A stretch of DNA of 64,000 nucleotides from Mytilus trossulus. Its lineage: Eukaryota. The stretch covers positions 45,159,216 to 45,223,215 of the forward strand of contig NC_086385.1 of assembly GCF_036588685.1 (NCBI RefSeq). The letters are read 5' to 3'. A program made the translations under genes and the position numbers. This document shows positions 1 to 64,000 of the stretch, one piece after another (position 1 is the first letter of the stretch; each line of letters starts with the position of its first letter). The notes below the pieces were generated by a model. That model made no database searches. It was not told the DNA's origin and saw only the letters and a list, made by a program, of their open reading frames with translations.

Positions 1-607
1 AGCGTCTCAATGATCCGTCTTTTCTAATATTTCTTGGACTCCAGTTTCTCTTGGCAACTGTATCCATTTTATAGGTAAGATCTATTTATATCTGACAAAA
101 AATAATGACAAAAATTGAATCGACTCATTTAAGCGCTAGATACAAATTACTATTTCACCACAGACAAACAAATTGACATAAACACATTAATGAAAACATA
201 CACCAACAAAATAAAAGACAAGAATACAAAATTTACCATAACACAGTCACACTAAGATTGAATCTGTAGGTAGTATCCTCGCTAATAGGATATTACAAAA
301 AACTTGACATAACTGTTAAGGCTGAATAAAAAGAGTATACCGCTCCTTAATATTCACAAATCTATTGAACGAGAACAAAAATCGAGTCACAAATCAAAAC
401 AGATGGAAACAAATCAATAAAAAGGAAAACAAGGGAACAGTTGAAACACTGAACTGCTACAAAATCAAACGCCATAAAAAATATCCAAGGATAAAAAAAA
501 CCCAACATAATACGTCATTAAGAGGATAAACAACGCAAATTTCCAGAATCTATACTTCAAAACAGAATGTAATATTTGTGAAGTTGATACGGAATATTTA
601 TCACGTA

Positions 608-2010
608 AAATTGAGAATGGATATGGGGAATGTGTCAAAGAGACAACAATCCAACCATGCATGGATCGGACATCAACAGAAGGTCACCAACAGGTCTTCA
701 ATGCAGCGACAAACTCACGCACCCGGACTCGTCCTTCAGCTGGCCCATAAACAAATATATATGCAGGACGCTAAAGTGCGATCGTACTCTAAAGTGCGAT
801 GGTCACGCTAAAGTGCTATGGTCTACGTTACAGAACGAAGGTGTCTCACGCTAAAGTGCGATGCTTGCTTGTTTGCTTAAGTACGATGGTATATCACGCT
901 AAAGTGCGATTGACCAAAAAGGTACAGAAATGTTTTTAAACGTTAAAGTACCTAGATGTTTAAAAAGATAGTATACCATATGAGATAGGCTTTATAATTT
1001 ACCGTAGGCTTAAGTGATTGTTAAATGATAGACCGCGTAATAATTGTTAAAAAGGTAATTTAGGTTTCACAAATACTATATTTCCTTTAAATAATTCGGG
1101 CGCATTAGATATTATGATAAATGGTGCAGCTTGCCGTTCAAACGTTGTAGTCTATCACTTATGGGAACACCTCCCCTTACAATCGTCCTTGTGAATTACA
1201 AATTATTGTCGGAATATGTAACATTTATTTGTCTACCTTTTTCTTAAATGAGAGAGAACGGCGATGTTCGCCGAGCTTTAATTTCTCCCTTTTTTGTAAC
1301 GACTACACATTCATGTTATATTTTCCTGCAATGCATAAATTAATGTTTTAGCGACAACATTTCAACGGTGACTGCAAAGTTAACTGTCACGTATACAATA
1401 ATTTAAATGCATCCGTCCGCTGCCAATAGAAGCAGGATACACGATACATATGCGTAATTCTATTTTGTATCTATAGAGTAAAAAGGTCAACTGCAGGACA
1501 CAAGTCCTTCTACCAGCATCCGAAAAGAATCAACAAAGTTGCTTCTGCCGACGAAGCACGGTTAAGCCTGACATTAAGTCATGGACATTTGGTTTAAAAG
1601 TTGTAAATCAAAAATTCTTAAGCTGTCTTCCGACATGTTCATTTTAAGTTTGTTTAAACGTTTCGTACGTCTATACTTTCGTATACCATCGCACTTTAGC
1701 CTGGCCATCTTTCTTCGTATACCTTCGCACTTTGGAGTCCTACATATATACTAGTCCAGTGATAATGAACGCCATACTAAAATCCAAATTGTGTACAAGA
1801 AACTAAAATTAAAAATAATACAAGACTAACCTTACAATGGCCAGAGGCTTCTGACTTGGGACAGGCGCAAAAAAGCGGCGGGGTTAAACATGTTTATGAG
1901 ATCTTAACCCTCCCTTATACCTCTAGCTAATGTAGAAAAGTAAACTCATAACAACATGAACAACACGCACATTAAAATTCAGGTCAAGAGCAGTCCGAGT
2001 CTGATGTTTT
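608..2010 (-). repeat. Inverted partial copy of the 3' region of the element at 5128-6212, split by a nested TIR element
   Basis: 608-761 and 1745-2010 are the reverse complement of about 5810-6212 (e.g. aaaattgagaatgg...gaatgtgtcaaagagacaac; ctagtccagtgataatgaacgccatactaa). Confidence 0.8.
762..1744. mobile_element. Non-autonomous TIR DNA transposon (~980 bp) with subterminal 'cgctaaagtgcgat' repeats
   Basis: Imperfect TIRs tgcaggacgctaaagtgcga / tcgcactttggagtcctaca, with tatata on both sides. The uninterrupted host site is visible in the copy at about 6055-6070. Confidence 0.75.
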
Positions 2011-4780
2011 AAGATAAAGGACACTGATGATGTCATATAATATTTGAGTTGCAGCTGCAAGCTTTTTAATAGGGAATAAGTTGTGAAATATGATTCCCCT
2101 ATACCGTTAAAGTTGCTATATATTGAGTTAGATGAAAGATTCAGAAACAGAAAAAAAGTGCTTATTTATTTTTTTAGTGGTTTAAGCTTTAGCAAGTGTA
2201 TAGTGTGTGTTTGTTTTACTTTTAATCATATTTGTTGGTAAAACAGATATTAAAATTTGCCGGAAATTGTATTCATTATTTTACAAAAATCCCTAAATTC
2301 TAGAAAAACGGAACGTTTTATTGCAGTCGTGTTGTTGATTCTTTTTCATGGCCATAGTGTTGTTTCTCTATTTTTTCTCTAATCTTGAACACAAACTCGC
2401 CATTACTGGAATCTTAGGAAAATGCAGATCCAAACGTTACATAATAATTTACAGGAGACGACTGTTGTTGTTTACAAATGGCGCCGGAAATTAAACGATG
2501 TCGTAATTGTGCGATCGCAAAATTGTTTCCATAAAACAACAATAAATCATTTTTTTATTTATAACAAAAGTTTCAATATATTCAATCGTTTGATAAATTT
2601 TATGTTTATTGTTTATTTGTACAATAATAAGTTTCGTATTTTACCGACAGTTCGAGTTGCGCAGAAAGTTCAAATTCGTCAGGTTCATATCTCCTTAAAA
2701 TATAAAACCATTAATTCAGGCTTAAGTTCTTACGCATGGCTGTATCTTTGTAAAAAGCTTGAATACGTGGATAGTTTTGGTATCAAATGAAAGCTATGGC
2801 ACTTGGAAGCACTATATAATTTTTGTTGAAAGTTCCTTTTCAATAACAAAGAAGTATTTTAAATCATAAAATGAGGGCACATTTACCCTGTTGTTCAGAT
2901 CAGGTGGAACGGTTTTTGTACTATAAAAAATCAGGGAACCATTACGCTCTAATACCTAATCAAAGATACAATGTTGATTTTTTAGCACAAGTTTTAAATT
3001 CGATATGACATAACTGCCACCTTATTTAAACTTAAGACAAAATAGCAATTTATTCTTGAAATTTCAGAATTTAACATAGAAAGCAATGGGCCATGAATAA
3101 GTAGTTTTATACCTTAAACATGTTAAAGTGCGACTGAGAAAAAAAACCCTCCAGACTGTTTGTAAGGGCGTTCCTGTTCAATGATCTAAACAATGGTATG
3201 AGAGAATTGTTCGATGAAACACTTAAAAATTATAAATTGAAAAATTATCAATGAAATAAAAACGTGTGAAAAATATCATGTTCTCAATATTTCATATCAA
3301 GCATATGATTTATTGTTCAAATAATTCATTGTTATAGTCATACTATTTTATGGTTTAAATCAATAATAAACGTTTTGCGACAGTCCCTATATTTGAACTC
3401 GAGTATATATACATTTAGTATCATTTTTGCTAGCAAATATCTTAGTCTTACCTGTTATATGTCATATTGGTTTTATACAATTGTTTGCCTTTTCCGGCTT
3501 AAAAATACACTCTTATAAGATACATGTGCTTATATCGAAGTAATCTGGCTGATAATTGTCTCGTTTACAATTTATCCACGTCTGTTTTAATATGGCAACC
3601 CATACATTTATTTTCGTACACAAAAACACAGTTATCTACAATGCATTCCTGTGTTGATAAACACGTTAAAGATATAATAGTTATAATTTCATGTCGATAA
3701 ATGCTAAAATCAATACTTACCTTCAAAACAATAACCTCCACTTCCTTGGAACCTACACGTCAACTGTTTATATCTCAATTAATTTGAAAAGTATTAACCA
3801 CATATCTACACAATACCAAAATAGTTAACACGTCCATTTGATAAACTGTCGCTATTCAATTCGTTAAATAAAAGAAACAGTAGTATACCGCTGTTCGAAA
3901 GTTATAAATCGATTGTGGGAAAACAAATCCGGTTTACAAACTCAAACCGAGTGAAAAACATTATGAATAATAGTAAAGGAACGAAATAACAGAAACACTA
4001 AAATGCAACATAAAAACCAAACGACAATGTAAATCACACAGAAACGAAATATGAGATACAACTGCATTTTTCTGACTTGGTAAGGACATTTTAAGTACAA
4101 ATGGGGGATGGTGAACATAGTTTTGTGGTTAGCCGAAACTCTCCCTATGTTAGATATAACACCAAAATGACAACATTGCATGACAGGACTACAGTACAAA
4201 AAATGCAAGAACATTTAGGACAGAGAAATGCACAAATAAACAATAAAATGATGCATGTCGACATGCTAAAAGTTATCAAAGGTACACAAAATGTACCAGG
4301 CTTATAAATGTATACACCAGACGCACGATTCGTCTACAGAGGACTCATCAGTGACGCTTGGATCAAAATAATCGGATATCTAAAAATAGATAAAGTTAAT
4401 TAAGATAATTGCATCTGATGACCCAACATTCCAAAAAGTTGTGCCAAATACGGCTAAAGTCATTCTTGCCTGGGATAAGAAAATCCTTAGTATTTAGAAT
4501 AATTCATACAATCAGTTAATTTATCAAAAAAATTAACAAAACAATTGACCGAAGTGCTGACTAACCATAGAATTAAAAAAAAAACATGTAAAACTACCAA
4601 TAGCAGTACACAAAAACAGCACAATAAAACCACGCATTGTCTATCACGCGACTAGGTCGTCGCCACAAAAAGTGACGTCACAGTTTTATTTCTTAAAATA
4701 ATTGATATACAAAATATAGTTCAAGATTAGATTGGAGATTATCGTATTCGATGAGAATTGTGTAGTAATTTGACAATTAA

Positions 4781-5057
4781 GGTGGTACCTTACACTACAG
4801 GGTGATAACTGTGTAAAATCAGCTTAACGTTTTAATTACGTCGTCTTGTTAGGATATATGAAGCTTCTCAGTGATCAAAATTTTGGTTTGTCAAACTGCT
4901 ATACAACCAGTGTATTTTTGTTTTTTAGACAAAACTGTTGGTTTCACATTTTTGAAATTTTAATATTTTTGTTAAAGGGTCAAAGTAAATACTTTGACAA
5001 CATTTTATGAAAATTAAACAAGCCAAACTAATTCTAGTGAAAGTGTTGGGCACCACC
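4781..5057. mobile_element. 277-bp MITE with TTAA target-site duplication (Kolobok-like GG...CC termini)
   Basis: ttaa|ggtggtacc...gcaccacc|ttaa. The paralogous site at about 23270-23292 is empty (a single ttaa). A second, inverted copy lies at about 53765-54019. Confidence 0.8.
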
Positions 5058-5127
5058 TTAATTGTATTATCTAGCTATGTAGGAATTTCATTTGAATCGA
5101 ACCGTAACACAAGTAAATCGTGTACGT

Positions 5128-6212
5128 TTATCCGTTTTTAGATGGTGACGTTCCCTTGTCACCATCTTACGGTGTTTATATATCTCAACTTGTACGATTC
5201 GATCGTGTATGTAACAATGTTTTAGATTTTAACGAGAGAAATATATGTATTACTGAAAAAATATTACACCAGGGTTTTCGATATCACAAACTAGTCAAAA
5301 CATTTACTAAATTTTATCATCGGTATAAAGACATCATTCGTAAATATAGCTCAACATGCAGACTTCTTATACGTTCAAATATTTCACATCCAATTTTTTA
5401 TGGAAATATTCTTTATAAAGCCAGAGGTGTCAGTATTCACCTCATAAACTTACAAAACCTTTGAATAGACTTATTAAGAATGGATATAATTACGATACTG
5501 TTGTCAAGTCATTAAAGATTGCATATTTTGGCGTTAATATTGAGTCACTGATAAGGTCTTTGCGTCGGACTAAACACATTTATTCTAAAAACAGTTGTTG
5601 GCATGACACGGGTTATGTTCTTCTCATATATGTTATGATGGTACGATACTAAACCCCTTACGGGAAGGATTGTGCCTGATGTTCATATGATGAAATCATA
5701 ATCTTTCAGTCAGTCTAATTGAAGTCTGGAGCTGGCTTGTCAGTTAACTGCTAGTAGTCTGTTGTTATTTATGTATTATTGTCATTTTGTTTATTTTCTT
5801 TGGTTACATCTTCTGACATCAGACTCGGACTTCTCTTGAACTGAATTTTAATGTGCGTATTGTTATGCTTTTACTTTTCTACATTGGTTAGAGGTATAGG
5901 GGGAGGGTTGAGATTTCACAAACATGTTTAACCCCGCCGCATTTTTGCGCCTGTCCCAAGTCAGGAGCCTCTGGCCTTTGTTAGTCTTGTATTATTTAAA
6001 TTTTAGTTTCTTGTGTACAATTTAGAAATTAGTATGGCGTTCATTATCACTGAACTAGTATATATTTGTTTAGGGGCCAGCTGAAGGACGCCTCCGGGTG
6101 CGGGAATTTCTCGCTACATTGAAGACCTGTTGGTGACCTTCTGCTGTTGTTTTTTTATTTGGTCGGGTTGTTGTCGCTTTGACACATTCCTCATTTTCAT
6201 TCTCAAATTTAT
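5128..6212 (+). mobile_element. 5'-truncated retroelement (Penelope-like RT C-terminal region) with 3' non-coding tail
   Basis: The ORF fragment FLDGDVPLSPSYGVYISQLVRF..VCNNVLDFNERN resembles the post-RT region of PLE-type elements and is frameshifted near 5420-5460. It is absent from the paralogous position (23345). Confidence 0.65.
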
Positions 6213-6389
6213 CATCCAGTTGTTTCATAAATGTTAGGTTTCCAGCATCACTAAAGCCACACGATCAAGAGACATTACTTCCAGTGCCAAATAGTTCATG
6301 CATTGGTTTTATGGATTCTTTTTATTAATATGAATGTTATGTAATCAACGCCGGTTATAAGTGATTACCGTAATTGCAAATTTAATTTG

Positions 6390-6730
6390 GACTGTATAAA
6401 TTCGTTTTCTAGACTGTTGATAGGGTATTGTCCAATTGCAAGTACTCTATGCAAAATTTGAGCGAGAAGGTTTTATGTTTGCTGTATAAATTAACTTTAG
6501 ACTGTGGATGGCATATTTCCAATTGCAAGTATTCATGCATATTTAGAGAAAAAATACATGTTTTAATAAATTTACTGCTCTACACTGTTTAATTAACTTT
6601 AAACTGTTGATCGCGTATTGTCCAGTTGCCAGTATTTCATGCATATTTAGAGAGAGCATAAGTTACAAGTTTTTAATGTTTTACATTTGTACTGTATGAA
6701 TTTACTTTAAACTGTTGATTATACAGTTGC
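6390..6730. repeat. Degenerate tandem repeat, period about 90-110 bp, 3-4 units
   Basis: Recurrent ctgtataaatt..agactgttgat..tattgtccaattgcaagta at about 6392, 6483, 6580 and 6691. Confidence 0.6.
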
Positions 6731-6974
6731 CGGTGTTTCACAATATTTAGAAGTAACATACAAATGTTAATGTGCAGAGAAAGGCACACTTCAACCCGTT
6801 AAATGTGCAGTTTAACTAAACAGTTTTGCTACAATATACATACGACATAGCCGAAATGACGCCCTCACTTTTACCCAGTTTTTCGGCCGGTTAAAACACG
6901 TACCTTATCTTTACTTTTAATGAAACGGTAAAATCAGTATACCTTAATGAAATTGCAATAACCAAATAACGCTT

Positions 6975-7170
6975 GATATGGACACGTTTTTTTGTGATAG
7001 GACACGTTTGAGGGTTAGTTGAGAAATGGACACGTTTTGGTGTTTTTTACAATCACACGCTTTGGTGATGATTTTAACTAGACTTGTTTTGGAGTTCAGT
7101 GACGTCAATGTGGACACGTTTGAGGGAATCGGACACGTTTGGAGGCAAGGACACGTTTCTGAGTGTTACA
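6975..7170. repeat. Cluster of six 'ggacacgttt' motifs, probably the subterminal repeats of a DNA transposon end
   Basis: ggacacgttt at about 6980, 7000, 7028, 7112, 7131 and 7149, followed by ...tgttaca. Confidence 0.55.
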
Positions 7171-7356
7171 TGTTTAATAAAAATTCACAGTGAATGTTTT
7201 TTTTCTGCGATAAAACTTTCTCTACTGATAATTTAGAAAATAGAACCAGTATATGCGGTTGATCATCAAATGTAAGGTAACGAAAACGACAATCATGATT
7301 TTGAAAAACAGATGAAACAATAGTTATCATGTTTTATTATAGTGCCGCTTCCTCAT

Positions 7357-7725
7357 TTAAGAATTGAATGCTTTTTTTGAAACTTCATTGGGATGAAAAA
7401 GCATTGACAGAAGTACATTTTGAATGAAGCGCGAAAGCGCTTCATTCTAAAAATGTTCGCACGGTCAACGCTTTTACAACCCTTTGAAGTTACAAAAAGA
7501 AGCATTCAATACTTATAAATACATTTTTTAGCTATGATCAGGAAAACACGAATTTTATCACTTTTTTTTACTTAATTCACCTGTGCACTTTATTGTGGGA
7601 ACACGTGTTATCATGAATGAAAAGTTTTATTGAGTAATGCAATTCCTGAAGAAATAACAAGTGATGTGCAGTTAGCCAATCAAAATAAAGTATTACAATG
7701 AAACATACATCGAATGTAATCATTT
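7357..7725. mobile_element. Foldback-type non-autonomous element with a ~150-bp internal hairpin
   Basis: Arms attgaatgc...gaatgaagcgc-gaaa-gcgcttcattc...gcattcaat (7363-7510). A second copy lies at about 39633-39958. The element is absent from the paralogous site near 26557. Confidence 0.7.
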
Positions 7726-8619
7726 TAATATACTTCGCAAAGACCTTTACTTTCGAATATCACTTAAACTTTAAAAAAAATGACCCCCTTATTCTTTATG
7801 TTTCTCATCAGAGTTTTAATATCAAATTAATGTCCTGGTTGAAATTGGATATGGTGTGTTTGTTGTAGTACATTTTGTATTTTGTATAAGACTGTTAAGT
7901 AAATACATGATTGTGCTTACTATTCAGTATGTGTATAAGTGACCATATGAACGTTAAATAAAGAACAATTGCATATTAGACTATCAATAATTTCCCCAAA
8001 GTTTGGCTTTGAAGTCCCCTATTCATAATCATTGATCCACATTTGCAGACTTTCAGTCGTTTGCAATAGAAGTTACGTTGTCACTTCGGACGGTCAAGAT
8101 TGATATTGTATCGCAGCCCTAGGTGATGTACAGTATTTATTGATTTACAACTTACATTGTATATTATGGTTGTTCTGTGTGTTGTTTTAGTTTTGGTGTG
8201 CAAAATATTCTTCCGATAATACGTTAAAGGACTTACGACTTCTAAATTGAAAAAGTGACTGACAATTTTGCAAAGTTAATCCATGTCCATGATACATGTA
8301 TATTTTGTTTTGTCGTTTTTTATATCTTAATTTGACCATTTAGTATTGTACTTACTGAGATGTTTACTGTAATCAATTGTAGATAAATGTCAATATATAT
8401 ATGCGGTCGTTTATATAAAAAAAAATATAGATTAATATTCGATGTTCTGTTTTGCACATATTCTTTCAAAAACGTCAATTAGTTAATAAATACAATAGTC
8501 GTTATATGTAAAACTAACTAAACCATTACTCTCTATAGTAAAGGGTGGTAACGTGTTCCAATATAAATTAATTAAAGTGTTTAATCATTGTTTAAATTCA
8601 CTAAGATCGGACACAACAA

Positions 8620-10274
8620 TTAGTTCTTTTGCATGTATGGTTTTAAGTGTGTGCCAAGATCTTTCATTGAAAATTGTTTTTTTTTTTAGATTTCCCACTT
8701 GACTGTCCATCTTGTGTCTTTTGCACATCTCTTATTACTTTGTCGTAAATGTTATCGATATCTTCCATCCGTTTAAAGGCGATTTTAAGTTGTGTATTTT
8801 GAGAAATCTCTTCAAATTTCGAACATTTTTTCAAGCTTTGAATTTGTTTCCTAGATGCTACAATAATGCATCCAGTCAGGTATCCATTTAAATTGTACTT
8901 TTCCGCTTCAAGAATTTTGATGATAATTTGTACTGATGTGATCGAATCTGACTTAGACAAAACACCCTTTATAAGGAACTTTTCAATTCTTTCCTTTAAA
9001 TCTTTCGTTTGATATTCCTCAGCTAATGGAAGCATATGATGAACAGTGGCTTCTGAAACAATTCAAAATATGCAAAAACATAACTTATAAAGGATTTGCA
9101 TTGAATATAATAATGATTTTTCTTAAAATTGAATGTAGTTAATTGTTTTATTTTGTTATATCTTTTAAGAATTATAAAGATATCAGTTATGATAATCTAT
9201 AGCTAACTATTAGGTATGAACTTTGTTCTTATTGTGTGTATTTGAAAAAATGATGTACATTGTATGTAATGAGAAGGTGTGCACCTTTAAATTGTTATGC
9301 TTATTCATGCACAACAACATTTGCAAGAATGTTTTTTTTCGAGCAAAGTTTCTTCTTTTTTAATTTAATTTCATTGCTGTAGTAAACAAAAATATGAAAA
9401 ATCCTTTTTTGTTAGCGTAATGTTTTTTTATTTGTGTTACACATTTGATTGGCTGAGTTGATTTTTTTTATAAATGTCAATTGTCATAGTTGATAAATAC
9501 ATGTGCAATTCTAATTGACCAAAAACACTTTTAGATTTTCCAAATCTTCCCCTAAGCTGCAAACATTAGTTTTAAATTTAAGTAGCAGAAACTTTTTGCG
9601 GTCAAAAGTAAAAACACAAAAATACGTATACTGAACTCAGACAAAAATTCAAAAAGGAAAGTTCAAAATCAAAAGGCAAAATCAAAAGTCCAAACACATC
9701 AAACGAATGGGTAACAACTGTCATATTCCTGACTTGGTACAGACGTTTTCTAATAAATTCACTATAACGTGAGCATAGTAGTATATTTGTATTTACCTGT
9801 TAGTACATCTGCAAATCCCGGACATAAATAACGTAGAAAATGAACAAAATTACTGTGCTTTTTGTCAGGTAAAGGTATTTCTTTCATCGATCCTTCAAGA
9901 AAGTTAGAACTAAACATTGCCTCAAACACAGGCGACACGGCTATGAGGTGCTCCTTTTGTAGATAGAGCTTTCTGTTGTCAAATACCAAAACGATGTTTG
10001 GTTCATTGAAAGGAGAAGCCAAGTTTTCAGCATCGCTTTTTATCTCTTCTAAATNNNNNNNNNNNNNNNNNNNNNNNNNNNNNNNNNNNNNNNNNNNNNN
10101 NNNNNNNNNNNNNNNNNNNNNNNNNNNNNNNNNNNNNNNNNNNNNNNNNNNNNNNNNNNNNNNNNNNNNNNNNNNNNNNNNNNNNNNNNNNNNNNNNNNN
10201 NNNNNNNNNNNNNNATTTACTATCCCTACTGTTTGAATTTGGTTATAATTTTCTGCCCTTCTAGACTGGTCCAT
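8620..10274 (-). CDS. BTB/POZ-domain protein, copy 1 (coding exons 10274-9797 and 9052-8620; apparent frameshift at the A11 run 8677-8687, with the as-assembled stop at 8664; 160-N gap at 10055-10214)
   Basis: BTB motif PNIVLVF..KLYLQKEHLIAVSPVFEAMFSSNFLEGSMKEIPLP. A phase-1 GT-AG intron (9796-9053) gives LT-E-ATVHHMLPLAEEYQ. The paralog-like C-terminus QFSMKDLGTHLKPYMQKN* lies in a shifted frame. Probable 5' UTR intron 10302-10600. Confidence 0.85.
10055..10214. other. Assembly gap (160 N) inside the first coding exon of BTB copy 1
   Basis: Run of N in the sequence. Confidence 1.
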
Positions 10275-13200
10275 TTAATCTAATCTCAATTAAATGTAAT
10301 CCTGGTAATAAAACATTGTATGTCAAAGTTGAATTATAAAATATAGATATATCGTCATTAAAATATGACCATTTTGGTTTGAATGACTCATTTGCGTACA
10401 AAAAAATACACAATTGTTAATAAATACAAAAAGACAAAGACATCTTACATATTTTCAAACAGTTTGAAATTATTCTGATTGGAAGAACAGATTTATAGAA
10501 AAACCAACAGTTTGAAAAATAAACATAAAATTCACTACTGAAAGAGATGAGATTAAGATATTGTATGTTTCACTTTTTAAACAATAAAATGAACCATTAC
10601 CTGTTTCTCTGTCTATTTCATTACTGTAATATTTTTTAAGAATCAACTTGTTAACCCGAGATAACTTATATTATAACTTTCAACTTTTCATTTACGAATT
10701 TTATCTCGTATTGTCATAGCGAAATTATATCAGTTTGAGTGTACGCATGATAACACTTTATCACGAGTGTTGACATAAATTAACACTAATATAGTGTATG
10801 CTGTTAATGGGAAAAAAGTTACGAGATATAAAAAAATAAAATATTATTTCGTTTGGTTCAATCTTTCAAAAAGTTAAATAATGAAATAAAAATTAGTTTT
10901 AAGCCGCCAATTTGGTTAAATTTCGTCAAAGTAAACAAAATAAATATTGCTAATGAATTCTTCGTTTGCATGTAAATAATTCGACAAAAGAAAATCTGTG
11001 TTTATTTAATTATCCAATTTAATCCATTAGCTAGATATTGGTTACACATACATTATTTGCGTTCAGCCATTTTAAAAATGATTCAGTCCACAAGAAATAT
11101 TTTTGTACAGGTAAAGGTGTAAATTATCTTATATTTTAACCAATAACATGAAATAAAATAGACCTAGATACAAAACGACGTCGCTAAGGTTATTCTATTT
11201 ATGTTGATGTTTAAATCGGGTTGTGTGATCATCGGATTACAACACTGTAGGTAATCAGTTGGCGTATGGACTAAAAACACACTAAAGTCTGATATAATGT
11301 ATCATGTACATGCATTTGTTTTCTGTTTATTTCAGACTTATTGTATTTGAATATACGTTTAAGTATGTAATACTTTTATTTGACATCTAGTGTCCCTTTA
11401 AAAGGGCTTTATTGTCAATACCTGTACACTGGATGCTTGTCTCATTAATAATTAGCTTCTGTAATCTATGAAATATAGTATGTCTCGCACTTTTCTAATT
11501 ATTTTGAAGATTTGTTATATATTATGAGTGTTCCTTTAAGAGGGAGAATACATTCTACATTTTTAACTTTCTTGGGTATGATTATATGTCAATACTAAAA
11601 TTTAAAATGAGAAGAGAAAATATGATTAAATATTTTCATTAAAATCATAAAAAAAGGATTATTCAAAATGTCAGGTGTGATCATTGTTCGAAATTTAACA
11701 TCGATTTAATGACCCGAACCTTCATACGATTGCGGATATTACACAATAAATGTTATCACTATATAAGGAAATAATTATACAAACAGTAGCAATACTATGC
11801 TTTAATAAAATAAGCATTCATATGCCAACTACACTTTTCACTTTAACCGTACAACAATTTTTATTTTATTTTTCATCATAGTTAATGCTAATGTATGGTA
11901 TACGTTTTATAATATTATAAGGCGCATGCATATTTTCTTGTTTGATGATAAATGATCCAAATATACATCACGTCAACATAGAACATGAAGATAGGACTTT
12001 GATTTTACTAAGTTGAGATATGAAGGCCACGACTGTAGAACCACTTCTTTTAACCAAGAACCAAGACCATTACCAACTCAACACCATCATATGAAAATGA
12101 AAGATATGATACCTCTTAGATTAATAATCAATTATTTGACCGAGAAAAAAAAATACACAATTAAACAAAACTATACCCATCTGGGTATTGTGGAAAATAC
12201 TTTTGTAATGTTTGTGAGGTTATTGTGAACATAAAAACTATGACTATAAATGGGTCAACACAGCCGAAATTATAATTTGACTTGCATAGGAGGTATAACC
12301 CTTAAACAATCATTCTGATTATCATCTGCGTTTAATTTTGCATATAATATAGAAACTTTTAAGTGAACAAAGTATAAGCAAAACACGATCAACAAAAAAG
12401 TCAACAAAGTCGAAACTATCCGACCACTTTTGACAGGGGTTATCGTCTTTGCATAATGATAGTTTACTTTTTTGTGCTTTTAGTGAAAGAATGCTTGAAT
12501 AAAGTTTTAAATTTAAATTAAACACATACCACAAATGTATAGTACTTGGACAAATTTTCTATCAATGATCACAGATATGTTTACATGTCGAATGGTTTAT
12601 CATGTGTACGTCATTTGTGTAATAAGTGTGTAAACAAACAACAACGAGGTTAAATGTATTAAAGATTATCAATGATATAACTATCCACCAAATGAAGTGT
12701 ATGTTCTAGTTAGTGATATTTTGGTTGATTTCTAATAGCGTTTGAATCTAACACATGTTATATCATTGTTAAAATAAACTCATCATAGATACCATGGTTG
12801 AAATTTTGTATTTGCCCCAGACGTGCGTTACATCTACACAATACTCACAAGTGACGCTCGAATAAAAATAATTAAAAAGTCCAAAAAAAAATACGAAGTT
12901 AAAGGTCATTCAGGAACAAAAATCCTTAAACGGTTTGCCAAAACAGCAAAAGTAATATTTTCCTGATGGAGATTAGCCCTAGTATTTAAAAAAAAATCAA
13001 AGTTTTATAATTCTTCATTCATAAATATGGGACGTTAGCTGTCAAGTTGATGTTCAACGAAATGACTCAAGTTGTTATTATAACATTATGTGATTTTAAA
13101 CATACTAAATCGTATATCCCCAAAAAAACCCGTTACGTTTCTTTAAAAAAACTATTAACAATGCATCAACTCGAAAAAATCTGTACAGGATGAAGAATGT

Positions 13201-15619
13201 CCAATTAGTTACCTTCAAGTCTGCTATGTTTTTGAGCTTATTTTGACATACAAATGACATATTAGATCCAAACTGAATGCTTGTATAGAAATAGCATTTC
13301 CATATTCTAGTTTTATATTTACTTGAAACAAAATAGAATAGCAAAATCGTAGCTTACTAACTAACGATGAACTACAGATTCTGGTTAAGCTTAAGTTTGT
13401 GGATGTCAGCCGAAATAGAAAAAAATAGCCAACCGTACGGCCTGCAACTAGGCAATCAAGCCCCCCCCCCTTCAACATTTAATATACGAAATAATCCAAT
13501 TTAGAAAACTGACTGACTATTTTATATCAAATTAATTAAATAAAACAATTATGGCATACATGGACCAACGACAACCACTGAACTACAGGCTTCTGACTTG
13601 GTTCCATCATTTATAAAAGTATAATTATGGAGAAATATTTATCCGCTTTTAGTTTGATTAATGTTGTCAAAATAAGCTAAGAAACATCGCTGATGAATTA
13701 TTCATTTGTAAGGCAACAATTCGACCTCATGTTATCCGTATTCATGCGACCTCCAATTAAATCATTTTTAAAACAAGAGATGGGTTACGCATACACTTGA
13801 CATTTTTAAAGAATAAAAGAAAAAGAATTTAAACATCGAAAGAGAAACAAAAATAAATCATTTTGTTGATTGCTTCGATCTGCTAAAGCTCATTCATATA
13901 ATGAAAATAGTATAGGAAACACAAAAAAATATAAGTTATAGCTAGTCATTAGTTAGCTTCAGTAGGTAAACAAATGATATTAAGCAAGCATAACTTAACA
14001 CACCCTTAGCATCAATGGACCACTCACACTATTAAACAAAAGATCTAAAAATACTGAACTCCAACGAAATTTCAAAACAGAAAGACCCATATCAAATATC
14101 AAAATCAGAAGACAAACACATTAAATGATTGGTAAACGACTGTCATATTCATGACCTGGTGCAGAAAAGATTAATGGTGAATTAAACCTGGTGTTTATGC
14201 TTATAGCTAGCTACACATCTAAATAGTATGACATCGCTAATTTTGTTGCATCAATAGGAATACATCAGATTTTTTGTTTTTGTTTTCTTTTTCTGTTATT
14301 TGTCCAATACATTTTGGTGCACTCATACAATGTAAACAAGAATACCGTGAAAGCTAGTTTTCCAAAACCTCTTTGTTATTTTCCGATACCACATTTCCTA
14401 TGTTATTCTTTCTGACATAAATCTGACCGTCCCCAAATGCAAACAAGAAGAGAAATATTGTCTTTTAACCATGATAGTGACTGAAAAGGAAAAGGAATAA
14501 TTTTCTAGCTTTTAAACAAAATAGTTTAGTAGTTTTTTTTTACTTTTAATGAAATCAAAAGCACATGTCTTATTAGACTAAAAAACAAACAAGATTAAGT
14601 TTGTTATGTGTTATCATAATATAGTAGATGTGTTTAAATTAAGAGGTTTCAGATAAAGACAAGTGTATATGATTTTATTAAATGCCTCTACCCCTTGAGA
14701 CAAAAAATCGAGCAACACTTTGTATTTTGATTAAAAACTAGTTTTAAATCAATTAATTTTAAGATTGAAGCTGGTATTTGGTTAATTTCCATGATAAAAA
14801 TTTAGTTCTATATAAATGATACATTCGGAAGTCGTCTTAAGTAGTTTTTTATCCAGAAATTCGCATACGAAGCCTTAGAACTGCAACACGGAAAACTAGG
14901 GAGAGCACTAAAACGACTGTTTTTGTTTTCAGGTAATAGATTATGTTTCAATTCCTTCCGTGCAATACATTTTATGGTACTAAGAATTCTCAAAAAAAAA
15001 AAATTATACTTGAACTTACTTAGATAGTTTTTCTTCGTTTCAAATTTGCCACCTTAACTTGGCACACGACAAATTAAGAAAACAAATGGTGCGTCGAACC
15101 TGCTTTTATAGCGTGCCCAACCTCCCGCTTTTATTGCAATGTCAAATATAACATTGAAATGACAACATTACATTACAGGACTACAAAACAAATAAATGGG
15201 ATATCATATTGGACAGTGAAACACACGATAAGTAGCTAACAAAAGGTACCAGGTTTAAAATTTAATACGCCAGACGCGCGTTTTGTCCACACAAAACTAA
15301 CCAGTGACGCTCAGATGAAAAAAGTTTAAAAAACAAAACAAGTGCAAAGTTCAGGAGCATTCAGGACCAAAAGTTCCAAAAAGTTGTGCCTTAAACGGCT
15401 AGGTTTTCTGCCTGGGATAAGAACATTCTAATTATTTAGAATGAAACATGAAACATGAAAACGTAATTTAACGCCTATTTCTACATATACAATATGTATT
15501 CAATGGCGTTGTACATAAATGGCATATAAAATACAAAAATACTATACAAAAAAACAATATGTATGTACTATACCAAAAATTGAAAATATATACTGTGATA
15601 CACAAGAAAAAAGTCAGAA

Positions 15620-16940
15620 AAGTTCAAAATAATTTTCAAAATACAATGTTTTCAACCGACATTTGAAAGTATCCAAAGTTCAGAGTTTCTTACATTTGTA
15701 CCTAGTTCATTCCACAATCTTAGCCCAATAGTACTAAAGCTTCTATCTGAAAAAGTATTCTTTTTTTTATATGGGACTGCATAACAACCAATAGATGACT
15801 CTGACGACCTTAATACACGTTTCATCGCTTAAGGATTTAACAAATTGATCAAATATGACGGTGCATTAACTACATGACAGTTTTCCATATATATTAAGAT
15901 TTTAAATGTAATTCTGGCTTTGATATGAAGCCAGTGTAAGTCAAACAATGCCTGATTGGCACTATCATACTTAGAACGGTTAAACACAAGTTTGGCACGC
16001 ATATTCTGTATACGTTGCAATTTATATAAATCAGTTTGTGAAATTCGAAAAAGTATAACATTGCAATAATCTAAATGTGATATAACCAAAGATAAGACCA
16101 AAATTTCAGTTGCTTCTTTCGATAGATAGGATAATATGCACTTTATTTTGTAGTAGCTCATCATTGCTGTCTTACATTTTTTTTAGTGATATGGTCTTTG
16201 AAGTTTACAATCTCTTCCAGAAAAGCTCATAAGTACCGTATATATGTTTTTGATTTTATAACATCTCCACAAATGATTATTTCTTTAGTTTGACATCTAG
16301 AGAGTTGGTGTCCACTGACAAAGAGAATACACTCTGTTTTCGCATTGTTCAATTTTAGTCTGTTACTGTTTATCCAGGTGTTTATATGAACAGAGCAGTC
16401 CTGTAGGTCACGAATTGCATCCATCTCATTCGTTAATGTTGGCACGAAACGTTTATTAGCAGTATGGTCGTCGGCAAATCCGTACACAGTAATAGATGGT
16501 GGAATAATGTCGAATAGAGTTCCGGCGTAGACAAAATAAAGCCAGGGACCTAAGCAACTTCCCTGTGGTACGCTTCACTCACGTTGTCGCTCTGATGATG
16601 TTGTAGAGCTGACATTTACACGACATCTTCGAAGTCTCAAATAGGAATCGATCCATTTAATTGCGGTTCCATTTACACCGTTATGATATTTGAGTACTTT
16701 TATCAAAATACTATGATCTACAGTATCATATGCTGCACTTAAATCAACGGCGATCATAGCGATGACTTCTTGATGCTCCATCCCATCGAGTATGTCATGA
16801 ACAAGTCGTAGAAGGGCCGATTCGCACGAATGGAATTGACGATACGCAGATTGGTTTGAAGGAAGGAGTTTCACGTGTTCATTCAGTCTATATAGCTCAC
16901 ATTTTTCAATTAATTTAGACAGGAAAGACAAGTTGCTTAT
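15620..16940 (-). mobile_element. Degraded 5'-truncated non-LTR retrotransposon (CR1/L2-group RT)
   Basis: RT motifs NLSFLSKLIEK, NQSAYRQFHSCESAL, DLSAAYDTVDH, VPQGSCLGP, YGFADDH, KLNNAKTE, SHLDYCN, LHWL, split by frameshifts. Confidence 0.9.
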
Positions 16941-19129
16941 TTGTCTTTATATACCTATATGGAGTTATTTTCTTTCAGAACGACAAGTCATTCTTTTTCA
17001 GAATCAACCCAGACGATACCATTTTTCAATGAAATATGATCAAAGGCATAAAATAATGACCTGTGTGAGGTCATTATTTTCTTGATAAAAATGCAGTTTA
17101 TAATTTACTTCAAAATTTTATTCGTCTGATAGTTTTTTGTTGCCGATTGGGAAATTTGTATTTAAAAGTTCAATCAATGATAGATGTAAAATTTACCTTC
17201 ATTGCCCGCATTTTAATTTTAGAAACAAATAACGCATGAAATTTTGTTAATTTATCGCTTCAATAAAGAAACATTATCGTATATGTGCCAGATGTAACAT
17301 ATTCGTGTGTTAAATTTTAAAAACCTGATTGAGTCACACTGAATAGGTTGGTTGATTTTTGGTTGCTTGCTTAACGTCCAGTGGCACATATTTTATGCAT
17401 GTTCAGGACGATAAACGCTAAAAAAGAAATCATACGGTGACCTACATGTATTTATATTCGTCTTTCTGTCAGTTCTTAACTTTTCTATATTTATGTTTAC
17501 CTTTTACTCTATCAAATGATCAACTAGTAAGATAATCTTATATTCTATTGAATAACATTAACGTAACTCAGAAAAGGGTCGGGTACATGCGGAGGGAATA
17601 TAATTATATCATGATTATCTGTTAATAAAATGTACTAGTATTGCTATTCAAAAGATAATCTTTCTGAATTTTTCATTCGATTCAATACAATTTGTTAAAA
17701 AAAAACACTTTTCCGCGATAGAAATGACATTACAAATAGAAAAAAAAACCATACCCCTCCCCTTTTCCATAAACTAAGTGGTACAATAAATTACTAACAA
17801 TGTGTCTTGTATTTGTCATACACCGTTATCGGATGGTAACAATACATTTGTGTCTTACTTCATGCAGTTACACTTTTTATTGTGTAGGTTTATATCTAGA
17901 TTTATAAGTGAGTTTTATTTCACATTCTAAATGAGACGTAGGGCGTATTAAAACCTGAAAGCATAAGAAAGGAATACCCCACTTTAGTGTTGTCGGTAAA
18001 ATAGGATACTAAATTTTGCAAATCATTATAAAAAAATATATTTTTTTGACGGTATATAAGTCAGATAATGCATATTTTAATGTTTTTCATGTCGTAGAAC
18101 ACAACTGGGGGTGTCAGGATTGCTCAAAGAAAGACTTCCCTACGGTCGGTCTTTCATTTGATCAATCTTTACACCCCTCGGTGTGTTCTACGACAAGAAA
18201 AACCTTAAAATATGCATTATCTATAACATAATTTGAGTAAATTAGTTCAAGACCAGTCATTTTCAGCAGAGGCCTGACTACCGCTTGCTTCCATCTTGAT
18301 TTTCAATAATGCATACTTAGAGTAGACAACAGCCGAATGCCACCAATGGCTCTTCAATGCAGCTAGAAACTCTCGCACAAAGAGCCACACTATAAATAAT
18401 GGTAGGTGTATCTCAAATGTAAAGAGAGGAATGTCTATATTAAAGTCGTATTCCTTTGTCAGTACGATGACCATACCATATAATTGCTTAATTTGTTAAC
18501 ACTGCAGCATAGGCAATACATAGTATTTATCTATATGCAAGTTACATTGATGCAAGTTGCTCTGTGATGAATTGTTATGCACCATTTCCTTTTGACAACC
18601 CTTGCAAGAAATTACTGATAAAAGGTCTAATTTAAAAGAAACTCCAAAATTGTCCTTCATAATTTTATATAATTTGGTGGTTAAGAGCATGAAACTCTTA
18701 TTCTTCAATTGCATATTTGAAATCAACAATATTCACTGTTTTATTTTATTTTATTTCACTTCTACTCATATTACTTCTATTTGTACTGGAGAAGTACTAC
18801 TTATAATGTACAACCCAAAAACACATATATTGTATACATTATTGAATTTAAATTAGCAGTTTCAGTTAGAAATTGTTCAAAGGCACGTAATAAATTGCAG
18901 TAAAACTTTGACTGCATCATCCATACATCATCATTTTATAAATATGTACTTTTACGCTTTGCTGTAAAAAATTGACGGCAATGATTTTTATTAGGTTGTC
19001 GTTTATATTTGATATCTGAGGTATCTTTTTTTCATTTACACTATGATAACTACATAAAAATGAGGAGAACAAAAGCAGAAACATTTCTAACCGACCACTT
19101 TCAGAATTATTCTTAGCAAGGATATTATG

Positions 19130-19570
19130 TTGTCATTTCAATGTTATACTTAATATTGCCATTAAAGTGCGAGGTTTGGCATGCCATAAAATCAGGTTCA
19201 ACCATGTTTCCTTTTACAATGTCATGTACCAAGTCAGGAATATGGTCATTGTTATATAATTGTTCGTTTCTGTGTGTGTTACATTCTAACCTTTCGTCGT
19301 TTGTTTTCTCTTATTTTTGAGTGTAAACTCACATTGCGATAAGACGTGTCACGGTACTTATCTATCCCAAATTCATGGATTTGGTATTGATGTTATATTT
19401 GTTATTCTCGTGGGATTGTTTCTGCTGCTTGGTACGTTTCTTTGTGTGTTACATTTCAGCGTTGTGTCGTTGTTCTCCTCTTACATTAAATGCGTCTCCC
19501 TCGGTTTTAATTTGCTACCCTGATTTTGTTTTTGTCCATGGATTTATGAATTTTGAACACCGGTATACTA
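19130..19570 (-). repeat. Abundant interspersed repeat (other copies about 3870-4300, 22330-22760, 29040-29415, 41487-41660)
   Basis: Shared motifs aacagtagtataccgctgttc, cacagaaacgaa and ctgacttggta in both orientations. Confidence 0.7.
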
Positions 19571-20167
19571 TTTTCCCTGGGTCAATTATTTTTTTCTTCA
19601 CCTCTTCGCCAAAACAATATATTTTTCGCCACCTATTATTTTCTTCGCCAAGAAACACACATATATAAAATTTTCTTTTTAAATTTTCCTTCTTTTTTCA
19701 CCCCCCCCCCCCCCCCCTAAAAAAGAAGTGGTTTTTACATTAAAACGAAGCATCTTATCACTTGGAATTGATCCTACGTGTAAGGTGAAGTCATTACATT
19801 GCAGGGTTACTCTCATGCCCACCTTTTGAATAGATTTCTTCATAACGACAGTTTTCTTTTCTAGACCATCGCAGATAAGTAAAACTATAGATGCTTGAAA
19901 AACGTGTGTCACTGAAACGACTTTGAAGTACCCACTCAAATCAATGATCTATATGAAAGTAAAATGATAAAGTTTTCAATTAGAGACCTTTCTTGGGTTT
20001 GGATATTTTTCGTCATAACAACAATTTATTTTATTTTCTGGACTATCATTAAAAGAAGGAGATGAAGCGTAAAATTTTTGCCTTAAAAACGTGCGTCGCA
20101 AAGTGGTTGATAAATCCCTTTTGTGACATGTGACAGAAGCCATTTAACCATATCATTATGTCATATC

Positions 20168-20227
20168 ATACAATCAACAACTTTCATATCATGCAATCAA
20201 CAACTTTCATATCATGCAATCAACAAC
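20168..20227. repeat. 21-bp tandem repeat, about 3 copies (catgcaatcaacaactttcat-like)
   Basis: Read directly from the sequence. Confidence 0.85.
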
Positions 20228-20817
20228 TGTATTATTTAGTCCTTTGATGTCGATAGCTATGAGATTATTGATTTTCTGTCAAAATCTTAACGAGTTCAAG
20301 GTGAATTCCGAGTATTGTCTGATCGGTATAGTCAGAGAAACCCGAAAAAATTAAAAAAACAGATGGCTGAAAATAAAACGTTATGTATACTTCTTTCGCC
20401 AAATTCTTTCGCAAATGAAGAATTTAAATCGCCACAATTATTATTTTTTCCCAAATTGCGAAAATGGCGACCGCCAGCGGAAACCCTGAATGCTTAGGAT
20501 GATTCAAGTTGTGTCGCCACAAATTTCAGTCTTTTTTTAGTCATTGACTCTAAACATTTGATTTTTCATCTTGCAACCATGTGACATATCAGTACGATAA
20601 GTGACAATCAATAGAAGGCATACCTTGTAATGTATCAACATAAACTTGTTTTCAATTGAAACTGAACATGTTTTCCTTAACAGTCTTTACAATTTTGATA
20701 CAAAGCTTAACTATACCAAAATAAATAGAAAATATTTGCCACGGATCATTTAGCATCCGGTAGTCAAACGTTCATGAAATTTAACTTTATATACTGATTT
20801 TAATATGTTAAATAACA

Positions 20818-21009
20818 CTGTGGATTCATTAGTATTCGTCGGATATCAATGTTCGTGGGTTGCGTGGGTTAGGTGAACCACGAGTTCAAATGTTCAACGA
20901 AAAATATATTGTCAGAAGGCTTTGTACACAGAGATTGGCAAAACCACGAAATCAAATATCCACGAAAATGCATGTTTAAGGCAATCCACGAAAATGAAAG
21001 AATCCACAG
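20818..21009. mobile_element. ~190-bp MITE (Tc1/mariner-like), TIR ctgtggattc/gaatccacag; related copy at about 31769-31975
   Basis: Terminal inverted repeats, internal ttcgtgg/ccacgaa inverted motifs, and TA on the right flank. Confidence 0.65.
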
Positions 21010-24000
21010 TACTTTTTATCATAATGCAATATTAAAACGCATGTACATGTTACACACTTTGTATTCCTGTAAACTCTTTCCTTTTTATTTTGTACATACA
21101 TATACGGAATTATTGGACATTTTTTCGTTGGTGAGGCAGTACATCTAAAAAAACATCGAAACTTGACAGTCACATGTCAACATACCGCAACCAATTTCAG
21201 ATGATCATTCAACGGCATTTGGAATAGTTCTGGTTAATAAAAGAGAGTTTTTGACAAAATAGAAAATCTGCCAATTTTGTTTGCAGTGTCATTTGAACGC
21301 ATTGGAATGAAGTAACGGTGTTATAAATCGCAAACATGGCAAGCGATATAGCAAAATCTAATTGATCTAAACTAGTATGGGACAGCGGGAGAAGAGTTGT
21401 TCCGCGGGCTTCTATTCTTAAATAAACCAACTTTATAATCAATCATCTATAACATGACTGCCACTTTATTTAAACTTAGAACCAAGTGGCCATTAATGCT
21501 TGAAATTACCAAAGTTAACATAGATAGCAATGGAGTATGAATTAGTTGTTTTAAAATCTTAAAATGAGACTTAGAAAAAAAAACAGATAGTAGAGGTTTG
21601 TTTTTGAGTTCCTGAATGATCATAAGCAATAGTATGAACAAAATTGATATCATGTTCGATGTTACAATGAGAAAATTATAAATAGAAAAAAATTATTAAT
21701 GAAATAAAACGTGTGTAGAATACCTTGTTGACGATATCTCACAGCAAGCATATGATTTATTGTTCAAATAATTCATTATTATAGTCATGACATTAAATGG
21801 TTTAAATCGATAATAAACGTTTTGAGACATTCACCATATTTGAACTCGAGAGTATACATTAAGTATCATGATTGATAGCAAATATCTTAGTCTTACCTGT
21901 TACATATCATATTGGTTTAATGTGCTTGTTTGCCTTTCTTTATATATAAATATATATTCATAAGATACATGTGCATATATCCAAGTAAATTATAATCTTG
22001 CCGATAACTGGTTCGTTGTCAATCGATCCACGTCTGTTTTATTATAGAAACACATACACTTATTTTCGTACACACAAACACAGTTATCTACAATGCATTC
22101 CTGTGTGTTGATAAACACGTTCAAGATATCATAGTTATAATTTCATGTCGATAAATGCTAAAATCAACACTTACCGTGAAAACAATAACCTCCAATTCCT
22201 TGGAACCTACACGTCATATGTGTATATCTTACTTAATTCGAAAAGTATAAACCACATATCTACACAGTACCAAAATAGTTCACTCGTCAATAGACAATTT
22301 GATAAACTGTCGCTATTCAATTTGTTATATAAAAGAAACAGTAGTATACCGCTGATCGAAAGTTATAAATCGATTGAGAGAAAACAAATCCGGTTTACAA
22401 ACTTAAACCGAGTGAAACACATTGGGAATAAAAGGAAAAGAACGATATAACAAAAACACTAAAATGCAACACGAAAACCAAACGACAATGTAAATTACAC
22501 AGAAACGAAATATGAGATAAAAACTGAATTTTTCTGACTTGGTACATGACATTTTAAGTAAAAATGGGGGATGGTGAACATTGTTTTGTGGTTAGCCAAA
22601 ACTATCGCTTTTATGACAACGTTAGATATAACGCCAAAATGACAACAGTGCATGACCGGACTACAGTACAAAGAAATTGAAGAGCATTTAGGACAGAGAA
22701 ATGCCCAAAGAAACAATATAATAATGCATTTCGACATGCTAAAAGTTATCAAAGGTACCAGGCTTATAATTGTATACGCCAGACGCGCGTTTCATTTACA
22801 GAAGACTCATCAGTGACGCTTAGAATAAAATAGTCGGATATCAAAAAATAAATAAAGTTAATGAAAAGAATTGCATCTGATGACCTAAAATTCATAAAAC
22901 TTGTGCCAAATACAGCTTAAGTCATCCTTGCCTGGCATAAGAAAATCCATAATTCATACTTTTGCAATCAGTAAATTTATAAAAAAAATGACAATACAAT
23001 TGACATTCATGTCAACATCGAAGTGCTGACTAACCATATAATAAAAACAAACATGTAAAACAACCTAGAGCAGTTCACAAAAGCAGCACAACATAACCAC
23101 GCATTGTCTATCACGCGACTAGATCGTCGCCACAAAAAGTGACGTCACAGGTATATTTCTTAAAGTAATTGATATACAAAATGTAGTTCAAGATTAGGTT
23201 TGAAATGATCGTATTTGATGTTTTTATTTTAATAACAAGAATATTAATAGAGAATTGTGTAAGTAATTTGATAATTAATTGTTTTATCTAGCGATGCCGG
23301 TATTTCTTATGAATCAAACCGTTACACAAATAAATCGTGTACGTTAAGTCGCTTTAAACTAAAATCTTAAAATGATTTGGGTGATTAATTACATTTGTAT
23401 CTTTTTTTTTAACCTACGAATTGAAAACACAAAAATAGAATTACAACTGCAAACGATTAGACATTTAACAATATCCGATAAAAATTACAAAAACAACATC
23501 ATAACCAAATACATGCATGTTGGATAAAAAATACAGTGACTCGGCTTATAGCAATGCGAGTTCATACTCAACAAAACAGTCATATTCGGGAATAGGTACT
23601 TAAAAGACCAGACGACGTAAATGGTAAACAATAATCTAAGAAATGGTGAAAATGTCATTAATTAGTTAAGACTGATCGTATGGATCAACCAATTCGTGAT
23701 GGTGTCCATGCAATTTACGAAGTGTCATTATCCGAAAATAGTTTAATGTATTCTCATGATGTTATGGATACAAAAAGAAGAAAAAATGTAAGATTATTGT
23801 TAAATAAAATTTCATAAGGAATCCAATTCGATCGACTATACAAAAAGAGAAGGAGTCTAAAAAATATTACTCTATCCAGAAAAAGTCAATTAATGTCGGA
23901 ATTGAAAGCCATTAGAGTTGAAACAGATTAATAGTTCCCTATACTAGCTCTAAATGTCGTTTCACATTATGTATAAAATTTTCACAGTGAATGGTATTTT

Positions 24001-24623
24001 TCTGCGATAGAATATTCTCTATTGATAATATAGAACCAGTATATGCTGTAGATAATTAAATGCATGGTAACGCAAACGACAATGATCAGTGTATGTAAAG
24101 TGCGGATCCTAAAATATCATTTTTACTGTATATGCCATAAATGTCTTAAATAAATGTAGAATGATAAATAAACAGACGAACTTTTTTTAATTTTTGAAGA
24201 AAATGATGAAAATTAGTTAAAATGTATATGTTCAGAAATACATAATACTAATAAAACAAAGTAAGAGATGCAGCGGGGTTTTATCGCGCTTAAGCCATCC
24301 AGCTGTGAAATATATACCAAAATAGGTGAATATTAATGACTTTTCACGAACAGATCGTGCAGGTGCTTTATAACTAACAGGTGAGATGTTGTTGCAGTAA
24401 AAAATATTCATTTTAATACAATTAATAAAGTTGTATAACGTAGAATATGTTTTGTCAATCAGTTTCTTCATATTTAACTAAGTTCCACTATGATGATTTC
24501 GTAATGCTAGTCATGTTTACTGTCTAATAATGATACTATTCTTTCATTTTCACTGTGGAGCGAATCATTAGTATTGTATATGCGGTGCATTTTCACTGTA
24601 TAATTTTTTTTAGTTATCTATTA

Positions 24624-24863
24624 CAGCTCATTTCTTTAAGCATGTAGAGCAAGACTTTAGTTGACTTGCTTGCTTTTCTTTTATTGGATAATCATTATGA
24701 TAACACCCAATGTAATTCAAATATTAAAAACACAGGTTAAAGTATGCTTATTCATATTGTTTAAAAATGTCAATCTTATTTACAAAGTTTGTATAAACAA
24801 TTAAACAAACAAAGCAAGCAAGCCAACCAAAGTTTTGCTTTACATGCATTAGGAAATTAGCTG
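24624..24863. mobile_element. ~240-bp MITE with ~52-bp TIRs flanked by TA
   Basis: ta|cagctcatttctttaagcatgtagagcaagactttagttgacttgcttgctt matches the reverse complement of aagcaagcaagccaaccaaagttttgctttacatgcattaggaaattagctg|ta. Confidence 0.75.
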
Positions 24864-25517
24864 TAAAGCCTTAATTTAGCCGACTTGCTCAAACAATAGA
24901 TAAGGTAAGAGAAAGATTTGATAAAATTTAACTTACGGAGGAAAGTTTGGTTTTAAAACACAGTAATATATTAAATAGAAATAACATTGATTTCAAATGT
25001 ATTCCATTTAGTTTCTTATAAAGTGTATAGGGATCTTTATCCTTACTTTTTTATCCATTTCCATGACACTTCATCACTAATTACGTACATCTTGATATAT
25101 ATTGAACCTTTGTTTTCCCGTTTAAAAGGTTTTACACTGGAGCCCTTTATAACTTGCTGTTCGGTGTGAGACAAGACTCCATGTTGAAGACCGTATTTTG
25201 ACGTATAATGGTCTACTTTTATAAATTGTGACTCGGATGGAGAGTTGTCTCATTGTCACATACGACATCTATATATGGCTCAAAAACGAAACGAGACGGG
25301 ATACAAAATCCACGCTACTTTTTTAATATATATATTATTTATAATGGGCTTAATATGAGTCAGAATAGAGTAAAATAGTGGGTCGCATAAGCGTGACGCC
25401 GGATTGCCGATTTTTTGCAAGCGTGACAGGTGAAAGTCAAATGGTTGTGTCGTGAAAAACGAGAAATGAAGTCTAGCGGGACACGGATAATTACAAAAAA
25501 TGAGAACTGCACAGTAT

Positions 25518-25592
25518 AAGCGGGATACGGGAATCTGACAAAACAATAAGCGGAACACGGGAATCTGCCAAAACAGTAAGCGGGATCCGGGA
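25518..25592. repeat. ~29-bp tandem repeat, about 2.5 copies (taagcgggatacgggaatctgacaaaac) within a probable TE remnant (about 25280-25616)
   Basis: Read directly. Locally GC-richer segment. Confidence 0.7.
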
Positions 25593-28235
25593 TTAGAACC
25601 CCCAATGAGACCCCCAGAATAAGATATTTTTGTATATTAGTCCTAATGTTACAGTCATGCCTTCAATAACAAATGTATCCGATGCATGCATTTTTTTTAT
25701 ATTTTGGTCCCCTTTTCAATTTAGTGGGGTCCAAATTTATAGACAAAAGTCCTTTAATATAGATATTTGGGATTCGTTTACATGCTGAATCTAACCGTGT
25801 ATCTAGTTTGGGGAAATTTTGCCTAGTTGCTGAAAGAGCCCACAAAGAGTTCCAAAGGGTCTAAAATCATCAAAAATGAATTGTAGCATGCATTTCGTGT
25901 ACAATAACCCAAATGTGTATGGTTTTACCTCTGCGGTAGTATCCATTCGCGGATCTAGAATTTTTCATTTTGAGAATCGCTTTTGTTACAAGTTTGAAAA
26001 GCTATATTTTTGATGAAGAATGAATGAGGAGTTTGTATTTCAATTTGAAAATACATGTTTCATAAATCCTAAAGTCATCAACTAAGTTTTTTTCGTTTGT
26101 TGCAAGTGCATTTATCACATAATTCTACAATAAAAATTCCTCGCATCTTTGAAAATTCTACATTAATAATGACTGCACTAACAGTGATAATTCATCGCAT
26201 CTATAGTTAAAATGGATCGTTTTCAATAATCGATATGCTATATTATGATGCTTTTATAACACTTATTTGAACTTTAGTCTATGTTTGTATATTATAAAGA
26301 CGTATCACAATGAAAATATTTTAAAACTTATCTTCAAATCACTTAACTTGATATTTTCAAAACATAAACAAATACAGTTTTCCCATGATCCTTTATTCTA
26401 CAATAGACATACCCGCATATAACAGTAAAAATGAACTAGCTGGATTCGCACTTTATATACACTGAATGATGATCTTGAAACACAGATGAAACAAAAGTAG
26501 TTACTGTAATGTTTTACAATAGTGAAACCAAATACAAGCTAGTGTCGTTTCCTCATTAAATAATACGTCGCAAAAACCTAAAAAAAACCAACATACATGT
26601 GGATATCGAAACCTAAGTTTCGAAATAAGGTCTCATTTTATCAAAATTTAAGAAAATAATGTTATGAATTGAGGTCAGTGAAGCACCTATTCCGAGCAGA
26701 GAAAAACCTAAACACAATAGCAGTTCACTAACACAAGTTACGACTAAGTGCAAGAAAATTGAAATATCACTTTGTAATTTATTTATCTCTACTGATAATT
26801 AAGTGTATGGTAACTGCATTGAAAAAAGCATCTAGAAAATCATTTTCTTTTAATGTTAATTTCGAATATCACTCAAAAAAAAAAAAGGATTTCCTTATTC
26901 TTTATGTTTCTCATCAGAGCTTTGATATCAGATAATTGTCTTGGTTGATAATTGATATAGTTGGTTTATTGTTGTAACTTGTATAAGACTTTTAAGTAAA
27001 TACATTATTGTGCTGACTATACAGTATGTGTATAAGTGACAATATGAACGTTAAATAAAGGACAATTGCATAGACTATTAATAATTTATCCAAAGTTTGG
27101 CTTTTAAGCCCCTATACATAATCATTGATCCGCATTTGCAGACTCACATTCGTTTGCAATAGAAGTTACGTTGTCCCTCCGTACGTTTTAGCTTACAATA
27201 TTTATAGTGTAGCACAGCCGCAGGTGATATACAGCATTTATAGATTTACAACTTACATTGTATATTATGGTTGTTCTGTATGTTGTTTTAGTTTTGATAT
27301 GCAAAATGTTCTTCCGAAAACACGTTCAAGGACTTACGACTCCTTAATTGAAAAAGTGACTGAAAGTTTTGCAAAGTTAACCCATGTCCATGATATCGTT
27401 TTTTTGACATTTCTTTTTAATACTCAAGATATCTTAATTTGACCATCTAGTATTGTACTTACGGAAAGGTTTACTGTTAACAATTGTAGATAAATGTCAA
27501 TATATATATGCGGTCATTTATATAAAAAAATATAGATTAATATTCGTGTTTCTGGTAATTCATATGCACTGTCACAAAATGTCATATTTTCAACCATACC
27601 CTATAGCTACTCAATACCATACCACCATACCATACCATACCAAATCATTTAAGTATACAATGGTACGGTGTTCCAACCTTCCAACGTACAACCAATATTA
27701 ACTTTTTACAAATATCAGTGTGAATAATACAACTTTCTATACATTTGACGAACACATTGGGGACGATAGCAATAAAACTGCATGTCCAAAGCATTTCCAA
27801 CAATTGTACACTACAAAGTAAACATATATAAGATGCAGGAGGAAAAAGACATTTTTAGATAAATCAGCTTTTTTTGTGCTCTGATTTTGATATTTTATTA
27901 CTTGAAAAAAATCATCTAATATTCAAAGGAAAGTAGCACAATTTAATTGAATGCTGTACACGCTTAATCAGAAACAAACATTGAACATAGCAACCAGCTA
28001 CTGTATACAATAATTTATATGGAATTGAATTTTTAAAAGGGCAGATGGAGGCGCGATGTTCTGATTGCTTACATATTATATGAAAAACATCAATATCCTA
28101 CTAGTTACAAATTATCATGATATATGACACTAACTACATTATACTCTCCCTAATTGTGGATGGTAACGTGTTCCAATACAAATAAATTAAATTGAATAAA
28201 TCCTCGTTCAAAACCACTGAGATCGAAAACAACAA

Positions 28236-29788
28236 TTAGTTATCTTTCATGTATGGTTTTAAGTTAGTGCCAAGATCTCTCATATGAAATTGATTTGTTT
28301 TTAGTCTTGTGAGTCCAAGGTCACTTTGTACTGCATTATTGTAAATCTTATCGATATTGTCCATCCGTTTAAAGGCAATTTTAAGGTGTGTATTTTGAGA
28401 TATCTCTTCAAATTTCGAATTTCTTTTCAAGCTTTGAAATTTTTTCCGAGATGCTACATCAATGCATGCAGTCAGGTAGTCGTTTAACTTGTACCTTTCC
28501 GCTTCATGAATATCTGAGATAATTTGTTCTGATGTGATGGAATCTGACTCAGACAAAACGCCCTTGGTAAGGAACTTTTCAATCTTTTTCTTTAAATCAT
28601 CAGTTTGATATTCATCAGCTAAATGCAACATATGATGAACAGTGTCTTCTGAAAAGAAAAAAAAGTAAATAAATGCATTGATGTCTTTTAAACTACAGCA
28701 TTGCAATACATGCACTTGCATTTGAAAGAATAATGAGACATTCTAAAAATGATATTATGAAGAAGTAGATCCGTGAAGCTTACGCAAAACTTACGAAGAC
28801 AGTCGACATCGTTTTTCAAATACATCTCCTTGACAACATTAAGTTTTAATAAAAGACAAGATTTAATGTCAAGCTCTTAGATAAAAAACATTACTTGCAC
28901 TGACGTTTTATAAATTCTGATGAGTTCTTTCTTACGACAACCGCAATATTCCCTTTTGCAAAAAACAAATGATTGCTATTACATTTTCGTAAGTATGTTG
29001 GCCAGGCGTGCAAATTGATGGTAAACTATCGTCTGGCGTAATAGATATTGAACCTGGTACCTTTTGTTAGCTATTATTCGTGTGTTTCTCTGTCCTATGT
29101 GTTTCTTCATTTATTTATAACTGTAGTCTTGTCATGTAATGTTGTCTTTTTGATTTTGACGGGCAGTTTGGCATGACACAAATCCAGGTTCAATCCACCA
29201 TTTTTTTCTAAAATGTCCTGTGCCTATTCAAGAAACTGACCGTTGTTATAGTATAGTTCGTTTCTGTGTGTGTTACATTTTCATGTTGTGTTTCTGTCGT
29301 GTCGTAGTTCTCCTCTTATATTCGATGTGTTTCCCTCAAGTTTAGTTTGAAACCCGGATTTATTTCTCTAAATCGATTTATGAATTACGAACTGCGGTAT
29401 ACTACTGTTGTCTTTATTTACCTGTAAGTTCATCTTCGAATCCCGGAGACAGATAACGCAGGAAATGAACAAAATGACTAATTTTTTTACCAGGTAGAGG
29501 TATATCTTCTAAAGATCCTTCCAGAAATGTAGGACTAAACATTGCTTTAAACACAGGCGAGACGTCTATAAGATAATCCTTTTGTGCATAGAGCTTACTT
29601 GTACCAAAAACAAATGCGATATTTGGTTGATTAAAAGGTAAGGCTAAGTTTTTTTCCCGGCTTGATAAATGTTCAAAATCTTCCTCTGAGTCATTCGACC
29701 ATTCTTCTTCACTAAAAGTATCATCATTTTCACTTATTTCTTGTAGAATTGGTTCCCCATCTTTTGTACTTGTAGAAGGTTTCTGCAT
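28236..29788 (-). CDS. BTB/POZ-domain protein, copy 2 (coding exons 29788-29422 and 28648-28236; 259 aa)
   Basis: ATG at 29788 (MQKPSTSTK) downstream of an acceptor at about 29816. Acidic N-terminus, then PNIAFVF..LYAQKDYLIDVSPVFKAMF. Phase-1 GT-AG intron. 367+413=780 nt in frame. Confidence 0.9.
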
Positions 29789-32700
29789 TTCATCAAACCC
29801 CAATTATATGTATTCCTGGTAATATAATATATATGTCACATATTTGGATTACAGATATATCGTTAATGAAAATATGCAAAAGGCTGCAACAAGTGTGTTA
29901 ATTGTCCGTTAACAAAAACGAAAAAATCAAGGGTATTGGCATAACAGAAATATATGTCCATTTATCAAACATTACAGTTCTTGTTTTAAACATACCAATG
30001 TTGTGTGTTACAAAACACAAGATGATAGTAAAGCTAGTAAATGACAAATATGGACAAATGGTTACTTTTATATATGTTATTGTGCATGTTTAACGGTGAA
30101 TGGTGCAACCTCTTTTCTCCCTCAATATTTTTAAAATGCGATTGCTTTTGTTTGTCTATTCTTTGATAGTCTTTGAAACATTTATTCAGTATTATTCTTA
30201 CAACGGTTGGTACACTGACAGATGGTATTTCCTGTTTAAAACACAATATTCTAACCTAACCTTTTTATTAGGGTGACTCATTTGCCTTCAAATATTCACC
30301 CCATTTTAAATGAACGCCCTACAACAAACGAATTATGCGTATTGTTGCACAATTTAAAACCATCTTTATAATGATGAGATAAGATTTAAAGGAAAAAACA
30401 CCCTTTTGAAATTTTATAAATTAAAAACATGAAAAAGTTACTACTAGAATTTAAAAGGTTGATGACTTTTTTTTTTTTTTATATTTTAAGTAAAAACAAA
30501 CTTTAGATGGAGAGAAACAAACATACAAAAATTATAAAAAAAACCAAGATCAACAAGTTTGATTTATCAAATTTCAAAATATATACTGCATGGTACTTAA
30601 CATAATGCATATATAGGTTTATTTCAAAGATAAAGAAGAACCTACACCTGGAATAGACATTTGCACCAATTATAGTAGGTTACAATCTGTAATGAATTAC
30701 TTACTTGTAATAGTTTAGAATCAGAAATAAATGTCAATTATAATTTATAATACATGTCTAGCACAACTATAACAATAAAATATACAATTTATTTCGATGT
30801 TTATATTGAGAAGAGACGGACCCCAAAGTGAATATATTATTTGTCTTTTGAAGTTCAATTTGCGATATATGTAGTTTGAGTTATGTGTTTAAGTATTTTA
30901 TTTCTTCGTTCTCTTTGAGATTATTATTGCGCTTGAACGTTAAAGACAATAGCTGATAAGATATATTTAAATAGCACTACAATGAAGATCTAACAATAGC
31001 CTTATCATGAACATTTATATTACACTTGATATAAATTTACTCATATCTAAAAGACTAGGCCTAACAATCTTAAAAAATTTACATCTGTTTTTTATATAAA
31101 TTTAACTTTCTTACAACAACTTCGCGCGAACGACATGACCTAGTGTCTGAACTTTAACCTCCATCAAGTATGTTAAACAGTTAAGTTCGTGGAACGAAAA
31201 GCAAATCGAGAGATCTGAGCATTCCCTATTTACCTGTCTGCAAAATAAAAGGTAAAAAAAACCTTGCGAAAACTACTGTCATGTTTATCGGAGATTGGTT
31301 ACCCTGTTTGTTCAAAAATTAGCTTCATGACATTTTTACTTTCATGTTAATACTCTGAACACGGAGATATAAATGGAAAAAATAAACATATATAAAAAAT
31401 ATTCACCTTCAGAACCTTCAAGTCAGTTATAGTTATCCTTGTGTATATTACTTGTTGACTATACATATAGCAAATACAATGAAGTTTAAATAAATTCAGT
31501 CATTTAAATGTATTTGACCATATCTTACTGTTTAATTATATATACGTTTAGTAAACCTTTTGTTACACTTATGTCGCCTCGCCTGATGTATCTATTAACA
31601 GATTGGACCAGATAGTAACTATTTTTTTCCATAGTTAATATGAGGCGTAACTTGACTGGTAACAAAAGGCTATTACGAAATAGTTTGCAATTGAAGTATT
31701 CATGGTTTCAAATATTTAATTTAGAAGAATAAGGGTATAATTATGGAATCAACAAACGTGTATATTGACTGAAGATTCTTTTTTTTTTGTGGGTATCAAT
31801 TTTCGTGGTTTGAAGAACACATACATTTTCGTGGATATTTAATTTCGTGGTTTTGGCAAATTCTACAGCTACACTCATTCTGTAAGAACATTGGTAATTC
31901 GTTGAACATTTGAATTCGTGGTTCTCCTGTATCTCCTGTATCCACGAAATCCACGAATATTAGTATCCAACGAATATAAATGTTTGTATATAGTAGATGT
32001 TTTTGTGTCCTGTTAAATTGTTATACGATGATGACTGATGTACCCATATTTCGACTATTTTATTAATTGTGACTGTTTATTTAACGCATCATGTAAATGT
32101 AGCGGAATTTGATGAGACTGTTATTAAAGTGAGAGAGTTAGCGCTATAGAACCAGGTTTAATCCACCATTTTCTACATTTGAAAATGCCTGTGCCAAGTC
32201 AGGAATGTGGCAGTTCTTGTCCATTCGTTTTTGATGCGTTTTGTTTTTTGATTTTGCCATGTGATTATGGACTTTCGAAATTGATTTTCCTCTGAGTTCG
32301 GTATTTTTGTGATTTTATTCTTTACAAGTTGAGATAAAAAAATCGAACGAAAAAGCGTTTGCGTCAAACTTATGTAAGAGATTTCGCTGCACACAAAATG
32401 CATTTTTTCGAAAGATAGAGTGGTTATGATGTGTATAATTGTATATTGGGATTTATAACAGGAATACATCAAATGCTGTAGTTTTATTTCTGAACCTGAA
32501 CTAGTGGTGTTACATCATACAAGGTCTATCCATAATACTTTTGCAAAGACTTCTACTCAGGCAAATGCTCGGGCCGTCTTAAACTTGCAATGAAGTGAAA
32601 GTTTGTTTTCCTTCATGTTGAAGGCTTCACTGTGACTTTAAGCCGAAGAACTGTTTCATTGCCTTTTGCGCCTTTTGCTTCACAAGTATGTAATGATACA

Positions 32701-33072
32701 GTGAAATTGACGGAAATTCCTAATCCTTTGTTTTTATATTTTAACTTCCATGATAACCACCATATCGTTAAAAAAGGCAGCAGTATAAGTAAGAAGTTTG
32801 TTTAACTAAACAGTAGCAAAAGAAAAATTAAACAAAAACAATATGTACAGATACCATATAAAATGGGAAATGGAAACGAGGACTACGTTTATGAATCAAA
32901 AACCCGACCCAGGGGCAGAACACAGCCCAAGGCAACCGATGTGTCTTCAACACAGCGAGTCAATCCCATACTTGTAGGCGGGCATAAATTGGCTCATACA
33001 CAAAAATATGTTTTAGTTCATTATCTGCCTATTTGTATTTCACCATGTAAAATCATCATCTACATGATCTTA

Positions 33073-33253
33073 TTCTGTACAAAGGTTTCGTAGAAAATGA
33101 ACAAAGTGATTTATTTTTTTCCATGTCGGCTTTTCCTGACCCTTTAGAATTTAGAACTGTACATTGTTTCAAACACAGGCGACATGGCTGTAAGATGCTC
33201 CTTTAATACACACTATTTCTATCTTCATATACGAATGCGGCATTTGATTCATT
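33073..33253 (-). pseudogene. Decayed BTB exon (fourth paralog remnant)
   Basis: Translates across frameshifts as NESNAAFVYEDR / LKEHLTAMSPVFETMYSSKF* / KINHFVHFLRNLC, collinear with copy 1. In-frame TAA at 33144-33146. Confidence 0.85.
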
Positions 33254-33640
33254 TTAACAACAGATATTCCAACGCAATAAATATTTAACTGTAAAGCAAG
33301 ATATTTTGTCTGGAGTAATCGCTGATTGTGTTGCAACACTATATTGTAAAATGACTCCTTTTTTATGTATCAGTATTTTTACGGATGATTAATGCATTGC
33401 AGTAGTCTTTGATAGTTCGAAATTATGTTAACTTAAAAAAAGAACATGCTAAGCGAAAAAAAAAAAAAAGATTTTGACATTTTGTACCCTCAACGTTTTA
33501 AAGTTTTCTTAAACGACAATTTTCACAATCGACAAAATTGATATTTTTTTTATGATACAAAAGAATGAAATATTATTTGTATAACCATTCTCGACAAAGC
33601 TTTTAATCTCTTTTTTGCCTTTTTTACAGATACTCCGAGA

Positions 33641-34545
33641 TTAAAAGAGGCGAAAAATATACTCTTGTTCAGATATAATTTCTGTCACACTTTTGTCATA
33701 ATGGCTTATCAGCTCAATATGGCGACCGTAAAATGTCTTGAGTGATGACCTTGATTTGATTGATTCAAAGCCCTGTCTTAGCAACTTTTGAGAAAGCTGT
33801 ATTCCTCGTTCAACAAAATCAACGTACTTTGAGCTAGCTCTAGAGCAACGTATCAAGTAAGACACATATTATCCATATTCTGGTACCGCTGGGATGTTGC
33901 TACACAGAAATGGAAAGTGGACTATAGATAAATTAAAGTCATCGCGTTTGTCATAAATTGTGGTATTCAACCTTCCATTAGCGGTTGTTTCGAGAAAAAG
34001 GTCTAAATATGAAGCAGAGTCATCTGTGTCGGTAGTATCTTTAATTTAAAGTTCACTTGGATATATTAAGTGTAAGTAATCACTTAAGCTTATATTATTT
34101 TGAGACAGTACATAATTAATATACCGAAAGGGGAAGTTAAAAACGGGGCTAATTTCTTTTATCCTTTCTTTACAGGCCTTTGGATAAAGTCTGATTTATA
34201 AGAATATAAAAACAAATCTGCAAGTAGAGAAGCGCAATTGGTACCCATTGGGATTTCAACAGTCTGTTGGAAGACCAAGCCTTAAAATGCAACATATATG
34301 TTTTCAATTAAAAATGCCAGCAAGGCAGTGATATTCTCGTTGGTATATTTTCTCCTTCACTCTGTATGATTTTTCACAAAGTGAGCTGAATTTCAGCCCA
34401 AAACTAGATATTTAAAACATCTAGTGCCCTTTTTGTTAAAGAAACATAAGCTGGCGAGTTATTTCAGTCGAGCCTTAAGTTTAGTATGTGGAATAGTGGT
34501 ATAAAGAGTTGAAAAATCAAAGGTTGTTATTTTAGTTCACACAGA
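33641..34545 (-). mobile_element. Degraded Penelope-like retroelement RT fragment
   Basis: Motifs TFDFSTLYTTIPH, FQQTVEIPMGTNCASLLADLFLYSY, IKDTTDTDDSASYLDL, DKRDDFN, FPFLCSNIP, FYGRH, with stops and frameshifts. Confidence 0.8.
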
Positions 34546-36565
34546 AAAGTAGATTGCACAACTAGTAGCTACCATGACTCATTCATCCCCGCCGGTATAG
34601 TCCTTCGGAACTATGGCCACATCTGACTCTCTTGCCTCCTTCAAAGAGAGAATCAGCACGTACAGCTTCTTTATAAGGACCAACTTGTTTTATCCTGCTT
34701 TGAACCCGTCTCACACGACTTCGATTTTATCTGTTCATATTCAAATTGTGCCATAATGCTCCAGAGGAGATCATCACAGTATATAAAGATCACCAGGTTT
34801 GAATAGCTTAAATATCTCCGGAGCACCTGAGATCACCCCTAGTTTTTGGTGGGGTTCGTGTTGTTTATTCTTCAGTTTTCTTTGTTGTGTCATGTGTACT
34901 ATTGTTTTTCTGTTTGTCTTTTTTCGCCATGGCGTTGTCAGTTTGTTTTAGATTTATGAGTTTGCCTGTCCCTTTGTTATCTTTCTTCTCTCTCTTAAAA
35001 AAGAAGTTAAAATATGTTGTTGTTATAAAACTGTAGAAGATCAATGTTATTCATATCTATTTCAGTGGAGTTCGTGTTGTTTCTTATCTATTATTTATGA
35101 CTGTTGATGTAAATGTCCTTTGGTTTTTGCGAGTCTTTGTTTACTCCTTGGTTTTGATTGTTATTGTCTATGCAATTTGTTTTTAATTGTATCCGTTAAA
35201 TCAATATTTTATAAATTTCCTTTTTAAACGATTTTAGATTATCGCATACATTTAGTCAGCCATATAAGTCAAGCTGATATATTTGTATTAGAAACATTAC
35301 GTTTACCAAACTAGTTATGAACTGACATCATGGTGTGTGTGCCATATATACATATACTACAGGTAGGTGAATGACCTAAACGCTGATTTCCATGCTTAGC
35401 ATGTTTCTCTTTTGTCATAAAAATTCATAATATCTCATAAAATTAATAGATTTAGCTGACAAAGTCCTTATATATCAATAAGGTAACTATATTTGTAAGT
35501 GGAAAATCGTTTTAATATTAATTGGGCTTAAATTAAAACTTTCCCCTCTTTGTGATTAAAGTAAGATAACTCTGGTCAATTTTCCTAACATTCAATCATT
35601 ATGGGGAAATGATATAGTTCTATTTTCATCGATATTCTTTTTCAGAAAAGTTCTAATTGTTTTGGGTAGGTCCCAATCACAATTTTACACTCTAGAATTC
35701 GGCATCAGTTAGAAGCTTCTGGAATAAAGTGGTGGCTATGGTGTACTGTTTGTGTTTGTGCGTATGTGTGTTTGTGTTAGGCCTTATTACACTGCTTTAG
35801 TGTATTTGTCTTAAGGGATGGACACAAGCAGATCAGTTACATCAGCTTTCTCATTCATTTGAGTTCTGGTATTATGATATACACCATATCAATCTAAGAA
35901 ACAAATGCCTTAACTAGTAGAAGGACGAATGCTGTTGGACATTTTTTTATGCATACCACAACTTGAAACAGTGTATTCTTTACAGCACAATTAATGTTTC
36001 TCACCGGCATATTGTACCTCAAATTAATAGTAGGAAAAAAGTGGTATCTATGAGACTGCGTGATGATGTTTCAGATTCATCGATCATACCATTCTGTTAG
36101 CAAAATAGTATATTTATAAACGTATTTGCAAAGAATAAAATTTTCGTAACATTATTCTCACCAGCTACGAATAAATGATTCGCTGTGTGGTGTGATTCCA
36201 TATGAATCAACACGTGTACGTCCGGTTTCAATTTACTTTCAAAACACCTACCATCGATAATTTTAGTTATATAAAAAATATCTATTTATATTTTGTAATA
36301 TCACAAATAATTACAAATAAATAAACAGAACTCCTACCTTTTTCCTTTAAGTTGATCTTCCGTGACAGTTCCGAATATATCAAACATTTTTTGGCGAGGT
36401 AGTTTTAATAGACACAGTGTAATAGAGGAAAATAAAAAATAGCAAGAAGTATGTTAAACAACATTATATTTATTAATAACATGAATAAGACAGCAACCTC
36501 TTATGCGGACAAATTGAAACAACTTAAGAATGACTTTACGGCTTGATTTTTTCATTTTTGTTTAG

Positions 36566-36582
36566 TGGTAACGTGTTCCAAT
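36566..36582 (-). promoter_or_regulatory. 17-nt element ATTGGAACACGTTACCA, conserved downstream of all three BTB stop codons (also 8546-8562 and 28161-28177)
   Basis: Exact match in three paralogs, 57-65 nt after the stop. The flanks of copy 3 do not otherwise align. Confidence 0.55.
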
Positions 36583-36647
36583 GCGGGAGATATCCCATTT
36601 GGTATCATGTGACCTATAAAGAGTATACATCCTTATGTAAATGCGCA

Positions 36648-38355
36648 TTAGTTCTCTTTCATGTATTTTTTTAAATGTTCACCAACCTCTTTGATATCAA
36701 TTTCATATTGTTTAGGTTCATTAGACACGCTCGACCCAAATCCTCTTGAATAACCATGTATCACTTTAGTTTCCTGATGCCGTATGAACTGAGGACTAAC
36801 TTTTACGGCCTTGTTAAATATCTTATCGATATCTTTCCACCGTTTGAAGCTAATTTTACTTTGTGTAGTTTGAGATATTTCTTCAAATTTTGGACTTTTT
36901 GTCAAGCTGTCAAACTTTTTCCGGGAAGCAACTGCAATGGATTCTTTTAAATAGTCAGATAATTTGTACATTTCCGCTTCAAGAATATCTAATATGATTT
37001 GCTCTGAAGTGATGGAATCTGATTTGGAAATCACACCATCAACCAGAAAATCTTCAATTCTTTTCTTTAAATCATCAGTTTGATATTCATCAGCTAAAGG
37101 CAACATATGATGAACATTGTCTTCTGGAAAAAATCAATTGGTTTTCAAAGATTACATTTAAAAAACATGTTTAGTTTAGATGAATTTGAGTTTTTATCTT
37201 TAAAAAAATGAATTGCCTTCAGTGATATATGGGACACAACTCACTTACACTGCAACCGACACAGAGTTATAAACAACAAATATTTTGAAAGTAAAAACCT
37301 TAATATAGTAACAATAACAAGAGTTGCCGGATGAAATATCCAAACGTATAGAGACTAATGAGTTCTACTTCAATATTCAATTATGAATAAAAAGAATAAG
37401 ATGAATTACATACTTATGTATGATGGTTGTACCAATGAGGCCCATTGAATTATGATTGATTGATTGGTTGTTTAATTAATTGCTGCTTATTTAACGTTCA
37501 CTGAAAATAATTCCGTTTATTTTTAGGACGATGTTGGTTTAAAAATCCGACAAGAGTAATTTGGGGTGTAGGTTCTGCTAAGGAGAGTGGTGCTAAATGC
37601 AAAATATCGCCATCTGACATGTTAAATATACAGAAAGCCATTTTGAGATCGTCCATTATCATAAATTTAAAATCACGAAAGTTATCAAAACATGTAATGA
37701 ATAAATCATCCAGAATTCTTCCCAATTGATAGTATTGTCATTCCCAAAAAATACCGCCTTTCCGGAGCCGCAGATTGGCATTTTCTATATTATGAAAATG
37801 CAAAAAAATAATTGTAAAAAATCTGTTAAAAACAAAACGATAAAAAATTTATGGAAATCTGAGATACATGTACTTAATGTACGTAATTGTTATTGTCTAT
37901 ATCTAAATATGACGACCAGATGTTCTAATTACAGGTCAATTGATGTATTTACCTGATAATTCATCATCGAATCCTGGAGTCAGATAACGTAAAAAAAGAA
38001 CAAAATGGCTGAGTTTTTTCCCTGGTAAAGGTACCTCTTCCTTCGATCCTTCAAGGAATGAAGAACTAAACATGGCCTTAAACACAGGAGACACCGCTAT
38101 AAGAAGTTCCTTTTGAACAAAGATCTTTGTGTTACCAAAAACCAATCCAACATTCTGTTGAGTGAAAGGTGACGCCAAATTTTGTTCATTGCTTGTTAAC
38201 TTTTCTAAAGGGTCTTCTTCTTTTACCGCATCTTCATTTTCTATTTCATCATTACTATTTAAGTCATCCGAAACAGCTGATCTCGGTGACTTTTCTTCTT
38301 CTCGTGTTCTCAATGAATCTGTGATTGAGTGTTTCATCCGGTGACGTAGCTCCAT
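36648..38355 (-). CDS. BTB/POZ-domain protein, copy 3 (coding exons 38355-37953 and 37123-36648; 292 aa)
   Basis: QNVGLVF..IFVQKELLIAVSPVFKAMFSSSFLEGSKEEVPLP with the same phase-1 intron. 403+476=879 nt in frame. Probable 5' UTR intron 38408-38602. AATAAA on the minus strand at 36469-36474. Confidence 0.9.
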
Positions 38356-38989
38356 GTCTGAGCTACTGGTGTTGTTGAGTCTGATGATTACACAAATATG
38401 TGTTTAACTGGAAATAAACATGTTCAACGTTTGAGTTTTTAGGACGTTGGTAGATATAAAACAAGACGATACACTGTAGGTGTATATCAATAAACATGTT
38501 ATATATATGCACTATTTGCCCTAAAAAGTATATTATATTTTTGAGACAAATTCGACATCTTTATATACATCAAAGCTGTCTTCTGTGATATGTTCATATT
38601 ACCTTCTAATCTATTCATTTCTAGTAATACGATTGGTTGAAAGCAACAGCGTGAACATTGTTTATACATCATGTGGGTTAGGTAGGCATGGCATAGTTAA
38701 TTAACCAGGAAAATTCATAATATCTGAAAACAATCTTAATAAAAGATATTCAGAAATATATTTATTATATTGACGATGATCAAATATTTTTTTTAATTGC
38801 TGGTTCATCCTAAGAGGAAATGTGAAAACTAAAATAATAAAACTTTTTAAAATCTCTTTTTATCTTTTTAAATTATACTGTTTGTTCTGAAATGAACTAT
38901 ATAAAAACCTCAATCAATTCTTTATATTTTTTATGTAAGCGGGATCCCAACCATCCCCTTACCTATTACGAGACAAAAATAACAACGCA

Positions 38990-39380
38990 ATGTGGATAGT
39001 GCTCCAAAGGATAATTGTCAAAGGCTGCTTCGTTTACTCTATCCGATGTATTTGGGGAAAGACACAGACATGTGAACAACAGTTAAACTATAAAGAAAAT
39101 GAAGACATCACTCGACGTATACGAAAAACCACACTGTTATCAATCAATCCAATCTACCTTGTTGGTGATGTTTGGCTAACAACTTTGGAAAATATTAATG
39201 AAGCTGACAAATTACTCGCTACAACATCATTTACTGATTATATGATTGACAAAGGCTTTGGTTAAGGATACTTTTTTTAATGGAACAAATACTTGACAAA
39301 AGAACATACATCACCAACTCCCTGGAAGATTGGCACAACAAAGTAAAGAACATTTGTCCATCCCAACATATAGGATGTAT
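38990..39380 (+). mobile_element. Degraded MULE/Mutator transposase fragment
   Basis: IVKGCFVYSIRCIWGKTQ...Y...R...V.DVW...FTDYM...WN...TNSLEDWHNKVK...HPNI follows the order of MULE motifs (GCxFH...W.K; F.dY; TNN.EgwH; HPni). Confidence 0.7.
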
Positions 39381-40302
39381 ATACCACCGATTAACTCTTG
39401 AAGTCACTTCAAGAATGGTCTGCTAACAAAAATAGACGACGATACAAAGTTGAAGTTACCAGCCTCCATCTGATGATGCATCATCCCAACTTCTTCATTC
39501 TCTGAACTGAATGACTTTGTGAAATATTGTTGTAAATTGTGACTTAGTGACATCGTGAACAAAAGTCATTATCACCTGTTTTCACCATTGTGCTTTATTT
39601 TATTTTATCATGCAATCCATGTGTACATTTTATTTAAGAATTGAGTGCTTCATTTTGTAACTTCATTGGGGTGTAAAAGCGTTACCCGAAGTACAGCTTG
39701 TTTACCGTTCCATTATCAAAATGTGCGCACAGTCAACGCGTTTACAATCGTATGAAGTTACAAAAAGAAGCATTCAATAATTATAATAACATTCTTTAGC
39801 TGGGGTCACTGTGCACTTTTTAATGGGACCTCGTGTCATCATGAATGATAAATGTTATTGTGTAATGTAGTTGATTAAGGAATAACGCGAGATTACAGTG
39901 TAACCAAACAGAATAACGTATTAAAATGAAACATACCTCTAATGTAATTATTCTTAAGTGAACAAAAAAAAAATGTTTGTGTTTAAAGAAAACATTATCA
40001 CATATTGGTGTATTCATATCATAATTATTTATGTACTGATACACTTAAGACACTTTTATAAATGATAACTTTTTTATCATTAGTTATGTTAGTTGTCTGT
40101 TAAATTAATCGACTGTTTTATTGTGAAAAACTGTTTGATTATATATTATGTATCTATACAAATACAACAGTAACTATGAAATGAAAGATACCTGAATATT
40201 AAGAAAACCCAAATAAACTGTATACCCATCAAGTTTGAACAGATTATACGAGTGTATGCTCTATAAACCTTTTGTCTTTTGTTTTGATTTTTAATAGATA
40301 GT

Positions 40303-43300
40303 TAGGTCTCTCCACTTTTCTGTGGAAAGACCTATTGTTTTTTTTTTGATTATTTTTTTTCTTCTGCCTAATTTTGTTCTTGCGATAAATATTTGTTTCG
40401 CAAATTGTCGCTTAGATATTTGGTATATGATATCGAACAGTTTATGTGCTTTTGAAATTCACCCTGCGTAATCAAGTACTTTTCTTTGAAGAAGTTATTT
40501 CCACAAACACTGTTTTCTTTGTGTCCACTACTCCTTTGCGACCGTAAAAGATAACGACAAATTTATTTTATAAAATTGCTCGTTATATCCTTCGCATGAT
40601 TTGTCCTATTTTGACCAAAGCAATATGAACGCTCCATATTAGAGTTATTTCCCCTTATGCATTTGATATAAGTGATATGCATTTGATATAAGTGATATGC
40701 ATTTCTATCTTGTAAACCATAAGTGATAGAGACCTCGGATCTTTTGATTTGAGGTCCTTGGTCCAAAAAAATAGAAGAAAATTAGGTCAAGGTCATATTC
40801 TAGTTTTTGAATTTGGCTTATTTTCACTTATTCCCCAAAACCGTATAAGATATTAACAAATTGCTTTTTCATAATTGTTAGTTGCGATATGTTGTGACAC
40901 GTAAATGTTGATTGCAAGGGTATGTTGAATGTAAAAGGGAGTGTTCTCCCCTCTTGTGTTTAGAAATATGCGTAAGGTTATATAACTCATTAACCAAATA
41001 TAATTAAGACCTATGGTCTTTTGATTTAAGGTCCTTGGTTTATGACCTTGAAATTGATCTCAAGGTCATTGTTTAATTTGACTTTCTAGATTTTGACCTT
41101 TGCCTTTACCTTATATGTATACATGATAAAGCCATGTGACGTTTGGCAAAAGGTATCAAACCATTTAACCTTGAAAATAACAACCGGAAGTGACCTATTT
41201 TTTGTACTTTATTAATATTAAAGTATATAGAACCAGATATTTTTGGAATCAGTGTCAAATAAATATTCAAATAATATCGTAACATTTTTCAAACCGGGAG
41301 TAGCAAATTATCTCCCTGATTTAAAAAATATTGTATAGAGACCATATATTTTTTTGTAATCAGCGTACACTAAGCTATCATTTGACATTTTAAACTTATT
41401 TTTTCCAACTTTCATATTAAAATACATTGTTTTTGGTGAAAATGTATACATTATCAACTGATTTACCATAGACATTATGTGTAAGTAAAGGCAACAGTAG
41501 TATACCGCTGTTCAAAACTCGTAAATCTATGGACATAAAATAAAATTGGGGTAACAAACTAAAACTGAGGGAAACGGCATAAATATAAGAGGAGAACAAC
41601 GACACACCATTAAAATGTAACACACACAGAAACGGACTAAGCATTAGACAAAATCCGATGAAAGTGATATTCAAAAAGCGGTAGCAATCTTAAAACTTAT
41701 CCGAAAGGTTCCAAATATAATGTGTGTCGTTTTCATATCTAAAGCATTGATTTGAGACGAAAATAAAAAAACATTTTTTTGAATTTTTTGAGATATAAAA
41801 AAAAGTTTTTTTCCCAAAAATTTGAAAAAAAATTATTTTAACCCATTAGTTACAACATGAATATAATTTAATTAATATATTGAATATTTTTAAACAAATT
41901 TGAAATTTTATATAGTACTTAGAAAATTATGTGTCGATTTTTTATTCAACTTTCCGCAAACCTAATTTGCACCCTATGATCGTTTACACAGAATTTAGAT
42001 ACTTTCCGACAAGTTTCGATTTTCATTATCACATGTGCAAACATTGCAAATGAAAACTTTTTAAAATAGTGTATCTCATTTTGTTTTCTATTTAAAATAC
42101 TTTTTGATCAATTTTATTTCAAAGTCGTGTATCGTTTCTTTTGTTGACTAGTATATTTTCATTTTAAGAGTTATCTCCAACACTGTTTTTCTAGTGTACA
42201 AATCTCCTTTGCAACCGTTAAAGATTACGACAAATCTATTTCAACAATTTGCTCGTTTTATCGGTGATTCGTATATTTTCCCTTAGATTTTACTGGCTTA
42301 TATTGTCGAGTATCAACGTACTGGCTGTATCACTGAAAACATTAGGCAATACATTGTGTGACATCATAATTACCGATAAACAGAATAATATGTAGTTTCG
42401 TTTTTGATACTGACTATATCATGTGGAATATCTCAACTCGCCCTAACGGGCTCGTCTAGATATTCCATATGATATAGTCAGTATCAGAAACGAAACTACC
42501 TATCATTTTATATTATATCTTCAGGATCATAAAAATATTTTTGACTGAAGCAGTACAGAGACAATATATGGGAGTTATTTCCCCTTTTGTATTTTTAAGA
42601 AAAAAAAATAGTTGTTGCTTGTAAACCATAAGTGATAAAACCTAAGGGTCTTTTGATTTGAGATCCTTGGTTTTAAAAAAAATAGGATCAAGGTCAAACA
42701 TGTCAAAGGTCAATGTCATTTCTAAATTTAGGTTTTAGCTTATTTTCGCCACTTTTCAGGCACATTTTTTTGCTTCATTGTTAGTTGCGACATGTCGTAA
42801 CACATACATATTGGTTTAAAGGATTCGCTAACATAAAATAAGAGTTTTCTCCCCTGTTTGTTTAAAAATATGCATATTATAATATAACTCATGAACAAAA
42901 TATTATTATGATCAAGGGTCTTTTGATTTGAGGTCCTTGGTTAATAAAATTGAAATTGAGCTCAAGGTCATAGGTTAAATTGACGTTCTAGATTTTGACA
43001 TTTGCTTTTACCTCATATGTAAACATGATAAAGCCATGGGACTTTTTACTGTAAGTTGCAAGTCATATGACCATAAAAAAGGAACCGGAAGTCACCCTGT
43101 GTAAACCGGAAGTAACTATGTTTTGTACTTTTTGAATGTAAAAGTATATAGAACCATATATTTTTGGAATCAGTGTCATTTAAACAGTTAAATAGTACCG
43201 GAATTAACAAATGTTCTCCTTCATTTAAAAAATATTGTATAAAAATCATGAATGTTTTAAATCAGCGTACTGTTAGCTATCATTTGACCCTGTAAATGAC

Positions 43301-43380
43301 ATTTTAAACCGAATTTTTACTATTTTCATATCAAAATACTTTTTTGGTGGAAAGACCTTCAATTGTTCTCTGAACAATTT
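40303..43380 (+). mobile_element. Helentron-associated (HINE/DINE-like) non-autonomous element with an internal ~1-kb direct repeat and nested insertions
   Basis: 5' hairpin aggtctctccac/gtggaaagacct (40304-40333), the same 12-mer at 43347-43358, and a 3' stem-loop aattgttc-tct-gaacaatt (43361-43379). About 40465-41440 is repeated at about 42150-43350. Confidence 0.65.
42392..42499. repeat. 108-bp near-perfect palindrome
   Basis: gtagtttcgtttttgatactgactatatcatgtggaatatct...agatattccatatgatatagtcagtatcagaaacgaaactac. Confidence 0.9.
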
Positions 43381-45525
43381 GTTTTTAATTGTTAATTGAA
43401 ATGTTGGCAAACTAGGATTTATAAATATTGACGGTCTATAAAAAGATCTGGCTGAATTATGACGTTTGAAAGTTAATTACTAGAAACATGATTATTTGAT
43501 CAAGTTGTAATTGGCATAGCAATTACTCTCAGTAACGGTTTGTACTCTCCGATCTGAACTTTTAGCAATAAGCATGTTTGGTTCTATTTGTTATCGTTGT
43601 ACGTTGCGTAACACTTTTCAACAGTTGAACAAATGTGTAAAGTGTGTTCATATGTTGTGCTTTTTATTCCACTGTCACAGGTTAGGGGAGGATTGGGCGC
43701 CCGCAGACATGTTTCACCTCGCCATATTTTGCAATCACACACCCCATTAAGTTTGATATAATACTTGTTTATCTTGATGACCATGTAAATAATAAGTCAT
43801 TTTAATCTTATTGATTACTTGTTTTTGAAATAATAATTACAAATTATTTTGAAAAACATGGAACAAGCGGCCAACGACTAAAGCCTTACTGGGCAAATTC
43901 ATAATATAGCAAAAAAAGAAGTAAATAATGCATAGTTCAATTAACAGACAAACGCATATATTTACTTCAATACACAACTTACCTTCGAAAATATTTAAGA
44001 TAAGTAGCAATTCTTGCATAAATGCTTACCTTAAAAACTATGTCGAAAAAATGATTCCACAACAGAAAGTATTGACCTTAGATACAGTATTTTGTTGACA
44101 CTAACAACACACAAAGAAGTAAAATGTATAAGTAATGAATAGCTACACATTTAAATGTCGTTTTAAAATACCCTGACATTTTTTGTCATATATGTGTATC
44201 GTTCGATACGAATGACGTAATCATATGCAGTCTACAAAATAGTTCATTGTCTGCTTTATTACATGGTCTAAGGTTTACATAATGTAAAGCGAGATAACCT
44301 TTCTTGTCTCATTTATTTTAAATTAAAGGATAAACTACAAGGTATAAATTTATTTTCTGTCCAAAACGGCTATACCTTTTCACGTCCATTTTTAACGACC
44401 TGACCTAAGCCTCATTAAGGCTTCCATTTTTCGCAGCAGAACTATAAGAGGAAAGAGGGACAACCAAACTCATTGATTGAAAATAAACTGACAACGCCAT
44501 GCTAAAACAGAAAAAGACAAACAGAAAAAATTGATATTAAAACACAAGACCCAACATGGAAAACTAAAGACTTAGCTCCACGAACCCCACAAAAAACGTG
44601 GGGTGATTTCAGATGCTCCGGAAGGGTATGCAGATCCTACTCTACATATGGCGCCCATCGTGTCGCTCATGTTATTACAAACCCAGAAATTAGTATAAAT
44701 CGGTAGGTGACATCAAAGATATAGGTTTTTGTTATGCTTTTTTATTATATAAAAAATGATATTGACCACTGATTATTGAATGCTGATGAATGAACAAACA
44801 ATTGATTTAATCACCTATATAAAGTTACACAATAAAATATGATAAATTCCGAGACCGGCTAACTTGGACGTTGAATCGAATTCAACTCTTCGAAAATTCC
44901 TGTGGTTTTCAGACAAATAACAAAATAATATGTTTTGGTTTTAAATTACCAAAAAAATCTGTAAAATAAAATAAAAATTGTTCTTAAAGACCTAAGATTG
45001 CTAATTTTTATTTGTTCTGGTAACTCTTATTGGAACAGAAAACTATATGAAGCACAAAAAGGAATCACAACAAGATACGAAAAGGGTTAAGTTGATCGAA
45101 TTATTTCCCCCTTGCGATTATCATTATTGAGTATTCAAAATCTTTCATTCATATCATTTGAAACCTTTCACATAATATATTGGATCGCATCTACAATAAC
45201 CAGGTAAGTAATCAATTTACATGTAGTACCATACCATCTAGATAGGATATAAAAAAAAACACTTTGTAACGCATTTAAAAGGTTTCGACCGATACCAACT
45301 TTTACTAATGAAAAAAAAAATGAAAAATATATGAAAAGGGTGACGCGGAGAAAACTCATCAAATTCCAAGTATTTGTACCATTACATGTAGAATGGATGT
45401 AACGCGTCTTCTGATAAGCTGGCATGCTTTGTCTATTAGCGCATACACATAATTTTATCATACATGTCATATGACAGTGACGTCAACAACGTTTTTTTTC
45501 ATAATTTACCGCGATTTAAATTATC

Positions 45526-45678
45526 AGGAATGAATGTAATATTTTGTTTGTCTATTCGAAATAACACCATAATGTGGTGCACACTTTTATTTACCCGCTA
45601 CACGAGTTAATCAGTGTGCACCACATTTTTATGTTTTTTCTTCATAGAACGAAAACAATATTACTGACATTCCTTAAA
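45526..45678. mobile_element. Palindromic foldback element (other copies about 54143-54300 and 59567-59682)
   Basis: aggaatga.tgtaat...ggtgcacact...cgctacacg...agtgtgcacc...attactgacattcctt, adjacent to a ccaatcagaagacgcgt-type arm in other copies. Confidence 0.7.
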
Positions 45679-47024
45679 TACCGAACAAGTACTTTTACTA
45701 GTATCAATTGATAGTTTGCGTTACTTTAAACTGTTTTAACAAGTTTCTACTAAAGATGTGCAATAATTCATTTGTAATGTAGCTGGTTGATGTCTTTAAT
45801 CATGGCTAAGATGAGAATCTGTCCAAACTAAATATGTAGGCATTTGGATGGCTATTTTAACTAACTGAAGCAGGATGAAGTTACCATCCATTTGTTTACG
45901 GCTTACCCTTTCAATTAAAGGACACATCGTTGGAACGATAAACCATCCAGTCATTTCATAAAGATTTAAATGAACAGTTTATCCTTTTCTTCATTATTTG
46001 TTCTCTGCTAGAAATTAGAAGATTAAATCTTATTCAACTTCAGCAGTAAAACTGAATGCCGACGAATTATCAAAATTGAATGGTTAATTGCAAAAAAAGG
46101 ATATCACACCTTTAAAATAAAGCCGCACTCGCACATTCATTAGTTTGTGATGTCAGAGGAAGCAAATCATTCAGCCAATATGCTGCAAAGGTATTTCTCC
46201 AGATCTTCACAATGTTTCAACCGACGTGATAGAAGAAAACGTTTTAGGGAACATGTAATTATGGAGTACACTGTAGGTTTGGTGTTACCCTATTGATTAT
46301 ATTTGATGTATATTATGAATTTAATTTTAGGTCGTAATCACGAATTGACGAACTTGTTTTTTGTGCTTTTTTTACATTCCTCCTCCCTAGTAAAATATCT
46401 TCAAATGTTTGGTCGAAATTTAAATATTAAACGTTTTAAACAACACTCATTTATAGATACCAGGATTATTTTTTTTATTTACATATGTACGCCAGATGCG
46501 CGTTTCGTCTACAAAACACCCATCAGTGACGCTCGAATCAAAAAATGTTTTAATTGTTTCCATTGGAGAAACATCGTATATAACTTATGATATTGGAAAA
46601 TTGTGTTAGCGTGGTCCTAATTTTCTGACTCATGATTCTTTATTTTTAGTCAATAAATAGTATATCGTAAAAATGTTATTCGACTTTGATTTCGATATTT
46701 TAACCCAATATAATTATGCTGTGATTTTTTTTCAGTCAGTGCGCTCATTTACTTACTAAAACAAAAACCTAAACAAAATGGTATTCTTTTCATAAAATAT
46801 ATATATCATTGCTATGCAATTTCAGTTACTCTTCTGTTTTTTTTTACCAGAGCTACTGCTTTAGTAATTAGCATGTAGGAAACAAAGAGCAAAGAACACA
46901 CACGTTCTTAAGATGTGTCGGTACCAAATAGATGACCACAATTATACTTTATTAACCGAACGTGACAAACCTTAAGACTTATCTAACATTCAAAGTCACG
47001 TTGAAGGACACTCTTGTAAGGTAC

Positions 47025-47033
47025 ATATATAAA
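47025..47033 (+). promoter_or_regulatory. Candidate TATA box of secreted gene A
   Basis: atatataaa about 30 nt upstream of an Inr-like atcatt and about 100 nt upstream of ATG|GTAAGT. Confidence 0.55.
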
Positions 47034-47129
47034 GAGGAACTATAGGTGTGATAATCATTATATACATTGATAGAACCACGACACGAAATTATTATTTATC
47101 GTAGTTAAATTTAAAATCCGTACTGCAAT

Positions 47130-50100
47130 ATGGTAAGTCCACAGCTTAAGATAATCATATATTTCCCCTCAGAAACTCTCTACACGTACATATAAAGGTT
47201 GTTTTTTTTATGAAAAAAGCTAAGTTTTGGCTGACTTGTGATTTTTTTTCATACGTGTTGATGTTTACAAATGTACAACCAATTTTTAGTTTAATTGAAA
47301 TGTTAGGTGTAATAGCATAAGTCTATCAATGCCAATATTTGCTAATATAACACAGCATATAAAGTAGCAAGCTATATCTACATGAAGGATTTAGAAAAAT
47401 ACTCATAAACATTCATTAATATTGCAGGTTTTGATCACTTCTGTTTTGTCTTACTCATGTTTAATACCATAATTTTGTTTTCTTAACCTTTTGTTAGAAA
47501 ACTGGAAAATATTACAGGGATTTGGAAAACCTTCTTATGCTTCTGAGAGTATAGAATAACTGCAATATAAGTGCAGCGAACTGTTTTAAACACATAAAAA
47601 TGTTTATTTAATTTCTGCTTAAAAAGTGTTAAATGGATACCTTACAAATTTATCATCTGTTTTTTTCGGATCATTACGGAAAATTGAAAATAGAAAAGGT
47701 GGAAATTTCTCTTCTTGTCTTACATGTACAACTATCAGACATGGAGAAAAATGATTGTTCATTATCATATTGTTAACAAGATTTTTAAATACCTTGATAT
47801 CTGTTTGAGTTTCTCCAACTAGAACATTTTAGAGGAGATAACCTGCAATTTGATATCAGTCTAACCAAAAGTTATTTCTCAAATTACCTGAAACACAGAA
47901 ACGACAGACCTTACATTTCTAACTCACAGTGAGGGTACTAGAAAATAGGATTGTTTTTTTTTCGGCCATAATTTGATACTCCTCTAAATTGAATGATTTT
48001 TCAAAGACTGACACTCAATATCATTATAACATAGAAGAAATAAGTTCTTTCCCTGCTAAACCTTTTAGTTATTTTTACTGTTCGAAAAAAAATTACAGGA
48101 CGTATTATCGCATACAAATGTCCGGCGTCCGTCTGTCTGTCTGGCGTAAACTTGTCACACCGTAACTTGAGAACAATTTTTTAAAATTTCATGAATCTTA
48201 ACATGGTTGTTTCTTATGATGGTCAAATGATCTGTTTACTCTCTCGTGAAAATCATATTGAAACTTTTTTGAGTTACGGGACTTTTTAACTAAAAAAGGG
48301 TGTTTTTTTTTAACATGTCGCACCGTATCTCAAAAACGAGTTATGATTATTGCTAAAAACTTTACACACTTCTTACTTATATTTATCTGAAGATCTGTAT
48401 AATTTGTGATGATGATTTAAAATTTTATTTTAGAGTAATTGAATTTTTTTGTAAGAAAAAAAAGGGGGGTCACATGTCGCGCCGTAACTCAGAAAATTAT
48501 GATTATTACATAAAACTTCACACACAAAACGACGGGCATATCATGCACTCGTGGCGCAGCTGTTTATTCTACATGCTCTACGATAAACTAGCATTTACGA
48601 TTATATCTTGAATGGTTTTATGTATATCAGCCCTGCTATTTACAGGGATACTAAACATGTGGACAAGAGTTGCTCCCAAATATTTTCAATGTGAATCATA
48701 TACATACATATAGAATAAGTAACCGTGAATAACAAATCTTAATTTGAATGGGAAAAACTCTGAAACTATTTACCTTTTCTCTTTAGATGAAAAATACTCT
48801 ATTTTTGTGGGCTGTTTTATGTTTTGTACACGAAACCGTAGGTAAGTTTGAAAACTTTTACAAATTTTAAACCATTATCAATAATATATAAACTATTATT
48901 ATGTATGCTACCATGATATTTAATATTTGCAAACATACCCATCCAACATGAAAGGTTGTGCAAAATTGATTCAGGATTTGAAATTGGTTTAATATTCAAT
49001 CCACCAATGAATATGAGCTTGAATAATGTTGTATTTGCATGATGTAGATGGTCCAAGACCACAGTAACGTCCTTTGTCCTAGTGTGGACAGTGTGTTGCA
49101 GTGTGTAACTTCCAAATCTATTTCTCCATGTTTTATGCATTAAATAGCAAGTGAGGGGGGGGGGGAATAAAATTACACTGAAAATCAAAATAGGTCACGA
49201 ATTTTAAAGATGTCAGTTTGTTTTAGATTTATGAGTTTGACTGTCCCTTTGGTATCTTTCGTCCCTCTTTTAAAGTAAAGTAGTGATTTAGTCCAGCTGA
49301 AAAAGTTTTAAAAGGTTAGAACTTCGGAAGCTGTCAAAAGATTTCGAGACCCCTATAAGATAACATTTTCAATATTAAGAGTTAGATCCGATAAAGTTTT
49401 CTTTTAGTTTGTTCTCATTAGTCCCAAAAGTAATACAACACACTGTAAACATATTATCAAGAAAGCGCAGGAGGATTTTTTTTTCAATTTTCATTTATTG
49501 TCTAAAAGAAATGCCCTACTTAACTGTGACCAAATATAAGAAGAAGTCATGTTCCTATTAACAGAATATCATTCGGCAGTCCTCGGAAGAATCCGTTACT
49601 CTCCTTTTATCGTGAGATGAGGGTACGGAATCGGCCGAGTTGATACGAATGCAGAATATGTTTGATTGAAAACATGATTAAGTCGATAATTTTATTTTTA
49701 TAGGGATCAAAAGGTTTTTGTTTGACAACAGCTGTGAAGAGGGAGAACGACGTTGGGAAAAATGCTACGGGTGTATCTGTAAGCATGAACAACATTTAGG
49801 TATGTACATAACATAGACACTAGAAGATGTGATATGATTGGTCAATTAAAAGATGTGATATGATTGGTCAATTAAAAGATGCGATATGATTGGTCAATTA
49901 AAAGAACATTCAATTACCCATGATGTAAATAATAATAATTCATTGCATGGCCTTCAACAATAGACCAAGTTCATATTTTATATTTAGAGTGAGGTATACA
50001 AAGGAAAGAGATGCCTATAACAGTTTCACAAAAATCCACTTCACCAGAAGCGAATTTCATAAAAAAAAATTATCGATGATTCAGAAAAATCCAATGCCTA

Positions 50101-53100
50101 TTACATGTAACAAAGATTTGAATCAAACTGGAATCAATTCAAAAGTGAAAACCAACTGTTTTTTTGTAAATTGGTAGAATAAAACCTAAATATATTGCTT
50201 TACATTTCAATGATAAGTGGCTTATATGGTACATATGATATGCAGCTTGAACCAGTTCTTGCTCCTACTAAAATCGGCCAGCAACTGAACTCGGACATAT
50301 AAATAGTTAGAACAATACACGAAAACCAAATTTTAACTTAAGAGTAATGTAACGATTTACTTGAAATTTAAAGTGTTTTCATTTAATATTTAATTCATTT
50401 CTTTAGAGTGTTTAGATTGCCATAGATGTAAAGGTCTGAGCTGTAATGGTGAGGTTTTTTTTTTATGTCATAGTCTCCTTATTATACACACATTCTGACT
50501 AAAATATAGATTCGGTGCATTTTCTTTCTACTATGAAGAAGAACTTTCGGATTTTCTAGCTTCATCGAATTATTACTCACCTTGAACAATTTGAAGGGCG
50601 AAATCATATTGGCTTATGTAATAATTATAATAAAAGAAATTAAAACTAAGTGTTGTGAAATCTTTTTCAGCAAAACTTAAACACATTATCTGCTTTAAAA
50701 AAAAAATGTCATACGAAAACTCTATTTCGCACGAGTCTGGTTCGACACATAGACAGTAGTTGTATTGATAGAATATGGTACATGTAACTGGCTAAATACA
50801 CGTAGAACTAGCTTAATTGCGGTTCTTAAATTTGATCCTGACATAAATACACCTTCGCATTGTGTAAAAAGTGTAAACAAAAAAACATTGGTATGATATT
50901 CTGAGGACTAACATTGAATTTTAAGCAGATTTTATAAACTCACAGACACTGGTATCTGAAATAGTTTTCCTTTATATTTGGTTATACATAACATGTGCAA
51001 CAAGCACTATGTCTTGTATCTGTATTGTTACATGATAACTATAACATAATTGAGATACTCAAATCTATTTTTTTTTAAATGATTCTCGATTGAAAACTTC
51101 CGTTATATTTAGATTCCTCGGTTGTCTATCCGACCGAAACTAAATTTATTTTAAACTATCTAAACAATGGTGTATAACACGCATATATATGTCTATTTCC
51201 GGAATCATTCGCGGATCAAAATATGACGGCAGTTTGCGACCGAGTATCGTTTCTTAAAAATGCTAGTTGGGTACTTTGTGTTATATAAAGTTTTATTCTA
51301 TAGATTATTATGTTTTCAGAGACAAGATATAAAAAACAAATTGTTAACTTAAATCATAAAGTATTTTTTTGTTACATTTTAGATCAAACAGAAGCACCAA
51401 AGACTCATGCTCCTCATATAACTCATGCGCCACATGCAACTCATGCACCACATAAAACTCATGCACCAGTTGTTACCCATGCACCACATACCAGTACATG
51501 CGACATCGTTGCTGTTTTTGATGCCGTTGCAAGAAATCAATTTGTCAATAACTCACGAGCTGCACAATGTCCTAACGATGGTCGCCATGATAACGATGCT
51601 TTAGTTATGACACTTTGCAACGCCCCTGTGAGTTCTAAATGGGTTGAAGGCGAACAGGTAATTCACAACAGACTTTAAGATACAAACAATTATCGATCAC
51701 GTGGTCACGTGAAATACCCGTATCGTAACCATAATATGTTTGATAAATCACGTTAAATTATTCATTTTGAAATAAAATATAACAACTTTAAGCTAAGACT
51801 TCAAGATAGAAGCGAAAAATATCAATGGGATAGTTTGACTCATTAATCGAAACTATCTGACAATACTTTGGTAAAAAACGAAAAGCGACTAAAAGAAAAA
51901 AAAAAGTACACAAAACACAACACAGTAAACTAAAGACTGATCAATAAGAACCTCAACCATAAACCGCGGGGGAGGGGTGATGTCGGGTTCTCTGGAAAGA
52001 GGCACAAAGTTGTTCGTGTAATAACTCTAATTCGGTCATATCTGAATAAAACAGGATGGGATTATAGTAACGTCGTTATCTGTGAAATAGATACTAGTAC
52101 TTTATACGTGTATTTGGTTTTATTCGATATATTTCATACGGATGTCTTTTTAAACGCTTTCATAACTTTTATAGGTACTTTTAAGGAATGGGACGTGCTC
52201 AAAATTAGCTAAACCATACACACCAGTATTTTATCATCCACGACGAAATGTAAGACAAGCAGGCATACTTATATCATGTGATGGAAATGAGATCAGGGTA
52301 AGTATTGAACTTAACATTTTTTATTCATGTCATGTATAAAAAAATATTCTTGAAGATAATATAAATAATAATTAGTACAAAATAAAAATTAAAAGATGCG
52401 TTGTAATTTCTAATGGGAAAACTCACCACTTGGACCTGTACATGTGTAAATATTTACAGTGCATGGTCAAATTGAGAATTGAAACAGGGAATGTGTCAAA
52501 TAGTATTTAAACAACCCGACCAAAGAGAAGGAAAGAGCTCAATGGGTCTGCAAAATAGCAAGAAAATCTCCCACCTGGAGTCGGGCTCCAGCTGGCTTCG
52601 ATTTCAAAGAGTGTGAAGGTTCAGTGGAAATGGACGTCATTTTAAACTCTTTAAAAAAACATATATATATATATATAAATGAACCAATAAGAAAAAATAA
52701 AAAAGTCCATAGATTCCTGACTAGAGACATGCGGGAAAATGTGGTGGCATTAAACATAAACATGTTATAGATATAGGAAGATGTTGTATGAGTGCCAATG
52801 AGACAACTCTCTGATTGGTCTCAGAAGTTACAAGCCAGTCAACACTGAGTTTGTGAGTTCGAATCCCGCTCTTGCGGGTGCACTCGACTCCAATCTAAAT
52901 TGATTAAGATTGTCAGATTTCCTATCGAAGGTTGGTAGTTTTTAAAAGGAACTCCGGCTTCATCTACCAATAAAACTAGCCAACACGAAATAGCATAAAT
53001 GCGGTGCTTAAAAGCGGCGTTAAAACAACAAAAATCAAATCAAATGAAATTAATGTTTTATATTATTTTATCTTTGTTATTTTGTTTTATAGGTTTTCCA

Positions 53101-53182
53101 TCAAGAATGCGATACTACTCCAGAAGTTAGGCATGTTGAAGCAGAACCACTCGATAAAATATATATATTAACATGGACTTGA
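47130..53182 (+). CDS. Secreted protein A, 195 aa: signal peptide + Cys micro-exon + (xTHAPH)5 linker + Tae2/Dae2-like domain lacking catalytic residues. Exons 47130-47132, 48787-48841, 50407-50448, 51383-51657, 52175-52297, 53093-53182
   Basis: All introns are GT-AG with compatible phases (0,1,1,0,0); 588 nt open. ATTAAA follows immediately at the stop. Protein: MMKNTLFLWAVLCFVHETVECLDCHRCKGLSCNDQTEAPKTHAPH...CDIVAVFDAVARNQF...GRHDNDALVMTLCNAPVSSKWVEGEQVLLRNGTCSKLAKPYTPVFYHPRRNVRQAGILISCDGNEIRVFHQECDTTPEVRHVEAEPLDKIYILTWT. The family assignment is from recalled motifs only. Confidence 0.85.
48075..48565 (+). mobile_element. HINE/pearl-like element with a (gtcy)n microsatellite and ~160-bp internal repeats, in intron 1 of gene A
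   Basis: gtccggcgtccgtctgtctgtct followed by units starting tgtc(a/g)c(a/g)ccgta at about 48153, 48316 and 48475, with a short GC-rich 3' stem remnant. Confidence 0.6.
49824..49903. repeat. 27-bp tandem repeat, 3 copies (aagatgtgatatgattggtcaattaaa)
   Basis: Read directly from the sequence. Confidence 0.9.
52810..53045 (+). mobile_element. tRNA-derived SINE in the last intron of gene A
   Basis: B-box gttcgaatcc (52857-52866), body ...actccggcttc...accaataaaact...gcggcgttaaaac, and an (aaatc)n tail. Confidence 0.7.
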
Positions 53183-55139
53183 TTAAAGACAAATTCAAAG
53201 TGTAGTTTTTCATTATCTAAGAACTTGAAAAATATCTAGATATAAAGCATGGGAGATCTTTCAGCATAGTCAACAGTTTTGTTTCTCCTGCAACGCAATG
53301 TTTGTAGAAACAAAGCCAACCTTAATAAGTCGTTTTTTCCAATGTTATAAATGTAATTATGTAGAATCTTATTACATCTAACACATATCATTATTAAAAT
53401 TAAGATCAAACGTTCCATTATTCCAGATAACTATATTTCCAGAAAAAAAAAGTATATTGATATCAAGTGTCATGACAATTTTGTTATTATATATATTTTA
53501 ATGTTGTATTACAAACATATTTAAGAAGGTTTCAGTTGAATGATATATCACATTTTTGTTTACTCCTGGCGATTAATAGCTTAATTGGCATACAGTGAAT
53601 TCATTATTATTCTTTGGATACCTACGTTCGTGGATGTTATTGATAGAAGTGAACCACAAATTGAAATATCACATTGTCCATATTATTATGTATACATGTA
53701 TATGTAGATTGTGGCCTAAAACAAACAAGATAATGCTGGTTATCCTCAATCTTAAATCACTTGAAGTGGTACCCAACACTTTAACTAAAATTAATTTGGC
53801 TCGTTTAATTTTCTTGAAATTTTGACAAAGTATTTACTTTGACCCTTTGACCAAAATATAAAAATTCTAAAAAATTTGAACCAACCGTTTTATCAGAAAA
53901 ATTACACTGGTTATATAGCAGGTGGACAAACACTTATTTTGATTATTGAGAAGCTTAATATTACCTTAACAACACAACGTAATTAAAACGTTTAGCTGAT
54001 TTTACAGAGTTATCTCCCTTAAGTATTTATTTAAGACACCTGATAGTTGTTGAAGATCGTATATTTTTTCTAAAGTATTATTTGGTTAATCAATAATTGA
54101 CGTTTAAGCAAAACGTTAAGTTATTAAATTAACAAAACATTTAAGGAATGACTGTAATGTTTTTTCTGTCTATAAAGAAATAACATAAAAAAATTGGTGC
54201 ACACTGAATAACGCGCGTAGCGGGTTATTTAACAGTGTACACCACATTTTTTATGTTATTTCGAATATACAGAAAAAGTATTACAGTCATTTCTTATAAT
54301 TTAATTATTAATAATAACGTTGATGAAGTCACGGTCACATGACTAAATTATGTTTATGGGCTCATAAAAAAATAACGTTAGCCAATCAGAAGACGCGTTA
54401 CATCCAAAATTAAATTACATTACAATAAGCTTAAATACAATTCTGATACCATAGTTGATAAGTACAAACAGACCGAAAATTAGTAGACGAAGGGCACAAA
54501 CAAAAGAACAATTTCAAAAAACGAACATTTCATACTGAGGTATCTGTTTAATTTAGTCACATATTTAAGACTTCAGCAGACGTTTTGGAGTTTGAATAAA
54601 AATCTTTCGGGTTTGGAAGACTGGAGGCTTTTAACTGGATGCCCTTTGCTGTTATATGCAATTGTCTAATTGATGTTATATTTTATGTGAGTCGTCCAGC
54701 AGTATTACTTAAACACTTTCAAGTTTTGAGTAATTAGTGCAAACTCAATTGATAGTTTGTTATTGTTTACTTAGGTCAAAAACACAGTAACATGAACGGA
54801 TCTGACCTAATGATTAAAAATGAACTTGTGTCCATTGTATACTTCAAAACGTGATACCGTTAGTCTTATCTAACACTGGTAGTCACGTTCTTAGCTACCT
54901 TGGTCCATTAAAAAGTCGTCAAACTTTGTGAGATTAAACAATAATACATCCATTGGATCTAATTCATTCACTGTTACTGTAGGTATTCTTTATCTACTCT
55001 GTTTTACAAAACAAAAAAGAAAAAGAAAAAGATAGACAAAGGAAAGTTAAATGAAAATATAACAAAAATGAAAACTAAATCAACCGGGTGCATACAGAAC
55101 CTACCAAAATCACACTGAATACACGAATACCTAAAATGT

Positions 55140-55610
55140 AGAAATGAAGGAAAAACAAGTTTGCTCTTGAACTATTTTGATCTAAGCGTCACTGATGCGT
55201 CTGATGTAGACCCAACGCATGATCAACGTCTGACGTATCAAATTATAAGCCTGGCAAGTACCTTTGATAACTCTTTACATCAATAGGTCGATGCCACTAC
55301 TGGTGGACGTGTCGTTACCAGCCCAAGTATGCATTTCGGTGTGGACATAAATATCAATTATATGATATATTTTTTTTAAATTTCCTGTTTAAAAAGTATG
55401 AATTTTTCGAAATACTAGGGATTTTCTTATCGCAGGCATAGACAAACCGAGCCGTATTTGGCTCTTTTTTTTTGAATTTTGGGTCCTCAATGCTCTTCAA
55501 CTTTGTATTTGTTTGGCTTTATACTTATTTGGATCTGAGCGTCGCTGATGAGTCTTATGCAGACGAAACACGCGTCTGGTGTATTAAATTATATTACTTT
55601 GATTATGAAC
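55140..55610 (-). repeat. Abundant interspersed repeat with core ccagacgcgcgtttcgtctaca...catcagtgacgctc (also about 4317, 12817, 15270, 22779, 46491, 61637, 63248)
   Basis: The core motif is seen at least 8 times, in both orientations. Confidence 0.75.
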
Positions 55611-56107
55611 TATTTAATACTCATTATCTGTAACCGCTTAAACTTTTTCGGCACGATAAATTTATTGCTTGGTTGCCATGGTAACAGCAGAGGAAGTTCG
55701 GATTTTTGAGAAAAATGCAATATTTGGTGTAGTGCTGTTAAATTATGCAGCTACATCTATTACAAAGAAATGCAAAAACAATAATTATTAATTTCAGTCT
55801 TGTTTTAGTCAAAAATAAAAAAAAAAGAGTTATGGGTAAACTCCTTTGAAACATGCAAAATAAATTTCAAAAAAATGATCATTGTGCAATCTTCCTAACA
55901 CTACGAATTATCTCCCTTTGGTGGGTTACACTAATGACTGTACCAAAACTAAAACGATAATCACTATTTTATTTCTCAAAGGATTTATGCCAAATTCGAG
56001 TTCTTATAAATTAAGACCAATCAATTTGGAACTATGGCACTAACTTAGTGTAATAGTTTCAGATTCAAAACATAAATAGAAGAAAAACTTTTTTCAAATC
56101 TTCATTA

Positions 56108-56530
56108 AAAGAGGGACGAAAGATACCAATCAGACAGTCAAACTCATAAATCTAAAACAAACTGACAACGTCATGGCTAAAAATGAAAAAGACAAACAGA
56201 AAAACAAAAGTACACATGACACAACATAGAAAACTAAAGAATAAACAACACGAATCCCACCAAAAACTAGGGGTGATCGCAGGTGCTGCGGAAGGGTAAG
56301 CAGATCCTGCTCCACATATGGCACCCGTCGTGTTGCTTATGTGATTACACATCCGGTAAATAGTCTAATGCGGTAGGTCACATTCATCAAAGGGAAGGGG
56401 ATTGTAGTTACTACGTAAGGAACATATTCGATATCATTTGTGAAACGGTTATTCCATAACGGTCAACAAACTCGTGATGGCGTCCGTAAAATTTACGAAG
56501 GGATGATTTCAATTTCACAATTTGGAACTC
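56108..56530 (-). mobile_element. 3' end of a Penelope-like retroelement (partial copies about 34815-34995, 44445-44710, 49210-49270, 51830-52000)
   Basis: The minus strand encodes KSSLRKFYGRHHEFVDRYGITVSQMIS, matching the end of the 33641 ORF, followed by a multi-copy non-coding tail. Confidence 0.7.
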
Positions 56531-57643
56531 TTGGTTTAATAGCTGTCTTGTAAACGTGACCTGACAAAGGCTAACAATGACAGGAACAAAAGAAAATGCT
56601 TATAACTTTTTTATTTATTAAAGGATTTATGTTAAATTTGAAATATAATAAAATTTAATCATTTAATATTTAAATGAAAAAATAGAGCAAAAAATATTTA
56701 AAAAATCATAAAAGTTCAGAAAATGTGACCTTTCTAACGCTGACAATTACCTGACCAACAACGACCTGACCGATTAAATTTCTGTGTTATTTCATATTAT
56801 TAAAATAAAGCAGAAAAATATATGTTTTTGGTGTAGAATTTGGTCTGACCAACGCTGACAGTGTCTTGGTCGTTGAACTACAAGAAGTCCACTACTAGTT
56901 ATGGACTTCTAGAACTACCTTATACTTATTTATATCTTATAGGATTTGCTTAAAATTTATAAGAACATTTTTTTTATAGTTACATCTTTATACAGTTTAG
57001 AGTACTTTGACAAGCACCGGATTATTAATACTGTTTATGGTACTGAGTAGGATACTGTATTTAACTGTGTTGTAAATTGAGTTGTATATTACCGGTTATA
57101 ATTTGACACGTTTGATCACTAATTCTAATATTGCGCCACCATAGGCGGATAAAGGGAGCCCAGAGGGCCCGCCCCCTCCTTTCATTAAAAACATTCTATT
57201 CATCATTGATAAGATAAGACCATGGTATTTAAGAATTTATGGTTTACTTTAACTCATGTGTCCGCAAAAAAATATTGTGAGCATTCAAAAATTACCTCAA
57301 AAGGGTATTTTTAATCTAATGCAAACTACATTAAAATGGGGAAGTATGTGATTATGATTGAAAAATGAATAAGAAAATATCAGTTATTAAATTACATATT
57401 TGCATATATTTAATAAAATTAAAAAAAATCTTTCTCTTAATCATTTACTGTGAACAATTATGTTGAAAAAAGCCTAGCAACCAAAATTTTGCATTTGTTT
57501 GTTTGTTTCATCAAGACTAGTAAATGTGTGAAGTTTGAAGAAAATCCATGACCATGCGTGCCACACTCCCTATGTAAGAGTTTAAATTGTTACAGAGAAC
57601 CAGTATTAATTATTTTGTCATACTTATTTCATTTCGATTTCAG

Positions 57644-60600
57644 ATGAACAAATTTGTACTGCTTGCTTTGTTATGTGCCATCCATGTAAAACAAGCAGAT
57701 CTTTTTGTTGTTGGTAACTATATTACAAAGTTTTATAAATATATTACTAAATTAAAGTAAATTTAACACTTTGACATGAATAGAACAGTTCGTTGTTTTC
57801 ATATACCAACGTTATCCAGTGCTGAAATATAGTACAAAACCAGTCCAATCTAATGAATGAATCATGTTTTCTCATGAGGCTTATAATTAAATGTAAGTCA
57901 GAAGACATCAAATGAACTTAGTGTAGAAACGTCATAAACTGTAATGGTTTCATGGAAAGTAGTCTAAGATGATTCTTATCTGCATATAAAATAAATAAAT
58001 AAATGGTTGTAGTATTTAAGTAAACGTTTAGATAACTCTTTTTTAAGATCATGGACACCACCACTGTTCTAAAGGATCCAGTACATGGGATGATTGTCAA
58101 AAATGCAAATGTGATCATGATATAAGAAGTAAGCTTAACGTAGTTAAGATAATTTTATTATGTATCTTGTATGTTCAAATTTAGACATTAATATCATGAT
58201 TATACGTATAGATGAAGTAGCTATTTACCTAGGCGACAATGTTTGCCTTTTGGGGTTTTGCATTTTCAATATAAAAGATCCGTTGATAAAACTGACAAAA
58301 TCTGAATGATCAACACTGTTGGGTGTATATGTAACCGCAAACAATATATGTTATTATACTTCACGTTAAAATGCCATATTTTGATTGGCTAATACGAGGG
58401 TGTTAATTTACTCTATTACATAGCTGAAAGGGTGACACATTTTTTTTAATGTTACCCTTTCGTCTAGAACCATCAAAACCGATAGTTTAACGGACAATGC
58501 ATTGAATTTAAATCAAGTAATTTCAAAAAGACAATGTTAAAAATCTACGTGTTGGTTCAGATTTTATTATTGGACTGTCAGAATAAAAAAAAACAACATT
58601 TTATTTGTTATTTTTTTCTAACATCCGTACATTTATTATGTGCGTGACGGCATAGAAAATACTTTTAAAATAAAATTATTCTGTAAAAGACTATAATGAT
58701 AAAACGTTCAGTATAATAAATAAAATAACACACACCTTTGCCGCTGTTGATAATGTGTTCTCTGGGTAACAATCTGCTCTATCACCCTCTCAGTTATATG
58801 TTATTTATATAGTGCCGCATCTTTTTTGGATACAAAAAGGCATTTTTTTAAGATTCCGGAATTTCGAAATAAATGTAGTAAGAACGAATTTGCTAAATTT
58901 GACACAGAAAATGTTGCTCGTCACAGAAGGTTTCCTAAACATTTATCGTAGTTTCTACACCAAAAAGCAGTAGAAATAGAAATAAAAAATTATATGATAT
59001 CCTTGAACCGATAATCGTATATTTTTACCACCTAATACGCAAATATACAATTAGGTTATGTAACGACTTTATTATGATACGGATCATGCATCCTCTCTTT
59101 GCTGAAAGAATATCACAATGTTCATTCTACGATCTGATTTGAATGGTTCTTGTATATATTTACAAACCTATAAAAGATTTTTGAGTCCGTATTCCGCAAA
59201 ATGTTTACATGACACGGGAACTTTAAATGAAGGAGATATGGATTTTGTTATTTCTTATATGCTCTTGTTTGCTAACGACGTATATCGTCTCAGTTTCGTA
59301 TTTGGCCATTGACTTTTAGGAAATCTATTCAATTATACATGTAAACCATTTCTCTATGGTCAATTTTACTTCAAATTTATTTGTTAATAATTTAATGTTG
59401 GATTGCACGCGTCTTCTAATTGGGTGGAATGCGTCTCTTAATTGGCTGAAAGTGTTTTGTCTTTTAGCTCATATACATAATGCTTTCATGTGACATTGAC
59501 AATATCAACATTTTTTCATGCTTTATTCTGGCTGAAACTGGAATTGAAAATTTAGAATTAAACTGCAAGGAATGAGTGTTATATTTTTATTGTCTATTCG
59601 AAATAATATTAAAAATGAGTACACAATTTAGAATAACCCGTTATTTCTTCATAGACCGAAATATATTACAGTCATTCCTTAATGTCGACATGGTCAACAT
59701 TTTTAACGATGGACGATTTCAATTGCTTTTAAGCTAATACTTGTTCAACAATGGAATGTCATTTCATCTTTAACCTTATAAATCATCATATTCTTAGATT
59801 TTTATTTTTATTTTACTTCGTTAACCAATAAAAAAATAAAAAAAAAAGCCGTATCAGATGCTTCTGATTGTTGACGCCTCGTTCCAAGAGTATCATGTAC
59901 AACTTATCACTGAAAATAAACGTTTCAAACATTAGAATTGGAATAACAAAGTTTTTCTGTCTCCGGATTTGGTAAAAAAAAATGATTTATTTAATCGAAA
60001 GTTGCCTTCCACTTCGTTATTTATCTTGACTTTCAACATTTTAAATCACAAATCGTAGATATGCCATGTAAACGAAACGCACGTCTTGTTATCTCATATA
60101 TAAATTTTAATGACCTGTTGTGAAAATGGAGCTATGTTTTGCAGATCGTATAGGTTTTGATAACAGTTTGAATGCAGCAAGGAAATACTCATTTTAAAAA
60201 TTCAAATGCTGATGTCTTTCAGTTTTCTGTATTTGTAGCATGTTGTGAGCGTTAAAATTAATATGTAATGCAAAATCTTTTTTTTTTCAATCAAAAAGGT
60301 TTATTAAACAAGATTGGTATTCTTATTTTCATCACAAACCATGTTGACATAATTTTATAGAAAGGTACTTCAATGATGAGGTTCTTGAATTTTGATAATC
60401 AAAAGAACATACGACTGATTATAATCATCTTCTACCTGGCTAGTGATTCAAACATATAATCCCATGTAATGGTCTGTATTTATCCCAAACCTCTGGTTAT
60501 GCGAAAAATTATAAAAAAAAATACAAAAAAAAAAACAACAACATTTTAGCCCTTTATAAAACACATTACTATATACTTTTTTTAATCTTTTTTTTTAATT

Positions 60601-63111
60601 TTGAATTTAGGTATTTATTTTCATGATATAAGTAACTGGGAGACAATAAACTAAAGGCAGAGAAATTAAACGATTCAAATTATATGAATTATTTAGTGTA
60701 CTTATATGTTTCCGCCTATTCGATTGTTTGCTTCCATAATGTCATAATTTTCCTATCTGGATAATGGACTTATCCTTTGAATGAAGCAGTTTACGTTGGT
60801 ACCCAGTTAAAGCAGTTAAAACTTTATGAAGCAGTGACACTAACTTACATACGCTCAAACATGAAATTATATGTGATATATAGGGCATTGTACTGGTGTT
60901 GTTACGACAATACTGTTTCATCAAATGAAATAGTTTCCTTTTTTTAAATCATTATATAACAATATTGACAAAATGAGGGAAGATTTGTTATAAATATACA
61001 ATGGGTTGTAATAGTTTTGATATTATATTCCATAAACCGATCGAGCAATTCGTCGATAGTTATTGCTATACTAAAAATACAAAGTTGATCAACAATCGAT
61101 ATTGAACATATGTTGAAATACAAAATAGTTTAAGACCTTTGAAATCAAGGCCTTTTTTCAGAATGCAAGGACTGCGGATTGTGTTATGGTTTTGTACATT
61201 GCGAAGGTAAGTTTTTTTCTTCAGTAACCTTATGAATTCATAGAGAAAAGCGATATTTGTAACAATGTCATATAAGCGAGAGGTTTAGTTAGCCATAAAA
61301 CCGGGTTCAAACCACCGTTGTCTAAAAATGCCCGTTACCAAGCCAGGGATGTGGTAGTTGTTATCTCATAGTCCTTGTCTACATGTCTGTTGGCGATTAT
61401 TTTTGTAGCACGTCAGTACTTCTGTTGTTCCGTGTTTTTCCTCTTATAGTTGAGGAATAACTATTAGTTTCTCTCAGTATTGGTTTGTGATTCGTATTTG
61501 TTAAAATTCAATCGATTTTTGATACCATTTTTGTCTTTGTTAAATACAGACGGTATCCTCAACACAGGAAATGTAGTAAATGTTATAGTGCTCTTCAACT
61601 TTTTACTTGTTTGGCTTTTTAAATATTTTGTTATGAGCGTCACTGATGAGTCTTATGTAGACAAAACGCGCGTATGGCGTACTAAATTATAACCCTGGTA
61701 TTGTTGATAACTGGTATAGTTATAATATCAAAATGCTATATATCCAATGATTTTTCTCCGATAAAGTGTGTAGTTCAAGTATCACACGAATGTAAATAGA
61801 TCAACATGGATAGAATATATTTATCATTATGTCCCTGAAAACCATTTTCAGATTATGATGACAACTTAGAATCAAACAATATATATAAAATTAAACTTTA
61901 ACAACCTATCAATGACCAGTACCAAACTATACACCATATTTTCTCAAATCAAATAAAAAATGAAAAGTAAAAAAAACCCACAAATACCGACCTCCAAGGA
62001 AAATTCAAAATTGATAGTTCGTTATCAGATAAAAAAAAATCAAACTCAAACACACAAAACGAGAAAAAAAACACTGTCATATTCCTGACTTCCTTATTCT
62101 TTTGTAGAAAGTGTGTGAAGCATTATTTTATAGCTGGATGATCTAGTATCCGTATAACATCAGTTAAAAAGAATATACACATGCAAAAATTACAACCAAC
62201 TTAACCTTGGAAAATATTACCAAATATGGAAAACTTAAAGTCATAAGAAACGCGTTACCGGTGAAAAATAATGTTCTTCCAATTCTTGAACCAATGCATA
62301 CAATTCAAACATCATAAACTTAGTCTTCTGTGCTCGAAGTTATCATTTTTTTGTGTAAATTTCGCTATATAATTTTATAAGAGAAAATGTTCCCATCCAT
62401 TGATAAGTAATATATTCAAATTTATAATACTAGTTCTCCATTTCCATTATCAATTTGAAAGTATTTCTTTGCAGTTGCATACACGCTGCATCATGATGTT
62501 CACATACCCAGCTAACACGTAACGCTAGTGAGTGTGCATATTAACATGGATATGCTCTTTAATATCTGGTAAAACAAGATGTCAGATAAGAAAATTTTAC
62601 TAGTTGTATCCTTATACCGCTTTTGACATTTTGACTGATTGTGAATTTACATGACCTGGCTATGGTGCACGGATAATACGAGACGCAAACGCTATCGTCG
62701 CACCCAGTATTGCGTCATTCTTATGTCGTGCAATTCAATCAGTTTGTGTCAATCAGTCAACGAGATATGCACTTTGTTAACATAAAATTGACGTTATCAA
62801 TTTGTTATACTATAAAATAAATTGGGTGACATGATTTAACATTTTTTTCATATTTTATTTACACCCTTTGTTTTTAAGTTCACACGAATGCACCATTACC
62901 AGTTGTGACTGATTCACCTATAACTACAAGTAAACCACATTCCAGTTCATGCGACATTGTTGCTATTTTTGACGCTGTTGCCAGAAACCAGTTTATCGAG
63001 AATTTGAATGCTACAACATGTCATAACGGCCAGGGCCGTCATGATAACGATGCTCTAGTTATGACACTGTGCAATGCACCTGAGAGTGCTAAGTGGATTG
63101 AGGGAGAACAG
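57644..63111 (+). CDS. Secreted protein B, paralog of A, 3'-incomplete in this window. Exons 57644-57713, 61162-61206, 62879-63111
   Basis: MNKFVLLALLCAIHVKQADLFVV|ECKDCGLCYGFVHCE|VHTNAPLPVVTDSPITTSKPHSSSCDIVAIFDAVARNQFIENLNATTCHNGQGRHDNDALVMTLCNAPESAKWIEGEQ. Intron phases match gene A (1,1,0). 41 of 54 core residues are identical to A. Confidence 0.8.
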
Positions 63112-64000
63112 GTACAAATGTATACCACATGTATTAAGAAAAAATGCAAAATATCGGCAAAATGAAACGTAGTAAGTTTTGCAAGCTTAAACCAGTTAAA
63201 TGCTCTTCAACTTTATACTTGTTTGGCTTTTGAACTATTTTGATCTAAGCGTCACCGATGAGTCTCATCTAGACAAAACGCGCGTTTTGGGATAGAAAAA
63301 TTCACATTTCATGAACGAACAGAAGTCTTTTTCTTGAAATTTTATCACAGTATTCTTCATAATTGTATTATACCATAATTGTATTGAACATTCATGAAGT
63401 ATCACTAAAATCATCAGACAAAATATAACGAATCATTCTACTTACTATAATCATGATAGTAACAACCAATGAATTGAATATCATAAAAATGTGGAACATG
63501 ATTTTCCTTTTCGCAACAATAAGACCCTTTGATTTAGCGGCAAACTGTGTGAAGGCGAAATTTTTGTTTGTGAAAAGAAATCATCGTTGATTCAAGAATT
63601 AAGAGTTGTCTTATCAGACGCTCGTCTCCTAAAACATAAGACTTCAAAGGTTTTGCAAAATACAGTCTTAGATAATCATTTCTTTGGGTAGAAAATCCGT
63701 AGCATTTCGAACAATTTAAACGTAAGAAATTGTTAATATGTTAACAGTATCAAAGCGAATTCAATGTTTGTCTTTGTTTTTAGGGTGTTTTAAGGGGTGT
63801 CGATGCAGCCATATTTTCAATTTGTTATGACGAATTTTAGATTACGGGTTAAATTAACAAACACATTTTTACGAAAAGGGTTTATAAGAAACAAAAACAA
63901 TAAAACAAAACTTACCATTTTCTATTAATATCCAACATTTGCAATGAACTTGCATTCCAAAAATACCAGAGGGACAATCAAACTAATAAATCGAAGGTAT

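Follow-up and report, generated by a model that had tools for sequence, protein, structure and literature searches.

The locus studied here raises the question of why two tandem genes of the mussel Mytilus trossulus keep an identical stretch of protein across the former catalytic site of an enzyme-like domain, in which the catalytic cysteine position is occupied by asparagine. The window, which is the whole stretch of 64,000 nucleotides analysed (assembly GCF_036588685.1, contig NC_086385.1, positions 45,159,216 to 45,223,215 of the forward strand), contains gene A and the first four exons of its paralog, gene B. A preliminary description of the window had noticed this stretch of identity, and it passed over the loss of the catalytic His, a third paralog (gene C), intact relatives in the same genome and a mollusc-wide family.

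Structure, expression and maintenance of genes A, B and C

Gene A has six exons (48787-53182) and encodes 226 residues. Its product consists, in order, of a hydrophobic leader, an eight-Cys module, a stalk of Thr/His/Ala/Pro repeats and a C-terminal domain of about 123 residues, which is the subject of this study. The features of the three genes are as follows.

48787..48841, + strand: gene A exon 1, which carries the start codon and a putative signal peptide (by scan; joint to exon 2 in X2 and X7 transcript contigs; ortholog P0002)
49704..49799, + strand: gene A exon 2, N-terminal half of the eight-Cys module (transcript contigs)
50407..50448, + strand: gene A exon 3, C-terminal half of the eight-Cys module (transcript contigs)
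51383..51657, + strand: gene A exon 4, stalk of Thr/His/Ala/Pro repeats followed by the N-terminal half of the Tae2-like domain (transcript contigs)
51580..51627, + strand: 16-codon block (residues 131-146 of A), with a loop, the beginning of the former catalytic helix and one conserved Cys
51592..51594, + strand: Asn135 of A, at the catalytic Cys position (alignments)
51595..51597, + strand: Asp136 of A, the acid at Cys+1 that marks the non-catalytic family
52175..52297, + strand: gene A exon 5; Gln184 (52256-52258) at the catalytic His position
53093..53182, + strand: gene A exon 6, ending at the stop codon; the D/E-Q motif has His200 in place of its acid and keeps its Gln (Gln201)
57644..57713, + strand: gene B exon 1, predicted signal peptide (an X7 contig joins 57713 to exon 2)
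58048..58128, + strand: gene B exon 2, first half of the eight-Cys module
61162..61206, + strand: gene B exon 3, second half of the eight-Cys module (splice signals only)
62879..63111, + strand: gene B exon 4, which holds the other copy of the block (63034-63081); matches P0005
L001:4669-4788 and 6163-6252: gene B exons 5 and 6, past the end of the window
L002:1964-6779 (G000:C13): paralog C, in tandem after B just past the window; 209 residues in six exons arranged as in A and B, with an open frame when joined at the splice signals

For gene A, the transcript contigs of X2 (recorded as RNA) and X7 (presumed RNA) show all five introns spliced at GT..AG joints; those of X3 show four of the five. 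One raw-read run, of which 6% was read, had zero reads over exons 3-4. A frameshift in exon 5 was considered and rejected, since phase 0 reads open and the joint is present in transcripts. A named ortholog of gene A is 98% identical over the query exon. Like the Dae genes of other animals, A and B have introns and predicted secretion; gene A is a eukaryotic gene that is expressed and has a hydrophobic N-terminus by simple scan.

Selection on the domain was measured by Nei-Gojobori dN/dS with bootstrap limits for the three paralogs. The ratio was 0.19 for A/B (bootstrap 0.10-0.35), 0.17 for A/C and 0.16 for B/C, at a dS of about 0.9-1.0, with upper bootstrap limits of 0.27-0.35. Among the seven variant sites listed in exons 5-6, six are synonymous. 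The domain is under purifying selection and the gene is maintained; the earlier view that the gene is kept and is not decaying is therefore supported both by spliced transcripts and by dN/dS below 0.2.

The eight-Cys module (window 49704-50448 in A and 58048-61206 in B) follows the pattern C-x6-W-x2-C-x2-C-x-C ... C-x2-C-x2-C-x3-5-C. It had no Atlas match and, among the proteins compared, it matches only the Mytilus A/B/C proteins. Its structure model has pLDDT below 50 over most of its length. It could be a small disulfide-rich defence domain.

Elsewhere in the window, tandem genes with a BTB/POZ domain lie on the minus strand (8667-9062, 28239-29803 and 36651-38403); three of the five frames tested had a Pfam BTB match, and the other two are alike by eye. 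Broken fragments of a LINE-type reverse transcriptase are also found on the minus strand (15832-16946), two frames of which match RVT_1.

Origin of the C-terminal domain

No Pfam family matched the domain of A-C, and a phmmer search of solved structures with P0002 yielded a chance match only. The top Atlas match of the domain was a BPSL0067-family cluster (0.94). A model of the gene B domain, built from a 104-row alignment, reached a pLDDT of 90. With this model, Foldseek ranked Tae2 (6WIN) first (prob 1.00, E 5.6e-3), and VIA also ranked 6WIN first, with Z 11.5 and rmsd 2.6 over 108 residues, the runner-up having Z 8.5. The domain is thus predicted to have a papain-like NlpC/P60-CHAP fold that is closest to Tae2.

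Profile-profile comparison (hhalign) of 52 non-catalytic with 4 intact proteins gave 99.55% and an E of 1.9e-23; a mostly non-catalytic profile alone reached only E 0.52 against 6WIN. In the hhalign register, the catalytic Cys is matched by the Asn of the block, the Val after it by the second Asp, and the catalytic His by an Arg, for which A has Gln and B has Leu. HMMER alignments to 6WIN gave the same register. The preliminary description had placed the Asn at a presumed nucleophile position, and it does align with the catalytic Cys of Tae2/Dae2-type enzymes. A different register was produced by MAFFT in alignment A4, in which the intact catalytic Cys slid onto an upstream disulfide Cys; it was rejected because the intact proteins P0126 and P0161 align gap-free and because hhalign and HMMER agree.

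The NF033857 model of this family has a cut-off of 27 bits. P0002, P0005 and P0006 had no match to it and P0001 scored 13.3 bits; P0010, which is of the type found on contig C11, scored 20.4 bits, and the intact proteins P0013 and P0014 scored 45 bits. A match at E<=0.01 was obtained for 37 of the 104 aligned members. Contig C7 of the same genome carries intact relatives with the motifs QCVALV and DHTAVF, whose named orthologs pass the cut-off, and gene A shares two phase-0 introns at matching codons with these intact Cys/His Dae2 paralogs. Taken together, the alignment, the shared introns and the NF033857 matches show that the domain of A/B/C shares descent with intact Tae2/Dae2 members. Despite this descent, A-C were not filed as amidases, since they lack the catalytic features and score below the cut-off.

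The C7 cluster itself (L012, L013, L014 and L019; G000:C7, about 28.22-28.25 Mb, minus strand) contains three Cys-bearing dae2-like 5' exons, one His exon with GA at the expected donor GT and another copy of the His exon with an in-frame stop. Some of the dae2-like copies there may be broken.

Loss of the catalytic residues

A, B and C all have Asn at the catalytic Cys position. The catalytic His position is occupied by Gln in A, Leu in B and Arg in C. The acid of the D/E-Q motif, which we take to be the third triad residue by comparison with CHAP enzymes, is replaced by His in A and C and by Phe in B. Compared with Tae2/Dae2 amidases (BPSL0067, NF033857; 6WIN; tick Dae2), the domain is therefore alike in predicted fold, core motifs and register, but Cys, His and the D/E-Q acid are all replaced, an acid is found at Cys+1, and an eight-Cys module and a stalk precede the domain. 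The first domain of P0001, the ortholog of A in M. coruscus, has His at the catalytic His site, still without Cys; this His and the Gln of gene A are one base apart. In 6WIN, Cys23 and His73 are given as catalytic (10.1101/2020.04.10.036376), and tick Dae2 C43A is described there as catalytically inactive. A Cys-to-Ala mutant of Nematostella Dae4 neither lyses nor kills bacteria, according to PMC8713801. Judged by residue content and by analogy, the domain of A/B/C should be incapable of Cys-His amidase chemistry, because the Dae4 mutant does not kill and Dae2 C43A is called inactive.

A non-catalytic family in molluscs

A search with a profile built from six non-catalytic Mytilus proteins gave 160 clusters at E<=0.001, 150 of which were listed. 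From 161 proteins, 168 domains were cut, nine were dropped (repeats, duplicates and mis-spliced models) and 132 were kept at a reference coverage of at least 75%. Four of these 132 full domains have both Cys and His. The remaining 128 have no Cys at the site, and only two of them have the catalytic His. The D/E-Q acid is kept as Asp or Glu in 7 of the 132, four of them intact.

Across the 128 domains, the Cys site is occupied by Ser (49), Asn (24), Pro (14), Ala (13), Asp (12), His (9) or another residue (7), and by Cys in none. Because the site is variable across the family, the Asn is not special, and the idea that the Asn itself is a selected novelty was not supported. The next position, Cys+1, is Glu in 87, Asp in 31 and another residue in 10 (acid in 118/128, 92%), and it is Val in the four intact relatives and in Tae2. 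In the alignment, an acid at Cys+1 is the new constant of the non-catalytic family. The other top conserved columns comprise six of Cys and one each of Trp, Tyr, Gln and Pro; among 115 columns, the His of the block ranks 91, its first Asp 82 and its Asn 56. The Gln of the D/E-Q motif is kept in 112 of the 128. The Cys+1 acid and this Gln are thus among the most conserved non-Cys columns, and the acid is absent from the intact relatives, so that the pair might be thought to act as catalytic acid/base on cell-wall or other substrates. We consider such new chemistry very improbable. Glu and Asp interchange at the site (87 to 31), which is unusual for a catalytic acid, and no nucleophile is conserved. 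Furthermore, the Gln is also present in intact enzymes and is therefore probably structural.

In a tree of 135 columns with four intact rows and no bacterial outgroup, from a search seeded with non-catalytic sequences, the 128 non-catalytic domains form one side of a branch with an SH-aLRT of 99. A scan for bacterial relatives of the intact eukaryotic proteins gave eight pattern matches and no relative. The comparison of sequences indicates that catalysis was lost far earlier than the A/B duplication. From the tree we infer a single early loss in molluscs; if there was only one loss, it predates the split of bivalves and gastropods. Thirty proteins were looked up, 28 of which are non-catalytic, and 23 of the 28 carry, or cluster with, a species name. 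Twenty-two of these proteins are from bivalves, the named hosts belonging to six orders (Mytilus, Crassostrea, Saccostrea, Ostrea, Pecten, Mizuhopecten, Argopecten, Mercenaria, Ruditapes, Mactra, Mya and Sinanodonta), and one is from the abalone Haliotis asinina. The members are labelled 'uncharacterized' or 'mucin-like', or are named for their EGF parts, and they have no Pfam family of their own.

Two genes of other subfamilies of the non-catalytic family were seen in the M. trossulus genome at L007:904-3542 (G000:C11) and L016:5554-7563 (G000:C12). They have Pro or Asp at the Cys site and Ile or Gly at the His site.

Conservation of the 16-codon block

The translation of window 51580-51627 in gene A is GRHDNDALVMTLCNAP, and the identical 16-residue peptide starts at 63034 in gene B. 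The preliminary description had reported that the block is identical in 16/16 residues despite six synonymous differences and that the introns and linkers of A and B do not align. Both statements were reproduced. Exactly the same six codons differ, with 6 synonymous versus 0 replacement differences. Blastn of the two gene regions gave nine matches, three of which are the three domain exons, and the remaining six (38-137 nt, four of them inverted) are non-collinear and repeat-like; no match came from the linker or the upstream exons. The neutral probability of 6/6 synonymous changes in the block is 1.7e-4. The codons concerned are those of G, R, two L, the Asn of CNAP and A. The aac/aat change is thus in the Asn of CNAP, not in the nucleophile-site Asn. 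None of the six falls in the H, D, N and D codons, which are the same in A and B, and the A/B pair is therefore silent on direct selection there. The nucleophile-site Asn has a synonymous difference only versus paralog C (AAT in C vs AAC), which has EH where the A/B block has GR.

Among 28 sliding A/B windows over the domain, only the reported block is free of replacements. An identical run of at least 16 residues occurs in 17% of shuffles (p 0.17), with 90 of 122 domain positions identical between A and B, and Fisher's test of the block against the rest of the domain gives p 0.026, uncorrected for the post hoc choice of the block. By itself, the 16-codon identity is ordinary purifying selection and part of the constraint on the whole domain.

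More information comes from the mussel clade. The His, Asn and second Asp of H-D-N-D are invariant in 11/11 copies of this clade. This agrees with the earlier statement that the Asn is older than the A/B duplication, and it means that the motif is fixed in the clade at these three residues, although the Cys site is variable family-wide. The fixation of three residues is also what a clade-specific metal site made of H-D-N-D, proposed in the preliminary description, would need. The first Asp, on the other hand, is kept in 7/11 copies; in the other 4/11, among them the 98%-identical ortholog of A, it is Ala, Gly or Asn. Outside the clade, H-x-N-[D/E] is present in 0/120 domains. It is also rare for four successive residues at the start of a helix to contact a single ion together. 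Because the first Asp varies and H-x-N-D is confined to the clade, a four-residue metal site is unlikely, and we give this proposal hardly any credence.

The ligand half of that proposal fared better, since the block is conserved within subfamilies. Over an 11-residue block, pairs of the mussel clade are 93-94% identical at 52-70% identity outside the block, these pairs not being independent, and other, non-clade pairs are 59-72% identical over the block. Near-fixed versions in other subfamilies include SQSEALL, SHEAFV and GSDDAYV. A block that is conserved within and different between subfamilies is the pattern expected of a specificity site.

Helix capping, as judged from the models and the alignment, also fits the pattern of the block. 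Ser, Thr, Asp and Asn favour helix starts, and these four residues make up 88/128 (69%) at the Cys site and 78/128 at Cys-1, against a background of 28%. In both models, a helix begins at or just after the Asn of the block, and the Asn is thus predicted to lie at the start of the old catalytic helix; the residue spectrum of the Cys site fits such a helix start. It could be that the block is kept for folding only, with Asn/Asp capping the helix, ALV packing in the core, the Cys in a disulfide and the working surface elsewhere. The p of 0.17 for the 16-residue run agrees with this, as does a run of nine invariant columns that has p 0.30 on eight clade rows. The same run, however, has p 0.009 once two extra exon-4 rows are added, and positions that are free in the family (Met, Thr, Leu and His) are fixed in the mussel clade. 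The higher identity of clade pairs than of other pairs in the block points the same way, for pairs that are non-independent and a block that was picked post hoc. Acid at Cys+1 in 92% also seems high for mere capping. We therefore regard a role in folding only as improbable.

Function of the domain

The non-catalytic members of at least 200 aa (n=95) have the domain at the C-terminus in 93 cases, with a T/P/S-rich stalk ahead of it in 70; simple scans gave a hydrophobic N-terminus for 60 of them and an internal hydrophobic segment for 2. Partner modules in the 90 proteins scanned were EGF-type (17), ShK (4) and TSP1 (3), and VWA, Ig V-set and bacterial SH3 were found once each. An SH3b-like module precedes the domain in 10 of 101 N-terminal regions (P0053, P0034, P0070 and seven others), including the two nearest neighbours of the mussel clade; genes A-C have no such module. 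One SH3b-like module scores 27.3 bits on Pfam SH3_3, for which the cut-off is 27; this Pfam-positive protein joined the profile of the other modules at E 0.028, and its link to them is weak. The SH3b-like module itself is possibly of bacterial origin.

We favour, with about even confidence, the reading that A and B are predicted secreted proteins with a dead Tae2/Dae2-type domain, whose old groove would bind peptidoglycan but not cleave it. On this reading, catalysis was lost once, early in molluscs, which would have left a Tae2/Dae2 fold without the Cys-His dyad. The acid at Cys+1 may then have reshaped the old pocket, and each subfamily may have tuned the old groove in its own way, while the groove would still bind the stem peptides of peptidoglycan. 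A domain mounted on a stalk could trap or tag bacteria in mucus or body fluid, and the intact C7 enzymes of the same genome would do the cutting.

Dead domains of this kind are known in bacteria. The dead NlpC/P60 domain of DUF1175/MagC is described in PMC10318531 as peptidoglycan-binding, and PDB titles describe RipD in the same way. RipD and MagC likewise have a dead papain-like cell-wall hydrolase fold, but they are bacterial and belong to other branches of the superfamily (Z 5.0-5.9 vs 11.5 for Tae2). Peptidoglycan binding is shown for them, as far as these sources go, whereas for the mussel domain it is suggested by ancestry and by the SH3b-like fusions of its relatives.

The most serious alternative is that the dead domain binds a non-bacterial partner, such as a protein or glycan of the host's own mucus, shell matrix or byssus, as an adhesion module of the extracellular matrix. 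Fusions with EGF, TSP1, VWA, ShK and Ig modules, the mucin-like stalks in 70/95 members and the His-rich linker of A are consistent with such a role. In particular, the commonest recognised partner module is a generic one (EGF-type), which we counted against the peptidoglycan reading. The old catalytic sites are also heavily diverged; since the Cys and His sites are widely variable and the loop before the His site is shortened in the mussel clade, the groove may have changed its ligand. Nevertheless, the domain descends from a peptidoglycan amidase, SH3b-like partners occur in 10/101 members, and the known dead NlpC/P60 domains retain peptidoglycan binding. A host partner is rather unlikely in our judgement.

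A wider history can be proposed, which we put forward as tentative. A bacterial warfare enzyme, once acquired by animals, would have lost catalysis a single time, before the bivalve-gastropod split, and have become a secreted, so far overlooked pattern-recognition family, in which subfamilies (here with H-x-N-D) may read different cell-wall structures.

Relation to known Dae proteins and significance

An animal Dae without the catalytic Cys is already on record, in PMC8713801, for one Nematostella tae4 gene. This second tae4 homolog of Nematostella vectensis is induced together with its active paralog. The Nematostella case is like the present one in that a domesticated amidase effector of an animal lacks the catalytic Cys. 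It differs in belonging to the Tae4 family and in being a single gene, whereas the mollusc family is Tae2-derived, has more than 100 clusters and shows modular fusions. We found no description of this molluscan family in the literature listings searched; the figures and supplements of Chou et al. 2015 and Hayes et al. 2020 may already include Dae2 copies that are molluscan or non-catalytic.

Dae proteins serve as a standard illustration of how animals took over a bacterial toxin and use it as an enzyme that kills. In the present family, the acquired fold has instead multiplied in a non-catalytic form, with 128 domains at the 50% cluster level. Because intact and dead versions are present in the same genome, a direct test is possible. 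If the dead domain binds peptidoglycan, the family would add a novel type of protein to those with which molluscs recognise bacteria, which would bear on shellfish immunity, and it would be a clear case of conversion of an enzyme to a binder after gene transfer.
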